A stretch of 64,000 nt of DNA from an uncultured virus (IMG/VR IMGVR_UViG_3300012933_000135) (taxonomy: Duplodnaviria > Heunggongvirae > Uroviricota > Caudoviricetes). Made by a program: the position numbers and the translations under genes. The notes under the pieces were generated by a model, which was not told the origin of the DNA, searched no databases, and saw nothing but the letters and a program-made list of their open reading frames with translations. This document shows positions 1-64,000 of this stretch, piece by piece. How positions within the stretch are numbered: position 1 is the stretch's first letter; each line of letters begins with the position of its first letter. The stretch is from IMG/VR virus record IMGVR_UViG_3300012933_000135. One strand, 5' to 3'.

Positions 1-544
1 CTTTGCCAATTGTCTTATCACCAGCGCCATACATAGCTCCAACGAATACGGTATAACTTTGGTTCGTCTGTACTGCCCAACCACGTACTGAAGTTTCCAG
101 TAACTTCCAGATTCCACGGTTTAGACTGCCAGCTTGTGGGTACATGTTTGTCATTAAGAAACTTTCGTACTCTACAATCTGGCTCCAAGACAAATCCCCG
201 TCTGGTGCTGCATGTCCTTTATCGTAACCTGTACCTGCATAGTCATCAGGACGGGCACCTGTGCCGCCTAGTGATTGATCAGCAACGAATGCGTTTGTTC
301 TAGGAAAGCAGCCTAATGCATTTTGTGGTAGCAATGTGTAAGCTACGTAAGCAGGAATCTTAACAGGAGCATCATATGCTACAAGATATGCTTCACGGCA
401 AATTGGCTGTGCTTGACGTGCAGTAGTTGCCCAGCCGTATGGACTATGGACTTGACACGCTTCAACTGGTAATGGGGCACGTTGGTCCCAGGCTTGTGCT
501 AATCCTGCTGTGACAAGCAGAAGTATAGCTAATAATCGTTTCAT
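1..544 (-). CDS. DNA/RNA non-specific endonuclease (NucA/EndoG family) with predicted signal peptide; runs off the window edge
   Basis: Hand translation (not in ORF track): MKRLLAILLLVTAGLAQA...GYDKGHAAP...SFLMTNMYPQAGSLNRGIWKLLE; DxGH and N-x-x-PQ-x-x-x-x-N-x-x-x-W motifs. Confidence 0.88.
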   Translation of the reverse strand, partial: MKRLLAILLLVTAGLAQAWDQRAPLPVEACQVHSPYGWATTARQAQPICREAYLVAYDAPVKIPAYVAYTLLPQNALGCFPRTNAFVADQSLGGTGARPDDYAGTGYDKGHAAPDGDLSWSQIVEYESFLMTNMYPQAGSLNRGIWKLLETSVRGWAVQTNQSYTVFVGAMYGAGDKTIGK

Positions 545-572
545 GTAATACCTCTTTAAGTGCTAGTATTTA

Positions 573-3170
573 TTAGTATTGGTACTTGGTCCAATAGAAT
601 GTATAATGGCTACAGCTTGGACTAAATGTTATCATATCTTCATATTGACTTGCTACCAATCCTACTTGGTTATCAGTCATAGACCAGAACGTATACTTCC
701 AAGGGCCGCCTGTTTTAGTCTCGTGTATTGTACAATTCACTGCGGTAGCTGTAATATTGCTTGCATATACTGTAACACCGTGTGCTTCTCTACTTGAACC
801 ACTACTACTGAGCATGTTTAACCCATTGCTTCGATTAACGCTTGATCCGTAAAAGCTCGATGGCATGTACTCAACATTACCACCATATGGATAACTGCCG
901 ACTACCGGAGCCATTGCAAAATACACTCCCGAAGTACTAGTGTTTGCTAAGGTTATCGGTGAACTAATACTCGAATCCTGATATCGATATACATTAAAAG
1001 GACTACCTTGATACGTGTTATTCCACATTCCGGAACTTGGCTGGACACCCGAATTATTGCTCATATCTTGGCCGCCAGTGAACAATTTTACCATGGCATA
1101 GTTATTATAGCTCACATCAGCACCCGACGGTACTGGCAGACTTGTAGAACTATTGCCAGAGTCGACTACACTATACCATGATTGGCCTGACGCTCCGCCG
1201 CCGCTTGCGCCGCCACCTATAGACACTGTAGCAGGAATACTGCTGAAGCCGCCTGGTAGCGACAACGGTACATCACTAGTAACTGACGTTTGTACTGAAT
1301 ACCCCATGTCATTCCAGCTAGATGTCATAGTAAGAGTGTATACTGTTGCGCCAGTATCTGGCATTGTTATTGTAAATGTGCTGCCGCTAGTTAACGCAAA
1401 CACAGCAGCATAACCGTCTGTGTTAGTCCAGTAGCTAGCGTATATAGAAAGCATATAAGGGTTACTTGGGCCGCTCAAGTATAGCCCTGGCGGGCCGCTC
1501 ATACCGTTACTATAATCAGTGCCTGCGGTATATGTTGCCCCGGATCCGCCACCGCCGCTAGTATAAGTTAACGATGGTTGTCCCGAGTATGCTCCGGTCA
1601 TTGTTGTGCTAGTCCAGCTCAGCATCATAGCATCAGGACCCATGGCATTAATATTGCTCACTCCAGTGACGGTCCATGAGTTGCCACCGTATGAATCATT
1701 AAATATCATAGTAGTAGGTGCTGCTGCAACAAATGCGTCTCGATCAGTTCCACTCTGGAAGAAGAAGTACCCGTCGGTATATGGGCCAGGAGGGAAGGAT
1801 GATGAATGATTTGAGTTATTATAGAATCCGTTAGGCTCTGGGTTTGAAATTAATAACGCAGTCACTTCGCCGCCGCCGCCACCGCCGGCGTCTGATACTG
1901 TAAACGATATTGATAACGTTTGTCCAACTTTGCTTGAGAAATTAAACGCATCACCAGTAAACTCAACTAACAGTGCTTGGCCGCCCATAGATTGTAATGT
2001 ACCAGTTTGTGTCACGCCATCTATTGTCATTGATATACTAGTCTTACCGTCGATGCCAGTTGAATCTACCACTACTCCGCCATATGTACCTGACATAATA
2101 GATGCTGTTGTGTTGCTCGAAGGGCCACCCATTGTTGAATAATTTATTGAATCAATGAATGGTGGGTGAAGTATGATAGATCCGTAGCTGCCGCTGCCGC
2201 CCATTAGGTATACGCCGTATCCCTGTCCGTATGGACTTTCACCTACTACTAAGGTGCCAGATGCTGTAGTCCCGTTGGCTCCAGTTTGTGCGGCAGGATC
2301 GTATAGTAATGAAACAGTTTGTCCAACTAATGATACAAGATTAAATATGTCCGTGTCACTTTGATCGTATGTATAATAAGTATATTGCCCGTTAGCATAT
2401 TCTAATGAACGTACTTGCCCGTTGATTGTAAATGCTCTAGTTGATCTTGCGCCGCCGCCACTTGTGTCGCCGTCAATGGATCCGCCTGATACTGTAAACC
2501 CGTCATAAGTTCCGTCGGCTAGCATAATGTTAAAATAATTATTCATATCACTATGATAATAGACGACAGCTTTAAACGCAGAGTTTGTTATACGGCCAAA
2601 CAATGTTGAGTTTAAATCAATGTTAGCACCATAAGACACTGAATTTTGACTGTCACCCGGGTAAGAGTATGCTGCCACTAGCATAGTATTAGGTGTAGCA
2701 GGAATTTGTATTGCTGGATTATACACTAACGAAAATGTTTGTCCTATGAGCTGCTCAAAGTCTAGTGGTAAACTTACATTAGCATATTGATACCCGTCCC
2801 AGTAGAACTCGTAGTCAGTACCACCTATTGTGAATAGTCGCGTATATCCAGGCAGGTCTCCGTTAATACATCCTGACACTACAGTAAACTCAGCGTATGA
2901 TCCATCAGCCATGCCCAGCCATGTGATGTTGTTAGAAGAATTAGTTGCTGCGCTACTACTACGATCAACATATTTGTATATAAAATAAATGTTGTCGCTG
3001 ATTAAAGGACCAAATGCTCCATAGTAAGCTGATGCGGATTCTGCTCCGTATAAATCAAACTGGTATTGCGAATTGTAATAATTAGCAACAGTGAATGAAT
3101 CACCAAGCGGTATTGGTTTAATACCAACGTTAGTTAACTGACGAGTTGTGAAGCTGGCTAATCGAAACAT
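573..3170 (-). CDS. Large Gly/Ser/Thr-rich modular virion/fibre-like protein
   Basis: Likely start MFRLASF (ATG at 3170); three internal repeats (..ADG[ST]Y..FTV..G.I.GD...GQT.SL) and poly-Gly linkers; follows the collagen gene. Confidence 0.6.
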   Translation of the reverse strand: MFRLASFTTRQLTNVGIKPIPLGDSFTVANYYNSQYQFDLYGAESASAYYGAFGPLISDNIYFIYKYVDRSSSAATNSSNNITWLGMADGSYAEFTVVSGCINGDLPGYTRLFTIGGTDYEFYWDGYQYANVSLPLDFEQLIGQTFSLVYNPAIQIPATPNTMLVAAYSYPGDSQNSVSYGANIDLNSTLFGRITNSAFKAVVYYHSDMNNYFNIMLADGTYDGFTVSGGSIDGDTSGGGARSTRAFTINGQVRSLEYANGQYTYYTYDQSDTDIFNLVSLVGQTVSLLYDPAAQTGANGTTASGTLVVGESPYGQGYGVYLMGGSGSYGSIILHPPFIDSINYSTMGGPSSNTTASIMSGTYGGVVVDSTGIDGKTSISMTIDGVTQTGTLQSMGGQALLVEFTGDAFNFSSKVGQTLSISFTVSDAGGGGGGEVTALLISNPEPNGFYNNSNHSSSFPPGPYTDGYFFFQSGTDRDAFVAAAPTTMIFNDSYGGNSWTVTGVSNINAMGPDAMMLSWTSTTMTGAYSGQPSLTYTSGGGGSGATYTAGTDYSNGMSGPPGLYLSGPSNPYMLSIYASYWTNTDGYAAVFALTSGSTFTITMPDTGATVYTLTMTSSWNDMGYSVQTSVTSDVPLSLPGGFSSIPATVSIGGGASGGGASGQSWYSVVDSGNSSTSLPVPSGADVSYNNYAMVKLFTGGQDMSNNSGVQPSSGMWNNTYQGSPFNVYRYQDSSISSPITLANTSTSGVYFAMAPVVGSYPYGGNVEYMPSSFYGSSVNRSNGLNMLSSSGSSREAHGVTVYASNITATAVNCTIHETKTGGPWKYTFWSMTDNQVGLVASQYEDMITFSPSCSHYTFYWTKYQY

Positions 3171-3175
3171 AGTTA

Positions 3176-5158
3176 TTAGTCTGTTACCGGGCCGTATGTG
3201 CTTAAAGCAGCCAATACTTGCCAACTCGAGTTTACACGCATAATTGTGTAACTAACTATATCAATATGATTGGCATTTCCTGTAGGAGGAGATGTAGCAC
3301 CAAACCAATATACTGATACTGATATGCCATCTATCTCTACACCTTGAGATATGTATGGCGTAGCACCTTGCTCAAATATTAATGCCGCTACTGTAGTTCT
3401 ATTATTAGTTGTAGGAATGTTTATAAAGTTTGCTGAAAAGTTATCAGTCATTCCAGTATGATAAAATACTGCGCCAGATGAAAAGTCGTGCGTTACAGAA
3501 CCAGTTGCTCCAGTTTTAGTTGTTAGTACATCACTTGTACCTGGCAATGCTGTAGGGTCAATTAATCCAGTAGCTCCCGTAGGACCTTGTGATCCAGTTG
3601 CTCCTGTAGGACCTTGTGATCCAGTAGCACCTGTGGCGCCCGTAGCACCTGTGGCGCCTGCATCACCTTTTACTCCTGATGCTACAAATGTCCAACTAGA
3701 TATAGTTCCGGACCCGCCTACATAGTCGACTGACATAGTTAATGTAGTACTACTAAATGCGGTAATAGTACCAGCCATGTAGTTAGTAGGGGTACTAGTA
3801 CTAAACACCCTTACATATTGTCCAACAGCAAACGCAGTAGCAGTCGATGCTAAGTTTGTAGTAAATGTTTTAGAACCTGTACCAACCGCAACTGATGATG
3901 TAGATGTAAGACCTGTATATCCTACACCGTTAGTTCCATTGCTGCCAGCTGCGCCTTGTGGTCCAGTAGCGCCGGTAGGTCCCGTAGCGCCGGTAGGTCC
4001 CGGTACTGTACTCGCCGCTCCAGTAGCACCTGTAGGACCAGTAGCACCTGTTGCACCTTGTGGACCTTCTGGACCTACTAATGATATACCACTAGGCCAA
4101 GAGCCCATTATTTTAGGACCGTAGATGTAATTGTTGCTTGTATTGATGTAAAAGTCAAAGTCTGTACCTTGACTGTTGTTTGGAGCACCTGAGCCAAACA
4201 GAACTGTTTTGCCGTCATCGCCGTCGGAACCTGCTGGGCCAGTAGGGCCAGCATCACCTTGTGGTCCTTGTGGACCCGTATCACCTGTTGCGCCTTGTGG
4301 TCCAGTAGCGCCGGTAGGTCCCGTAGCTCCTTGTTGTCCTTGTTGTCCTTGCGGCCCCATCATTCCATTAGAACCTTGCGGGCCTGTCATACCAGTAGTT
4401 CCAGGCATTCCTTGTGCGCCAGTAGCGCCTGTGGCTCCAGTTGGGCCTATGTCGCCTTGTGGCCCTGTAGGTCCAGTTGCCCCAGTTTCGCCTTGTGGCC
4501 CTTGCGGTCCTACGATTTGTCCAACATCGATATACACGCTTCCTGTCCACGTATATAAGTTTCCAGTGTCTATTACAATATACGAATCGCCGATGGTTGG
4601 GGTAGGACTAGCAGGAAGGCTTGATTGATTTGCAACTTCACCTAGAATACGTACACTTGCTCCTGGATTACCTTGATCACCTTGCGGGCCAGTTGCACCT
4701 GTGGCACCAGTTGGTCCTATGTCGCCTTGTGGGCCTTGTGGACCAGTTGCTCCAGTAGCGCCTTGTGGCCCTGTAGCGCCAGTAGCGCCTTGTGGTCCTG
4801 TAGCGCCAGTAGCGCCTTGTGGTCCTGTAGCACCTGCAATTCCTTGTACGCCTTGTGGTCCTGTAGCACCTGTTGCACCCTGTGGGCCGATATCTCCCTG
4901 TGAACCAGTAGCGCCTTGTGGTCCTGCTGCACCAGTGGAACCTTGTGGTCCTGTAGCACCTTGTGGTCCAGTTGCGCCTGCAACTCCTTGTACGCCTTGT
5001 GGTCCTGCTGCACCAGTGGAACCTTGTGGTCCTGTAGCACCTTGTGGTCCGATTGGTCCACGTTGAGCAGCAGTTACCGATACAGGTGCAGCTGATACAT
5101 AATCAATAGAAACAGTTTCGGGACCTTTGATTATAACATCGACTAAAACAGTACTCAT
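3176..5158 (-). CDS. Collagen-like (Gly-X-Y) tail fibre/whisker protein
   Basis: Long GPQ/GAT/GPT triplet tracts separated by globular domains. Confidence 0.85.
3570..5062 (-). repeat. Coding tandem repeats encoding Gly-X-Y triplets
   Basis: Repeated units such as gcgccttgtggtcctgtagc. Confidence 0.9.
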
Positions 5159-5484
5159 CGCGTTACTGCCTCTGCCACTGGAATTTCTAATATATCGCTA
5201 GATTGAACTTCACCTGAAGGAAACGTAACTTGAATATTAGTTTCGTGTATACCAACATCTACATCAGAAGTAATGCTCGCTGGGAACGCTACATTAACTT
5301 GTCCAGCAGTTCCGGAAATAGTTATACCTTGCCCGGTAGTAATTTCTGCTAATAGTGTGCCAACACGCTTCTTTCGTATCTGCATTCTAGCAGTGCAGCC
5401 AGTTAGATCAATAGGAGTATCGTTAGATTTCCAAGAGAATGTTATTTTCCACGTATCGCCGCGCTTGAATGTTGGTAGTTTCAT
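5155..5484 (-). CDS. BppU-like (baseplate upper protein N-terminal-type) small structural protein
   Basis: KRGDT...[14 protein letters not shown] pattern typical of Ig-like baseplate/fibre-anchoring proteins; overlaps the collagen gene start. Confidence 0.6.
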
Positions 5485-5517
5485 ATCAGTAAACCCTCGT
5501 TTACTGTATTTAGCTGT

Positions 5518-5937
5518 TTATATGTAGTTATTAAACCAGCCTACTTTGCGGCCTTCTACAATGCGCTTGTCGTGCTCTTCTACGCTGCTAGGGTAACGCC
5601 AGGCCCAAACTGCTACACACGCCATAAAGATGCCTGTGTAGATCACGCCACGCAAAGGTACAGTTCCCAAGGACATTAGTACTAGACTTAGTGACATCAT
5701 GCCAATCATAAAGAACTTCATCTTTAACGGGAATACACGTTTCTCACCCCAGTTAGTTAAGAATGGGCCGAATAGTTTGTGATTGTACAACCAGGCATGC
5801 ATACGTGGACTACCTTTGCTGAAGCAGTATGCAGCAAATACTACAAACGGGCTATATGGGATGCCGGGAGTAATGACTCCGATATATGCCATACCTAGAC
5901 TTAAGAAGCCTAGCACTTTCCAAAAGAAACGTTTCAT
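5518..5937 (-). CDS. YbaN/DUF454-family inner-membrane protein
   Basis: LG..G...PG.P..PF...AAYCF.KGS.RMH.WL..H..FGP...NW signature. Confidence 0.8.
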   Translation of the reverse strand: MKRFFWKVLGFLSLGMAYIGVITPGIPYSPFVVFAAYCFSKGSPRMHAWLYNHKLFGPFLTNWGEKRVFPLKMKFFMIGMMSLSLVLMSLGTVPLRGVIYTGIFMACVAVWAWRYPSSVEEHDKRIVEGRKVGWFNNYI

Positions 5938-6809
5938 GATAATCCCCAGCTTTTTTCGCTTTTCTTAGCCTGTTGATCGAAACCGTTTTTGCAAAGTGTT
6001 CTATTGCAAACTTTAGGATTAGTATCTAGTACAATTGGTTTATCAAAGATATTTCCATATCCGTTGCCTACCATGCACCATCCTCTATACACATACCCAA
6101 AGTAATTAATAACTACCTGATCGACTCCAGCCCAACATAAATGGCTTTTATAGTCAGTATATAGCTGTGATACAAAGTCGGGTAAGTTGTATTTGGCAGG
6201 GTCAGAAGGAACAGAGTATCCGTTTTCTTTAGCATAGAAAACCATCTGCTTGGGCTTGTAATCTAAGAACTGATCATTGCCCTTGTTGTGATTGGAGAAC
6301 ATGATTTTAAATTCAGTATTGTATCCTTGTGCTTTAAAATCATTGTATAACTGCGTGGCCTGTTCCCACTCATCACTGTTAGGTAACGCATTGATAGTGA
6401 TTGCAAGATGCACAGTTTCAAATGTAGATAACAGTTTAGCAACCTTAGTAAAGTGATCGATGTCACACAAGGAATGCCACGCAAGGATAACTGTTTCTAA
6501 GTTAGGAGCTGCGCTGGCCCACCATTCTAAATCGGCAGAGCCGTTAGATGTTATATTAAATCTAAATTTACTATCGATTGGATTTGTTATTGCGCTGCGA
6601 ACTGCCCTGCTGATTGTAGGCTCGCCGCCTAGCATTTCTAAGTAGACTTGATCGCAGTCTAGAACGCTATCTCTGATGTTTGTTAATGCGTGAGTAAATT
6701 GCTCGTGGTCGAGCATGGGGTTACTGCCGTCGTGATAGTCACTATGACAGTACCCGCATCTAAAATTACATTGATTTCCTATTTGCCACTGTATTTTTAT
6801 TGTTTTCAC
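5934..6809 (-). CDS. Radical SAM protein
   Basis: CNFRCGYC (CxxxCxxC), GGEPT, SNGS, C-terminal Cys cluster. Confidence 0.88.
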   Translation of the reverse strand: MKTIKIQWQIGNQCNFRCGYCHSDYHDGSNPMLDHEQFTHALTNIRDSVLDCDQVYLEMLGGEPTISRAVRSAITNPIDSKFRFNITSNGSADLEWWASAAPNLETVILAWHSLCDIDHFTKVAKLLSTFETVHLAITINALPNSDEWEQATQLYNDFKAQGYNTEFKIMFSNHNKGNDQFLDYKPKQMVFYAKENGYSVPSDPAKYNLPDFVSQLYTDYKSHLCWAGVDQVVINYFGYVYRGWCMVGNGYGNIFDKPIVLDTNPKVCNRTLCKNGFDQQAKKSEKSWGLS

Positions 6810-7318
6810 TGTAGGTACTCAAGCCAAGCAGAATGACGCACATTGAATGGCATCTTCTTACGCTTATTTACTAGTTCGTAGTAAGTTGGCTTGCGTGGAA
6901 CAGTAGCTGGCTTTAGGCCCAATTTGTCGCCTTTGTTGGCGTTGCATGGTCCGCAAGCAGTACAGCAGTTTTCCCAGGTTGTCTTACCACCTCGTGAGGT
7001 TGGCATAACGTGGTCAAGTGTAGCTTCCTTAGGAGTAATTGCTTTTAGGCAATATTGACATGTACAGTCATCTCGTAGGTATATGTTAGCTCTACTGAAG
7101 CGAACAGTAGACTTTGATTTCATATAGTCTCGTAAGATGATAACGCTGGGAACTGGAGTTGACCAGTTGGCAGAATGCACAATCCAATTGTCATGCCAAG
7201 CAAGTACCGTAGCCTTATCCAAGACCATATACTTGATTGATTCTTCCCATGTGATTGTGCTCAACGGCATGAAACTTATAGGACTGCCGTCAGCGTTTAG
7301 TACTAATGTATCTGACAC
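6806..7318 (-). CDS. HNH endonuclease (McrA-like)
   Basis: RDDCTCQYC...TLDHVMPTSRGG..TWENCCTAC..CN..K; likely GTG start at 7318 after AAGAGG. Confidence 0.88.
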   Translation of the reverse strand: MSDTLVLNADGSPISFMPLSTITWEESIKYMVLDKATVLAWHDNWIVHSANWSTPVPSVIILRDYMKSKSTVRFSRANIYLRDDCTCQYCLKAITPKEATLDHVMPTSRGGKTTWENCCTACGPCNANKGDKLGLKPATVPRKPTYYELVNKRKKMPFNVRHSAWLEYLQ

Positions 7319-7386
7319 TTTAAACCTCTTTCTTGTTGTGTTTACAGACCCAACCAGTGAAGCGTTAATTATACACTCAAATGTAT

Positions 7387-7935
7387 TTAACTCAAAGTCA
7401 TTTGAGCGAACTCCTGTCCAGAGCGTTCTAAACTTTGGATCCATTGATCTTTAAGATCGCTGTCAAAAATCAATGGTATGTCGCTTTTAGCAGTACACCA
7501 GCTATTGTTTTGGGCAAACGGGGGAATGCCTTTAATTTCGGACTGTAGCTGCCCAGGGCCCCATCCACAAACACCCAAAAATAATCGCCAAAAATTAGGA
7601 GTATCGCCTACTGCTAATCTTGGCAAAATGTCTTCTGAAGAGCTTAAACTTAGGAACTTATTGACTCGCATTGTGTTACTGCATCGCCAATCATTACTGT
7701 GTAAGAAGCTTAGGCTTTTTACGTTTACAGGGCCACCTAGATAAACATATCCCGGAGTTGTGATAGGAATGCTTAGTTGTTCGCCAAACTCCGCAAGCGT
7801 CATGTTACTGCGTTTGTTTAGCACTAGCCCCATAGAGCCGCTACTGTGGTCTTCAGTTACAAGTACAACAGTTTTGTACCAGAAGTTGCCTTTGACAGCA
7901 GGCGGCGCGATTAATAAATTACCTGTGAGATTCAT
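7387..7935 (-). CDS. YqgE/AlgH (DUF179) family protein
   Basis: LLIA.P...F...VVL...H...GSMGLVLN, GGPV, G..GW..GQL..EI...W motifs. Confidence 0.85.
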   Translation of the reverse strand: MNLTGNLLIAPPAVKGNFWYKTVVLVTEDHSSGSMGLVLNKRSNMTLAEFGEQLSIPITTPGYVYLGGPVNVKSLSFLHSNDWRCSNTMRVNKFLSLSSSEDILPRLAVGDTPNFWRLFLGVCGWGPGQLQSEIKGIPPFAQNNSWCTAKSDIPLIFDSDLKDQWIQSLERSGQEFAQMTLS

Positions 7936-7956
7936 ATACTAATTTATGCCTACTAA

Positions 7957-9027
7957 TTAAGCTGTATATTTTTTCAGGTCTATTCTAAAGTTTTTAGCTC
8001 TTGATACTGCGCTATCAGCTGGACCCTTTGGCTTCTCAAAGTGATACGTCCACCATGCACTTGCCTGCTGTGGGTTTAGGAAATTCCACTTGGTATACTC
8101 CTGTCCCTTAGGTTCATTAAGCGCAAAGTCGATTTGACCTTTCCAGTTAGTTCTCCAATCAGGAACTGCACGCTCTAGTGCATCTGCACGGCCTGCACGA
8201 TGTTGGAAGAAACCAATACTTCTTGCACCCAAGTCGTCAGGATTGTAAGATGCTGAATTCCACATAGGAGCAGTTTCGTATGCAATGTTATTTAAAATGC
8301 CCGCAACTTTAAAGTTGTCAAGTCCTTTAGAACGTAGATAAGATGCAATTTCACTTTCATCTACGATGTTCTTAGTAGGATTATATCCCACTTTACCTGA
8401 CTGCTTTGTTTTACCAGCTGATGGAGCAGGAGAAACCATTCCACTCTGTGCCGGAGCTTGTTGTGTAGCAGGTTGCTGTTGCGAAACTCTAGCAGGTTGT
8501 TGTGACACAGCAGGTTGCGGCTTCGGTGCTACTTCTTTCGCACCCGCCTTAACTTTGCCAGCAACTGAAGCGTACCACCCATCACTACGATGTATGCCGT
8601 CTTTTGACTGTGCGCTATTAGGTTGTAATGCACCCATGTCTAGTACTTCAACTCCTTGCGGAAGTTGTGACTTCACTTCGTCTCGTAAGTTGCTACTGTA
8701 GTTTGTGTTTGGCGAGTCTAAGTTGCCGAACAAAACGTAAAATACTTTACACTCTTTAGCCAGTAATGCATTTAATAGTTTTTCAATACGCATGACTACA
8801 GAACCTTTGTTCTGTCGATAGGTATCATTGGCTCCTACTGAAAGAACAACAATGCTGCCTGGCTCTACTTGTTCGATAGCTGCTAGGTTAGCAGGATCAA
8901 ATGCGCTGCGCCCGTCTTTAGATAAGTTTACAAATCCAGGTGTTGAACCAATAGCATTAGCATGGCTATCACCTATAGCGTAAAGTTTTTGTTTATCTTC
9001 TTTTAATATGACATCTATTATTTGCAT
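7957..9027 (-). CDS. SGNH-hydrolase domain fused to a phage tail-type lysozyme domain
   Basis: N-terminal IGDSH / GAND / DGIH; Q/P-rich linker; C-terminal AGILNNIAYET...GFFQH..GR...QIDF...E...FEKP. Confidence 0.7.
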   Translation of the reverse strand: MQIIDVILKEDKQKLYAIGDSHANAIGSTPGFVNLSKDGRSAFDPANLAAIEQVEPGSIVVLSVGANDTYRQNKGSVVMRIEKLLNALLAKECKVFYVLFGNLDSPNTNYSSNLRDEVKSQLPQGVEVLDMGALQPNSAQSKDGIHRSDGWYASVAGKVKAGAKEVAPKPQPAVSQQPARVSQQQPATQQAPAQSGMVSPAPSAGKTKQSGKVGYNPTKNIVDESEIASYLRSKGLDNFKVAGILNNIAYETAPMWNSASYNPDDLGARSIGFFQHRAGRADALERAVPDWRTNWKGQIDFALNEPKGQEYTKWNFLNPQQASAWWTYHFEKPKGPADSAVSRAKNFRIDLKKYTA

Positions 9028-9029
9028 GT

Positions 9030-9623
9030 TTAATCTCTTGGACGCCTTTGTGGTCTTTGTAATTGTTGTACAGGCTTGTTAGCTACGATCGATGATCCTG
9101 ATTGGAATAGCTTTTTATAACCATTGTACGGATGAATGCCATCGCCTGTGGTGTTTAAACTAGGATCAAAGTTTTCTAAAGGCCCTAAGAATACTGCTCC
9201 AGTTTGTGCAGCTATGTTTTCTAATTTTTGGTTAACTTGTTCTTTTTCAAAGTTTACTCTATACTTACCGTGCTGATTTGTAAACCATTTTGATTGCGAA
9301 GACCCTGTGCCAACCAATGCAACCTTCGCGCCGGCTTGTTTTAGAACTGTTATTTGTTTAGTAATTGTACTCACATCTAACTTTTTAGTCTCGCCTGTTT
9401 CTCTTTCAAATGTTGAATTACTTGCGCCGCTGCTTAAAATCACAACTGTACCTTGCAAATTAGTTTTTTCTACTAGAGTAGACACGAATCCCAATATAGC
9501 ATTTGTATCTTTGCCGCCTTGTGTAATACCCGGAGCAGAGCCTGCTTTTTGAATGCCAACTGCAATACTGTCACCTACAACATAAACATTTTGCAGAGAC
9601 TCTACAAGCTCTAAGATTTTCAT
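9030..9623 (-). CDS. SGNH/GDSL hydrolase-like protein
   Basis: VGDSIA...DGIHP. Confidence 0.7.
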   Translation of the reverse strand: MKILELVESLQNVYVVGDSIAVGIQKAGSAPGITQGGKDTNAILGFVSTLVEKTNLQGTVVILSSGASNSTFERETGETKKLDVSTITKQITVLKQAGAKVALVGTGSSQSKWFTNQHGKYRVNFEKEQVNQKLENIAAQTGAVFLGPLENFDPSLNTTGDGIHPYNGYKKLFQSGSSIVANKPVQQLQRPQRRPRD

Positions 9624-9624
9624 T

Positions 9625-10899
9625 TTAACTCCAGTCCGGAAGTGGGCCGCCGTACTTGTGTCCCTTGATTTTATGCCCGCCTACTTTAACTCTGCTCTCT
9701 GGGCCTTTGCCTAACTTGTGTGACTTCTTACCATCACGAGCACGTAGACCTTGTGACTTGCAACTTGCTAAATTACTAGCACCTAAGTCACTGTCTGGAC
9801 GCGAACTAATACATAACGCACGACTAGCTTTGCCATGCTCTTCTAACTCAGCTTCGATAGCAGCAATTTGTTCTGCAACTTGTTTCTTTCTATCTATGCT
9901 TTCATTCTTCTTAGTAATGTCTCTACTCTTTAAATGTTCTTCACGACGCTTGTCACCTGCTGCACGTAGTTTAGTAGTCTTGCCGTCATTAGGATCTGTT
10001 AGACGTTTAGCAGTGTTAGCCATTGCATTACTATTGCTTTCGTTCTTTGGAAGCAAGTGATAGTTTCTACGTTGCTCTAAGTCTACTTCTCCAGGACGTC
10101 CTGGAATGTTAGCTAGTGCTGCATCTACTTCTTTACGGAAGTCCGGCATTGTATTGTAAGACTGTTGCATCTTAGGAGGCAATGGTTGTCCCTTACTCAT
10201 GATGTCCACGTAGGCTTTTACAATAGCTTGATGCTTGCGAAGCTCTTCTGCTTGTCTTGCTTTCTCTCTTGCAGTCGCGTCTTTCTCCGACTGACTTGAA
10301 CCTTGCATACGCATAGCTACTTCATTAACTGGCAACTTAGCACGTAGTTCGTCTGCCATCTTTAGATAGTGTTGCTTCTTAATATCGTTGCTGGTTGCTT
10401 TGGCACGTTTCTCATAGTCAGTAATTTGTGCCCATGTACGATTAGTATTACGCTGGCCAGCATCTTCTTTAGCTGGAACTTCATTGTCTGGCATTGGATG
10501 ATAGTTAATGCGCTGTTCTTTATCTACGATTGCGTTGTTAACTCTTAAACGTTCGGCGTCGGCTGCTGCCTTTTTATCTGCTAGACGTTTAGCTTCTGCG
10601 GCATTGCTGGCGGCAGCATCTTTTGCCCACTTTTCTCTAGTACTTGGACTTGGGAAAGCGCCGGCAATTTCGTCTACAATCTTGTTGCCTTGCTGATCAA
10701 TGCCTGAGTTGGGTGGTAGGTAAACTTGTTTGCATGGCATACAGACTTTTACTTGATGACCCATGTACTTGCCACCTTGCAGGTCTCCGCCGCATTTTGG
10801 ACAGTCATGTGTACTTTCTAAATCGCCTTTATGCTTTTTAGGGAACTTAACAACTTCGCCTTCGCTAACTTGTCTTGTTATAAATTGTCTTGCTCTCAT
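9625..10899 (-). CDS. Hypothetical protein with Zn-ribbon (CPKC..CMPC), probably head-associated
   Basis: ORF track; charged helical segments; N-terminal MRARQFI..E leader. Confidence 0.5.
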   Translation of the reverse strand: MRARQFITRQVSEGEVVKFPKKHKGDLESTHDCPKCGGDLQGGKYMGHQVKVCMPCKQVYLPPNSGIDQQGNKIVDEIAGAFPSPSTREKWAKDAAASNAAEAKRLADKKAAADAERLRVNNAIVDKEQRINYHPMPDNEVPAKEDAGQRNTNRTWAQITDYEKRAKATSNDIKKQHYLKMADELRAKLPVNEVAMRMQGSSQSEKDATAREKARQAEELRKHQAIVKAYVDIMSKGQPLPPKMQQSYNTMPDFRKEVDAALANIPGRPGEVDLEQRRNYHLLPKNESNSNAMANTAKRLTDPNDGKTTKLRAAGDKRREEHLKSRDITKKNESIDRKKQVAEQIAAIEAELEEHGKASRALCISSRPDSDLGASNLASCKSQGLRARDGKKSHKLGKGPESRVKVGGHKIKGHKYGGPLPDWS

Positions 10900-11651
10900 T
10901 TCAATCTGCCTTTCTTTACTATTGGGGTCACTAGCTTAGCCATATAACTTTTAAAATGTTTTGCTCTTTGTTCTAGCCCTAACATCTTTCTTCCGTTGAC
11001 TGCTTTAGTCACTGCGGCCACGTTCTTTATGTTTGCTACAACTGGTTTAACTCTGTTCTTCCAGAACCAAATGCTCGCGGTGGCAGCAGTTGTTGGATCT
11101 TTAAGTAGTTCAGGTTTCTTATCTACAGGAATTCCAGAATCCTTAGCGAACTGCGTATAGTTGTATCGTCCTGTTAACTGTATGTATCCTCTGCCTTTGT
11201 AACGCTGACCATCTCCGGGCTGTGTGTTCCCAAGGACTTTAGCTGTTTTATTAGCAGCTGGATTTTGTAAATTTGGTTCGTACAATGCTTGATACTGATT
11301 AGGTAGCTCTTCTAGTGCGGTGAAGCCCGCCGTTTCTACCTTGCACTGAGCTAAAAATGCTGCGAGCTCTGCACCTACAATACCGGCTGCTCGAGCAGCT
11401 TGCTCTAAGTGTGAGCCTAAACTACTGGGCTCTAGTTTTAAGCCCGGTGCTGTAGCTGTAGTTGATAACCCTGCGGGTGCGGCAGTAGCTTTTAGTCCAG
11501 TTCCTGTAACAGGTACAACTGACTTTTTAACTGGTGCAGGTACAGGAGCAGGCCCTGGATCAGGTGCTACGATAATACCAGAACCTGGTATGTTTGACCT
11601 GTCAACAGGTGCTGCTACTTTCTTAGTAGGTTTAAACTCATACAAACGCAT
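10896..11651 (-). CDS. Glycoside hydrolase family 19 (chitinase-like peptidoglycan hydrolase)
   Basis: AAFLAQC.VET...LGN..PGDG.RYKGRGYIQLTGRYNY...WFW...VTK.VNG. Confidence 0.9.
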   Translation of the reverse strand: MRLYEFKPTKKVAAPVDRSNIPGSGIIVAPDPGPAPVPAPVKKSVVPVTGTGLKATAAPAGLSTTATAPGLKLEPSSLGSHLEQAARAAGIVGAELAAFLAQCKVETAGFTALEELPNQYQALYEPNLQNPAANKTAKVLGNTQPGDGQRYKGRGYIQLTGRYNYTQFAKDSGIPVDKKPELLKDPTTAATASIWFWKNRVKPVVANIKNVAAVTKAVNGRKMLGLEQRAKHFKSYMAKLVTPIVKKGRLK

Positions 11652-11658
11652 CCAGTAT

Positions 11659-12483
11659 TTAGCTAGATTCTGATGCCAACCATTCGTAAATGTTAAGCCA
11701 CTTGCGCTTGCCTACTGTTTCCTTTAAATGCGTTAGATCAGCGCATGTAGACGTTCGCATACGCGATTGCTCTGCTAGCGGAACAGGTTCAAACTCGATA
11801 GGAACACCCTCTTGTTCTGCTATTTCTTCAGCGATATCTAAGAAGCTGTGTGCTAGTCCTGCGCCACAATTCCATATGCCTGAGCCGTTAACTGTTTTGA
11901 TGAAGTCAACGTGCAGTTTACACACGTCTCCAACCCAAGTCCAATCTCTCTTGACAAACTCGGCATTTTCCCATACAACAATCCTATGCTCTTTCTTTGC
12001 CTGTTCGCGCCACTTGTGTATTGCATTAGCTCGTGTGCCGCGTAGGTGCATGTACTTGCCGTAGACGTTGAAGTACCGAAATCCTTGTACCATTACGTGT
12101 TGTTCTTGTTGGAATACCCAACGATCAAATAGGTACTTACTCCATGCGTAGGGAGTTTGTGGGTAACAGGGAGCTAGTTCGCTAAAGTCTTTAGTGTTGC
12201 CGTACACTGAGCTAGAACTAGCATATTGAAAGTGTACCCCGAACTTGTTACACTCATTGAACAGCCATTGCGAGAACTCGTAGTTCTGCTTCATCATAGC
12301 ATCTGCATCAGTGCATGACATATCTGCAATAGCCCCTAGATGAACCACCCAGTCGTAGCTTGCTACATTTGGGCGATCCGTAGGATGCCATGTCCAACCA
12401 TCGACCTGCCAGCCCTCGGCTGCAAGCCAGTTCACCATGTTACGACCGATGAACCCTTCGTGACCTGTTACTAGTACTTTCAT
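11659..12483 (-). CDS. NAD-dependent epimerase, ADP-L-glycero-D-manno-heptose 6-epimerase-like
   Basis: VTG..GFIG, HLGA, YASSSSVYG, YAWSKYLFD, FRYFNVYG; start MKVLVTG at 12483. Confidence 0.8.
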   Translation of the reverse strand: MKVLVTGHEGFIGRNMVNWLAAEGWQVDGWTWHPTDRPNVASYDWVVHLGAIADMSCTDADAMMKQNYEFSQWLFNECNKFGVHFQYASSSSVYGNTKDFSELAPCYPQTPYAWSKYLFDRWVFQQEQHVMVQGFRYFNVYGKYMHLRGTRANAIHKWREQAKKEHRIVVWENAEFVKRDWTWVGDVCKLHVDFIKTVNGSGIWNCGAGLAHSFLDIAEEIAEQEGVPIEFEPVPLAEQSRMRTSTCADLTHLKETVGKRKWLNIYEWLASESS

Positions 12484-12650
12484 AGTACTATTTAATTCTT
12501 GCAATTAATTCGTCTGCTTCTTTGAAATCGTGTGCATCTAACATCTGCTCAATGACCATCTCTCTTAGAACATCTAGTTCAATAAGGTCAACTTGATGTA
12601 ATGAATAAGGCTGTGTCCAACTGGTGCTGAATAGTTTTTTAGGTTCCATA

Positions 12651-12917
12651 TTAGCCTTCTGAGTTCTTTAGAATGTACCAAGTCATATCGCTAGCTTCTA
12701 ATCTAACTAGGTCACTTGGGTACTTGTTAGTGTTGCCGTAGATCTTATATTTGCTCACAGCAGGAATAACACCTACCATCTTGTTGTTCAACTTCATTAC
12801 TTTGCCGAACTCAAGGCTATTTCGAATAGGATAAGCAACAAAGTCGCCTACAGCGATAACACGACCTAACTTGTCTTTGTGGACAATCGGTGCTTTAGGT
12901 TCTCTTAATGATGTCAT
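12651..12917 (-). CDS. Hypothetical protein (SH3/KOW-like, DKLGR.I..GD.V)
   Basis: ORF track; in tightly packed operon. Confidence 0.55.
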   Translation of the reverse strand: MTSLREPKAPIVHKDKLGRVIAVGDFVAYPIRNSLEFGKVMKLNNKMVGVIPAVSKYKIYGNTNKYPSDLVRLEASDMTWYILKNSEG

Positions 12918-13099
12918 ACGTGATCATCCATTCCGAAGTGAACATCATGCAAGCACTTGGCTGCATCAGTGTAGCCGTTATTACGAAGCGTCTGAATACA
13001 GTCTTCTATAATTAATTGACTCAGTAGTTGAGCACGACTAGCAAGCTCAGGAGCCGCATAGTTAGCGTTCTTCATTAGTTCTTTAATACGTTGGTTCAT
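12914..13099 (-). CDS. Hypothetical protein (MN.RIKEL-type)
   Basis: Overlapping start/stop; N-terminus similar to the neighbouring ORF. Confidence 0.55.
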   Translation of the reverse strand: MNQRIKELMKNANYAAPELASRAQLLSQLIIEDCIQTLRNNGYTDAAKCLHDVHFGMDDHV

Positions 13100-13359
13100 T
13101 TCTTAGCCTCGTGTAGTTTTCCATAACCAAATTCTAGTTGTATCCACGGACGATCAACTTCGTCACTCCAGTCTCTGTCGCCGGTGTAGTATGCACGTTC
13201 AGCGACCTGCGTAAGTGTTTCTTCTACAATCATACGAGCAAACGTCTCGTGATAGACTTCGAGCCACTTGTCAGGAGCAAGGCCGTGTGGTACACTTGCC
13301 TTTGCTTTAGTCACAATCGTTTGAATTCGTTCGTTCATAGTGTTCATTACGTTTTCCAA
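13096..13359 (-). CDS. Hypothetical protein (MNERI-type)
   Basis: ORF track; resembles 12914-13099. Confidence 0.55.
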   Translation of the reverse strand: MENVMNTMNERIQTIVTKAKASVPHGLAPDKWLEVYHETFARMIVEETLTQVAERAYYTGDRDWSDEVDRPWIQLEFGYGKLHEAKK

Positions 13360-13627
13360 AAATGACTTGTATCAGTTTAACTAGTGCCCACATAGCAATA
13401 GCAAAGCCAATAGTAGCACATCCCATTCTAATTACTTCTTCAGCAATCGTAATAGAAATGTCTAAACGGAAATCAGGACTTGGTATCATTTTCTTCTTCT
13501 TTCTTTCTAAAGTACTGTACCCAGTCGTACAGTATTTGAACTTGTTCTTCTAGCTTTTCAACTCGATCTTCGAGTTCGTCGATCTGCCCTGACTGGTGAG
13601 CATCAACTATAAAATTCCATACGCCCA

Positions 13628-13954
13628 TTATAGATCCTTTGTATGCTTACAAGCACCCCGAAATGTAAATCCGGCGCAGGTGCATGTTTTTGCATCAGGA
13701 TCTACATAATATACAGCACCCTTACTACCCTGCACTTCAACAAGGTTAGACTTTACTTTAACTTTAAATGGATTGGCTTTGAGCTTTTCGAACTTGCGTC
13801 CACTCTTGCTGAATCCTTTAATAGGGTTCTTAAAGTAAAACGGTTTAGTGTCGCCTACTTTAATATATGCAACTAAGTTATTACCATCTAGCAAATACGT
13901 ATGGTTGGCAGTAGTGCCATCGTTCCAAACTGTGATTTCTTTAATTGCTTCCAT
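13628..13954 (-). CDS. SWIM-type zinc finger protein
   Basis: C-terminal CTC.GF.FRG.CKH; directly downstream of a sigma70-like promoter. Confidence 0.7.
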   Translation of the reverse strand: MEAIKEITVWNDGTTANHTYLLDGNNLVAYIKVGDTKPFYFKNPIKGFSKSGRKFEKLKANPFKVKVKSNLVEVQGSKGAVYYVDPDAKTCTCAGFTFRGACKHTKDL

Positions 13955-13983
13955 GATAACCTTTCTACTGTCTGTATGCCACT

Positions 13984-14056
13984 ATTATATACAAATACCT
14001 TTTGGCTGTCAAGATGTTTGGCAAGTGTTGACATTACCGGAAGTTGAAGTTATACT
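13984..14056. promoter_or_regulatory. Back-to-back divergent sigma70-type promoters
   Basis: Minus: TTGACA (14012-14007) N17 TATAAT (13989-13984). Plus: TTGACA (14028-14033) N17 TATACT (14051-14056). Confidence 0.85.
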
Positions 14057-14160
14057 ACATCTGTTGCTTAGGAATTAATGAGCAATCTGCTTGTGTTGCA
14101 GGCAGTAAACAAACCCAATCCGTGCTTGTGTTACAGGTACATTTCTAAAGGAAAAACAAA

Positions 14161-15360
14161 ATGGCATATCATCCAAAACTCGTAGCTGCATTTGGTGCAG
14201 ACTTAACCAAATTGCTGGGCACACCAGCCAATCGTGTACAGTGGAGCGCACTGTCACTCGTCGAGCAAGAGTCTCGACTAAAACGAATTCCAGAGTATGT
14301 TAATACTCGCTCACTGGGCAAGCAGCCCACCCTAGTTGATGTTATGGTGTTCGCACTAAACAAACTGGTGATGATGGGTACAGATAACCCATTGCTTGGC
14401 ATCGACTTGCCAATGTATAATAGTCTGCAAGATGCGGCTAATGTACTGCAAACAAACAGTTTGAACTATGCTGCAAACAACTTGCAGCCGCTAGACAAGC
14501 TGGTTAAGAACGCAGAGAAGCAACGTGATGTGTTCCTGCGTCACATCTTTAAGGACATTGTGTTCCGCTTCAACCCTGCACTGGTGTTGCCGGGCGTGGG
14601 ACGTTTGAACAGCAAAGGTTGGCTGTTCGTTAACGATGCACAACACCGAACATTGGGTTGTATTGTGCTCGGCATTGAGCAAGTGCCAATCAACTTTATC
14701 ACTAGCGACGACGAGTTTTGGGACGTATCGCAATACGCCGCTCTGAACATCCACAGTCTTGTGGCTAGTGAGTATGACCGCTATCGTATTCGTGTTCAAC
14801 GTGAAAATGCTGCTCGTGAAGCCGGTATGCCTAGTGAGCCAGAAGACGCAATTAGTTACGAACTCAACGAGTTGTTCAACAACTTGGGTATCGAAGTTAC
14901 TGAGAAGAGCGACACTGGTAGCAAGGCGCTGGTGCTTACTAGTATCGGTAACATGATCAAGTACCGAATCACATTCGGTCAAGACCACTTTGCTCGGGCA
15001 ACTACAATCAACGCTCAGTTGTTCCCAACTAGCAAGTTCCAAACTGCAAACAGCTGGGGCTTGATGGAGTTCTTCCGTTATCAGAACTTGAAAGAAGACG
15101 ACGCGACTGTAGACTTTGCAATCATGCAAGCTCTGCGTATGCGCTGGCTGAAGAACAATGCAGGTAACCAACTGCACAAGAACATCAAGGATGCTTACAA
15201 AGACCAAACGTCTGCGACCTATAGCAATAGTCGTGTTCCAGAAGAAATGATTATTGCGCACGGTATCTGGCAAGTGTGCAAAAAGTACGCACCGCAGATT
15301 AAGTGGGCAGAGCCAGCATGGCCAAGTGGCACTAAGAAGTTTAAGTTGGCGTTGGTCTAA
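14161..15360 (+). CDS. ParB/Srx-like (DGQHR-type) domain protein
   Basis: QR...HI..I...FNP...LFVNDAQHRTL...LG...VP; SD AAGGA upstream. Confidence 0.65.
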   Translation: MAYHPKLVAAFGADLTKLLGTPANRVQWSALSLVEQESRLKRIPEYVNTRSLGKQPTLVDVMVFALNKLVMMGTDNPLLGIDLPMYNSLQDAANVLQTNSLNYAANNLQPLDKLVKNAEKQRDVFLRHIFKDIVFRFNPALVLPGVGRLNSKGWLFVNDAQHRTLGCIVLGIEQVPINFITSDDEFWDVSQYAALNIHSLVASEYDRYRIRVQRENAAREAGMPSEPEDAISYELNELFNNLGIEVTEKSDTGSKALVLTSIGNMIKYRITFGQDHFARATTINAQLFPTSKFQTANSWGLMEFFRYQNLKEDDATVDFAIMQALRMRWLKNNAGNQLHKNIKDAYKDQTSATYSNSRVPEEMIIAHGIWQVCKKYAPQIKWAEPAWPSGTKKFKLALV

Positions 15361-15857
15361 TGAAAAACTACGTTGCGATCAATGAGAGCATTGCAACTCG
15401 TGCTCCTTACACGAGCTTTGACGAAGCTACGTATTACAACATGCGTATCTTTAATAAGTTCTGTGAGGAGCGTGATTACAAGCGTGTCGCAATCTTCGGC
15501 TACTACAAATCAAACTATAAGTGGACAGATGCAGAAGCCGAGGAGATGTACGCCAAGGCTCCAGATGGTTGGACTGATGGACTAGGTATCTATCGTTCAT
15601 ACGACTGGGGCAAGGGTGCTAACAAGATCAAGGCAGGTGAAGACTGGGAATGGCACGAACCACAACTGGATCACATTGTGCCGCGTTCACGTGCTAAGGC
15701 AATGGGTTGGGCAACTAAGGATATCAATCATCCTAGTAACTTCCAAGTGCTGCCTGCATTCTTAAATCGAATCTTAAGTAATCTTACAGACGAGCAAGCG
15801 CCTGCTATTTTGCCGTTAATCATTGCACAATTTCCATCTGTTATTAAATCACTATGA
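15360..15857 (+). CDS. HNH-type nuclease domain protein
   Basis: QLDHIVPRS...NHPSNFQVLPAFLN; TAATG overlap with the upstream gene. Confidence 0.65.
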   Translation: MKNYVAINESIATRAPYTSFDEATYYNMRIFNKFCEERDYKRVAIFGYYKSNYKWTDAEAEEMYAKAPDGWTDGLGIYRSYDWGKGANKIKAGEDWEWHEPQLDHIVPRSRAKAMGWATKDINHPSNFQVLPAFLNRILSNLTDEQAPAILPLIIAQFPSVIKSL

Positions 15858-16267
15858 CTAAAGCTATTATTGACCTTGAAACATGGACACCAAGTGTAAT
15901 GAGCAACACTACTGGTGGTATACATCCTTGGCAAAAGGATGCACTTAACAACCTTTATGGCGGAATTGCCCGCGGTGAAATGAGCATCATCAGCTCGGGC
16001 AGGCAATCTGGTAAGAGTTACTATCAACAGTTGCTAGCCGAATATTTCCATGAATTCCGCTCACCTGCATATGAGCAAGTTAGTTCCGAACTGGTTGATG
16101 GCGAGCGGTGGATGACTGTAAAATGTAATAAAGAAACTGCCGCGTGGGTACGTGAGCAGAATAAGAAGTATGTATATGAGCATTCGGGCAGCTATCAATC
16201 ACTGTTCGACATACACGAAAAGCTCTATACAATGCTTAAGATTAGATTTACACCAAATGGCATTTAA
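15854..16267 (+). CDS. Hypothetical protein: P-loop-like N-terminal segment plus FxLRW-family-like C-terminal domain
   Basis: GGIARGEMSIISSGRQSGKS; ends LYTMLKIRF. Confidence 0.55.
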   Translation: MTKAIIDLETWTPSVMSNTTGGIHPWQKDALNNLYGGIARGEMSIISSGRQSGKSYYQQLLAEYFHEFRSPAYEQVSSELVDGERWMTVKCNKETAAWVREQNKKYVYEHSGSYQSLFDIHEKLYTMLKIRFTPNGI

Positions 16268-16646
16268 CTTTAACGACTATTTAAACTATACTCAACATCC
16301 AACTGACTATTACAAAGTCTTTGAATCTAGGTTTGAAGCTAGGATAGAAGACAGTAAAGACTACAAACAGTATATACGAACTAACCCTTACCCTGTATGG
16401 GATAATCGAGTACCTTACGACATGGAAGCTAAAGTTGTGCCCATGAAGTGTATTCACTTGACTCATGATAATCTTGAACGACTAGTCAGAGAACAAGAGC
16501 GTATGGAAGATCTACAAAGCGATGCCAACTACGGCAAGAAACTTTGTAATATGCTTAGAGCAGATGAACGAGTGCGCGACGATAATCCAGCTGTGCAGAA
16601 AGCCTACAGAAACTATCTTGCACTATTAGAACTAGCAAGGAAATAA
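16257..16646 (+). CDS. Hypothetical protein
   Basis: Start MAFNF; C-terminal NPAVQKAY..Y motif. Confidence 0.6.
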   Translation: MAFNFNDYLNYTQHPTDYYKVFESRFEARIEDSKDYKQYIRTNPYPVWDNRVPYDMEAKVVPMKCIHLTHDNLERLVREQERMEDLQSDANYGKKLCNMLRADERVRDDNPAVQKAYRNYLALLELARK

Positions 16647-16738
16647 CATGACATTAATAGACATCAAAGAGATACTAGCGGCACTGCTGGTCGTTGTTGT
16701 AGTCATAGGCATCATTGAAAAGATCCGTGGAGATCACA

Positions 16739-17110
16739 ATGATTAAAGGCATTATGTCTGGATCTGGCATAAATGTACAAGGTGGTCACACATCCTTTCC
16801 GTATGTGCCACAGAACAGTAGCAATCCTATCCAGGGAATGTTGCGAATGAATGGACAGGATATTCAAGTGTTCGACGGATCAAGCTGGATAAATTTAGGG
16901 AATAGCTTTGCCACTGTAGAGCTTAACGGCGAAACTCAAGCTATCTTGCAATGGGCACGTGAGCAACGTGACAAACAATTCAAGCGTGAACAGTTGATTA
17001 AGACTAACCCATCGCTACAGAAAGCAATGGAAGCCATTGAGCGAGCAGAAGCTAACTTTGACATCCTGGCTAAGTTTGTAGAGAACGACAGTGCATCCGT
17101 TACAATATAA
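16739..17110 (+). CDS. Hypothetical protein
   Basis: Start MIKGI after GGAG; C-terminal NPSLQKA motif. Confidence 0.6.
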   Translation: MIKGIMSGSGINVQGGHTSFPYVPQNSSNPIQGMLRMNGQDIQVFDGSSWINLGNSFATVELNGETQAILQWAREQRDKQFKREQLIKTNPSLQKAMEAIERAEANFDILAKFVENDSASVTI

Positions 17111-17372
17111 ACGGCCCAACGAGTTTGATCGAGCTACTACCGAGTACTTGGCCAAGTTCCCACTCAAGGTGCGGGTTACACTTGGCCATAGCTATACACC
17201 CTACTTCAAAGAGTTCTACGGATGGTGCTGTACTAACTTAGGAACTCCTTACAAAGATTGGTTTATTGTTAGCGTATCCAAAAGCGACTACTTGTTACAT
17301 ATATCCAATCCAAAGTGGTTAAGCATTTTGGCATTACGCTTTCCAGACCGTGTTGACATACAAGCATTCTAG
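17091..17372 (+). CDS. Small FxLRW-family-like protein
   Basis: WC..NLG....DW...ILALRF. Confidence 0.55.
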   Translation: MHPLQYKRPNEFDRATTEYLAKFPLKVRVTLGHSYTPYFKEFYGWCCTNLGTPYKDWFIVSVSKSDYLLHISNPKWLSILALRFPDRVDIQAF

Positions 17373-17381
17373 TGCTATAAT
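17353..17381 (+). promoter_or_regulatory. sigma70-type promoter, probably giving a leaderless mRNA
   Basis: TTGACA N17 TATAAT; ATG at 17388. Confidence 0.8.
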
Positions 17382-17387
17382 TGTCAC

Positions 17388-17618
17388 ATGAGCTTTACAA
17401 CGACATCACAACGAGAGATTAAGACTGTACGTCAAGGTGAACCTAACTTTATGTTGACTGACGGTATGATGGTCTATCCCCGGGCTATGTTGCATGTATT
17501 ACCGGAATGCCCGCACCACATAGCAATGGCTATATCAGAAGCATCACGCAACGGCTGGCTCAAATGCGTAGCCCATGTTCAAGGAAAGGAACTCACGTGG
17601 CAAGAACTGACCAAATGA
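17388..17618 (+). CDS. Hypothetical protein
   Basis: ORF track; promoter immediately upstream. Confidence 0.6.
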   Translation: MSFTTTSQREIKTVRQGEPNFMLTDGMMVYPRAMLHVLPECPHHIAMAISEASRNGWLKCVAHVQGKELTWQELTK

Positions 17619-17773
17619 CTTTTAGGCATTGGGTTCACGAGATGTGGACACAAAACAAAGATGAGCTCTTTGAGTTTCGTCAAATGCCTTATGATCAATC
17701 TGAGTACTTTAACAAATACAAGTACTGGCTCAAAAGAGAATACAAACATCAAATGGATAAACAAAATGGATAA
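17615..17773 (+). CDS. Hypothetical protein
   Basis: MTFRHW start, ATGA overlap. Confidence 0.5.
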   Translation: MTFRHWVHEMWTQNKDELFEFRQMPYDQSEYFNKYKYWLKREYKHQMDKQNG

Positions 17774-17939
17774 ATTTCAAAACTGGTTTTCAGACTACAA
17801 CACAGAGATCACATGGTTCCTTGTTGGCATGTTATTTGAAAACTGTATCAATCATCTAGCACGAGGCATGTTTGGTATGGCACTGCTGGATGTTCTAATT
17901 GCAGGCGTTAACATTTATTTTTGGAAGACTAGAACATGA
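17766..17939 (+). CDS. Small membrane protein
   Basis: Two hydrophobic segments. Confidence 0.5.
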   Translation: MDKFQNWFSDYNTEITWFLVGMLFENCINHLARGMFGMALLDVLIAGVNIYFWKTRT

Positions 17940-18295
17940 TTGAATCCATCTTTATCCTTTTAGCATTGCTGTTTATCAAACATTGGTATGTTGACTTTGT
18001 TGATCAATCCGAGGAAGAAGTTGCACACAAAGGCAAGTATCTTAATTGGCTCGGAGTTAAGCATAGTCTTAAGCACGGTATTGCTACAGCTATCATCTTC
18101 TCCTTCACGGGCATTGGCGCTGTCTTTTACGTGTTTATCGGCATTGTTGATTTTGTCTTGCACTATCACATTGACTGGACTAAGATGAACTACGGTAATC
18201 GAGACATAACAACTCCGCAGTTCTGGAATCATCTTGGGTTAGATCAACTGGCTCACTACATTACATATTTGGGATTGGTCTGGTTAGTTGCATGA
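17936..18295 (+). CDS. DUF3307-like membrane protein
   Basis: KH...DF...HSLKH...HYHID..K...DQLAH His-rich TM pattern. Confidence 0.65.
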   Translation: MIESIFILLALLFIKHWYVDFVDQSEEEVAHKGKYLNWLGVKHSLKHGIATAIIFSFTGIGAVFYVFIGIVDFVLHYHIDWTKMNYGNRDITTPQFWNHLGLDQLAHYITYLGLVWLVA

Positions 18296-18483
18296 AAGAC
18301 ATTGTACTCGCTATCCTTGCAACGGCCTTAGCATGTATCATATTGCTCAAGGCTCCTCCATCTGACGGCAAAGTCTACGATTGCAGCCTAGCTGAGTTCC
18401 ATCCTGACTATCCTCCTGAGGTCAAAGAAGGATGCAGGAAGTATCGAAAACAACGTAAAGACGTAACATCGTACTCCACATGA
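18292..18483 (+). CDS. Small membrane-anchored hypothetical protein
   Basis: N-terminal TM segment; YDCSLAEFHPDYP..V...C. Confidence 0.55.
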   Translation: MKDIVLAILATALACIILLKAPPSDGKVYDCSLAEFHPDYPPEVKEGCRKYRKQRKDVTSYST

Positions 18484-18740
18484 AAGCCATTCAGCTATCT
18501 AAGAGGCAGTGGAGTACTATTCGAACCTTGTTGCAGGACGAATATCCAAAGACTGTTTTCATGTTGCGTGGCAAAATGAGACAGGTGTTGGGCTTTACTG
18601 TTAGAGAGCATCAAGAGTTTGTTCCTAAACTGTCTGGCGGGTATTACGAAAATCAAATATGTCTAGACTTTTATAGTGAGAGAAAAAGAACTATGTTCTT
18701 GCTAAAATTTAGCGAGCTGTTAGGTAAGGAGAAGGTATGA
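18480..18740 (+). CDS. Small FxLRW-family protein
   Basis: LDFYSE..RTMFLLKF. Confidence 0.6.
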   Translation: MKAIQLSKRQWSTIRTLLQDEYPKTVFMLRGKMRQVLGFTVREHQEFVPKLSGGYYENQICLDFYSERKRTMFLLKFSELLGKEKV

Positions 18741-18988
18741 ACTATCCAGAAGAAGTTGAGTTCGAGTGTTTAAAAGAAAAGTATGAAACACTTAAACTCG
18801 ACAATGCAAAATTACAAGAAGAACTAAAAAGATTGTTCGGTATCGAACGTCCGTTCATTTGTGGCAACATCGGAGAGATTGACGATGATGGATTGCCTAG
18901 TGCCATTCTAGTCTGTCCAGCTTACGGATCAGACGATGTGGCTATCTATAAGAAGCACATGACAATTCCAGCAGGTAACGAAGAATGA
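18737..18988 (+). CDS. Hypothetical protein
   Basis: ORF track; overlapping start/stop. Confidence 0.55.
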   Translation: MNYPEEVEFECLKEKYETLKLDNAKLQEELKRLFGIERPFICGNIGEIDDDGLPSAILVCPAYGSDDVAIYKKHMTIPAGNEE

Positions 18989-19206
18989 AACAAGTTGAAG
19001 TTGGTATGTTTAGACTTCCAGGATTGTCTTTTGAAAAAGGACAAATCTCAACAGATCTAAACGAAGAGATGGTTGCATGGGCACAGGCTGAAGGTGTAGG
19101 TATGAGCATGACAGAGAATCTGTGGAGCTTCAGGAAAGAGTCACACCGAGAATGGTTTATCATGCGCTGGATTGATCGTATTCCAAAGATTGAAAAGGAT
19201 GATTGA
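18985..19206 (+). CDS. Small FxLRW-family protein
   Basis: WSFRKESHREWFIMRW. Confidence 0.65.
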   Translation: MKQVEVGMFRLPGLSFEKGQISTDLNEEMVAWAQAEGVGMSMTENLWSFRKESHREWFIMRWIDRIPKIEKDD

Positions 19207-19603
19207 GTACTGTCGCAGAGTATGGCAAGAGTTTAAGGATCGCCGCTTCCTAGAACGAAATAACTGTAGTTCATGGGATGCCTACAATAGGCAAACAGAT
19301 CCTGACACTGCACAAAATGCTCTTCACATTGTTGAATGGTATCACGGGTACCCATACATTTGTATGTTTGAATCAGCAGACATTCCAGGTGATTGGTTAG
19401 CAACTCTAACCGACATGAAGGATTGGTGCTATGAGAATTGCAGAGGCAAGTGGCGATCGGATATACATCGGGTACACAAGATGTCTGACATTCATGCAGA
19501 TGTCTATGTACTAAACGAACTAGGCGGCTACGATTATTTGTTTGTAGCGTTCAAGGATCAAGTAGACTACACATGGTTCATGTTAAGATGGGGAAGTAAA
19601 TGA
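19199..19603 (+). CDS. FxLRW-family protein
   Basis: DWC...AFKDQVDYTWFMLRWG. Confidence 0.65.
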   Translation: MIEYCRRVWQEFKDRRFLERNNCSSWDAYNRQTDPDTAQNALHIVEWYHGYPYICMFESADIPGDWLATLTDMKDWCYENCRGKWRSDIHRVHKMSDIHADVYVLNELGGYDYLFVAFKDQVDYTWFMLRWGSK

Positions 19604-19920
19604 GTACGATAAACGACTACGTAAATGCCGCCGCTAAACAAATGGCCAAGGACATTGACACAGAAGTCTTAATGGGTGCTATGGGTTGGAATTTGTTTGA
19701 GTACAGTGATGGTCGTGTCTATGGCGCACGTTATCTAACAGTACATCCGCTCAACGGTGCTAAGTGGAATGAAATGATGGAGTGGATGGTCGAGACATTT
19801 GGTCCAACAGCACACGATGGAGTATGGACTCCGGGTATGCGTTGGTATGCTAACAATGCCAAGTTCTGGTTCCGCAATCAAAAGGATCTAGACTGGTTCG
19901 TATTACGGTGGGCATCATGA
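19600..19920 (+). CDS. FxLRW-family protein
   Basis: EWMVETFG...RW...WFRNQKDLDWFVLRWA. Confidence 0.65.
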   Translation: MSTINDYVNAAAKQMAKDIDTEVLMGAMGWNLFEYSDGRVYGARYLTVHPLNGAKWNEMMEWMVETFGPTAHDGVWTPGMRWYANNAKFWFRNQKDLDWFVLRWAS

Positions 19921-20207
19921 GTAGATTTGCAGGCGCACTTCAAGCAGAAGAATCATTCCGTCAATGGGACAACGAGAAACGGGCACGGCGTGAGCAATAT
20001 TGGAACGCACTGTTTTCAATGCGTAAAGAATACTTGTTAGAGAATACAGGTGTGTATGATCTAACAAGCCGGCCGACTATGCACTACTGGGCAGAACGTA
20101 AGTACGGATTTAAAATGGGACTAGATGGTGAAGGTAATTATACCAAAGACTACGAAGTTACCGAACCTAAGAAGTTTATGATATTTCAAATCAAGTATTG
20201 GAAATGA
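19917..20207 (+). CDS. FxLRW-family-like protein
   Basis: ends KKFMIFQIKYW. Confidence 0.55.
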   Translation: MSRFAGALQAEESFRQWDNEKRARREQYWNALFSMRKEYLLENTGVYDLTSRPTMHYWAERKYGFKMGLDGEGNYTKDYEVTEPKKFMIFQIKYWK

Positions 20208-20530
20208 CATTAAAGAAGGTACCCGGCGGGTGGATTAACACCCACTTTGAAAAAGAGTATGAAGCAACATATCACACACACATGACTATGATTACACAAG
20301 AACGTAAAAGCAAATACAAACATAAGATCACAATGGCTCGCCAGGCAGATCCTAACTTCCAGTGGAGCAATCCTAAAGTCAATGCAGAAATGCTTGAATG
20401 GTGTGAACAGAGTTACGGGCCTGGTGGTCGCAAGCATCGATGGCGCTTTGGTTGGACACACAAAGATAGCACGTTCTATTTTAAGAGCAGTAAAGATGCT
20501 ATGATGTTTACACTGCGATGGTCAAGCTAA
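20204..20530 (+). CDS. FxLRW-family protein
   Basis: EWCEQSYG...RW...YFKSSKDAMMFTLRWS. Confidence 0.65.
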   Translation: MTLKKVPGGWINTHFEKEYEATYHTHMTMITQERKSKYKHKITMARQADPNFQWSNPKVNAEMLEWCEQSYGPGGRKHRWRFGWTHKDSTFYFKSSKDAMMFTLRWSS

Positions 20531-20922
20531 AAGAATATATCGTCGACAAGTGGCTTACCTGGCGCACGGGTAAGACTAAGGAAGAACGTGACTGGATTAA
20601 CTGGTACGAAGATAATGTAGTTTATCGTGCTGGCACTATTGACAATATGTTTATGCACTTTAAGCATGTCATTGTTGTTAGCCCAGAATTGTTCTTTGAT
20701 CACTGTGAACCGTTTGCTTATGTTCCAAACGAAGATGCTAAACAATACTTCTGGCCCTTTCGTGAATTGGGTAACAATGCCGTTTGGCGATTCGAAAGAG
20801 TCATGTGGGACGAGTGGTCTAACAGTTGGCATATTAACGGATTGGGCGATAGGGATAAGGTATTTGTAGCGACAAACAACGATAAAGATGCTACAATGAT
20901 AGCATTAAAGTACATGTCATGA
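20518..20922 (+). CDS. FxLRW-family-like protein
   Basis: ends KDATMIALKY. Confidence 0.55.
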   Translation: MVKLKEYIVDKWLTWRTGKTKEERDWINWYEDNVVYRAGTIDNMFMHFKHVIVVSPELFFDHCEPFAYVPNEDAKQYFWPFRELGNNAVWRFERVMWDEWSNSWHINGLGDRDKVFVATNNDKDATMIALKYMS

Positions 20923-21194
20923 AAGGCTATATTCAAGTAATGGGACAAGCTATATATCTTCCTACACTCAAGCAGGCAGTGCATAAACCTAAGTACGAGT
21001 TTAGCCGTAGTTGGTTCGTAGCAGACTTTGATACTGCATACTACTTTGAAGTTGAGGAGTGGTGTAAGGAACAGTTTGGCCTACATCCTAAGTATCCAGA
21101 TGCTTGGTCTCGCTGGGTGCATACCTACGAGGATCAAATACACTTTCGTGATGCTAAAGACTACCACTGGTTTATGTTAAGGTGGGGAGCGTAA
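20919..21194 (+). CDS. FxLRW-family protein
   Basis: EWCKEQFG...RW...HFRDAKDYHWFMLRWG. Confidence 0.65.
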   Translation: MKGYIQVMGQAIYLPTLKQAVHKPKYEFSRSWFVADFDTAYYFEVEEWCKEQFGLHPKYPDAWSRWVHTYEDQIHFRDAKDYHWFMLRWGA

Positions 21195-21448
21195 TGTATA
21201 AAGTTTGGGAAGACAAAGTTACAATTGACTGTTGGTACAACGAGGAATTTCAACGCAAGTGCCATCCTGCTTGGGCTAAGATGGTAGACACCCTTGATGA
21301 GAACTTATCAGCTAACGAGTATGAATGGGCTGTTGATGCTATTATGAAAAAGTACAAGGCTAAGATGATTCGTCCTAACACCTATCCACACTACATGCGA
21401 TTCCCTAACGAGAAGATGGCAACTTGGTTCTTATTGGAATGGGCATGA
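21194..21448 (+). CDS. FxLRW-family protein
   Basis: RFPNEKMATWFLLEW. Confidence 0.6.
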   Translation: MYKVWEDKVTIDCWYNEEFQRKCHPAWAKMVDTLDENLSANEYEWAVDAIMKKYKAKMIRPNTYPHYMRFPNEKMATWFLLEWA

Positions 21449-21645
21449 GCAAGTTTATTAAATTCCCATTTGCTCTAAAGTATAAGCGCACAGCTAATTG
21501 GTGGAGCCCTGGTGGTGATTGGTATGAGATATCTACATGGATGAATGAAACCTTTGGACAACACCAATGGGACTACATGGATGAATATTTCATGTTCCGT
21601 ACAGAGAAAGATGCACATTGGTTTGTGTTAAGGTGGGCATCATGA
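21445..21645 (+). CDS. FxLRW-family protein
   Basis: TWMNETFG...W...FRTEKDAHWFVLRWA. Confidence 0.65.
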   Translation: MSKFIKFPFALKYKRTANWWSPGGDWYEISTWMNETFGQHQWDYMDEYFMFRTEKDAHWFVLRWAS

Positions 21646-21866
21646 AAGCAGGTCCTAACGATTGGTGCATTGTGCATGTTGGTGCTAGAGAGCCTAACAT
21701 ATTCAAGTACTGGGACTATTACCGCTACAGTACAGCAGTATCTGCTTACTTAGACAAGCTACGCTGGAAAGGATGTGGCTATGGATTTGCCTACTACTAT
21801 GGCGGCGAGAAGATTTGGTTTAGAAAGGAAAAGCATCTCACAATGTATTTGCTTATAAGAGAATGA
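21642..21866 (+). CDS. FxLRW-family-like protein
   Basis: WFRKEKHLTMYLL. Confidence 0.55.
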   Translation: MKAGPNDWCIVHVGAREPNIFKYWDYYRYSTAVSAYLDKLRWKGCGYGFAYYYGGEKIWFRKEKHLTMYLLIRE

Positions 21867-22195
21867 AACGCTATCATCATAACAATACTAACGAACCTAT
21901 GACATTTAGAACATGGATGCTGACCTCCGACTATGTTATAGGCGAGGATGATTTTAAATGGCTAATGGCATTTGGTATTCCTATCAGGATTGACAAGCCA
22001 GAACATACATTTGAAACAATGAGCGGCGGCAAGCAAACAGTCTACGGCAAACCAATCTATACATTAGACACAACAACAGACAAACAACGTAATATGCTGA
22101 TGTTAAAGTATGGTGATCAAATTGTTCTCCTACAAGAAGACCATGTAATTGCTAACTCAATGAGCGTGTGTACATTGGATAGAATTGTATGGTAA
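21863..22195 (+). CDS. FxLRW-family-like protein
   Basis: TDKQRNMLMLKYG. Confidence 0.5.
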   Translation: MKRYHHNNTNEPMTFRTWMLTSDYVIGEDDFKWLMAFGIPIRIDKPEHTFETMSGGKQTVYGKPIYTLDTTTDKQRNMLMLKYGDQIVLLQEDHVIANSMSVCTLDRIVW

Positions 22196-22407
22196 CTAAA
22201 GGCTGGAAGTACCCAACTGACAATCAACCAGTGTCGCATGTTGACGAGCTAGGGGCAACTTGGTACAGACTCGACTGTCGATATCAGTTCGGTGATTGGA
22301 TTGAAACACATAGCAACAGATTATGGAAATGTGCTGACCCGTATCACATGGCACACTACTGGGTGCATGAGAAGTTGTTCGGTCTTATATTACTAAAGGG
22401 CGTGTGA
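22189..22407 (+). CDS. Hypothetical protein resembling the C-terminal part of 15854-16267
   Basis: W....C......WI...VHEKLF.LILLK. Confidence 0.5.
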   Translation: MVTKGWKYPTDNQPVSHVDELGATWYRLDCRYQFGDWIETHSNRLWKCADPYHMAHYWVHEKLFGLILLKGV

Positions 22408-22691
22408 TGGAACACTTTTACGGAGGCGGTGGCCGCAGTGACCCAGACTTTATATATCGTTTCGAAGTTAAAGACGTTACTAACGACATGTGGAAATGGT
22501 GTGAAGCATATCCATTAACAGGTCCGTTTGAACGCTGGTATGTTCGGCACCTAAACAAGTCAACACCTAATCCCATTATCACATTCGAAAGTCGCAAAGC
22601 TGCGCTGATGTTTAGCATAGCATACAGCGAATATATTATAAAAGACGTGACATATAGTTTCGCAAGGAGTATCCATGAACCATTTAACTGA
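22404..22691 (+). CDS. FxLRW-family-like protein
   Basis: KWCE...RW...FESRKAALMF. Confidence 0.55.
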   Translation: MMEHFYGGGGRSDPDFIYRFEVKDVTNDMWKWCEAYPLTGPFERWYVRHLNKSTPNPIITFESRKAALMFSIAYSEYIIKDVTYSFARSIHEPFN

Positions 22692-23109
22692 TAAAGAACT
22701 AATTGATTATACAATCAAGTTTAGCGACGACTCCGAGAAAGTCCGGCTGGCTACTGCTATGGAACGTATAACAGGCGCTATTATTGATGACTTAGAAGAT
22801 GCTGGTATGGATCCAACCTTCTGTACATTCCGAAGCGAATGGGGAGGTGAGTATCATCCAGGTCGTTACATTACCCTGTTGGAAGACGAAATCCGTATTC
22901 GTGATGAAGATATTCTACAGTTACGTAAAGAACTAGAAGAACAAAAAGCTCGTACGATTGCTGACCTCATTGGAGAACTCAAGCAAGAAATTAAAACAGC
23001 AAACTGGATGGCTGAGGAAGCTCGTAGGGATCGTGACAAAGCAGAAGGCGACCGTGCTATTATGAAAGATAAACTTAGTATGTGGACAAAGCTAAATGGA
23101 CAAGTATGA
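22675..23109 (+). CDS. Hypothetical coiled-coil protein
   Basis: AGGAG SD; heptad-rich C-terminus. Confidence 0.6.
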   Translation: MNHLTDKELIDYTIKFSDDSEKVRLATAMERITGAIIDDLEDAGMDPTFCTFRSEWGGEYHPGRYITLLEDEIRIRDEDILQLRKELEEQKARTIADLIGELKQEIKTANWMAEEARRDRDKAEGDRAIMKDKLSMWTKLNGQV

Positions 23110-23468
23110 AGATTGTCTGGAACAGAAGCATAGGCTTCAATATAGAATTAAACAAGATGGTACAACCAACACAACCGATACCTATGAGCGTTAACGGAAT
23201 GTCTAAGTTTAGCCCTAGTACATTTGCACCTATGGAAAAAACTATTATCACAGACGGCGCAGACTGCTACCCATGGACTGAAACATTCGTCATATGGCCG
23301 CGTAAGACAATTACAGGCAAGCCCTTATTCTGGACTAAGGCATACAAGCGTAGAGTCTGGATAGTATGGGGCACAGGCTTCCACATGGAGCCAGAAACAC
23401 AATATGCAACGGCATTTGACATGTTAAACGATCCGTGGACAGTGTCAGGTGCAAAGGCAATGCGCTAG
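23106..23468 (+). CDS. Hypothetical protein
   Basis: W...F..WPR.T..GK..W pattern. Confidence 0.55.
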   Translation: MKIVWNRSIGFNIELNKMVQPTQPIPMSVNGMSKFSPSTFAPMEKTIITDGADCYPWTETFVIWPRKTITGKPLFWTKAYKRRVWIVWGTGFHMEPETQYATAFDMLNDPWTVSGAKAMR

Positions 23469-23469
23469 G

Positions 23470-23694
23470 GTGGATAAAGTATTCGTTGCCAACATCGATG
23501 CAACAAGGACAATGGAGTTGGTTAGAGAGCTCCGGGCCAAAGGTTTGATTCAGGGCGTGGACTTTAACTTTGCCTATCAACATGGCAAATATGATTTCTT
23601 CCTACGTGAAGTTGAAATGCTCAAAGGCTGCACCTTTACGTTTACGGATCCCAAGTGGGCAACATTCTTTAGGATACAGTATGGCACAGAGTAA
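23470..23694 (+). CDS. FxLRW-family-like protein
   Basis: FTFTDPKWATFFRIQY. Confidence 0.5.
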   Translation: MDKVFVANIDATRTMELVRELRAKGLIQGVDFNFAYQHGKYDFFLREVEMLKGCTFTFTDPKWATFFRIQYGTE

Positions 23695-24037
23695 CCCTAG
23701 TAATACAGGACAACTAGGGCCAGCACGGCCTAGTCCGAATGGAAATAAGATCTGCGATGTTATGTATATCGATGATCGAGTTCATAGGATACACCGGATA
23801 GTCGTCCACACGTTTATAATGAGCGATAGCGATGACCCGGACTTGTATGCTGCCCAACCATTATGGGAATGGCGAGAAAGTGAAATGGGCCAATGGGTAA
23901 TGGAGCGAGCAGTAGAAACGCCCGAATGGCATAGACAAATGGACCCGTACCAATATGGCTACACTTATGCAGTTGTAGCCAAATTAAAGGATGTTGACTA
24001 TACCTTTTGGGCTCTAAAGTGGGGTTCTGTACCTTGA
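23681..24037 (+). CDS. FxLRW-family-like protein
   Basis: DPDLYAA.P...W...G.WVM...DYTFWALKWG. Confidence 0.6.
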   Translation: MAQSNPSNTGQLGPARPSPNGNKICDVMYIDDRVHRIHRIVVHTFIMSDSDDPDLYAAQPLWEWRESEMGQWVMERAVETPEWHRQMDPYQYGYTYAVVAKLKDVDYTFWALKWGSVP

Positions 24038-24062
24038 CGTGGTGATACGATCATGCTATAAT
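24034..24062 (+). promoter_or_regulatory. sigma70-type promoter (leaderless)
   Basis: TTGACG N17 TATAAT; ATG at 24068. Confidence 0.8.
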
Positions 24063-24067
24063 AAGGC

Positions 24068-24469
24068 ATGAAATTAAGCGAACACAGCAAAAACAAACTG
24101 AAGCAGACCATGACCTACTGGAGAGTGGATACTGAGTATGCCCAGCCAATGTTTAACTATTTGGTCTACGGGTTTAGTCCAGGTAGCTTCTTTTCGGCTG
24201 TACTGGCTAACGACTTTATGACTGCTGTGGCCCGTAGCCATCCAGCTAATACTATACCCGCCCTAAAGAATCTAGTGGGTTGGATTAGGGATAGTATGCC
24301 CAGAGAAGCATGGGGCTCAGATGAAGCTGTTAACCATTGGCTCAGCCTTACTGTTAATGAACGCAGGGCTGTTCTGGAAGCACATAAGCTAGTCCTTACC
24401 CCCAAAGAAGAAACATGGGCCAGCCTTAACGGCGAGCCTACATTTGATCCATTTGAAGTATTTGCATGA
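24068..24469 (+). CDS. Hypothetical protein
   Basis: ORF track; PGSF..AVLAND...AWGS...V..W. Confidence 0.6.
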   Translation: MKLSEHSKNKLKQTMTYWRVDTEYAQPMFNYLVYGFSPGSFFSAVLANDFMTAVARSHPANTIPALKNLVGWIRDSMPREAWGSDEAVNHWLSLTVNERRAVLEAHKLVLTPKEETWASLNGEPTFDPFEVFA

Positions 24470-24957
24470 CCAAAGAAATAATTTTTTATGTCAAGCAGGG
24501 TCGTAAGTACGTGCCACATAGCACCTACTCCAGCGAGTTCTGCGACAGCTTCCCCAAGGGTACGCATTTGGTACAAAGCTACCCAGGAGGGTCTAGCCGC
24601 CGTTACAACATTGACCCAGCTTATGCACCCATGATTGCTGCGGGTAGGGTGGCCGAGGATGTTATCAGCAAGCGAATCATGGATGCTACAGAGATTAGAC
24701 GTAATAGTCGTAATAAAGAAACACCCTTGACCCCCGGGCAGAAAGCTGCTTGGGACAAGCTAGTAGAAGAGTTCGGGCCCGATGCTAAACAACTAGAGTG
24801 GCCCAGCGCCCGTGAGTGTGCCGAAGCTGCTGTCAAGGCCATGACTGAAGAAGCTGAAAAGCTGTTACAGGACCCTATTGTACGCAAGGCCTACGAACGT
24901 TTCTTGTTTGTGGCACAATTGACCAAAGATCATGCTAAGACTGACTCTGCTGATTAG
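24466..24957 (+). CDS. Hypothetical protein
   Basis: ORF track; ATGA overlap. Confidence 0.6.
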   Translation: MTKEIIFYVKQGRKYVPHSTYSSEFCDSFPKGTHLVQSYPGGSSRRYNIDPAYAPMIAAGRVAEDVISKRIMDATEIRRNSRNKETPLTPGQKAAWDKLVEEFGPDAKQLEWPSARECAEAAVKAMTEEAEKLLQDPIVRKAYERFLFVAQLTKDHAKTDSAD

Positions 24958-25144
24958 CCTGGCCCTACAGGGTTGCGCAGCCACTTCGGTAGCTTCAGTA
25001 GCCACACTGGGTGCAACTGGCAAGAGTGGTACTGATCATGTAGTTGGGTGGGCTATCCACAAAGATTGCAATACCCTGAGAGTTATGGATAGGGCCATGC
25101 CCTGCCGTGACGTGTTGGAAGTTTATAACCTTAACCCTTATTAG
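24932..25144 (+). CDS. Putative small lipoprotein
   Basis: Signal peptide with lipobox-like LQGC. Confidence 0.5.
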   Translation: MLRLTLLISLALQGCAATSVASVATLGATGKSGTDHVVGWAIHKDCNTLRVMDRAMPCRDVLEVYNLNPY

Positions 25145-25151
25145 GAACAAA

Positions 25152-25535
25152 ATGGAAACGTTAGATGTTATTGTATTGGTCAGCTTTGCCCTGGCCATTG
25201 GTTGGTACGCAGGGTGGGTAGCCCGTGGTATCGTTATCATCACAAACCTAGCCCGAGACCCTGAGCGCATGATCAAGATGCTGGAAGAGATTCGAGCTTT
25301 GAACATTGAAGAACAAGAGGGCACAGCCCAACCCACAACTGCTGCCAGACCCAAAGATGCTGTGGCTGTTTGGGCAGAAGAGCTCAAGGGCTTGACCTAC
25401 ATATACACTGTGGAAAAGAACGAGTTCGTGGGCCAGGGTCCAAGCCTACATGATGCCCTGGTTATGGCTGCAGAGCGTTACCCCAACAAGACCTTCTGGC
25501 TAGATAAAAGTCAGCAGGCTAACCATACTGCTTGA
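25152..25535 (+). CDS. Membrane-anchored hypothetical protein
   Basis: N-terminal TM segment; AGGA SD. Confidence 0.55.
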   Translation: METLDVIVLVSFALAIGWYAGWVARGIVIITNLARDPERMIKMLEEIRALNIEEQEGTAQPTTAARPKDAVAVWAEELKGLTYIYTVEKNEFVGQGPSLHDALVMAAERYPNKTFWLDKSQQANHTA

Positions 25536-25611
25536 TCTTTCAGCAGGGATCGCATATAATTAATACTTGCTGCTAGAGAACGCAGCGAACATAACATATA
25601 TAGGAAATAAA

Positions 25612-25890
25612 ATGAAATTGTTCAATCCAGAAACCAAAACTTACAAACTCTTCAACGCATTGTATCAAGGCGATACAGTCACAGCCGCGGACGCAAGCAA
25701 GCGTTTTGGCATTAAGAACATTGCCGCAGAAGCAAGCCGTATCCGTCAAAATGGTTACGCAGTCTATGCTAACACACGCATCGCGGGCAATGGCGTGAAA
25801 GTAACAGAATATCAATTGGGCAAGCCAAGCCGTGAAATCGTTGCACTTGGCTACAAGGCCAAGGCAATGGGCTTGACACTAGAAGCTTAA
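25612..25890 (+). CDS. Winged helix-turn-helix-like DNA-binding protein
   Basis: G..VT...A..RFG......AS.IR..GY..Y; own promoter TTGATC N17 TATAAT (25532-25560). Confidence 0.6.
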   Translation: MKLFNPETKTYKLFNALYQGDTVTAADASKRFGIKNIAAEASRIRQNGYAVYANTRIAGNGVKVTEYQLGKPSREIVALGYKAKAMGLTLEA

Positions 25891-25908
25891 TAGCTTTTTA
25901 CCCAAGTT

Positions 25909-25930
25909 AAGGGCCCTTAGGGGCCTTTTC
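25909..25930 (+). terminator. Intrinsic terminator
   Basis: GGCCC-TTAG-GGGCC stem followed by TTTT. Confidence 0.7.
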
Positions 25931-25943
25931 TAATAACTACTGT

Positions 25944-26228
25944 ATGAACGATATTCTAATTAACACACTTAAATGGATCAAAGAAGATTATGCTAGTCAC
26001 CCTTTTCGCTTTTGTATCGAGTTGCTTGCTTGGGCTATTAGTATTGGCTGTAGCATTACCATGGCGCTCACCGTACCGCAACCGCCTCTTCTTATGCTTT
26101 ACCCTGTCTGGATTACTGGTTGTGCTCTCTACGCTTGGGCTGCTTGGACTCGTAAAAGCTTCGGCATGATAGCCAACTATCTATTGCTGGTAACCATTGA
26201 CTGTATTGGACTCTTAAGGATGCTATGA
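25944..26228 (+). CDS. Small multi-pass membrane protein
   Basis: Three hydrophobic helices. Confidence 0.6.
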   Translation: MNDILINTLKWIKEDYASHPFRFCIELLAWAISIGCSITMALTVPQPPLLMLYPVWITGCALYAWAAWTRKSFGMIANYLLLVTIDCIGLLRML

Positions 26229-26797
26229 AACTCTTCGATAACGTATTGCCCGCGGGCTATTTTAACACCATTGAGCAGACCATAATGGGTCCTGCTTTCC
26301 CCTGGAACATCAACACCAATACAGTTAACCTGGGCTCAACCCTGGGCTATTGGGATGATCACACAGAAGACAGCCAGCAGTTCACGCATGTGTTTGCACA
26401 CGATGGACAGGTTGTTAGCGACTATTACCCCCTGATCCAACCCATGCTGTACTTCCTGGAACTGCACACGGGCAAGGAATGGAACGTGCTCAGAGTCAAG
26501 GCCAACATGCTGATCAGAGAGCCGGGCTACCCAGAGGGCAAGTACAACACCCAGCATATGGATGTGTTCAAACCCTTGGGCGCACCATCTAGAGCTCGTA
26601 GCTTCCTATTCTATTTGAATGACAGCGACGGTGTTACCCAGTTCTTTGATAGTGATCACCAGCAGACACATCACATGGTGCCCAAAGCCAATTCGGGCAT
26701 GTTGTTTGACAGTACCACATGGCATGCCAGCACACCCCCGAGAACGGGCCCAAATCGGGTAGTTCTTAACTTCATTTTGGAACCCAGACTAGGTTGA
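26225..26797 (+). CDS. 2OG-Fe(II) oxygenase
   Basis: HMD...FYLNDSDG.T...FDS..WH...R.VLNF. Confidence 0.8.
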   Translation: MKLFDNVLPAGYFNTIEQTIMGPAFPWNINTNTVNLGSTLGYWDDHTEDSQQFTHVFAHDGQVVSDYYPLIQPMLYFLELHTGKEWNVLRVKANMLIREPGYPEGKYNTQHMDVFKPLGAPSRARSFLFYLNDSDGVTQFFDSDHQQTHHMVPKANSGMLFDSTTWHASTPPRTGPNRVVLNFILEPRLG

Positions 26798-26853
26798 CAG
26801 CTAGCCCAGTTAGCAGTATAATAACACATACACACTAACACAGGGCTAGCAAA

Positions 26854-27606
26854 ATGAAGCGATTTTTAGTCTTATTTGGCTTATTCTTAGCCATTCAAGT
26901 CCACGCACAAGAAACAGTACGCTGGACTCACGAACAATATACCCTATCAGCACAGTTATACCCTGCGGGTCCACGAGCTGTGATCGTAGTACACGGCACA
27001 GGTGGCCCGGACAATAGAGGCATTGACTATGCGCGAGCACTTAATCAAGCAGGTATCACAGCATTTGTAGTGGACTTTAAAACAGGTGTATTCACGGGCC
27101 CACATGATCGTAATCGTGTACGCTTCCTGCCCATGCTAGCATCAGCTTATCAACAACTGGCAAGTAGACCCGAGATAACCTCTGTGGGATTATTGGGTAT
27201 GAGTCTGGGCGGAGTGTTGGCTGTACACAGTAAAGACGCCAATAACTACTTGCCCTTTAAGAGCTCAGTGGCCCTATATCCAGTGTGCAAGAACTATATT
27301 GACGGCGGTCGTTGGGCGCATCTCAGCTCTAATACTAGCCAATATACCCGCGAACCCATGCTGATTATCTACGGCACAAAGGACACTTACGGTGAAGGCA
27401 CAAGCTGTCCAAAGCTGCAAGCAAAGGTCCAAACCCTTTGGAACGCAAGATTTTTAGCAGTCGACGCACATCACGGATTCGAACGCAAGCAGAACATGCA
27501 GTTCCAAGATCCAGACAGCGCCAGCCCTGCCATTATTGAATATAGCGAGCAAGCAACACAACAAAGCCACAGAGCTGTTATCGAGTTCTTTAAGTCTACA
27601 CTATAA
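26854..27606 (+). CDS. Dienelactone-hydrolase-like alpha/beta hydrolase with signal peptide
   Basis: VHGTGG, GMSLGG nucleophile elbow, G.KD, HHGF. Confidence 0.8.
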   Translation: MKRFLVLFGLFLAIQVHAQETVRWTHEQYTLSAQLYPAGPRAVIVVHGTGGPDNRGIDYARALNQAGITAFVVDFKTGVFTGPHDRNRVRFLPMLASAYQQLASRPEITSVGLLGMSLGGVLAVHSKDANNYLPFKSSVALYPVCKNYIDGGRWAHLSSNTSQYTREPMLIIYGTKDTYGEGTSCPKLQAKVQTLWNARFLAVDAHHGFERKQNMQFQDPDSASPAIIEYSEQATQQSHRAVIEFFKSTL

Positions 27607-27736
27607 GAAAACCAATAATAAGTCCTAGTCCAATAGACAAGTTCGCGACTATAATCATCGAAAGGACAAATATCCAATCGTCGCGATCCATTCGATATCT
27701 AGGCTGATACCAACTTATATAGTACTTGTTCATATA

Positions 27737-27985
27737 TAGGCCCCGCTGTAAGCATATACGTATATAGTATAAAAACTCTATATAGTGATCACTGCCTATA
27801 GCTATTATTAGCTTATGACTAGGATCTATATAGTGACTCATATAGTATACACACGGTGTGACTACAGTAGAAACTCAATAAAGAAGTTGTCTATAAGCTG
27901 TATAGTAGCATAGGCCCCGCTGTACAAGCAAGCACAATGGCTGGTCTCGCGCTTATATTGATACCCATATCTAGGCCCCGCTGTA
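27737..27985. repeat. Three exact copies of TAGGCCCCGCTGTA in an AT-rich non-coding region
   Basis: 27737-27750, 27911-27924, 27972-27985; region also rich in CTATATAG palindromes. Confidence 0.9.
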
Positions 27986-28338
27986 TACGTGTGCGTGTTA
28001 TGTGCTTAGAGTTATACTATATAGAGAAAACGGCAGAACCTTTAAGATACTATGGGAAACAATGGAAAACCTGGGGTATTCATTAAAACTATGCCTCGTC
28101 ACCTCTCACGTTAGAGAAAATTTTTTACCCTATACCACAATATGGCCACCGCTCTAGCGACCTTGTAGACTGGTTCGGTCACACTTTATTGCACTTTATC
28201 ACACTTTTTATCCAGGTTTAAAGCACCTACAGCCTGGGTATTTGCACTCTTCTCACTATATAGACTCTGATGCTATAGTATATTCACGGCAGGGATAGTG
28301 TTGACTGATATATACTATATAGAAACCGGGAGTATATT

Positions 28339-28548
28339 ATGAAAGAATGTAATGCTACTGTTAGATTTAGAACTCACCTTGTACATATACGAGTTGATGA
28401 ATCGGATAATATCCACTGTTTCAAGTATACTCATAATCGCTGTGAGTATGAGACCTTTACTGATCAAGACCTTGCTGAACTCTATATAGTAGCTCCATTC
28501 AGTAGTATGGTCTATGAGCTGATCCTGGAAGGGGATGAAGAGCATTAA
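28339..28548 (+). CDS. Hypothetical protein
   Basis: GGGAG SD before ATG. Confidence 0.45.
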   Translation: MKECNATVRFRTHLVHIRVDESDNIHCFKYTHNRCEYETFTDQDLAELYIVAPFSSMVYELILEGDEEH

Positions 28549-28667
28549 CTGCCCGTTCATTGTGCTCTATATAGTATAGAGAAACATTCGCCCACACTCG
28601 CCGTCCATCCCGGAATTATAGTCCTTCGACGCTATGATTTGCGGCAGCTCTGTTGCCCTATGTGAGT

Positions 28668-28696
28668 ATTATACTGTCTTTTGGGCTGGCTGTCAA
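28668..28696 (-). promoter_or_regulatory. Leftward sigma70-type promoter pointing into the non-coding repeat region
   Basis: TTGACA (28696-28691) N17 TATAAT (28673-28668); back-to-back with the plus promoter at 28720. Confidence 0.8.
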
Positions 28697-28769
28697 TCCA
28701 CTTTCTTTGTGTAGGGTTATTGACAGAGTCGGCTTTTGGCACTATAATTAGGCTATACAAAAGGAACTC

Positions 28770-28919
28770 ATGTACGCAATCATCAATCGCACTACCAAAA
28801 TCACTCTATTCTTTGCCCGTTTCGACCAAGCATTCGAAGCTTGCCGTGCTTACAATGTCTTGCCCGGGCATAGTGTCTATATCGTAGATTTCGCAGAATC
28901 TAAAATCGAACAGCTATAA
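28770..28919 (+). CDS. Small early protein (49 aa)
   Basis: Hand-translated MYAIINRTT...; AAGGA SD and own promoter. Confidence 0.55.
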   Translation: MYAIINRTTKITLFFARFDQAFEACRAYNVLPGHSVYIVDFAESKIEQL

Positions 28920-28973
28920 CCCTAGGGGGTTTAGGGTTATTGACACAATCGCCGTTCTAGCATATAATACACT

Positions 28974-29291
28974 ATGACGAAAAGAACTGCTCGCAAAGAC
29001 TCAAACTACATCATCTATGCGGCTACCCATAACGGGCAGTCGTATATAGGATTGACTCGCAAGGGATCAACTACAGTGAAGAAGGCTGTACTTGAGCGCT
29101 GGCGTAAGCATATCAGTAGAGCAAAGCATGAAGATCGCGACTGGGAGATCTATCGCTATATCAAAGCAGGCAACTGGACCAACTGGGAGCATGAGGTCAT
29201 CACTGTGATTCGCGGTCGTGCTGAAGCTTATGCATACGAACGAGCAATTGTCAAGGCTATCCAACCAGAGCTGAATGACCAGTACATGTGA
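28974..29291 (+). CDS. GIY-YIG nuclease domain protein
   Basis: IIY......SYIGLT...R...H...E...I....P.LN. Confidence 0.75.
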   Translation: MTKRTARKDSNYIIYAATHNGQSYIGLTRKGSTTVKKAVLERWRKHISRAKHEDRDWEIYRYIKAGNWTNWEHEVITVIRGRAEAYAYERAIVKAIQPELNDQYM

Positions 29292-29362
29292 ACGGGTATT
29301 GACAGGGTGGCAAGATCATGTTATAATTATGGCATACACTAACAAACACTGGAGCGAAAACC

Positions 29363-30070
29363 TTGTTTAAATTACTCAGCACTGCAAATCCTAAGATCCA
29401 AAAGGGCGCAAAATTGGGCTATCTTAGCTTCATCTTGCACCTTAGCCCTGCAGATGTAGCGGGTGCAGGTAATACATGTCCTAAGGCCACTGCAGGTTGC
29501 AAGGCAGCATGTCTGAACACTGCGGGTCGTGGCGGTATGTTCACTCCAGAGCAGGGCACCAACACTATTCAAGAAGCTCGTAAGCGCAAGACACGCCAGT
29601 TCTTTGCAGACAAGCAGGCGTTCGCAGAGGTGTTGAAAGCAGACATTCGCAAGGCTATCAAGTTCGCAGCCAAGCAGGGTTTGACTCCAGTGTTCCGTTT
29701 GAATGGCACTAGTGACATTGCATGGGAAAAGTATGGTATCATTGAAGAGTTCCCTACTGTACAGTTCTATGACTACACGAAGATCTTGGGTCGTAAGGTT
29801 GCACACCTGCCTAACTATCACCTGACATTCAGCGCCGCAGACGGCAACGATGCAGATGTGGCTAAGGCCATTGCACAAGGCATGAACGTGACTGTAGTGT
29901 TTGACAAGATCCCAGAGACTTACATGGGCAAGGCAGTGTTTGATGCAGATGACACAGACCTGCGTTTCCTGGATCCAAAAGGTGCAGTTCTTGGGTTGAA
30001 AGCCAAGGGTCGTGCTCGTAAGGACACCACAGGCTTTGTCAAACGTACAATTATCTTAAAGGCAGTTTAA
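29363..30070 (+). CDS. Gp88-like protein (Cys-motif, radical-SAM-like)
   Basis: NTCPKATAGCKAACL, FRLNGTSD, FYDYTK, D..DLRFLD. Confidence 0.7.
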   Translation: MFKLLSTANPKIQKGAKLGYLSFILHLSPADVAGAGNTCPKATAGCKAACLNTAGRGGMFTPEQGTNTIQEARKRKTRQFFADKQAFAEVLKADIRKAIKFAAKQGLTPVFRLNGTSDIAWEKYGIIEEFPTVQFYDYTKILGRKVAHLPNYHLTFSAADGNDADVAKAIAQGMNVTVVFDKIPETYMGKAVFDADDTDLRFLDPKGAVLGLKAKGRARKDTTGFVKRTIILKAV

Positions 30071-30071
30071 T

Positions 30072-30308
30072 ATGACAAGAACAGAAATAGACAATGCACT
30101 ACAGTGGGCGGGCACGGTGTGTCTGCTCAGCATGTATGTGCTCATGAGCTTCTTTCCACACCTGCATCCGTGGAACATTGTGGCGGGTGTACTAGGTGGC
30201 TCCTGCTATCTATTGTGGACTGTACGAGTGCGGAATCGCCCGCAGATGATTGTCAACGGTGTTGCAATAGCCATTGGGCTAGCAGGGTTATTCCGAGCAT
30301 GGAGTTGA
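30072..30308 (+). CDS. Small membrane protein
   Basis: Hydrophobic helices. Confidence 0.55.
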   Translation: MTRTEIDNALQWAGTVCLLSMYVLMSFFPHLHPWNIVAGVLGGSCYLLWTVRVRNRPQMIVNGVAIAIGLAGLFRAWS

Positions 30309-30365
30309 CTGGTTGAGCTTTTGGCGTTATAATTAAGGCTACAGTAAACAACAAGGAGCGAACCT

Positions 30366-30614
30366 ATGTTAGATGTAAGCAAGATTGCCCGGGTGTATTC
30401 GGGCAAGATCGGATGCATGTGCGGGTGCAAGGGTAAGTATACCTACAATGCGGGAGTGCCGCACGAGGGTTGGCAGGGCAAGGAGAATGTGCGAACTGTC
30501 CGCATGTTCACTCGTCAGCTAATGTCTAACCCTGCTGTCAAGTACGAAGACAACTTCATGTACGTGGAGGAGAACGGTCGTATCAAAGTGGCATTCTTCA
30601 AGGAGTCTGCATGA
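30366..30614 (+). CDS. Early hypothetical protein (CxCGCxG)
   Basis: GGAGCGAA SD, own promoter. Confidence 0.65.
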   Translation: MLDVSKIARVYSGKIGCMCGCKGKYTYNAGVPHEGWQGKENVRTVRMFTRQLMSNPAVKYEDNFMYVEENGRIKVAFFKESA

Positions 30615-30847
30615 TCACCGCAAAGAACATTCGTTACATGATCGACATCCCACTAGAGCATCTCAAGGCCATTGCTGTTAACAGTCGAATTGATATCAAA
30701 ATCGCAGGCGCAGAGTTCTTGGGCATGACCAACGGTGGTGAGTTCTGCTACAGGATCACTCACTGGGTGCAAGGCGGAACTGACAGCGAAAAGATGTTTC
30801 TCAAGTATAACCCAGCGGCAGATAGAGTTCTAGCCACTTTGCAGTAA
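30611..30847 (+). CDS. Early hypothetical protein
   Basis: AAGGAG SD. Confidence 0.6.
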   Translation: MITAKNIRYMIDIPLEHLKAIAVNSRIDIKIAGAEFLGMTNGGEFCYRITHWVQGGTDSEKMFLKYNPAADRVLATLQ

Positions 30848-30906
30848 CGGTTGACACATTAGCCAATCCATTGTATAATTAACACTTGAACACACAGGAG
30901 CGACAA

Positions 30907-31167
30907 ATGAAAGCATTAAACCAGATGGTAAGCGATTATAATTCTTGGGATGTCAAGTTCTTCAAAGCCAAGCCAATTGATCTTACTAAGGCTGCAGACC
31001 GCCAACGCCTTGCAGACATGATTGATTGTAAGCTATCCCCCGAGAACTTGACCTGTGACGGTGAGCTGAGTCGTACAGAAGTCAACCGTCGCTATCGTGC
31101 ATTGACTGCGGCTGCTCGTGATCTGCAGAAGCTGGATCCCACTGTCAAGTTCTACGAGTTCGCTTAA
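30907..31167 (+). CDS. Early hypothetical protein (LSPENLTCDGE motif)
   Basis: GGAGCGA SD, own promoter. Confidence 0.65.
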   Translation: MKALNQMVSDYNSWDVKFFKAKPIDLTKAADRQRLADMIDCKLSPENLTCDGELSRTEVNRRYRALTAAARDLQKLDPTVKFYEFA

Positions 31168-31248
31168 CCCTAGCGAGTGCAGGGTTATTGACAACCCTGC
31201 ACTTTGACGCTATAATTAACACTTAGACAAACACACTAGGAGCGATAC

Positions 31249-31518
31249 ATGGATATCAAAGCGATCAACACCGCGATCATCACAGGTTCTTTCACAGCCG
31301 CAGAGCTTAACTCAATCGGCGATGCAGTCAAGTTCGCCCGCAGTCGTGTAGCCAGTGCCACAATTGGTCTGCTCCGCAAAGGTGCCCAAGTCCGCTTCAA
31401 AGCCCGCGGTGGTGCAATGCTGACAGGTACAGTGCGAAGCAAGGGCACAAAGAACGTGGTGGTTGACACATCACAGGGCGTGTGGCGTGTGAGTGCCACC
31501 CTGCTTGAAGTCATTTAA
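31249..31518 (+). CDS. Early hypothetical protein (SH3-like C-terminus)
   Basis: GGAGCGA SD, own promoter. Confidence 0.65.
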   Translation: MDIKAINTAIITGSFTAAELNSIGDAVKFARSRVASATIGLLRKGAQVRFKARGGAMLTGTVRSKGTKNVVVDTSQGVWRVSATLLEVI

Positions 31519-31594
31519 CCCTACTGTGGGCAGGGTTATTGACAGCCCTGCCCAAACCTGTTATAATAATGACATAGCAACAAAGGAGCGATGC

Positions 31595-31957
31595 ATGTCT
31601 AAAGTAATTTTTAACACTAGCGGTGACGGTTACTGGTCTAACGTAAAGAAGGCAGTGGAGATCACTGACATGCGTTTGGGCTATGTCAATGAAGACGCAG
31701 ACTGGGGCGAGCTCTGTGTGTTCTTTAACACAGACACATGGGATGTTGAGAAGGACGGCTTGATCTACACAGACAAGCAATTTAAGATTGACCTGATGGC
31801 ATTTATTGAACAGCACGGCCTAGTGGTCGACCTGTGTTATAGTGAGCAAGGCATGCAGGGCACAGACTATGTCAGCTTAGACGTAGGCAAAGACTTTTTG
31901 GCCAGCTGGGGCGCTAAGTTTGGTGTTGACAGCATTAGCCCAATGTGCTATAATTAA
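31595..31957 (+). CDS. Early hypothetical protein
   Basis: Start MSKVIF after GGAGCGA; YSEQGMQG motif. Confidence 0.65.
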   Translation: MSKVIFNTSGDGYWSNVKKAVEITDMRLGYVNEDADWGELCVFFNTDTWDVEKDGLIYTDKQFKIDLMAFIEQHGLVVDLCYSEQGMQGTDYVSLDVGKDFLASWGAKFGVDSISPMCYN

Positions 31958-31981
31958 CACATAGACAAACAAGGAGCCCAA

Positions 31982-32167
31982 ATGCTAACAGCAAAAAACA
32001 AGAGCAAGCTACTTAACGATGCAGTAGACCTGTTGGAGCAGGTAGACATGCTACAGCAAAAGGCCCTAGGCGCTTGTGATGTAGCAGAGGACAACCACAA
32101 TCGCATCCAGGACTTGATTGATGACTTGATTGCAGACATTGTGGAGTTTGACAGCCAAGTGGCTTGA
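31982..32167 (+). CDS. Early hypothetical acidic helical protein
   Basis: AAGGAG SD, own promoter. Confidence 0.6.
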   Translation: MLTAKNKSKLLNDAVDLLEQVDMLQQKALGACDVAEDNHNRIQDLIDDLIADIVEFDSQVA

Positions 32168-32208
32168 TGCTATAATTAACACATAAACAAACATTAGGAG
32201 CGAACCAA

Positions 32209-32451
32209 ATGCAAGTTAAAGACCTCATTGAACTGTTAGCAGGCTACGACCCAGAAGCAGAAGTCCACTTCACTTACAATTATGGCGACCACTGGCGTAC
32301 ACAGGTTGCGCCTAAGATCCGCGATGTTGATGTAGGCTATGTCAAGTTCAGCGACTACCACCGCATGGACAAGGTATGGGAACCTGACTACGATGAGGAT
32401 GACGAGACCGATGCAGACAAACTGCAAGAAGTTGTATTGATTGGAGGTTAA
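32209..32451 (+). CDS. Early hypothetical protein (M.V.DLIE.L type)
   Basis: GGAGCGAA SD. Confidence 0.65.
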   Translation: MQVKDLIELLAGYDPEAEVHFTYNYGDHWRTQVAPKIRDVDVGYVKFSDYHRMDKVWEPDYDEDDETDADKLQEVVLIGG

Positions 32452-32452
32452 G

Positions 32453-32731
32453 ATGGGTGCAGAATACTTTGAAACACGAGCTAAGGGCAACACTCCAGAG
32501 GAAGCCTACGAGCACTGCCAATCAATCTCAGCTTGGGATCCAGATGGCTACACGGGCAACATCAACGTCAAGGACGGCTTTGTCATGGTGTTCCAAGAAG
32601 GTGATGAGACTGTAGAGCAGGCACTTGAACGACTGGGCGAGACAGACCTTGTCAACTCTAAGTGGGGGCCAGCGGCCTGTATGTGGCTAGGCGAGGACAA
32701 CTACATCTTCTTTGGCTGGGCGTCAAGCTAA
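32453..32731 (+). CDS. Early hypothetical protein (GYTG...KWGPA...FFGWASS)
   Basis: GGAGG SD. Confidence 0.65.
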   Translation: MGAEYFETRAKGNTPEEAYEHCQSISAWDPDGYTGNINVKDGFVMVFQEGDETVEQALERLGETDLVNSKWGPAACMWLGEDNYIFFGWASS

Positions 32732-32815
32732 AGACCCAGTGGTGTGCAGGGTTATTGACAGCCCTGCATTTTGGCGTTATAATTAACACATACACAAACA
32801 CACTAGGAGTTGAAA

Positions 32816-33232
32816 ATGGGAACACGCAGCACTATCGCACTTGAGTTCGCAGACGGTTCAGTTAGCCAAGTCTACTGTCACTGGGATGGCTACTTGTCAA
32901 ACAACGGCGAGATCCTGCAGAACAACTACCGCAACCCATTTACCCTGCGTGACTTGTTGGACTTGGGCGACTTCTCTAGCTTGCGTGATACTGTTGAGGA
33001 AACACAAGAAGGCGCTTACCGTGAGCGTGGCGATGACTGCTCAGCTCGTCGCTACATGGATGTCACTGAATACTTTGCTGAATGCCAGCAAGAGGAATAT
33101 GACTACATCTTGCGTCAAGTAGAGGGCGAAGCAGTTTGGTTCGTTCGTTGCTGGGCAACTGACGGCCTGTGGGTTACATTGGGCGAGGCTAAAGGCCTTG
33201 AGGAACGCATGAACGAAAGCGAGTGCTACTAA
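32816..33232 (+). CDS. Early hypothetical protein (MGTRS...YCHWDGY type)
   Basis: AGGAG SD, own promoter. Confidence 0.65.
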   Translation: MGTRSTIALEFADGSVSQVYCHWDGYLSNNGEILQNNYRNPFTLRDLLDLGDFSSLRDTVEETQEGAYRERGDDCSARRYMDVTEYFAECQQEEYDYILRQVEGEAVWFVRCWATDGLWVTLGEAKGLEERMNESECY

Positions 33233-33459
33233 TGACTGGCTTCCAAACTAAACGGTCTATGGCAGACGACAAGCTCTTCGAACGTGACTTGGCTATTGGT
33301 TACTTGACTGATAGCGATTACAAGTATATAATGGAAACAGAAGGCGGACTGGAACTGCTTAACAGCTACCTCCAGTTTGGTTTTAAGGGCTACGAGAACT
33401 TCACAGACGAAGAACTCAAGGCAGAGATCAAAGAACGTGAATGGATGGAAACACAATGA
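33232..33459 (+). CDS. Early hypothetical protein
   Basis: TAATG coupling. Confidence 0.55.
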   Translation: MTGFQTKRSMADDKLFERDLAIGYLTDSDYKYIMETEGGLELLNSYLQFGFKGYENFTDEELKAEIKEREWMETQ

Positions 33460-33644
33460 GCAAGATGAAAGACCTGACTTGGGACGTTGAGTCTCTGTTT
33501 ATCGATGGGATGAGTCCGCGACAGATCGCCGCTGAACTTGAGTGCCCGCTAGGTGTTGTTGTAGGCATCCTAGAAGGCTTTGGAGTTGATACTGCCGATG
33601 TGGCAGAAAAGCCACAGACTGAACAAGACTACTACGGCGCTTGA
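33456..33644 (+). CDS. Small helix-turn-helix-like protein
   Basis: GMSPRQIAAELECP. Confidence 0.55.
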   Translation: MSKMKDLTWDVESLFIDGMSPRQIAAELECPLGVVVGILEGFGVDTADVAEKPQTEQDYYGA

Positions 33645-33679
33645 GTTGACGCCTCTTGCTTTTGAGCATATAATACACT

Positions 33680-33832
33680 ATGACGAAACAAAGCAAGAGG
33701 GTTAAAATGAAGCTGAAGAAGCACAGAGAACACTATGTTCTATTCTGCGCTAACACTCCTTTCAAACCAAAGGTTGTTGAGAGCAAGAAGTCTTACACAC
33801 GCAAACAGAAGCACAAAGGGAGAGGCGAATGA
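33680..33832 (+). CDS. Small basic protein resembling ArfA (alternative ribosome-rescue factor A)
   Basis: Hand-translated 50 aa: ...LFCANTPFKPKVVESKKSYTRKQKHKGRGE; leaderless from the promoter at 33646. Confidence 0.55.
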   Translation: MTKQSKRVKMKLKKHREHYVLFCANTPFKPKVVESKKSYTRKQKHKGRGE

Positions 33833-34080
33833 AAGGTTTGATCACAAACGATTGGGACAGGGACAACCTGAACTTCCTTATCAACGCCACACCCGATGTG
33901 ATTGCTGAATGGGACGCACAGGCCGACGAGGATGATCGTGTCTATGCCCAAGAGCTGCTGGATGCCTATGCAGAAGAACTGCGACTGCAGGCACAAGACT
34001 TGCTAGTCGAAGCCAAACTGGCACTGATGTTCATATACCCTGATGCGAAAAGGGTTATTGACAGCGTTGCGAAATCGTAG
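33829..34080 (+). CDS. Early hypothetical acidic protein
   Basis: GGGAG SD. Confidence 0.6.
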   Translation: MKGLITNDWDRDNLNFLINATPDVIAEWDAQADEDDRVYAQELLDAYAEELRLQAQDLLVEAKLALMFIYPDAKRVIDSVAKS

Positions 34081-34239
34081 TATAATTTAAACAACAACAA
34101 AGGGAACAGCAATGAAAACCAACCGCGAAAAGAACACACAGCACGATAAGGATCAGATCCTTAAAGTGCGCCCTAAACAGGGTTCATATGAGTTCAAAGC
34201 GCTCGAGGATGTGATCCGTCAATGGGTCACAGGCAGTAA

Positions 34240-34509
34240 GTGAGCGTCTTAGAGCTGTCGGGTCGCCCGTACACTGTCTTTGATCCGGCTAACAAAGCCC
34301 ACCGAAGCTACTATCATGCCTTCGTTGAGACAGGATCATGGGGTAAGTGTCCGTTCCGATTTGTGGTTCCTGAGGATCACGGCGATTTGATTACAATGAT
34401 CCAACGTAGTTTGGTCAAGCACTATGTCCAAACTGAGTTCAAACTTGTTGTGAAAAAACAACAGAAAAAGGTTAGCCAAAAGGCTACAAAACGGTTGACA
34501 ATCAAGTAG
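34240..34509 (+). CDS. Early hypothetical protein
   Basis: FDPANK.HR...WG.CP.RF. Confidence 0.6.
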   Translation: MSVLELSGRPYTVFDPANKAHRSYYHAFVETGSWGKCPFRFVVPEDHGDLITMIQRSLVKHYVQTEFKLVVKKQQKKVSQKATKRLTIK

Positions 34510-34580
34510 ATTGAACATACAATAAGAACATGGGCAAGGCGCTCATACTTTTTAAACACACACACTAAGGAAACTTAAAA

Positions 34581-34949
34581 ATGGCTACAGATAAGACTTT
34601 TAACATTGTTGGCGTATCTAAACTCAACGGCGAGTACAAAGTTCGCTTTGCTACAGACATCATGCGTATTAAGGTGCTCGCCAAGCACGGTCATGAAGAC
34701 ATCCGACTTGCTGAGCTGGCTACTGCCGTTACCAAGTATGAGGCGGTCAAGCAATTGCAGTCATTGGATGAGTTCCAAGACGTTGCTGCTCAAGATGCGA
34801 TTGCAGAGTACTTGGATGAGAAAGCTCCTAAGACTCCTAAGGTTAAAGCTGCACCTAAAGCCAAAGCAGTTAAAGCACCAGCTAAGACCAAAGCGGTCAA
34901 GGCACTCACTCCAGCGGTAGTTGCTGAAGACGAAGAAGCGCCGTTCTAA
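34581..34949 (+). CDS. Hypothetical protein with Lys/Ala/Pro-rich (histone-like) tail
   Basis: KVRFA...K.GH.DI; KAPKTPKVKAAPKAK tail. Confidence 0.65.
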   Translation: MATDKTFNIVGVSKLNGEYKVRFATDIMRIKVLAKHGHEDIRLAELATAVTKYEAVKQLQSLDEFQDVAAQDAIAEYLDEKAPKTPKVKAAPKAKAVKAPAKTKAVKALTPAVVAEDEEAPF

Positions 34950-34986
34950 TCACAGGGGGTGCAACGCCCCCTAACTTAAATACAAC

Positions 34987-35175
34987 ATGAACTGGGAACT
35001 ATACGAAGTCTGGTCCGTCGACGAAGATGGCCACGAAGACTTGATTGATACAACAAAAAGCCTCAAAGAAGCTAGGGAAATTGCTCAAGCTACGATCACA
35101 GAATACTATGCCGAGTGCATTATATACCGTGAAGACGAAGAGGGCGAGTTAGTAGAGATAGAACGAGTTCAATAG
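34987..35175 (+). CDS. Small highly acidic protein
   Basis: ORF track; D/E-rich. Confidence 0.55.
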   Translation: MNWELYEVWSVDEDGHEDLIDTTKSLKEAREIAQATITEYYAECIIYREDEEGELVEIERVQ

Positions 35176-35249
35176 CACCAATAGCTTAATGGTAAAGCAG
35201 CCGACTCATAATCGGTCGAGTCCTAGTTCAATTCTAGGTTGGTGCACCA
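35175..35249 (+). tRNA. tRNA with CAT anticodon (Ile2-type more likely than Met)
   Basis: GCACCAA/TTGGTGC acceptor stem plus ACCA; anticodon arm CCGA-CTCATAA-TCGG; TTCAA T-loop; anticodon arm resembles bacterial tRNA-Ile2. Confidence 0.9.
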
Positions 35250-35253
35250 ATTA

Positions 35254-35328
35254 CTGGCGTTCGTTCAACGGATAGGACATCATTCTTCTAAAGTGATTAT
35301 AGGGGTTCGATTCCCTTACGCCGGACCA
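35254..35328 (+). tRNA. tRNA-Arg(TCT)
   Basis: CTGGCGT/ACGCCGG acceptor stem plus ACCA; loop CTTCTAA; GTTCGATTC. Confidence 0.88.
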
Positions 35329-35333
35329 AATGC

Positions 35334-35370
35334 AAAGGGATGTAGTACTTAGGTGTTACATCCCTTTTTG
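35334..35370 (+). terminator. Intrinsic terminator after the tRNAs
   Basis: AAAGGGATGTA...TACATCCCTTTTT. Confidence 0.75.
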
Positions 35371-35578
35371 CTGATCTACGCAATCAAGCCCTAAAACGCT
35401 CTTTTGAGGCGACGTAAGTCATTGATTTATATAGGCCTCAGAACCGCTAATTTCGCTAGATTCTGTATCGTAGGCGCTGTTACGCAAAACTCCTAAAAGA
35501 TCGCTGTAAACGATTGGTTGACAGGTTAGCCCAAAAGCGTTATAATTAACACATACAAACAAACAGCACTAGGAGTAG

Positions 35579-35872
35579 ATGATGGAACTGATTACAGCAT
35601 ACTTGGCAGGCATCGTAGTAGTCAACGGTTTGTGGGCCATGCGTGTGCCACATGAAGATGTTCGTATGGTGTTCCTCCTTGCCCTGTTTTGGCCCGTGAC
35701 TATCCTAGCTGTCTTGTTTATGGTAGCGATCACAGCTACAGGTTGGGACTTCGATGTTGATACCAACGCTGGCAAGATGTATAACCTCCGCAAGCCTACA
35801 AACCCTGAAGTCAAAGGCTTTGGCCTGTGCTTGTTGGGCGTCGAGTTCCAACTCTACAAGAAGGTGAAGTAA
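35579..35872 (+). CDS. Early membrane protein
   Basis: AGGAG SD, TM segments, LFWP. Confidence 0.6.
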   Translation: MMELITAYLAGIVVVNGLWAMRVPHEDVRMVFLLALFWPVTILAVLFMVAITATGWDFDVDTNAGKMYNLRKPTNPEVKGFGLCLLGVEFQLYKKVK

Positions 35873-35929
35873 TTGGTTGACTGATTAGCCAAAATGCGCT
35901 ATAATTAACGCATACACAGTAAGGAGCAC

Positions 35930-36127
35930 ATGATGGACAAGAGCGTAGATATCCCCGGAGCACCAGAGTTCTATGGCAATCCTATTAGCCGTGCAGAGAT
36001 GGTTGCCAAGGCAGGCTTGGTACTTGATCGTAAGACAGGCCAAGCATACGATCCTAAGATCAAGTTTGACGAGTTGATGGGCACCGCAGAGATCCAAGCT
36101 ATGCTCAAGCGTTTGGCGGTGCGTTAA
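35930..36127 (+). CDS. Early hypothetical protein
   Basis: AAGGAG SD, own promoter. Confidence 0.6.
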   Translation: MMDKSVDIPGAPEFYGNPISRAEMVAKAGLVLDRKTGQAYDPKIKFDELMGTAEIQAMLKRLAVR

Positions 36128-36302
36128 TGAAATACACGCTGATCACAAGTAAAGGGAAAGTATTAACTTTTTACCTTAAGGCAGTTGCAGAAACATACCA
36201 AAAAGCCTACGGTGGACAGTTGATTACATCAGACATTTTGGTTGACGAGGTTGCCCAATCCTGCTATAATTAACACATACAGAAACACAGCAGGAGCAGT
36301 AA

Positions 36303-36506
36303 ATGAAAGTCGACAGCATGTTTTACATTGCACTAGGCACAGTGGTTGATTTGATTGAAAAGGCTGATAGCTACAAAGCGTTCGTAGAGTTAGCAGAGTC
36401 AACAGATGAAGCCAATCGTTATGCTCGCCGCGCACTCAAGTACAAGGCTAAGGCCATCGTTGGCTTTGACCGTGAGATGGATCGCTTGGTAAAGGAATAC
36501 AAATGA
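36303..36506 (+). CDS. Early hypothetical protein
   Basis: AGGAG SD, own promoter. Confidence 0.6.
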   Translation: MKVDSMFYIALGTVVDLIEKADSYKAFVELAESTDEANRYARRALKYKAKAIVGFDREMDRLVKEYK

Positions 36507-36739
36507 AACTCGCAACCGCAATCAAACGCCTAGAAGCAGACCGCAAAGCCTACGCTGAGTGGTTGAAGGAAGATGGAGTCTACGGGTTCTACAAGGGCAG
36601 GGTTGATAGCCTTAGCCAGTGGATAGAGTTCCGCACTGGTGCTCCTGATGTCGAGTCCTGGGAGAATACAGCGATGAAGACTGTGCGTGATTACAGCAAG
36701 GAGTTAGCCAAACAATTGGTTGACGGCCTAGCCAAATGA
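36503..36739 (+). CDS. Early hypothetical protein
   Basis: AAGGA SD. Confidence 0.55.
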   Translation: MKLATAIKRLEADRKAYAEWLKEDGVYGFYKGRVDSLSQWIEFRTGAPDVESWENTAMKTVRDYSKELAKQLVDGLAK

Positions 36740-36774
36740 CAGTATAATTAACACATAGCAACAAAGGAACACAC

Positions 36775-37167
36775 ATGCAAATCGCACTCACTATCAAAGA
36801 CAAGTTGATCAAGTCAGCAATCAGCAACGCACTGGACAACGAAGTCTATGAGTACTGGGATTCAGCATCGATCAAGGCTGCTAAGTTGCCCGCAATCAGC
36901 ACAGTGACCAAAGAGATCTTTAACGATCCTAAGTTCCAAGCACAGCTGGTCAAAGAGATCCAGGCCACAGCTGAGTCAGCGGTTGAGGACTACATCTACG
37001 AAATGATGGACGAGATGCAGATCCCACAGATCCAAAAACTCTATGTCCAAGTGCGTGAAGCAGATGAACAGCGTGGCATTGCTGATGCTGCCAAGCAGGA
37101 AGCTGAGGAAGTAGAGCGCATGATCAAGATGTTGGCCAAGGCAGGATATAAGATCGAAAAGGCTTGA
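36775..37167 (+). CDS. Early hypothetical protein
   Basis: AAGGA SD, own promoter. Confidence 0.6.
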   Translation: MQIALTIKDKLIKSAISNALDNEVYEYWDSASIKAAKLPAISTVTKEIFNDPKFQAQLVKEIQATAESAVEDYIYEMMDEMQIPQIQKLYVQVREADEQRGIADAAKQEAEEVERMIKMLAKAGYKIEKA

Positions 37168-37228
37168 CAGCCTAGCCAAAAGGCGCTATAATTAACACAT
37201 ACAAACAAACAGCACTAGGAGCGAAACT

Positions 37229-37399
37229 ATGCACAAACCATCAAACATCATCATCACAGTAGTAGGCTTCTTCCTCGTCTACGGCGCGGTAGGCACACTG
37301 GATGCAGATCCTACTGCATCAGTTGTTCAAATGTTTGGCATTGCCTGTGCTGGACTAGCCCTTATGTTCGCAGGCACCAACGCACTCACTAACCAGTAA
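37229..37399 (+). CDS. Small early membrane protein (56 aa)
   Basis: Hand-translated MHKPSNIIITVVGFFLVYGAVG...; GGAGCGAA SD. Confidence 0.55.
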   Translation: MHKPSNIIITVVGFFLVYGAVGTLDADPTASVVQMFGIACAGLALMFAGTNALTNQ

Positions 37400-37408
37400 G
37401 GAATCACT

Positions 37409-37630
37409 ATGAAATACATCGCATCAGTCCTTGGTCTTATCGCAACCCTGTTCTTTGCAGTATGCGCTGGCACACTCTTCGGCGGCATTGCCAGCTGGGT
37501 AGTGAACTTGCCCTTCCCCCAAGTTGGACAAACACTTAACACTCTAACTGGCCTGCATCTTGATGCATTTGATCAAGGCGCTGTCCTGGGCTTCTTGGGC
37601 GGCTTTATCCGTTCAAATAGTTCTAAGTAA
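37409..37630 (+). CDS. Small early membrane protein
   Basis: AAGGA SD; hydrophobic. Confidence 0.55.
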   Translation: MKYIASVLGLIATLFFAVCAGTLFGGIASWVVNLPFPQVGQTLNTLTGLHLDAFDQGAVLGFLGGFIRSNSSK

Positions 37631-37695
37631 CGGTTGACAGCTAGCCCAAAAGCTAGTATAATCAACACATACAAACAAACATTGGAGCGAAAACA

Positions 37696-38070
37696 ATGGC
37701 ACACATTACAGCAGCAGACGTAGCAGCAATCCGCAAGGAACTCAAAGAACAACTGCCCAAGTTCAAGTTCAGCGTTCGTAAAGAGTCGGGCAGCTTGGCA
37801 GTGGCTGTGACCATCAAGCAAGGTCCCGCAGCATTCGAAGGCAAGACCAACGCACAGGTCAACGAGTACTGGATCGACAGTCACTGGACCAACGCAGAAG
37901 ACGCTATGGTCTTGAAGAAGATTTCAGAGATCATGCACAATGCTCCAGGTCGTGCTGATGTGCTCCGCAAGTACTTCGATCACAGCGATGCGATGACTGA
38001 CTACTTCCACACTGCCTTCTACACACACTTGAGCATTGGCAGCTGGGACAAGCCCTACCAAAAGGTATAA
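37696..38070 (+). CDS. LPD29-like protein
   Basis: IRKELK...P..KFSVR...D.SD.MTDYFH motif. Confidence 0.6.
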   Translation: MAHITAADVAAIRKELKEQLPKFKFSVRKESGSLAVAVTIKQGPAAFEGKTNAQVNEYWIDSHWTNAEDAMVLKKISEIMHNAPGRADVLRKYFDHSDAMTDYFHTAFYTHLSIGSWDKPYQKV

Positions 38071-38145
38071 TGTATACCAAACTGCCTTGACACACAGGGC
38101 AGTTGAGTATATAATAAACACTTACACAAACAAGCGAGCGAGTAC

Positions 38146-39039
38146 ATGAACAAACCCCGAGTGATGACCCTAGACAACATGCCCAAAGCTAACAAGAAGC
38201 CAGGCAAGGCCACTACAGCAAGCCTGGAGCAAGAGCCAGTTAAGAAGATCCTTACAGAGACTGACGAAGAGATTATGGCTCGCTTGGCCATGCGCTTTGA
38301 CATTCTAGAAGACATGACCCGTGCTGTGAAGAAGGGCGATGTGCGTAGTATGATCGTCACAGGCCCTCCAGGTGTGGGCAAGAGCTTTGGTGTTGAGAAG
38401 GTACTCAGCAAGCACGATGTGTTCGCTGATGTAGCCAATGACAGTAAGCTGAAGAAGTACGAAGTAGTCAAGGGTGCAATGAGTGCGATTGGCTTGTACA
38501 AGAAGCTCTACGAGTTTGCAGACAAGAAGTGCATCCTAGTGTTCGATGACTGTGATAGTGTCTTGCTTGATGACCTTAGCCTTAACATCCTAAAGGCTGC
38601 GCTAGACTCGGGTAAGAAGCGTATGATCCATTGGAACACTGATAGCCGTAGCCTTAGCCAAGAGGGTGTGCCACAGAGCTTTGAGTTCCAGGGCGGTGCT
38701 ATCTTCATTACCAACATCAAGTTCGATCACGTGCGCTCTAAGAAGCTGCGCGATCACCTAGAAGCATTAGAGTCACGCTGCCACTACTTGGACTTGACTA
38801 TTGATACAGAGCGCGAGAAGCTCCTACGTATCAAGCAGGTAGTGCGTGATGCGGACATGCTGGCAGCATATGATATGCCCGATGAAGCTAAGACAGAAGT
38901 CGTACAGTTCATTATGGATAACTCAAAGCGTATGCGTGAGCTCAGCTTGCGTATGGTACTCAAGGTAGCAGACATTAGAGTCAGCATGCCAGAGCGCTGG
39001 AAGAGTGTAGTAGAGGTAACATGTATGCGCAATGCATAA
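38146..39039 (+). CDS. AAA+ family ATPase
   Basis: Walker A GPPGVGKS, Walker B LVFDDCD, FITN, AL.SR. Confidence 0.85.
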   Translation: MNKPRVMTLDNMPKANKKPGKATTASLEQEPVKKILTETDEEIMARLAMRFDILEDMTRAVKKGDVRSMIVTGPPGVGKSFGVEKVLSKHDVFADVANDSKLKKYEVVKGAMSAIGLYKKLYEFADKKCILVFDDCDSVLLDDLSLNILKAALDSGKKRMIHWNTDSRSLSQEGVPQSFEFQGGAIFITNIKFDHVRSKKLRDHLEALESRCHYLDLTIDTEREKLLRIKQVVRDADMLAAYDMPDEAKTEVVQFIMDNSKRMRELSLRMVLKVADIRVSMPERWKSVVEVTCMRNA

Positions 39040-39220
39040 GCCCTAGGGCTGTGCTGCGCTGTAGAGTGTAGTAAGGTAAGCAGCCGCAGAGCTGTAGCCC
39101 TACAGTGACTAGCCAACGATTCGCTCCCGGTAACTAGTCCCTAGGTTAGAAGGATGTCTAACCAACCATAAGTCCTAACCGTAAATCCGATTCGCTCCCG
39201 GTGGTTAGGACTTTTTTTTG
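39040..39220 (+). ncRNA. Candidate structured sRNA / 3'UTR-derived RNA with two identical anti-SD-like loops, ending in an intrinsic terminator
   Basis: CGATTCGCTCCCGGT at 39117-39131 and 39188-39202, enclosed by stems GACTAG/CTAGTC and AAGTCCTAACC/GGTTAGGACTT; T-run at 39212-39219. Confidence 0.65.
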
Positions 39221-39452
39221 ACTCGAGGCATCGTCGAGGTGACCAGGGGCATATGGTGGGGTCGGGGCATATAAATTATAATTGCACAATGCAAAACGCT
39301 AACACAATCAAATTTTTATCACTGTTTTAAAAAGGTCCATAGGTGCAGAATCACCAGGGTGAAGGCAAAAGTACTTCTCTATAAATTTTTGCGCGGCAAT
39401 TTTTTAAGGTACACAGGACCCATTTCGGGCTCCCCAATATGCTGTGGGGTTT

Positions 39453-40058
39453 TTACTGTGTGTTAAGGTTGAAGTAAAAGTTCCCCGCAACGCTAATACG
39501 TATGTCATCGCTGCTATAGAATGGGTTCACTGTGTGCTGCATCGTGCTAGGGAATAAACAAAGTCCGCCTTCCCAATCTTCATACGTGGGCAAATTCTGA
39601 GTTCTAATCTGTCCCAATGCGTCTGTATACAGTAGCGTAAACTGTCCTGCATAGTTGATATTTTCAGGAACGTAAGGACGTGCAGCGCACTCAGATGCTA
39701 ACGTGTAGGGCAGTTTTAACCAGATTACGAAACTCATAACTCCAGTGTGATTGTGCGTTGGGCTAAACTCGTGCTTGCTCATATAGTTTACCCATAGTTC
39801 ACTTAGCGTTAGGTTGCGCAAGTCATTAATAACTCTCAGCGTGTTTGGATAGTTATAAGCGTTGTTGTAGTCAACTATCTGTCTGTTTACTAAGAGCTCA
39901 ACGTGTGCTTTGGAAGCTGTCAACTCGCACTTATGATTAACTAACGGTGTATCTATTGTTAGCTCAAGTTGCTTTTGTTTGACTTCTGCCCATAAGGGCG
40001 CTAGCTCATCTTTAGTTAGTCTATGGAGCCAGTAGCCCGTGTTGGAAAAATTGTGCAT
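39453..40058 (-). CDS. Putative 2OG-Fe(II) oxygenase (TIGR02466-like)
   Basis: WVN...P.HNH.G..SFV.W...LFPS...H.V.PF...RISVAGN. Confidence 0.8.
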   Translation of the reverse strand: MHNFSNTGYWLHRLTKDELAPLWAEVKQKQLELTIDTPLVNHKCELTASKAHVELLVNRQIVDYNNAYNYPNTLRVINDLRNLTLSELWVNYMSKHEFSPTHNHTGVMSFVIWLKLPYTLASECAARPYVPENINYAGQFTLLYTDALGQIRTQNLPTYEDWEGGLCLFPSTMQHTVNPFYSSDDIRISVAGNFYFNLNTQ

Positions 40059-40085
40059 ATACTAATTAGCAGGATAAGTATGTGT

Positions 40086-40268
40086 ATGGAACAATATAGA
40101 ACTAAGGCCACACGCACAGTGGCTAATACTTTGCCCGTTAACGCTACACCGCATGAACGTATGTTAGAGCAGCGTGTGCAAGAATTAACAGCCCTGGTTG
40201 AGCGTCAGGGGCGTGCTATACGCAGGCTGCAAAACAGTGCGGGTGTAGTTAAGCCTAGTGGCGATTAA
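40086..40268 (+). CDS. Small coiled-coil protein
   Basis: TAAGTA late-type motif upstream of MEQY. Confidence 0.45.
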   Translation: MEQYRTKATRTVANTLPVNATPHERMLEQRVQELTALVERQGRAIRRLQNSAGVVKPSGD

Positions 40269-40341
40269 CTGCGTAGATAACTAGTAGGAAAATCTTTTTA
40301 CCGTTTTTGCTGCGCTGCTGCTTCGCAGCACTTAGCCTTAG

Positions 40342-40791
40342 TTAATCTACGCTCTTCTGATAGTATTGGTAATTGACACTGTGCTCGTTCTTGCGGCGAA
40401 CTACTGCGCCATTGTTTAGATGGAATCGTTCGGCCATTCTAGTCTGGGGACTTAGCGTTACAATAGCTTTGATTTCCGGGTGCGCTTGCAACAACCAATT
40501 GGCCGCTGCTTTTAACAGTCTAGCTCCTGCGCCGGGACTGTAGCTCCAAATGGTATAGAACACTGCCACATCTTTGGTGCGCACAAAGTCGATCAAATCT
40601 TGTTCGCTTTCCGGAACTTCACATAACCATTGCAAGCAAGTAGCAGCCAGAATCTCATCCCCAGTTTTTAGAATCAGAATTTCTGCTGCATCGTTGATGC
40701 GCTGTTCAAGCGGGATGTGTGGACGTACAGGATCGTCTTTGACCACATGTGTCAAAGGATCGTCTAGGGTGCGTAAGTGGTACAGTTCCAT
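40342..40791 (-). CDS. Hypothetical protein, GNAT-like
   Basis: DDPVRP...AVFYTIWSY..GAG..L...TLSP.T.MA..FH..NG. Confidence 0.55.
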   Translation of the reverse strand: MELYHLRTLDDPLTHVVKDDPVRPHIPLEQRINDAAEILILKTGDEILAATCLQWLCEVPESEQDLIDFVRTKDVAVFYTIWSYSPGAGARLLKAAANWLLQAHPEIKAIVTLSPQTRMAERFHLNNGAVVRRKNEHSVNYQYYQKSVD

Positions 40792-40858
40792 GATTGTTCT
40801 ATTATATACGTACTTATCACAAATGCCTAATTTAACGGCTAAACTGATTAAATATGCC

Positions 40859-41413
40859 ATGAGCTTAATTTTTGTTCCAGTAGATTTAGATTTAAAGGGC
40901 ACAGTACCCGTGATTCAACAACACGCTCCTGATCATTGGGGATGGTGGGACAACGAGATGCTGCTCAACTCAGATGGCACATGGCGTGAAGATCTACCAG
41001 CGGACTTCAATTGGCTCAAGGAAGTTATTGAGCAGTTGCCCTTTGTCAGCTTACAAATGATCAGGGTCAGCAGTCAATTTAAGGCTGTTCCCCCGCATAA
41101 GGATGTATATCCTGAGCAGGTCACTGAACGTACCTATAGAGCCCTGGTTAAAAATGAGCCCTGCGGTTATCGAATGGTTCTTAGGGGTAGGGCCGATGCT
41201 ATCCAGGTAAATACTCGAAAGGGATGGGTTACATGCCCTGTTCCCCAAGTTCCGTGTGTTTATCTAGCTGATACCACGGGTACTGAACATCGTGTACTAG
41301 ATGATCCCGATCGTGTGATTGTCTACATACGTGGTGTTGTTGACCCGGTGCCGCATAAAGAATTAATGGAACGAAGCTTGGATCGCTGGGGCGATTGGGC
41401 TGTATTTAATTAG
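40859..41413 (+). CDS. Putative 2OG-Fe(II)/Asp-hydroxylase-like oxygenase
   Basis: PPHKD...EH.V...R; start MSLIF. Confidence 0.55.
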   Translation: MSLIFVPVDLDLKGTVPVIQQHAPDHWGWWDNEMLLNSDGTWREDLPADFNWLKEVIEQLPFVSLQMIRVSSQFKAVPPHKDVYPEQVTERTYRALVKNEPCGYRMVLRGRADAIQVNTRKGWVTCPVPQVPCVYLADTTGTEHRVLDDPDRVIVYIRGVVDPVPHKELMERSLDRWGDWAVFN

Positions 41414-41426
41414 GATAAATATTATC

Positions 41427-42152
41427 ATGGCTGAACATAACACTTTTAAACTTGACCCTGTCAATGCAATTCCCTACTACTACACCAAGAGTAGCGATCC
41501 AATCATTGAAGTAGGTCCCACACCCGAGACTCCTGCGCTAGTTGAATTTGCGCTGACCAACAAGAACCCATTGAACATTGCTGTTCCAATGATGAGCTTG
41601 GCCAGCATGAAGCAGACTACACTACCATCTAGTATCTATCATTGGCCGATGCCATTCTGCTTCAGCTTGCCCAAGTACGAAGCGGGTGCTGAAGAAGGTG
41701 TAACTCAGTGGCGTATTGCCAAAGAATTCTGGGCTGCTGTTAATCAATTAAAGGTAGGCTTTAATGTATTTTCTGCAAGTTTATTCTTGATCCCACCTGG
41801 TGGCCGTACTCCACGTCTTCCGGACAATCCAGGTGGCCCTGGTAGTAAGCGTTGGTTTGCAGGTGGTAGTTATAGAGTCTTAGTTCCGTTGTCAGTAGGT
41901 GAAGGCGCCAAGTTTGTCTACGGTCCCGAAACAACTACTCCACAGGCTAACATTGCCTATGAAGTCAACAACCTATTGATTCATCAAGTAATCAACGACA
42001 GCGCAGAAGATCTTATCTACGTTGAAATTGATCTAGCACCGTGGGACAAACTAGAAGAACTGGAAAGCCGTATATTGCTTGATCCAGTTCTTAAAGAGTT
42101 ACATATAACTAATGCCGCAGGTTACCCTGCACACACTACAGCATTTTTATAA
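41427..42152 (+). CDS. Asp/Asn beta-hydroxylase-like (double-stranded beta-helix) protein, possibly degenerate
   Basis: L.PGG..P...R.LVPL...YEVNN...H.V.N...DL; first metal-ligand His absent. Confidence 0.5.
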   Translation: MAEHNTFKLDPVNAIPYYYTKSSDPIIEVGPTPETPALVEFALTNKNPLNIAVPMMSLASMKQTTLPSSIYHWPMPFCFSLPKYEAGAEEGVTQWRIAKEFWAAVNQLKVGFNVFSASLFLIPPGGRTPRLPDNPGGPGSKRWFAGGSYRVLVPLSVGEGAKFVYGPETTTPQANIAYEVNNLLIHQVINDSAEDLIYVEIDLAPWDKLEELESRILLDPVLKELHITNAAGYPAHTTAFL

Positions 42153-43574
42153 TTCACTGTTATCTAGGTTACCCAATAACTGGCGCAATTTCGATGATTC
42201 GACTTGCGCCGTTATTTTTGGCACTGCTGCCCCACTTGTAGGATCATCTGTACGTGCTATCTGAGTGCGTTGCTTGATGCTATCTATCAGTGCATTAGTT
42301 GAACTCTTGCCCGCACTAGCACCATACCCGCCTTGTTCTGATTCCTCTAGGTCACTGATACGCAAGCTGTCAATGTTAAAGTCCAGTTCAATTTTCATAC
42401 CAACACCGCTTGAACTACGTGTCTTCATCAACTGGATTTGATAGCGTCCATGTTCACGCATTGCACGACTAGTAAAGATACCGAACACGTTATCCGCTGT
42501 TTGAATCTTTGACAAACCACCCGAGATATGACTGTGATCGAATTCAACTTCTTCCACAGCTCCACGGTTCAACTGTGCAGCCGTTACAAAGATACAGTTC
42601 TTTTCCACAGCTAGGTTACGCAATTCTTCACTCACGTACTTGTCCTTAATAAACAAGTCAGCTGGGCTAATCTTCTTTGAGATAGGCATCAACAAGTCCA
42701 AGTAATCGACTAGCAGCACATCTACCTTACGTCCCATCTTAATTTCATACTCTTTCAAGTAGCTTCGAATGTCGTTAGCTGTCTTGCCGCTGGGCATATA
42801 TTTGACTTGGAATTGACCGCTTTTCTTACCGATCATCTTAACTTTCATTTCCACGTCATCTAGGTTTTTAAACACATCTCTGGTCGGAATACCAGTCAGC
42901 ATTGAGTCTACACGCATGGAAACTAGCTCTTCTGAAAGCTCTAATGTCAAATAGACCACATTAAGTCCCATCAGTGCCCAGTTACACCCTAAGTTGGCTA
43001 AAAAGAGACTTTTACCGCCACCTGAACTAGCTGCAAAGATATTCAGCTCTCCGCGGTTCATACCCCCGAATAACTTGTCATCGACTGACTTCCAACCTGT
43101 GCTCAACTGTCCGTTCTTATCTTTAATCTTCATCAAACGAGCACGTGGATCTAAGAAGTAGTCAGTACCCATGTCTTTAGTAAGACCAACCTGCACTGCT
43201 TTCTTAATCATATCCTCTACTGGACCGTACTCACCTTTTTCAAGCAAGTCAGCTGATTCAAGAATAGCTTTTTCCAAGCCCTTGTGTCTAATAAATGTTT
43301 CAAAGTCGTTGAGCAACCAATCAAAGTGTTCTTCACGTAGATCAGGTGCAACCTTAAATGCACTGCTGGTTGCTGCATTGATAATGTCAATAGTGGGCAT
43401 GACATTATGTTCTTTAACATATTCGTTTAAAAACTCTGCGGGCGCTTGCAGTTTTCGATCAAATAATGTGTGATCAAAAATACTTTGGCAGCGAACAAAT
43501 GTTGCTGCATCTGCTAACATCATTTCGATGTATAGCTTTTGAATATCGTAACCGTAGTCTGTGTTCTGTTTCAT
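42147..43574 (-). CDS. Replicative DNA helicase (T4 gp41/DnaB-like)
   Basis: GG..RGEL...A.SGGGKS, LELSE, VDYLDL, AQLNR, K.QTAD. Confidence 0.93.
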   Translation of the reverse strand: MKQNTDYGYDIQKLYIEMMLADAATFVRCQSIFDHTLFDRKLQAPAEFLNEYVKEHNVMPTIDIINAATSSAFKVAPDLREEHFDWLLNDFETFIRHKGLEKAILESADLLEKGEYGPVEDMIKKAVQVGLTKDMGTDYFLDPRARLMKIKDKNGQLSTGWKSVDDKLFGGMNRGELNIFAASSGGGKSLFLANLGCNWALMGLNVVYLTLELSEELVSMRVDSMLTGIPTRDVFKNLDDVEMKVKMIGKKSGQFQVKYMPSGKTANDIRSYLKEYEIKMGRKVDVLLVDYLDLLMPISKKISPADLFIKDKYVSEELRNLAVEKNCIFVTAAQLNRGAVEEVEFDHSHISGGLSKIQTADNVFGIFTSRAMREHGRYQIQLMKTRSSSGVGMKIELDFNIDSLRISDLEESEQGGYGASAGKSSTNALIDSIKQRTQIARTDDPTSGAAVPKITAQVESSKLRQLLGNLDNSEL

Positions 43575-43592
43575 CTTTTAATTATACGCTCT

Positions 43593-44549
43593 TTATACTT
43601 TAATATCAATATGTTTGACAGGTCCCCATTCGCGCCAGACTCTATGTTTAGTATGGTATGCTACTGCACCGATACTACTGCTAGCATCACCTGGGTTAGG
43701 CAATGACCAACGATGTTTGAACATCGGCTCGACTATGTTCTTATTGGCCGCACTGTTCATTGCACACCCGCCCATATAGACAATGCAATCGGAACCTGTC
43801 AGCTCTCTTGCTGTCTTCATTATCTTATATACTTGTTCTTCGAATACCTGTTGCACTGCGGCTGCTAGGTCGCACTGCTCTTGTAGATTAAGCAACTCGT
43901 TATTGTCCCAGTGCAGGACACCTCTGTGGAAGTTGGTGTTTAAATTCAATACCTTGCCGGCTTCAAAATATTTTCTAACATGGTGAAGGAATCGGCCTGG
44001 CGTTCCGTGCTCTGCCATTTGTTGTAACAAGTGCTCATCTCTAATAGGCGTCAGTCCAACAAATTGTGTGAAGGCACTATAGAACAAGCCTAGGCTATGT
44101 GGATAACTTCTGCTCCACACTTTCTTCATTTCACCGTGAACACAATTCCAAATTGAAGCACATTCAAACTCGCCTATTGCATCGAGTACCACAACAGCAC
44201 AGTGATTAAAAGGACTGGTATAGTAGCCTGCGGCTGCATGGCTAGCATGATGCGGCGTATAAGTGATTGGCGCATATCCTAATCCCCATTGTTTAAGTTT
44301 ACGACTTGGTAAGTTGTCTAATCTAAATGCAGTGTCAAATTGTCCTGCACGAATTTGTCTTGCCTTCTTCATCCACGGATTTTCGTACCAATAGATCCTG
44401 TCAGGTGGTCCTTGGTGATCTAGATTTAATTTAAACTGTTCAGGTGTTAAATTATCACTAGTTGATACAAAGCCATCGATATACTCGCCATCCCTAAACA
44501 CAGACAGGCTAGACCCGTGATTAAGAGCGTTTATTCCCCACTGTATCAT
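43593..44549 (-). CDS. Carbamoyltransferase (NodU/CmcH family) N-terminal Kae1-like domain only
   Basis: HHASHAAAGYYTS, DAIGE, SLGLFYSAFT, GGCAMN, GDASS.IGA; 318 aa. Confidence 0.8.
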   Translation of the reverse strand: MIQWGINALNHGSSLSVFRDGEYIDGFVSTSDNLTPEQFKLNLDHQGPPDRIYWYENPWMKKARQIRAGQFDTAFRLDNLPSRKLKQWGLGYAPITYTPHHASHAAAGYYTSPFNHCAVVVLDAIGEFECASIWNCVHGEMKKVWSRSYPHSLGLFYSAFTQFVGLTPIRDEHLLQQMAEHGTPGRFLHHVRKYFEAGKVLNLNTNFHRGVLHWDNNELLNLQEQCDLAAAVQQVFEEQVYKIMKTARELTGSDCIVYMGGCAMNSAANKNIVEPMFKHRWSLPNPGDASSSIGAVAYHTKHRVWREWGPVKHIDIKV

Positions 44550-44659
44550 TTGTAGATAAATGGATCACGTTTACGCAATTCAGCCATGCGTTTCTTAAAT
44601 GCTCTATGTTCCTTATACCAGCGGAACGGATTTTTTAAAAAATTTAAAAACTCACTCAT
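44546..44659 (-). CDS. 37-aa peptide ending DPFIYK, coupled to the carbamoyltransferase gene
   Basis: Hand-translated MSEFLNFLKNPFRWYKEHRAFKKRMAELRKRDPFIYK; ATGA overlap. Confidence 0.6.
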   Translation of the reverse strand: MSEFLNFLKNPFRWYKEHRAFKKRMAELRKRDPFIYK

Positions 44660-45632
44660 CGTTATTTTCCTTTGGAAACCATTTCTTTGCTCTTAATTGA
44701 ATTTTAAGAGAGTTTGATTCTTTTGCTTGCATGATTAGCCACAATGTAGTTAGTCGGCCCAGCTTGCATACTGCATCGTTAACGTCTTTAACACCTTCGG
44801 GCCAGTCTGGCATACTAACGCTCCACCCGAACTCAATTGCTTGCTCCACAGTCTTAGGACCCTCGTGGTCTCTATCTGGAACTAGGATAATTTCTTTGCC
44901 TAATTGTTTAAGCAACCAGTTCTGACTGTCTTTAATTTCTGCACCCATCAACGCACATGCATCAATACTTATTGCATCTATTGGGCCTTCAAGAGCAATA
45001 ACGAACTCGCGGTCTGGTGTTTGTCTATCTAAATTAAACACATATCCCGGCTGTTGTTCCGATATATATTTGGGTTTACCGTCACCTATGGCTCGAGCTG
45101 TGTATCCAACAATGACGTTGTCTTTGAGGAACGGTATAATGACTCTATTGCTAAACCCTAATTTTGGCGTCCAATAAAACGGATAATCGTCCAAGCAAAG
45201 ATTTCTATTTGCTAGGTATTCCAGGACAGGAACTAACTTAACCGGGATATGGTCTAATAAACTCGTAATAGGTTCAGACTCTGGGGGTAATGCTCGTACT
45301 TCAAATTTAGGAACAATACTTTGCACTACTGCATCTGAAGTTCCATTAAGTCTAAGTGCTTCGAGACGAAGCTGTGATATAATCGAATCACTTATGTTGA
45401 GCAAGCGCATTAGCTTGTTCATTTTCTGGCTAATAGTTCTGCCAGGTTGCCAACTTGCTTTGAATTGACAATTGAAACAATGGTAACTTACTGCATCGCC
45501 ACCGTTAACAATAAAGCCGCCACGCTGGCGTTTATCTCCGCAACATGGTGCATTAAATCCAATCCATCCAGACGGAGTATGTTTACGCTTTGCAGGTAAG
45601 TGTGCTAGTAAAGTATCTGATAATAGGCCCAT
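44652..45632 (-). CDS. DNA primase (Zn finger + TOPRIM; gp61-like)
   Basis: PCC...HCFNC, IIPF...GYTAR, EGPIDA, D.D..G, KDVND. Confidence 0.88.
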   Translation of the reverse strand: MGLLSDTLLAHLPAKRKHTPSGWIGFNAPCCGDKRQRGGFIVNGGDAVSYHCFNCQFKASWQPGRTISQKMNKLMRLLNISDSIISQLRLEALRLNGTSDAVVQSIVPKFEVRALPPESEPITSLLDHIPVKLVPVLEYLANRNLCLDDYPFYWTPKLGFSNRVIIPFLKDNVIVGYTARAIGDGKPKYISEQQPGYVFNLDRQTPDREFVIALEGPIDAISIDACALMGAEIKDSQNWLLKQLGKEIILVPDRDHEGPKTVEQAIEFGWSVSMPDWPEGVKDVNDAVCKLGRLTTLWLIMQAKESNSLKIQLRAKKWFPKENNDE

Positions 45633-45645
45633 ATAGCCTATTATA

Positions 45646-46449
45646 CTATAATACTATTACTTTGTCTACGGTTCCGGTAGGATTAGTTGGGCTGTCGCCT
45701 TGGAAACTTACTCTAAAATATTTGTATTCGCCGACTGCAATATCTGTCCATTCTAGAGCAAGGCTGTTGCCCGCCGTATATGTACGTGACGCTAACTTCG
45801 GTGCATGTAAAAATGACTCAGAAGATATAGTACTATGTGTAGTTGCCTGTAGCCAAACTTCACCGATAAAGTTAGTCATGTTAATAGTGAATGACAGTAA
45901 CTCAGTTGGGACAGCTTCGTAGAATGTAGCAGGGATAGCACTGAAGTGGTTTACAACATTACCAAGTGCGTCAATTTCACCGGTAAAGGTTTTATATTCT
46001 TTTGCATTACGAATTACAGGTAATGCACTTTTTACCAATTCCATTTTACCAATTGCGCCAAACTTAGAGTCTGCGTATAGCATTACGTCTGCAAAATCTT
46101 TTATTGCAGTAACGCTATATTGAAGATATTGACTATCTAAAAATTCTAAATCGTCTGCAGGAATAACCACGGTTGCAATTCCTTTGATATCGGTTGCAGA
46201 AACAGAGTAAGGACTGCTTGGTAATGCATACCCCATCGCATCCATAACATGCAACTCAATCTGAGTTAAGTCTGTTAAGTCGATACGTTTTTGATCGGCA
46301 TTTTTAATGTCGAACTCAATGGTGTTATCAATTCCATTATAAATTTTTACAGTTCTTTGATACACGTTTGTATACTCCGTAGTGAATCCTGCCAAATCAG
46401 CTAATAGCTGAACTCTATTTGGATATAAATATGTTGAGATTTTTTGCAT
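45646..46449 (-). CDS. Conserved hypothetical protein (possibly structural)
   Basis: ORF track; KIYNGIDN.I.F...NADQK. Confidence 0.55.
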   Translation of the reverse strand: MQKISTYLYPNRVQLLADLAGFTTEYTNVYQRTVKIYNGIDNTIEFDIKNADQKRIDLTDLTQIELHVMDAMGYALPSSPYSVSATDIKGIATVVIPADDLEFLDSQYLQYSVTAIKDFADVMLYADSKFGAIGKMELVKSALPVIRNAKEYKTFTGEIDALGNVVNHFSAIPATFYEAVPTELLSFTINMTNFIGEVWLQATTHSTISSESFLHAPKLASRTYTAGNSLALEWTDIAVGEYKYFRVSFQGDSPTNPTGTVDKVIVL

Positions 46450-46474
46450 GGACGGCAGGACCTTTTATATATTT

Positions 46475-46849
46475 ATGGCAAAACTAAGAGATAACATCGA
46501 AGACAAATTACCCTTTATCAGCGTTATAAACTACGGTGAAGAGGAGTTTGTCGGCATTATAATTAATCAGGACCAGTTTGTTACTAGCTTTTACGATCTT
46601 AACGCTATTAAAACACCGGAAGAAAAAGCAATCTTTTTAGAAATAGGTGAAACTTGGTGGTGGGAATCAAACCGACAATTCCCAATCAATATCTTTTGTA
46701 GAGTACAGATTCATCCATTCCAGTATGCAATCAAAACATTCAATAGTAAAGATGTGCGTATTGTATTAGGACCAGTAGTGAACTTGATGAATTTAACACT
46801 TAAGAGAGTTAAACGAAAATCAGTTCAACTAGTCAGACGTAGTAAATAA
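46475..46849 (+). CDS. Conserved hypothetical protein
   Basis: PF.S...Y...E.VGII.N...WWWESNR..PINIF. Confidence 0.6.
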   Translation: MAKLRDNIEDKLPFISVINYGEEEFVGIIINQDQFVTSFYDLNAIKTPEEKAIFLEIGETWWWESNRQFPINIFCRVQIHPFQYAIKTFNSKDVRIVLGPVVNLMNLTLKRVKRKSVQLVRRSK

Positions 46850-47407
46850 CGTCTCACATATTACATTCATCTGCACCACAATTGCCACAGCGTAAGCAAT
46901 CGCATGTGACTTCTTAAAGAAGTACTCATCACCATCTGGTTTTACCCAAACGTCTTCCTCCACTTTTTTCCACTCTTGTCCTATCAAATAACGCTTTGCT
47001 GGACGGATCATTGCTAATACCGCAGCTAGTTGTTCCACGCTCTGCGGCTTCATTTCTCTCAAGATTGATCCGTGCCCGTTCACGTGAAACAGTTTTTCCG
47101 TAAAGTCGTCTTCTAGTAGTAGATCCCATAGTGGTTCTGTTTCCATTAATCTAATCAAGTGTGCTTCGTCTTTCACATCCTTGTACACGCTTACATTCAG
47201 AAAGTCTACTTTGAAGTATCCTCTGCTCTCAGCTTCTTTGTATTCGATTGTGCTTAACCCGGTAGTCGGATTGTACGGGATAGAAGTTAAGTACACACCG
47301 GAATTGTGCTTTTTAAAAGTTCCATTATCGCCCATAGATGCAGTAACATGCTTGAGCTTGTTTAATGCGATTGTTCTATCAGCAAAGTCAATATCGATAT
47401 CAGGCAT
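46829..47407 (-). CDS. Miniature DNA polymerase III alpha (DnaE)-like protein
   Basis: MPDIDIDF, H.SGVY, KVDFL, LA..LA.IRP, YFFKKSHA.AY in only about 192 aa. Confidence 0.8.
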   Translation of the reverse strand: MPDIDIDFADRTIALNKLKHVTASMGDNGTFKKHNSGVYLTSIPYNPTTGLSTIEYKEAESRGYFKVDFLNVSVYKDVKDEAHLIRLMETEPLWDLLLEDDFTEKLFHVNGHGSILREMKPQSVEQLAAVLAMIRPAKRYLIGQEWKKVEEDVWVKPDGDEYFFKKSHAIAYAVAIVVQMNVICETLFTTSD

Positions 47408-47588
47408 TACCGCCCTCCCATTGGTCAACTTTCCGCCAACTGTGTTTTCCTTCAGTTGCGTATCCTAAATAAACTTCACCAGTTTCTTTATCAACTAACA
47501 TCCACTTCTCTGGACATTTAGTATACACTGTAAGGGTAATAGGCATCGCAAGCTCTTCTACTTGTGAACCATCTACTAATTTTCTCAT
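47400..47588 (-). CDS. Hypothetical protein
   Basis: TKCPEKW.LVD.ETGEVY. Confidence 0.55.
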   Translation of the reverse strand: MRKLVDGSQVEELAMPITLTVYTKCPEKWMLVDKETGEVYLGYATEGKHSWRKVDQWEGGNA

Positions 47589-48286
47589 AGGTTAGATTCC
47601 TTTACTACTTCCTTAACTAGCGATACGTCTGATGATTGTCTTTTAAATTTATTAACCCAGAACGGAGGATCAATTTGTTGAGCAATAGCATTTAACTGTT
47701 CGTCAGCAAGTCTGCTTAACAACTTCTTTCCATTAGTTGAATTAAGAATAACCCAAGGGCTAACTTTACCATCACGGATATCAAACGTTGCGCGATTCAA
47801 ACTTACATATGAGAAATAATGATTCCATTCTGCGTTGTTATCTTCACCCCATTTAATCATATGCTTGATACTTCTCTCAAGCGCAGTTTCGACAGCCTCA
47901 GTCTTAATCAAGTCTAATACATATTTGTCATATAGTTCATCACGACACCAGTGATCCAGCTTAACTCCGCTAGTGACCACAAAGTCGATAAACCTATCAG
48001 GATATAATGGATTAACGTTAGACACAAAGCTACCAAACTTAACAAAAGCATTGTAATAAGGACTCCTTGCAAAGTCGTCATAAGTTTTATCTGTTTTGGC
48101 ATTTTGTGTCTTCCTGTAAAAACGATTATACGTGTCATACCCTAGAACAACATGCTTTTCAGATTTTGCCAATGCTCTACGTTTTTGCTCGCAGACATGT
48201 ACAATCAAGGTTTTTTCTTTTGTAAAACCGTGACCACAATGTTCGCATGTATATGGTTTAGCTGCTGTTTTCAACGATAGTATCAC
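47585..48286 (-). CDS. Hypothetical protein with N-terminal zinc finger
   Basis: CEHC...F..E.TL..H.C. Confidence 0.6.
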   Translation of the reverse strand: MILSLKTAAKPYTCEHCGHGFTKEKTLIVHVCEQKRRALAKSEKHVVLGYDTYNRFYRKTQNAKTDKTYDDFARSPYYNAFVKFGSFVSNVNPLYPDRFIDFVVTSGVKLDHWCRDELYDKYVLDLIKTEAVETALERSIKHMIKWGEDNNAEWNHYFSYVSLNRATFDIRDGKVSPWVILNSTNGKKLLSRLADEQLNAIAQQIDPPFWVNKFKRQSSDVSLVKEVVKESNL

Positions 48287-48753
48287 TTCAATCTCTTTGC
48301 AATTTCTGCTTCTTCCATACCGTGTGTTCGACAAAGTTCTTTTACTTCTTTATCAGTAACTAGTTCACTTAGCATTTCTACTTCGTCTTGTTTCTTATTA
48401 GGATAAATGTCTAGCAATAATTTTACTCGCTTGTTATTGCCGACTTTCTTTTTGTGTCCGATCCATTCATGGTACATAATCTTTTTAGAATCATTACTGC
48501 ACATACACAATAGTTGCCACAACAATTTAGGATGCTTGTTTAAGTTGTAAAAATTCTTATTGAAGTATTCATTAACTGCTAGAACATGATGTTCGGCTAA
48601 GTCTCTGTTGGTAGTTCGAACAGCACTCATATACCGATTGAGCAAGAAGAACGCTACGCTCTTTCTTTGCTCATCTGTTAACTCATCCCATACATCTTTG
48701 GCTCCGCAATCAAGTGCTCCAAGTATGTCTTTCAGTTCTAGCTTATCACTCAT
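48283..48753 (-). CDS. Putative clamp-loader small subunit (gp62-like)
   Basis: F.LNRYMS...VNE...HPKL.W...WI pattern; replication context. Confidence 0.55.
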   Translation of the reverse strand: MSDKLELKDILGALDCGAKDVWDELTDEQRKSVAFFLLNRYMSAVRTTNRDLAEHHVLAVNEYFNKNFYNLNKHPKLLWQLLCMCSNDSKKIMYHEWIGHKKKVGNNKRVKLLLDIYPNKKQDEVEMLSELVTDKEVKELCRTHGMEEAEIAKRLK

Positions 48754-49007
48754 ATTTTATCTTTGCTTAATTTATAAAGCATTATAACACGATCTAATGC
48801 AAGTTGTAAAGCAGGATTGGTTTTTGCAGCTCGATGAATTTCGCCCCACATCTTACCTTCAACAATATGATCAACTAATGGGCGTCCGTCCAATGTTCGG
48901 TAATCCCAGCCAATTGGTTTGCGTTCACCCGTTTCTATATCAGTTGCAAATGTCACACTGCCTTCTTTCTCGTACATGTAAGTTGCTCCTGGTCTAAGTT
49001 GTCCCAT
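48750..49007 (-). CDS. Hypothetical protein
   Basis: W..I...A..NPALQ.AL. Confidence 0.55.
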   Translation of the reverse strand: MGQLRPGATYMYEKEGSVTFATDIETGERKPIGWDYRTLDGRPLVDHIVEGKMWGEIHRAAKTNPALQLALDRVIMLYKLSKDKI

Positions 49008-49008
49008 A

Positions 49009-49626
49009 TTAATCCTTTGGCATCAATCGTGCGTCAAATGCTAGTACTGTTCTAGTTCCAGTGCCATGCCAAGGATAAACAGTATGTGGTAAATGGCTTG
49101 GAAATACAATTAGTGTCCCAGGTTCGGGCGTATACTTCCAAGTGTCAGTCATCATGAACTTTGTTACATCTCTAGTCTGTGGTAGTCGGAATAATACTTG
49201 TCCGTCCGATGGAGAACTACCGTCGTCTAATTGTGGTGCGCTTACATAGATGTTTCCGCTGATATTACCGACTGGGTGTGTATGCATCTCTTGGTAGTCG
49301 CCGGCTGTTTGTCTGATAGTCCAAATACTTGCGACTACTGGCTTGCAATATTTTAAATCCTCAGTACCAGACTGCTGAGAAATTAATTCCATGTAACCCT
49401 GGCATGCTGTTTCTAACCATTTAACTAGCCAACTAACATCTAAGTTTAACTCATTAGGATAAACTTGTATTTGCTGTCCTCCTCTGATACTGATTAGAGG
49501 ATTTTTTGCATCGTTAAGTTCCGGATGACTGTGCAAGTTTTCTACTAGGTTAAAAATCTTACTAAATTCAACAGGCGGAACGTTGTCTACTGCGATGACT
49601 GTTGGTTGAAAATATGCTACTTTCAT
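49009..49626 (-). CDS. Putative 2OG-Fe(II) oxygenase
   Basis: HTH...SG..Y...FPS.L.H.V...R.VLAF. Confidence 0.8.
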   Translation of the reverse strand: MKVAYFQPTVIAVDNVPPVEFSKIFNLVENLHSHPELNDAKNPLISIRGGQQIQVYPNELNLDVSWLVKWLETACQGYMELISQQSGTEDLKYCKPVVASIWTIRQTAGDYQEMHTHPVGNISGNIYVSAPQLDDGSSPSDGQVLFRLPQTRDVTKFMMTDTWKYTPEPGTLIVFPSHLPHTVYPWHGTGTRTVLAFDARLMPKD

Positions 49627-50216
49627 TATGTTATGTCCTTAAGGATTGTAGTGTTAAACGCTACAGAAATTCTTTCTACGTTGTCTTTGTTTGGGCCCAC
49701 AGTGTGCGGCAAGTAACTAGGCCATATTAATACAGTTCCTTCAATAGGATTCACTTCGATTGTTTCGGAAAAGAAATGATTGCGTTCAGGGCAAACATTA
49801 AACCCTTCCCACAAGTGTATTGGTGCTGGATTTGTCAAATACAACTGTCCGCTGCCTGTAGGAACTTGGACATAGAATGTGCCTGATAATACTCCGCCAT
49901 GAATGTGTTGAAGATTAAATGCACCCTGTGTATCGTTAATGTTAATCCACGATTCCATTATAGTTAGTACGCCACGCATGCCAATTGATTCCGCTGCTTG
50001 ATTTACTTGCAGCGTGATATAATCAAATAGCTTCTTAAACTCTGGTTGCTGATGCACTAGCGTAGAACTATGCTTACCTGCAACATTTGAACGAGTGAGT
50101 TGCGGGTTCTTACTAACATAGTTTTTCATCTTGGTAACGAGATCATCTTTTTCAAGAGCGTACTCAGGATACACATCGTCCCAGATTGGAACCGTAAATA
50201 ACGAACTAGGTGTCAT
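49626..50216 (-). CDS. Putative 2OG-Fe(II) oxygenase (TIGR02466-like)
   Basis: W.N.N...N..HIH...LSG.FY...WPSYL.H.V..N...RISVAFN. Confidence 0.82.
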   Translation of the reverse strand: MTPSSLFTVPIWDDVYPEYALEKDDLVTKMKNYVSKNPQLTRSNVAGKHSSTLVHQQPEFKKLFDYITLQVNQAAESIGMRGVLTIMESWININDTQGAFNLQHIHGGVLSGTFYVQVPTGSGQLYLTNPAPIHLWEGFNVCPERNHFFSETIEVNPIEGTVLIWPSYLPHTVGPNKDNVERISVAFNTTILKDIT

Positions 50217-50719
50217 AGTATTCTATCTAAATGAATAATTTCGCTTTGTCTGCTAATTTCTTTTACAAAATAGGCGCAATTAGGTTTCTTTCCTTCTGAT
50301 AGCGGAGTTGCTAATAACTGGCCGGCTCGCATCTTTGGGAAGTACCATTTAACATCACTGTAGAAGTTTACGATCTCAATCTTCTTAAATTCAACCCTAA
50401 AGCTGCTTAGTGGATTAAAGATTAATGCTTCAAAACCTCTGTCATTTAGACTTGTTAGTGGAAGAATTTCAATGTCGCTTGCGCAACTACTATCTCCAAC
50501 TGCAATACTCCAATCAATAGGCATAGTAACTTCTTCGTCGCCGATTTTAAGAACCATTGCAGGCGCATTAAAACTTTCTAAAAAGATTAATGGCATGAAG
50601 AAAAAGTCAGGCTCTTTAGCATCACTGTTATCTAGTACTGCGAATCTAGTGCTTTCGTCTACTTCGTCTGGTAAATTGTTTAATGAAAAATATTCATTAT
50701 CTAACGTTAAAATTTGCAT
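50213..50719 (-). CDS. Conserved hypothetical protein
   Basis: ORF track; downstream of the UvsW-like gene. Confidence 0.6.
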   Translation of the reverse strand: MQILTLDNEYFSLNNLPDEVDESTRFAVLDNSDAKEPDFFFMPLIFLESFNAPAMVLKIGDEEVTMPIDWSIAVGDSSCASDIEILPLTSLNDRGFEALIFNPLSSFRVEFKKIEIVNFYSDVKWYFPKMRAGQLLATPLSEGKKPNCAYFVKEISRQSEIIHLDRIL

Positions 50720-50725
50720 GTATAA

Positions 50726-52195
50726 TTATTTTCGCCAATCTATCTTATCAATCGTGAATGGATATTTGGCATCCTTGTAAAATTTCTTTCTCTCTGTAAG
50801 ATGCCGCTTGGCATACTTACAAGTGCTTGTGATATCCCAAATTTGAACAAAGTCTTTGTCTTGGGCTTTTCTAATGCCTCGACCGATACTTTGAATAACT
50901 CGAGTAAAGCTCTTTCCGGATTCTAAGAGAACTAAATTAAAAATACGAGGAATGTTAATACCTACCGCAGCTACACCATATGTTGCTACAATAATTTTAT
51001 TAGTACTGGTTTTAACTTCGTCATACTCATCTTTTCGGTCCTTGGTTTTAACCTCACCGGAAATAAAGACACTATCTTCTATTTCGTTTACTAAAAATTT
51101 GCCTGAGTCAATTCTATTAACTAGAACTAATGTATTGCCTGTTTCGGATATTTTTTTGATTAATTTTGAGATGTATATCATCCTGTCTTCGTCGGTGACA
51201 AGATATTTTAATTCGTCTGAGTATGCTTTAAATTCAAGTGTATCAATTAGTTGAGCAACGTTCACATGACAGTTACTTAATACACCTGCTGCTTGTAATT
51301 CGTGTGCAGAAATTCCACCTACTACTGGCCCAATGGATGCAAAGATGCTTTCTGATTCAAACTTTTCTTTAGGCACTGTGCCTGTCAATCCCCAACGAAT
51401 TGCTGCATTGCATAAGTTTTGAGTCAACAAATTCTTTAGCACTTCGGCTTTAGCCATATGTACTTCGTCAACAATAACAGTCTTAACACCGTCAAGAAAT
51501 TGTGCTAGAGTTAAGATGTCTTCCTCTGCATTTTTACTTTTCTTATCTAGGATGTTGAGACTTTGCCATGTGCAAATAGTATGCGTCTTGTTTAGATCTT
51601 TTCGATCTCCGTAGTATACTCCGACATCTAAATCAACGTTGACAAAATCTTCTTCAGTTTGTTCAACAAGACTTTTGTTAGGAACGATTGTAATTGTACG
51701 ACCGTATTTTTCTGCAAGTTGACTTAATGTTGCAGTAGTAATAGTCTTACCTGCACCAGTTGCAATTTCTTGTAATGCTTGTGGATTTTCAAGGAACTTA
51801 TTAATTGCTTCAACTTGGTAGTCTCGCAACATAATAGGCTTGCCTTCATCTGGATGACCTTTAGGCCATACCTTTCCTTGGTCTTTCCAGTAGTTCTCGT
51901 CAACAGGATCGAACTCAATCTTTTGTGTAGTACGTAAGTCGTCAAAGTCATCTACACGGATTTTCATCCCAGCTAGAATAGTGAGAATTTGCTCCAACTG
52001 ACTTAGATAACCAGTGCCGCCAATTCCGAACAAACTTACGCAACCATCCCAACGTCCTAACTTATATGCCGGATGATACCTTGCGTATGGAATTTCATAC
52101 TTAAATGCGTTCGCTAACTTTTTGCGAGCCTCTAGGGGCAAGTTTTCAAATTTTATGTTAACTTCGTCTTTAATAACGAGTCTTACTGAAGCCAT
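50726..52195 (-). CDS. uvsW: UvsW-like superfamily 2 DNA helicase
   Basis: RDYQ, ATGAGKT, DEVH, GLTGT, QSIGRG.R. Confidence 0.88.
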   Translation of the reverse strand: MASVRLVIKDEVNIKFENLPLEARKKLANAFKYEIPYARYHPAYKLGRWDGCVSLFGIGGTGYLSQLEQILTILAGMKIRVDDFDDLRTTQKIEFDPVDENYWKDQGKVWPKGHPDEGKPIMLRDYQVEAINKFLENPQALQEIATGAGKTITTATLSQLAEKYGRTITIVPNKSLVEQTEEDFVNVDLDVGVYYGDRKDLNKTHTICTWQSLNILDKKSKNAEEDILTLAQFLDGVKTVIVDEVHMAKAEVLKNLLTQNLCNAAIRWGLTGTVPKEKFESESIFASIGPVVGGISAHELQAAGVLSNCHVNVAQLIDTLEFKAYSDELKYLVTDEDRMIYISKLIKKISETGNTLVLVNRIDSGKFLVNEIEDSVFISGEVKTKDRKDEYDEVKTSTNKIIVATYGVAAVGINIPRIFNLVLLESGKSFTRVIQSIGRGIRKAQDKDFVQIWDITSTCKYAKRHLTERKKFYKDAKYPFTIDKIDWRK

Positions 52196-53370
52196 ATATT
52201 CTTATATTCCATTAATGATTCCGTCGGAGTGTAGTCAATGATTAAATCACATGCACTTGCATACACTGCGGTCTTGCTATGTTTTAATTTTGTTCCAATC
52301 GAAATCACACTCATTGGTTTCCATGTATTTTGAAGGAAAAATTTCGGTAATTTTCCAGCTGATACTCCTGCAAACTCAGTAGTGTTATCTAAGTTTTTAT
52401 TGTATTTTTTATCTGCAATAATTTTGTTAAATTCGCCGCCCTCTTTATTATCTAACCTAAAATAAATTCCAACGCTGTTTTCACGGTTTAGCAATTCCAG
52501 TGATTTTTCCAGTTTTTTCAGGTTTTCAAGTGATAATTTTGCCGAGTAGCTATCGAACACTACTAACAATGGCAACCGGTTTAAATTTATTAATTCTTCA
52601 ATGACAGATTCAAGTTGATACTCGTTACTGTTGATCCACACGTTCGCATTAGACCTATTCGTGATCAAGGATTTTAGTGATTTTTCCGGATTTTCTTGGT
52701 TTTTCACAAAGTACTGATAACGCACACTTCTGTCACGCACTATTGCTTCGTCAGCTTCTGATAAATTTCCAATATTTGCAGTTAGGTGGTTAAAGAGGTT
52801 ACCTTCACTCAAATTTTCAAAGTTGTACTTGGCCGAAATTTCTGAAATTTCCCATGATTTTATAGTGTCATAGTATGACTTTACTGCATCTTGAATATCA
52901 AAGTTATATCCCTCGATTGCCTGTAGCAATGTTACGATATTTTTCTCTGTTAGCATTGTTGTAAAGACTCTGCCGTTACCAGATGCAAGTCCACCAATCA
53001 ACTCTTTGTCAAGGCTATTAACAATTTTTCGAATTCCAGCGTTAAATGCAAACTCAATGGCTAGCACTAACTCACCTTCATGATCTTTCCCAACAAAAAC
53101 TTTGCGAGTCTGGTCAACTTTTCTAAATGGATTAGACCAAATAGGTGTAGCAATGAAAGTGGGAATATGACTGTTAACTTGTGTTAAATGTTGCTGATTT
53201 TCAGTCATGATTTTTAGGAGCAACTTAGCTTGATTTTCAGTGATGAACTTTCCGCTACCGATAATAGTAGATAAGCTCTTGAGAATCTTGATATCTCTAC
53301 CATGGATGTCTTTAGGTAGGTTATCGAATCCGTATTTTTGAATTTCTAAAAGTATTGTATCAACGTTCAT
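52183..53370 (-). CDS. Hypothetical protein
   Basis: ORF track; preceded by TTGCTC N17 TATAAT. Confidence 0.6.
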   Translation of the reverse strand: MNVDTILLEIQKYGFDNLPKDIHGRDIKILKSLSTIIGSGKFITENQAKLLLKIMTENQQHLTQVNSHIPTFIATPIWSNPFRKVDQTRKVFVGKDHEGELVLAIEFAFNAGIRKIVNSLDKELIGGLASGNGRVFTTMLTEKNIVTLLQAIEGYNFDIQDAVKSYYDTIKSWEISEISAKYNFENLSEGNLFNHLTANIGNLSEADEAIVRDRSVRYQYFVKNQENPEKSLKSLITNRSNANVWINSNEYQLESVIEELINLNRLPLLVVFDSYSAKLSLENLKKLEKSLELLNRENSVGIYFRLDNKEGGEFNKIIADKKYNKNLDNTTEFAGVSAGKLPKFFLQNTWKPMSVISIGTKLKHSKTAVYASACDLIIDYTPTESLMEYKNIWLQ

Positions 53371-53413
53371 GCTGTATTATAAGTTATTTTTCTACAAAGA
53401 GCAAGCATATAGA

Positions 53414-53448
53414 AAAAAATAGGCCTCAATATTATTTAAGGCCTATTA
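53414..53448 (-). terminator. Intrinsic terminator after the uvsY-like gene
   Basis: AATAGGCCT...AGGCCTATT with T-run on the minus strand. Confidence 0.7.
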
Positions 53449-53469
53449 GCTGCCGATTGGGCGAATTGA

Positions 53470-53925
53470 TCAAAGAGTGGAGTCTTCCATACCAGCTACT
53501 CTGAGTTTAACTACGTTTGTAATTTGCCATTGCTTCTGATCAAGTGCCTTGGTTATGCCTAACCACTTGTTCCTTAACAAGGCAAACTCGTTAATAATCT
53601 TCTCAAAGTCTACCACATCAGCTTCGCCATCGACATAACGTTCAACGTCACGTGACGACAATGCTCGTTGGTAGTTTTCTAAGTATCGTCTAAAATGTTG
53701 GCTACGTAATCTACGTAATTCAATGTTGAGATATTCTAATATTGCTTCAATTTCTTGCAATTGGTTAAATCTATGTTCAACAACGCCTGGCATCGAAGCC
53801 GCGGCTTTCTCGACGTTACCTGTTAGCTTAACTTCTTGTCTCGCGGCAAGCAATTCAATTTCGTAGAAATTAACGGCTGTCGGAATATTAGAAATATCTT
53901 TTGCAATGTCAGAATACCAACCCAT
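53470..53925 (-). CDS. uvsY: Recombination mediator UvsY-like
   Basis: Helical protein with YVDGE.D...K.L..K.WQI.N; in the uvsX operon. Confidence 0.7.
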   Translation of the reverse strand: MGWYSDIAKDISNIPTAVNFYEIELLAARQEVKLTGNVEKAAASMPGVVEHRFNQLQEIEAILEYLNIELRRLRSQHFRRYLENYQRALSSRDVERYVDGEADVVDFEKIINEFALLRNKWLGITKALDQKQWQITNVVKLRVAGMEDSTL

Positions 53926-54161
53926 TAGAACTCCAGTTCGTCGTAATCGTCATCATCCTCGGCTTCTTCGTCTTCTAAGTAGTAAGCAATCGCAGTATCG
54001 AGTACGTCATCGTGTCCGCTGGCGCCTCCTAATACTTGATCGCTTGCTCCAAAGTCGGCTAGCAAGTCTACATAGCGTTCTGCTACTGTTTCAATTTGTT
54101 TCTTGTCTAGATATTCACTAAACATAATCCAAACATCTGCTATTTGTGTCTCATTCAACAT
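53925..54161 (-). CDS. Small acidic hypothetical protein
   Basis: ORF track; D/E tail. Confidence 0.55.
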   Translation of the reverse strand: MLNETQIADVWIMFSEYLDKKQIETVAERYVDLLADFGASDQVLGGASGHDDVLDTAIAYYLEDEEAEDDDDYDELEF

Positions 54162-55206
54162 TCTCGTCTGTCTCCTCAGGAATGGTAGTTGGGGTAGTTA
54201 CTAAATGAAATTTATTCATTATCATATCTAATTTATCATCTTTCCATTCCTTGCGATAGAATTTGAATTCTTCACCAGTCTCGGGATCAATCCAAGCAAG
54301 ACGGTTGCCTGACTGCTTTAATAGACCTTGTTTCTCAAACATATCAACTAAACCACTGTAGGGATTCATACCTGTTGAGTATGGAATCTTAATCTGCAAT
54401 GTTTCGAATGGCTTTGAATAACGTGTCTTCATGATCTTGCATGAAGCACGAATACCATTTACTTCTGATACCTTGTTACCATCTTCGTCTTCTTTCAACT
54501 TCAATTTCTTCATAGCAACTACGATTGAAGAAGCATAAACGAAGCCTTGTCCACCTGAGATTTTGTCATCTGGGTCGAACATGTCTTGGCTTGCGTATGT
54601 GTGGTTAGTACATACCATTCCAACATTATGATTACCAAACATGTTAACACAGTTACGAACTAATGAGGTTAATGCTTTTGGCTTACGACCCATATCACCT
54701 TTCATATCACCAGCTTGGAACTGGTTAATGTCAGTTGGAGTAAGCAACATACCTAGTGAGTCAATAACAAACATGACCTTAGGACGATTTTCCATTACTT
54801 TGTACTCTGACATAAATTCATGAATTGTTTTAGCAACATCATCAATCATAGCCATGTTGAGTTTAAGCAACTTGTCTTCATGTGTATCAACACCAAGGTC
54901 TTTCAACCATTGTTCGTCAAGTGCGTTTTCTGTATCAACTAAGATACAATAGATACCTTGTGCTTGGGCATTCTTAATGATGTTTCCAGAACAAATGTAA
55001 CTCTTACCAGCGCCTGATTCGCCAGCAAATACAGTAACCTTACCCAAAGGAATCCCTTTGTTCCAGTCACCTGAGATTAGGTAGTTTAGAGCATAGTTAC
55101 CTGTGCTAACCCAATCTGTTGGGTCATTAAACCCAATGCCTAGACCGTCAATACTTTTGGTCAAGGTCTTACGAAATTTCGATAAATCGAAGGCTTTTGT
55201 AGCCAT
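54151..55206 (-). CDS. uvsX: RecA-like recombinase UvsX
   Basis: GESGAGKS, DTENA, IDSLG, GDMG, SGG.G..YASS. Confidence 0.92.
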   Translation of the reverse strand: MATKAFDLSKFRKTLTKSIDGLGIGFNDPTDWVSTGNYALNYLISGDWNKGIPLGKVTVFAGESGAGKSYICSGNIIKNAQAQGIYCILVDTENALDEQWLKDLGVDTHEDKLLKLNMAMIDDVAKTIHEFMSEYKVMENRPKVMFVIDSLGMLLTPTDINQFQAGDMKGDMGRKPKALTSLVRNCVNMFGNHNVGMVCTNHTYASQDMFDPDDKISGGQGFVYASSIVVAMKKLKLKEDEDGNKVSEVNGIRASCKIMKTRYSKPFETLQIKIPYSTGMNPYSGLVDMFEKQGLLKQSGNRLAWIDPETGEEFKFYRKEWKDDKLDMIMNKFHLVTTPTTIPEETDENVE

Positions 55207-55255
55207 ATTGGTTTCTCCTAAATGAATGTAAGGGACCGGAGTCCCTTACGTGTGC

Positions 55256-56239
55256 TTACTTCTGACGATTACGAATCATTGCCAAGATGTCTTGTGCGCG
55301 GCTGTCGCCACCTGTAGACTCTTGTGCGGCTGGTTCTGCCGCTGGTGCTGCCTGACGTGCAGGAGCTGGTTCGTCATCATAGTCAGTACTTGCGGATGGC
55401 GCAGGTGCTGCTCTAGGAGTTGCTGGCTTTTGTGGATCGCCAGTGTTCTGGCTCATGCCAGCTGGTTTGAAGTATTGACCCCAACGTTCCATATCAAACG
55501 CTTCACCGTCAACTGATGCTTCAAACATTTCTTTCATAACTTTTACTTCAACATCAGTTGGCTTCTTTGGTAAGAAGTCTGACAAGTTGAACAAGCCATG
55601 TTGCTTGATTGCTGCGTTTTCAACATCGCTCAATGGACGTTCACGACGGCCCCAGCTTGAAGTTGAGTAGTCAGCATAACCGCCTTTTGAACCCTTCTTC
55701 AAACGGAAGTCTAGTCCGTGCAAGAAGTCAGTTGGCAAGTCTTCCAACTCTGGATCAACAAGTGCTGAACGGATAAGTTGGAAAATCTGTGGTCCGATGA
55801 TGAATCTACGGATTGGATTTTCGCCTGAGTTTTCTTCTTTCAAACCGTCTTCTGCTACGAAGCCTTGGAAGATGTAAGAACGCTTCTTCCAGTATTTACG
55901 ACCCATATCTTCTAATGCCGGGTCTTTAAACCAAGCACGTACTTCAGATAGGATTGGACAAGTATCACCGTACATTTCCATGCATGGTACTTGAACGATT
56001 GCTGGTTTGCTTTCTGTTTGACCTTTGATACCTGCGAAAGGTAGTTTGATCATTGCACGTTCAACCCAGAAAAATGTGTTATCTGTGTTGCCGTCGGGTA
56101 AGAATCGAACGAGTGATTCTTGGCCTTCTTTTAAGTTCCAGAACGGATAAATTGAATTATCTCCGCCTGTCTTGTTGTCGCCGCTAGTGCGTGTTTCTGA
56201 TTCTTTGAGCTTCGCTCTGATTTCTGCTAAAGTTGCCAT
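55256..56239 (-). CDS. Single-stranded DNA-binding protein (T4 gp32-like)
   Basis: RFLP...C......CP...K.YW.K...G.DF...K...GGYADY..S; upstream of uvsX. Confidence 0.85.
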   Translation of the reverse strand: MATLAEIRAKLKESETRTSGDNKTGGDNSIYPFWNLKEGQESLVRFLPDGNTDNTFFWVERAMIKLPFAGIKGQTESKPAIVQVPCMEMYGDTCPILSEVRAWFKDPALEDMGRKYWKKRSYIFQGFVAEDGLKEENSGENPIRRFIIGPQIFQLIRSALVDPELEDLPTDFLHGLDFRLKKGSKGGYADYSTSSWGRRERPLSDVENAAIKQHGLFNLSDFLPKKPTDVEVKVMKEMFEASVDGEAFDMERWGQYFKPAGMSQNTGDPQKPATPRAAPAPSASTDYDDEPAPARQAAPAAEPAAQESTGGDSRAQDILAMIRNRQK

Positions 56240-56246
56240 AATAGTT

Positions 56247-56357
56247 CTCCTGTAATATGCCTTTATGTGCTTTAATTTGCCTTAATATCTGTTTAGGATC
56301 TACCTAAACAAAAAAGCGCATACATGTTATTGTATACGCTTTTATTTAGTATTGCAA
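56247..56357 (-). promoter_or_regulatory. SSB leader: dual promoter, hairpins and four 10-nt tandem repeats abutting the SD
   Basis: TTGCAA N17 TACAAT (56357-56329), TAAATA (56348-56343), stem TGTTTAGG/CCTAAACA, repeats ATTAAGGCAA/ATTAAAGCAC/ATAAAGGCAT/ATTACAGGAG. Confidence 0.7.
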
Positions 56358-56398
56358 GAGAAATCTTGCTTTAAATGTGAGTTTTTTAGCCGTTTTGA

Positions 56399-57251
<853 letters not shown>

Positions 57252-57262
<11 letters not shown>

Positions 57263-59522
57263 AGTTAATTTTGCCCATGATTTGTTTCATCATGTCAGTT
57301 GGATCCATTGAACCGCCTTGGGCTGGTAGTTTATTTTGCATTCCTTGCATCATACCGCCTACCTTTTTTTGAATATTTTGTCCAATTTGATCTGGCTTGC
57401 TAAAGTCTAACTCGGTGTCGTCAGAATCATCAGCACCAAACTTTGGCAATTTAAATTTTAAACTATTAGCCTTTTCCATAGCATCATTATAGCTAGCTGG
57501 CTTTCCATCGATAGAACCAGACGATGTGCTAGTCGAAGTTGCTCCTGGCATGCCTTTTATTTGACTCATCATAGAGTCAAAGTCTGGCATTTCCATTCCG
57601 CCTTCGTCAACTTCGCGGTCGTTAACACCTGCTAAACGTAGAATATCATTCTGTTGTTTAACATTCGATGGTGGGTCGATCTTGTCGATAAAGCTAAACA
57701 CTGTTTGCAACTCTTCTGGATTTGCAGCAGGGAATTCTTTTTCTAACTTGATCTTTAAACGCTCACCGCCGATTGTGAAATTCTTTTCTTCTCTGTTAAA
57801 GAAGCCGCTCATGAATTTCTTCATAGCTTCTAAGTCGTTGCCGTTATTCTCAAAACCACATTCCATCGGAGTCATTCCACACTCTTCGATAGCATCGTGC
57901 AATGTCATTGCTTTTCCTGCTATGTTAAATGTTGTGTCTAACTTTGCGCCAGCTGCTCTTGCTCTTTCAATAGCCATTTTAATGTGCTTGTGTTTTGTAG
58001 GCAAAAAGGCTTCAGCGACCGGAGCAGGTGCTGCTGGTGCAGGAGCAGGAGCTGCTGCAACTGGTTCTGGTGCTGCTGGTGCTTCTGGCTGTGCAGGAGG
58101 AACATCTTGTCCGCCAACTTCGCCGTCACCGCCACTAAAATCAATTCTTGGTAAAACTGCTGCAATTTCTCTGCTGTGTTTAGCCAAGTCAGTTAATACT
58201 GTTTCGATTGCAGATCTAGCATCAAGTTCGCCATCAGTATCTTCAAAGCTATCTAAAAACTCTGGGATTGGGATTAAATCTTTAAATGTGTTAACAATGT
58301 TAAGATTGCCACCTTTTACTTCTGACTTAAAAATATCATTAATTTCGTCAATTGCTTTTTCTTTTTCTTGGGCATTAGGATTTAATATTCCAGTCATGCC
58401 TTCGCCTTCTGCAACAATGTTATCTAAGAAAGATTCAAATTGATCTGCATCTGACTCTTCTTCGTATGCTTCTTCGACATCTTCCTCTTCTTCTGATTCT
58501 TCACTTAGTAAGTCATCAGGTGATAGTTCTTTAACTGGAATATCGCTTTCGCTTACTAGATTAAAGATGAATGGGAACGCTGTTTTTAAATCTTCATTGA
58601 ATGTGCGTACAGTTAAACGATCAACCCAATCATTTAATGTAGCTTCTGGAATGCTGCGAGTTGCTTGTTCTTCAAATGCTTCTGCAAATTGTTCGTAGTA
58701 TGATGGACGTTGTAGACTTAAGACTTGTTTCTTAACTGCTTCAATACGTTCCATTACTTTGCTAGTAATGTCGCCCATTGCTTCTGATAAAGCTTCGTTA
58801 CGGCTAACGTAACCTTTGAATTTACGTAATTGTGCTAGCTCTTCTGACAAACTAGTAATGTGTTTGCCGATTGCATCGTATGGAGTGCCACCATGTTTAA
58901 TGTGTTCAGCTAAAGCACGAGCACCATTTAAATGTTTAGTAGGATAACGGAATCTTTCGCCTACTGCGTTTTCGATGTAGATGCTGTCAATGTGCATAGT
59001 GCGACCAGCTGCAAGATCTGTATTAACTTGCTGGTTATGCTTAACAACTAGTCTTGCATTTTCGCCTAAGTCTTGGTAACTGATCTTTGTGTTACCATAC
59101 ATCTTATTTTCCATCATTGGTTCCATTGGTTCTTCCTTGCGAGTTGCTTTAAACTCGTAATCTCTTTTATCTAAATTGCTTTTACCAATGTTTTGTACAT
59201 CGAATTTTAACAAGCGATTTTTAGCAAATTTTCTTAAAGATCTAATAAAGTTGTATGCAATATGATGAGTTGTTTCATCTCTATCGTCAACTAGATCCCC
59301 GCTGATTTGTACAACAATACCGTCATCGGTATCGAGGGTAATTGTAATAGTTCCTAAAGTCTCGTCGTTTTCTTTGTATTCAAACTCAAAAAAACGAGCC
59401 TTCGGCACATCTTCTTCTTTGCTTAATACTTCTGCATGTTCGTCACCGATTTTTAAACCAGGGAAACGAGTTTCCAGCTTTCCGTATAAGTCTTTAGCAA
59501 TATTATCTAAATTAGCGTCCAT
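57252..59522 (-). CDS. Large acidic probable virion protein
   Basis: Start MDANL after TAAATA; GERF..P..HL.GARA.A.H...GG.PYD; follows terminase. Confidence 0.6.
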
Positions 59523-59532
59523 GTTATATTTA

Positions 59533-61128
59533 TCAGTTGTTTGAGGAAACGAATATAGGTAGCGGCGCTTCCCAATCATCGTCGTATCCACCGGCTACAC
59601 TCATAGTTTCGAATACACGAGGATCCCATTCAGCTAAAATAACACTCATACGCACAACAAGCAACAATGCTGCTACTAAGTCGTCGTGCTGTCCTGTTTT
59701 TGCCTTAAATGTTACTCCAGTTGCAATAAATGTCTTCAATTCACTGAGCAATGGACGACTGTTGATCGTCATTTTGTTTTCTTCAATAAGGAACTTCAAT
59801 CTAGCACAAGCTGAGATTTTATTACCATATGTAGTGTTAAATCCCTTACGGAACTTGCGGGCATGACCTTTCTTAACTGGTTCACTTACGAATAACCCAG
59901 GGAAAGTTTCTTCGCCTAAATCTGCAATAACGACTAGGGCAGCTTCACCTACTGTGTTGTTTTCACAAGACCAGTAGATGCTGTTGTTATTCTCCATTCC
60001 GATTTCTTCTTGGATATATTTTAATACATCTCGGAATATTTTAACCTGTCCTTGCACTGGTGTGATGTTGTGTTGCCACTCTGCAATCTGTGTCATGCTA
60101 GGTAATTCAAACACTTGAATAGCAGCATAGTCGCCACCTGTACCAAGGCTTGGATCAAGTGCAGTTAGATATAAATTACCAGCAGTGGGCTTCTTATACC
60201 ATCGAACTTGACCCATTTTTGTAATTGGTTCTCGTCCAACAAGTTCTGCTAACTTAATAGAGCTAATTAATGTTTCGTCGTAGACTAGGAATTCGCAGCC
60301 GTATTCACGACGGAAACGTTCTTCGCCAATACGCCCTAGTTCTTCTTTCTTCCATTCTTCATCACGATCAGGATGGTCACCCCAAAATGATCGATATCCG
60401 TGGAATCCGTTTCTACCAAGCCCAGTGTCGTTAACGTTACCGAACTCGTCAAACTTGTCTTGACTTTCTTTCCAGATTATCGCGAATGTATCTTCGTCGC
60501 TGTTCGGCGTTGAAGTGATAATCGCACGTCCACCAGTCGCAAGTGTAGGCGATATAGAAGTCCAAAACTCAGTTGCAATATTAGGTTGCACAAACGCAAA
60601 CTCGTCACAGTATAGTAGGGATATAGACATACCACGACCTGTGTTGCCAGTAGTAGTTGCAGAGACAATTCTTGATCCATTATCGAACTCCATTGAACCT
60701 TTGTTGTAACTTGTAACGCCACAACGAATATGATCAGGGCACAATTCGTATCCGTATCGGATACGTGCCATAATTTCTTGAGCACCCGTGTACTTGTGAG
60801 CAGCAACTAAAATAGTTTGATCGGGGTGAAACATTGCATACCATAATAGGTACGCACTTGCGCATGTAGTCTTTCCACTTTGTCGAGGTAACATGTTTAC
60901 GTTAAAACGATGATCGTGGTAAGAATGCAATAAACCAATTTGATATTCAAATGGTTCGAATAACAGCTTTCCTTTAACAGGATGCTGGATATAGAAAAAG
61001 TCTCTAGCAAAGTGTAAATATCCGTCAGTGGGGTCAGCACACTTTAACAAGTCTTGTACTTGATCTTCGCTAAACTTTTCTTGTGTATGCGCCTTTTTAA
61101 CAAGGACGCCTTCTAAACTTTTTGCCAT
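59533..61128 (-). CDS. Terminase large subunit (T4 gp17-like)
   Basis: PRQSGKTT, LYCDEFAF, ITSTPN, FRREY.CEF, LDPS.G.GGD, HDDLV. Confidence 0.95.
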   Translation of the reverse strand: MAKSLEGVLVKKAHTQEKFSEDQVQDLLKCADPTDGYLHFARDFFYIQHPVKGKLLFEPFEYQIGLLHSYHDHRFNVNMLPRQSGKTTCASAYLLWYAMFHPDQTILVAAHKYTGAQEIMARIRYGYELCPDHIRCGVTSYNKGSMEFDNGSRIVSATTTGNTGRGMSISLLYCDEFAFVQPNIATEFWTSISPTLATGGRAIITSTPNSDEDTFAIIWKESQDKFDEFGNVNDTGLGRNGFHGYRSFWGDHPDRDEEWKKEELGRIGEERFRREYGCEFLVYDETLISSIKLAELVGREPITKMGQVRWYKKPTAGNLYLTALDPSLGTGGDYAAIQVFELPSMTQIAEWQHNITPVQGQVKIFRDVLKYIQEEIGMENNNSIYWSCENNTVGEAALVVIADLGEETFPGLFVSEPVKKGHARKFRKGFNTTYGNKISACARLKFLIEENKMTINSRPLLSELKTFIATGVTFKAKTGQHDDLVAALLLVVRMSVILAEWDPRVFETMSVAGGYDDDWEAPLPIFVSSNN

Positions 61129-61142
61129 AAACTTATTTACAT

Positions 61143-61170
61143 AAAAAAACCACCCCGAAGGGTGGTTTTG
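61143..61170 (-). terminator. Intrinsic terminator
   Basis: AAAACCACCC-GAA-GGGTGGTTTT with flanking A/T runs. Confidence 0.8.
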
Positions 61171-61207
61171 GAAGGGTCTTAATCACCCTATACTGCACTG
61201 GTATTTC

Positions 61208-61987
61208 TTAACGAGTAGTTGTCTCAGCTTGCATTTGTGGTGCTTCGATTGCAACTTCACTTAGGTCTTGCGGATCAAGTTTATCTAACTCGTCGTCAAT
61301 TGCTCTAAACACAGGGTCGTTGTGATGTAATGCAATTCCGTCTTTAGTTGACACTTTTAGTGAACCGACCCATTTTGGCTCGTCGTCATGACTGCTTCCA
61401 AAGTCGATTGGGCAATCAACAAAATATTGATGACCGTTTACTGTTGCTGTGAACTCGCCATGACCGTGGTGTTCTAAAGAATTAACTTTAGGGTTGCCTG
61501 ATTGGTGTCTATGGTTTGTAGATACTGCTTCACGTAATTTAATTTCAGAATAATGATTTTGCAACCGTGTAACTAATGCTTCGTCCAATCCCATTGGATT
61601 GCCGCCACCGTTGACTTTCTCAGCTTCATCACCTTTACTGTGCATGTCATCGCCAGTTTGGGTAACTGCTTCAACACCTTGTGTTACTTCTGCAGGCTCG
61701 TTAGCATAACTGTCATCTAACTCAACGTTAACTTCTGGTTCTGCAACAACACCAAGCAATGCATCTGCATCGTGTTCTTCACCTTGCTCGATATTCTTTA
61801 ACAATGCCATTAGGTCTCGGATGCCACCAGCGCCGCTGCCGTTCATGCTGACGTTCATCGTAACTGAATCTTGTTGTCGAGGTGCATCGGATCCCATCAT
61901 GGCTCCCATCATAGGCATATCACCGCATTCGTTTACTGTGCCTTCATCAATTTGCTTGATGCGGTTAAAAATTTGATTGAAGTTCAT
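61208..61987 (-). CDS. Acidic hypothetical protein, probably head-associated
   Basis: ORF track; N-terminal ..IDE leader. Confidence 0.55.
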   Translation of the reverse strand: MNFNQIFNRIKQIDEGTVNECGDMPMMGAMMGSDAPRQQDSVTMNVSMNGSGAGGIRDLMALLKNIEQGEEHDADALLGVVAEPEVNVELDDSYANEPAEVTQGVEAVTQTGDDMHSKGDEAEKVNGGGNPMGLDEALVTRLQNHYSEIKLREAVSTNHRHQSGNPKVNSLEHHGHGEFTATVNGHQYFVDCPIDFGSSHDDEPKWVGSLKVSTKDGIALHHNDPVFRAIDDELDKLDPQDLSEVAIEAPQMQAETTTR

Positions 61988-62598
61988 TTTGTTTTTCCTT
62001 TTCTTGGATCAGGATTAGATGTTTTACTAAAAACTCCTGCGGTTCCAATTTTATCATTTGTCTTAGGTGCTTTTTCACTAGGCAATTTCTTTGCTAACAC
62101 TTCGTCGTTAGTTCCAGATACCTGTGTGCCCGCATGTTTGACTTTGTTCAAGTCCTTTAACAGACTCATAGTTTTCTTTTCGCCTACTAGGTCTTGATTA
62201 TTACTTGCATCATAATCTTTTCCTAATAATGCTTCACCACTTAGGTTATCATGTGCGTGATTAAGTTCAACTTCGGCTTCTTCTAAATTAGTGCGTACCT
62301 TGATACAATCTAATGATAGTTTTGCAGTCTCTGAAACTAGCGCTCTTACTTGTACACTAGTTACTGGGTAGCACACTGACACGTCAAATACAGTTACACT
62401 GATATTTTTGTGCTGAGGGAAGTCAACTTGACTTTCTTGAATTGGGGTGCTCTTGCCTGTTGACACTTTTTCAACTTTATATTCGCTTAGTGCGGACTTA
62501 ATTTGATTAGCACAATCTTTAGGGCAATCGCCAGCAACTTTGATCTTAAACTCGTAGACCTTTTTGCTTTCTGTTAGATATTCTTTAAATGATTTCAT
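61984..62598 (-). CDS. Hypothetical protein with T4-like capsid-targeting leader
   Basis: MKSFKEYLTE. Confidence 0.6.
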   Translation of the reverse strand: MKSFKEYLTESKKVYEFKIKVAGDCPKDCANQIKSALSEYKVEKVSTGKSTPIQESQVDFPQHKNISVTVFDVSVCYPVTSVQVRALVSETAKLSLDCIKVRTNLEEAEVELNHAHDNLSGEALLGKDYDASNNQDLVGEKKTMSLLKDLNKVKHAGTQVSGTNDEVLAKKLPSEKAPKTNDKIGTAGVFSKTSNPDPRKGKTK

Positions 62599-62619
62599 TA
62601 TATAATCCTGATACTATAT

Positions 62620-63105
62620 TTATTTCATACTCTTAAGTTTTTCAAGCAACGAATTTCGATCTGTTACGATAAATCCATCGCCGTTCAAGCTAATGCCAGG
62701 ATCTTCTCCGCCATTTGCATCTTGATCCATCTTCTGCTTTTTAAGTTGAAGCTCGATCATTTTTAATTTTTTGTCAATTTTAGCTGCTTTAGCATCAATA
62801 GCGTTCTTTAACATTCCGCCTGCAACTTCAAAAATACGACCACTGTATCTTGCTTCGACGTTCATACCTAGATCCATAAGATCATCATATGCGTCAGTCG
62901 CACGTTGCGCAAGTGCATCAAACTCTGCATCTGCTACATCGCCTAATCCCTTTACTTGTGGCAAACTAGCTGAAATTTTATCAAATTCTGCCATGTCACG
63001 TAGGAACGGTTGAGCAGCTTCAGCTTTAGCTGATGCCTTCTCTTCCTGCTTAACAATCTTCTTGCTTTCAGGTAAATTTAGTATTTCTTCAAGTCGTTTA
63101 GTCAT
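62620..63105 (-). CDS. Putative terminase small subunit (gp16-like)
   Basis: Helical, R.FEVA..MLK motif, C-terminal TDRN.LL; near the large terminase. Confidence 0.6.
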   Translation of the reverse strand: MTKRLEEILNLPESKKIVKQEEKASAKAEAAQPFLRDMAEFDKISASLPQVKGLGDVADAEFDALAQRATDAYDDLMDLGMNVEARYSGRIFEVAGGMLKNAIDAKAAKIDKKLKMIELQLKKQKMDQDANGGEDPGISLNGDGFIVTDRNSLLEKLKSMK

Positions 63106-63112
63106 ACATTAC

Positions 63113-63550
63113 TTATCTACTGCCCTGATGAAATAAATCATTTTCATTCAGGATTCTAAACTTAATTCCCTGCTGTTTACACCAAATATTAGCTGCTGCC
63201 CATTTGGCTTGATTCTTAACAAACTGGGCTTGATTATATTTGTTCTTGCCTACTTTTTCAATTAGCTGCTGACTAGAAGGTTTAATTTCTATTAGCTCTA
63301 CAACTACACGCATGTTCTTATCAACATATTGAATGAAAAAATCTGGTACATAAATCGTCTGTCTGCCAGTTAACGGGTCACGATACGGTATGTTGATAGC
63401 TTCACTTGCCCACTTCTGCACACTTTCATTTGTGTCGCAAAATCGCATAAAGCTCCATTCCCAACTGCTGCGGTATGTGGGTATTTTCTTCCCTACATAC
63501 TTTTCAGGTTTGGTCATTACAAACTTACCACGTGCAAACTTTGGTGCCAT
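63113..63550 (-). CDS. Head completion nuclease (T4 gp4/TnsA-like)
   Basis: P.KY.G....YRSSWE..FM..CD...W.SE...IPY...Y.PDF...EIKP...N.AKW. Confidence 0.88.
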   Translation of the reverse strand: MAPKFARGKFVMTKPEKYVGKKIPTYRSSWEWSFMRFCDTNESVQKWASEAINIPYRDPLTGRQTIYVPDFFIQYVDKNMRVVVELIEIKPSSQQLIEKVGKNKYNQAQFVKNQAKWAAANIWCKQQGIKFRILNENDLFHQGSR

Positions 63551-63551
63551 G

Positions 63552-63920
63552 TTAGACTAGAATGTTACGTGATTCAAACGAATCTGCAATAGGTGCTATT
63601 CTGTAACCTAGAACGCTTACCTTTTCTCTATATTCATTTAATACCTGTGCAACTACTTGACTTAGTTGTACATCAGTTAATGTTTTTAATGTGTCGATCA
63701 ATTCAAATACATTTACATTGTCTAGTCGTGCTTGATTTAATAGCACAATGCCTGTACTTCTTGCACTGTTTACGTCAAATCCTCTTTTTAAAAAGAATCC
63801 TAAGACTGCATCAATTTGATTACTAGGAAAGCTAACTTCATGGACAAAGAACTTGTCAAAGAACTGTTTAACTTCGCCTGAACTATCAACTGCATCTGCT
63901 GAAGGTAAATTGTTTATCAT
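63552..63920 (-). CDS. Hypothetical protein
   Basis: ORF track. Confidence 0.55.
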   Translation of the reverse strand: MINNLPSADAVDSSGEVKQFFDKFFVHEVSFPSNQIDAVLGFFLKRGFDVNSARSTGIVLLNQARLDNVNVFELIDTLKTLTDVQLSQVVAQVLNEYREKVSVLGYRIAPIADSFESRNILV

Positions 63921-64000
63921 AATATTTTAATTTGTTTAGCAACAGTTACTGACTTTAAAGGTGCGCTAGTTGGAAAAGATGTTCCTTGTATGCCGCTTAA

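Follow-up and report, generated by a model that had tools for sequence, protein, structure and literature searches.

The window analysed here, a stretch of 64,000 nucleotides, is part of the genome (about 350-380 kb) of an uncultured jumbo phage. The 3' untranslated region (3' UTR) of the last gene of its early region holds a structured RNA element that presents the same loop on two different hairpins, and this loop is complementary to an extended Shine-Dalgarno (SD) sequence, GGAGCGA, found before a set of early genes. Pairing between early ribosome-binding sites (RBSs) and the loops is well supported by comparisons among related phages, and the RNA probably switches off translation of the early genes that carry this tag. 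For evidence drawn from sequence alone it is unusually direct, the loop and the tag being complementary in two sister clades in which they have different sequences.

Close relatives of the phage are known solely from metagenomic contigs, and in the CheckV assessment these are pieces of genomes of about 350-380 kb. Genes for a large terminase, helicases, a primase, a UvsX-like recombinase and tail fibres identify the window as phage DNA. Public runs containing parts of it are labelled freshwater metagenome, with low run shares (≤0.36). A nucleotide search with positions 38900-39500 against 50,697 cultured-phage records gave zero matches. The gene that precedes the element is AAA-ATPase-like, and its best protein relatives among these records are less than 60% identical. 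In Pseudomonas phage PA5oct the AAA-ATPase-like gene is followed by other genes, and there is no counterpart of the element to compare there. The stop codon of the gene in the window is at 39037-39039, and the RNA element is its 3' UTR; a convergent gene on the minus strand ends at 39453. The leader of the AAA-ATPase-like gene itself contains GAGCGAG (38136-38142), with a predicted duplex with the loop of -12.5 kcal/mol.

The sequence-only reading of this DNA had described about 180 nt after the last early gene as a series of hairpins ending in a terminator. This was borne out by folding: the 181-nt stretch at 39040-39220 has a folding energy of -62 kcal/mol (z = -3.27), equalled by 0 of 200 shuffles, and ends in T8. 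The element has four parts (Table 1). A branched 5' domain comes first, then hairpin A, then a spacer hairpin, and last a terminator hairpin with its T-run. As a counterpart of the 5' domain, the motif AGCAGCC.CUAAGAGCUG recurs in relatives. The same reading had placed an identical 15-mer in two loops, and both copies of CGATTCGCTCCCGGT are indeed exact, at 39117-39131 and 39188-39202 of the + strand, with a spacing of 71 bases; no further copy was found in the window on either strand with up to three mismatches. By our estimate, a chance exact repeat of 15 bases somewhere in 64 kb is not rare. The repeat of CGATTCGCTCCCGGT is meaningful because of its 71-base spacing, the position of both copies in loops and their conservation in relatives.

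The loop of hairpin A is 21 nt long, CCAACGATTCGCTCCCGGTAA, and the anti-RBS sequence is its apical 9 nt, AUUCGCUCC (39119-39127). Hairpin C contains an inner CCG/CGG helix and again the apical loop AUUCGCUCC (39190-39198), with T8 at 39212-39219. The 9-base apical loop is therefore identical in hairpins A and C, each time closed by a short inner C-G helix. In both hairpins the loop bases are predicted to be unpaired (P 0.90-1.00), at an opening cost of 0.03-0.11 kcal/mol. Hairpin C has the features of an intrinsic terminator, a G+C-rich hairpin followed by T8, the 50 nt before the T-run folding at -15.6 kcal/mol; its loop of 20 nt is unusually large, and the hairpin was overlooked by a simple terminator scan. 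An Rfam cmscan of 38500-40000 on both strands, at E up to 10, gave only two chance-level matches to unrelated families.

Table 1. Positions in the window of the parts of the RNA element, the tagged ribosome-binding sites and the neighbouring transcription signals and gene. Duplex energies are those predicted for pairing with the loop.
Feature	Position	Strand	Remarks
Array of 21 sigma-70-type promoters	28720-38115	+	14 perfect TTGACA-N17-TATAAT, 7 with 11/12
Tagged RBS GGAGCGAA	29351-29358	+	before TTG 29363 (235-aa ORF, phrog_1617); duplex -14.8 kcal/mol
Tagged RBS GGAGCGAA	30355-30362	+	before ATG 30366; duplex -14.8 kcal/mol
Tagged RBS GGAGCGA	30897-30903	+	before ATG 30907; duplex -13.2 kcal/mol
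Tagged RBS GGAGCGA	31239-31245	+	before ATG 31249; duplex -15.1 kcal/mol
Tagged RBS GGAGCGA	31585-31591	+	before ATG 31595; duplex -14.7 kcal/mol
Tagged RBS GGAGCGAA	32197-32204	+	before ATG 32209; duplex -14.1 kcal/mol
Strong intrinsic terminator	35334-35369	+	after tRNA-Met and tRNA-Arg genes; splits the early region
Tagged RBS GGAGCGAA	37218-37225	+	before ATG 37229; in the loops' own transcription block; duplex -16.0 kcal/mol
Tagged RBS GGAGCGAA	37684-37691	+	before ATG 37696; in the loops' own transcription block; duplex -13.9 kcal/mol
AAA-ATPase-like gene, last of the second early block	38146-39039	+	phrog_1250; T4 nrdC.10-like
5' branched hairpin domain	39044-39102	+	in MFE and centroid structure
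Small hairpin GCAGC/GCTGT inside the 5' domain	39080-39095	+	counterpart in relatives has loop CACUAAGA
Hairpin A, 6-bp stem GACTAG/CTAGTC	39107-39139	+	stem arms 39107-39112 / 39134-39139
Hairpin B (spacer), GGTTAGA/TCTAACC	39144-39163	+	sequence not conserved in relatives
Hairpin C, intrinsic terminator, 12-bp stem + T8	39170-39220	+	stem AAGTCCTAACCG/TGGTTAGGACTT (39170-39181 / 39202-39213)

GGAGCGA occurs 11 times on the two strands of the window, compared with 3.47 expected, and 0 of 100 shuffles reached 11. Nine of the 11 copies are on the + strand, and the remaining two are the loops themselves, read from the other strand. Eight of the + strand copies lie 3-5 bases before a start codon (seven ATG, and one TTG at 29363), and five of these eight read GGAGCGAA. 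These are the eight early genes, five of them with the full sequence, to which this RBS had originally been ascribed; the three further early leaders with GGAGC (31973, 35923 and 36293) are also present as listed then. The predicted duplexes with the loop range from -13.2 to -16.0 kcal/mol for the tagged leaders (n = 8), versus -3.1 to -10.3 kcal/mol for untagged early leaders. As in the class of anti-SD loops, an exposed pyrimidine-rich loop (AUUCGCUCC) is thus complementary to the SD region, over 7-8 bp in 8 leaders, and loop and target also co-evolve, with a single switch on the tree (see below). A complementarity of 7-8 nt, as found in the window, is short for an unaided interaction. Judged from the general bacterial 3' tail of 16S rRNA, which may not be that of the host, the extension CGAA has no pairing partner in the ribosome.

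Each of the 21 early promoters is followed by an A/C-rich leader, and the full GGAGCGA tag is present in only 8 of these 21 leaders. The tagged sites belong to a repeated promoter-leader cassette and are not independent of each other within this single genome. Only two strong terminators were found on the + strand of the early region, the one that follows the tRNA genes and the loop-bearing one, and the early region therefore consists of two transcription blocks. Since six of the eight tagged RBSs are in the first block and the loops are in the second, these six can be reached only in trans. The idea that every early transcript reaches the loop terminator was rejected because of the strong terminator at 35334-35369.

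No promoter-like site was found within 38116-39040. In freshwater metatranscriptomes, single contigs cover both the 3' end of the gene and the element (335 nt in run X2, 38864-39196); such contigs carry no strand or end information and could derive from DNA carry-over, and they are weakly consistent with transcription through the element. Contig cover in the RNA library stops at about 39232 and that of the DNA run continues to 39335, a difference between contigs that does not bear on termination. On the + strand, the element follows a stop codon and shares the intrinsic terminator of the mRNA, and the same arrangement is present in relatives. Its position matches that of the class of 3' UTR-derived sRNAs.

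Conservation of the element was assessed with two kinds of searches. An exact search of IMG/VR with the 15-mer returned at least 120 loci, many of them possibly chance matches; this search selects for invariance of the loop, whereas protein-based searches do not. Among the 15-mer loci listed, six have two copies 61-80 bases apart, in different stems and directly 3' of the orthologous gene. Searches with the AAA-ATPase-like protein yielded 62 and 80 loci. The element is present in every member of the clade that contains the window (55 rows, support 98), and 55 distinct elements with 104 loops were found 3' of the orthologous gene in metagenomic relatives. In these, the mean unpaired probability of the UCGCUC core is 0.80 (median 0.93), versus 0.38 for the rest of the element. 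The 11 loops with a value below 0.5 are mostly first loops, situated where the segment used for folding was cut on its 5' side. With a stricter criterion, that all 8 core bases be unpaired in the MFE structure, 68 of 102 loops qualified; unpaired probabilities were preferred.

The loop core GAUUCGCUCCC is thus constant and unpaired while the stems co-vary. For the stem of hairpin A, examined in 20 distinct homologues, both sides have changed in 7 of 7 pairs, and 95% of the stem cells are paired; shuffles give 58.6%, with 0 of 500 attaining the observed value, and sliding the partners gives 20-36%. Together with the unpaired probabilities of at least 0.90 in the window, this agrees with the original suggestion that different stems expose the same loop. 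The terminator stems also vary among relatives, with the loop and the T-run kept; the T-run is always 3' of the hairpin on the + strand, and in many relatives the next gene is on the + strand as well. A different arrangement was observed in the lineage of G003 (353 kb), where single hairpins with the same loop lie 3' of a different small early gene. The homologue of this small gene in the window (34581-34949) is followed by a plain hairpin.

A check proposed at the outset was whether the loop and the RBS motif covary among related phages, and the comparison bears this out. In relatives with the same loop (type 1), every GGAG between a -10-like hexamer and an ATG was collected, without requiring CGA. 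The four positions that come next at the 355 distinct promoter-proximal GGAG sites thus obtained mostly read C-G-A-A (C in 90%, G in 71%, A in 66% and A in 65%), and the positions preceding GGAG are merely A/C-rich. The pattern GGAGCGA-N2-8-ATG occurs 14, 11 and 11 times in the fragments G001, G002 and G005, respectively, versus 0-2 for the reversed-pattern control; all of these sites are on the strand of the loops and within about 10 kb of them, and nearly all are upstream. In a complete relative of 383 kb (G006), 9 of 17 GGAGCGA sites are in the 10.5 kb upstream of the loops.

A sister clade (10 rows, support 100) has the orthologous gene followed by hairpins and a terminator, and its loops (type 2) read UGUGCCCUC(G) or UGCCCUC. 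In the logo of its early RBSs (n = 48), GAGG is continued by G in 83%, C in 81%, A in 77% and again A in 77% of the sites, which gives GAGGGCAA, the complement of the loop UGUGCCCUC. The two tags segregate with the two loop types: 45 distinct type-1 loci have 173 GGAGCGA and 5 GAGGGCA sites, and 6 distinct type-2 loci have 0 and 16. The same holds for complete genomes, with 17 GGAGCGA and 1 GAGGGCA in G006 (type 1) as compared with 1 and 12 in G021 (type 2). Of the 12 GAGGGCA sites in G021, 9 are next to the loops at 19.84-19.89 kb. On the tree, the switch from type 1 to type 2 falls on one branch and counts as one concerted change, as opposed to covariation that arose several times independently. 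In each genome, 2-4 loops and about a dozen RBSs had to change together, which is hard to explain unless loops and RBSs are functionally coupled by base pairing.

Some loci deviate individually. L257 and L261 have the loop GAUUGCUCC with the RBS GGAGCAA, and L260 has a long CUCC-repeat loop; these are two smaller hints of a joint change of loop and tag, and candidates for further loop/tag pairs. At L124, L126 and L147, one loop is the single-base variant GAAUCGCUCCC / GAATCGCTCCC and each locus retains one canonical loop; their RBSs show no shift towards GGAGCGAT (12 A, 1 T and 4 C versus 152 A, 10 T, 29 C and 10 G elsewhere). L168 has mostly GGAGCGC tags although its loops are unchanged.

The longest complementarity to the loops was found outside the window and outside the early genes. 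At 17 or more distinct metagenomic loci among the 15-mer loci listed, a start codon is directly preceded by the full complement, ACCGGGAGCGAATCG, with a TAAATAC box a few bases further upstream; we take this box to resemble T4 late promoters. Automatic sorting of the ≥120 loci into hairpin, RBS and other classes was noisy (75, 17, 5 and 12 distinct contexts, some of them at odds with reading by eye), and only the strict count of the RBS class was used from it, as a lower bound. Two genes recur among the RBS-class loci that were followed, the first for a CsgF-like secreted protein (Pfam PF10614, E = 6e-12) and the second for a small membrane protein, phrog_18771, with no assigned function. In relatives, the leaders of these two non-early genes show 12-15 nt of complementarity, the longest found; in G006 the loop pairs over 12 contiguous bases with both leaders, plus 2 more bases for the CsgF-like one. 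These long matches explain why 15 loop bases are conserved instead of 8. The leader of the CsgF-like gene reads ACCGGGAGCGAA(U/C)CG in genomes with type-1 loops and GGAGGGCACG in G021, where the loops are UGUGCCCUC, with 8 Watson-Crick pairs and one G-U pair between the latter two. The CsgF-like gene of this complete type-2 genome was located through L316; the gene was not found in five type-2 fragments, which are 9-47% complete. Neither the CsgF-like nor the small-membrane-protein gene was found in the window (tblastn, best E 4.9). The leaders of these two genes are likely to be the tightest targets, and the coexistence of long and short matches suggests a hierarchy of targets.

In the mechanism we propose, the transcripts of the second block, which has promoters at 35518-38115, all end in this element. 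The RNA may accumulate as the 3' end of all block 2 transcripts or as a stable 3' piece that outlasts the mRNA, which would be a separate 3'-derived species. Its loop AUUCGCUCC is the Watson-Crick complement of GGAGCGAA(U), that is, of the SD core GGAG together with the private 3' extension CGAA. Either loop could then pair with a tagged leader and hide its SD from 30S subunits, and translation would fall; the six tagged RBSs of the other transcription unit would be reached in trans, and in relatives the loops would also pair over 12-15 bases with the CsgF-like and membrane-protein leaders. That the RNA pairs through its loops with the tagged early RBSs, covers the SD and lowers translation is the account we favour, with a confidence somewhat better than even, and its effect on the tagged genes would be repression. 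The sequence-only reading had inferred coordinate translational repression of the early regulon by a 3' UTR-derived RNA. The comparative data support this reading through the pairing, with two refinements: the full tag is confined to 8 of the 21 leaders, and the longest matches belong to non-early genes. A broader proposal, which we hold tentatively and at slightly less than an even chance, is that of a class-wide timer in jumbo phages of this group. The private SD extension would serve as an address tag that ribosomes cannot read, and the duplicated anti-tag at the 3' end would shut the tagged early genes and delay the two long-match genes, tag and anti-tag drifting together.

The conservation of the whole 15-mer, beyond the 8 bases that match the early RBSs, raises the question of whether the two long-match genes with their TAAATAC-type promoter-like boxes are the real targets. 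If so, an early RNA would gate or delay later genes, and the match to early RBSs would have little or no effect and reflect a shared SD flavour. The occurrence of ACCGGGAGCGAATCG at the start codon in at least 17 loci, the 12-base pairing in G006 and the switch of the CsgF-like leader with the loop type all fit this view. Yet it leaves unexplained why C-G-A-A follows GGAG at hundreds of early RBSs and why the early RBSs changed to GAGGGCAA in the clade with changed loops, and neither of the strong-target genes is in the window. We consider it unlikely that the long matches are all that counts; targeting of these genes and targeting of the early RBSs are not mutually exclusive. The 15-nt conservation could also point to a binding site for a dimeric RNA-binding protein, of the phage or of the host, with an operator-like or decoy role and an incidental complementarity to RBSs, since a pair of identical loops on different stems, separated by about 70 nt, is the classic layout for a dimeric binder. 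A protein site, however, needs no complementarity to RBSs, and both GAUUCGCUCCC/GGAGCGAA and UGUGCCCUC/GAGGGCAA match, the extra conserved bases being accounted for by the long-match leaders. This makes a protein site very improbable in our view.

The comparative data indicate a potential for pairing and not the direction of its effect, and pairing might thus be protective or positive, the loops shielding early SDs from an SD-directed endonuclease or from decay, or storing the mRNAs. SD-directed cleavage of early mRNAs has a precedent in T4. A covered SD normally blocks binding of 30S subunits, however, and the leaders are A/C-rich and unstructured, so that there is nothing for the loops to open; we regard a positive role as rather improbable. 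The hairpins could finally be a mere structured terminator, the 15-mer being the by-product of an inverted duplication of the leader cassette (the RBS tag is in a repeated cassette and could have been copied in inverted orientation), or the minus strand could be the functional one, with SD-like loops GGGAGCGAAUCG, as the convergent gene on that strand might suggest. We give almost no credit to either version: 55 distinct elements, whose stems change by compensation, retain the loop core, and it is invariably on the + strand that the hairpin is followed by the T-run, the next gene also lying on this strand in many relatives. Repression through the tagged early RBSs remains the reading that we retain.

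Phages P1 and P7 produce c4, a co-transcribed phage sRNA whose hairpin loops pair at the ribosome-binding site and block translation, and P1 and P7 differ by matched changes of loop and target. On the present analysis, c4 antisense RNA appears to be the closest mechanistic parallel to the element, followed by 6C/B11, RNAIII and RsaE. The element and c4 differ in their design. In c4, two different loops recognise two adjacent sites on one mRNA, whereas here identical loops match a single site on many leaders. c4 lies upstream of its target in the immunity operon of a temperate phage, and that target is downstream in its own operon; the present element is a 3' UTR with a terminator in a lytic jumbo phage, and its targets are mostly in another transcription unit. 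The likeness to c4, which is Rfam family RF01695 and is described for P1 and P7 (PMC2864571), is that the RNA is phage-encoded, that its loops are complementary to a ribosome-binding site and that loop and target show matched changes (type 1 versus type 2). Unlike c4, the element gives no match to the RF01695 model at E up to 10.

In Staphylococcus, the C-rich apical loops of RNAIII and RsaE pair with the G-rich SD regions of several mRNAs. The 6C and B11 RNAs of Actinobacteria are also sRNAs with C-rich loops, 6C having two of them (PMC6486639, PMC10470900). The element resembles these four RNAs in having hairpin loops complementary to the SD regions of several mRNAs, but has no Rfam match to them at E up to 10. 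They are, moreover, stand-alone genes encoded by the host and directed at ordinary SDs, whereas here the loops, in a 3' UTR, match an SD with a private 4-base extension. The enterobacterial sRNAs CpxQ, DapZ and SroC derive from 3' UTRs, share the intrinsic terminator of the mRNA with its U-tail and have an exposed seed. The element is like them in that it follows a stop codon, shares the terminator of the mRNA and exposes its seed; they do not target the class of their own operon through a shared tag, in contrast to the tag proposed here, which is common to early genes. In T4, early shut-off involves the endonuclease RegB, which cuts GGAG, and the repressor RegA, both acting at translation-initiation regions. 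The class-wide post-transcriptional control of early mRNAs that we propose would be similar, except that RegB and RegA are proteins and that, in our proposal, the RBS class is read by an RNA. The element belongs to no named C-rich-loop or c4 family, as Rfam, its architecture and its target logic all differ. The open-access literature searched, PMC10914365 included, yielded no description of the element or of a private-SD/anti-SD RNA pair in lytic phages.

On the evidence presented here, an RNA seems to recognise phage mRNAs as a class, by means of a private extension of their RBS. For the temporal shut-off of early genes in lytic phages, the known agents are proteins, such as RegA and RegB of T4 and transcription factors. 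If our interpretation is right, uncultured freshwater jumbo phages would possess an RNA-based, class-wide control of translation, which would also account for the odd extended SD motifs kept by many phages. Type 1 and type 2 would then be natural orthogonal sets of tag and anti-tag, and the drift of the address tag between lineages could insulate co-infecting relatives from each other.

The early region is organised around a repeated cassette of promoter and leader. Its 21 promoters, packed very densely, are of the sigma-70 consensus type, and 14 match it perfectly (12 of 12 positions); each is accompanied by a near-identical A/C-rich, G-poor leader (TAACACATACAAACAAACA...) ahead of small genes. 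The tRNA genes lying within this region are followed by a strong terminator, which a simple terminator scan overlooked. A further gene of the region encodes a protein homologous (46% identity over 83 aa) to an early protein of about 100 aa. In another jumbo-phage lineage a lone hairpin lies directly downstream of the gene for that early protein, and its loop is the same 15-mer as in the element, the folded 3' UTR and terminator after the AAA-ATPase-like gene; downstream of the window's homologue stands a plain GGGGG/CCCCC hairpin without the 15-mer motif.

A small hairpin is present 5' of hairpin A, the first loop-bearing hairpin of the element. Its version in relatives reads CAGCC-ACUAAGA-GCUG, and in some of them it overlaps the stop codon. 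The loop is conserved among relatives, and no partner for it was found. Immediately 3' of the loop-bearing terminator is a conserved non-coding block, which comprises in order a G-rich GGGGTCGGGGCATATAAAT, then ATAGGTGCAGAATCACCAGG, AGTACTTCTCTATAAATTTTTGCGCGGCAATTTTTT and CAGGACCCATTTCGGGC; at its end stands a terminator-like hairpin with T5. These sequence blocks are common to 15 aligned relatives, and Rfam gave no match for the region. The block could encode another small RNA, or it could be a promoter region specific to the phage.

In distant relatives, the hairpins downstream of the AAA gene display different pyrimidine loops. At two of these metagenomic loci, L257 and L261, the RBS of the AAA gene itself is GGAGCAA. 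Together with the loop of L260, theirs may constitute additional loop/tag pairs.

Jumbo phages of the window's group also have a gene whose secreted product bears a CsgF signature (curli secretion, PF10614). This gene is preceded by a promoter-like box, TTAATCTA...TAAATAC, and its leader contains the longest complement to the element's loops.

Locations of the features in the window and in related phages
Feature	Location	Strand
Endonuclease V-like protein gene	26225-26797	+
Early promoter array	28720-38115	+
Homologue of ~100-aa early protein, with the plain hairpin after it	34581-34974	+
tRNA-Met (CAT) and tRNA-Arg (TCT) genes, with the terminator after them	35175-35369	+
Terminator downstream of tRNA genes	35334-35369	+
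Small hairpin	39080-39095	+
Conserved non-coding block	39221-39455	+
Terminator-like hairpin and T5	39432-39454	
2OG-Fe(II) oxygenase gene	39453-40058	-
Nol-like carbamoyltransferase gene	43593-44549	-
CsgF-like gene	L267:1516-1995 and L268 (complete relative G006); L316 (complete relative G021)	
Loop CUCCUCUCUCCUCUCUCCUCC	L260:931-1050	
Loops GAUUGCUCC and AAUUCGCUCU	L257 and L261, downstream of AAA gene	

Finally, the window codes for a 2OG-Fe(II) oxygenase, for a Nol-like carbamoyltransferase and for a protein resembling endonuclease V. Taken together, these genes hint that the phage has functions in DNA base modification or repair.
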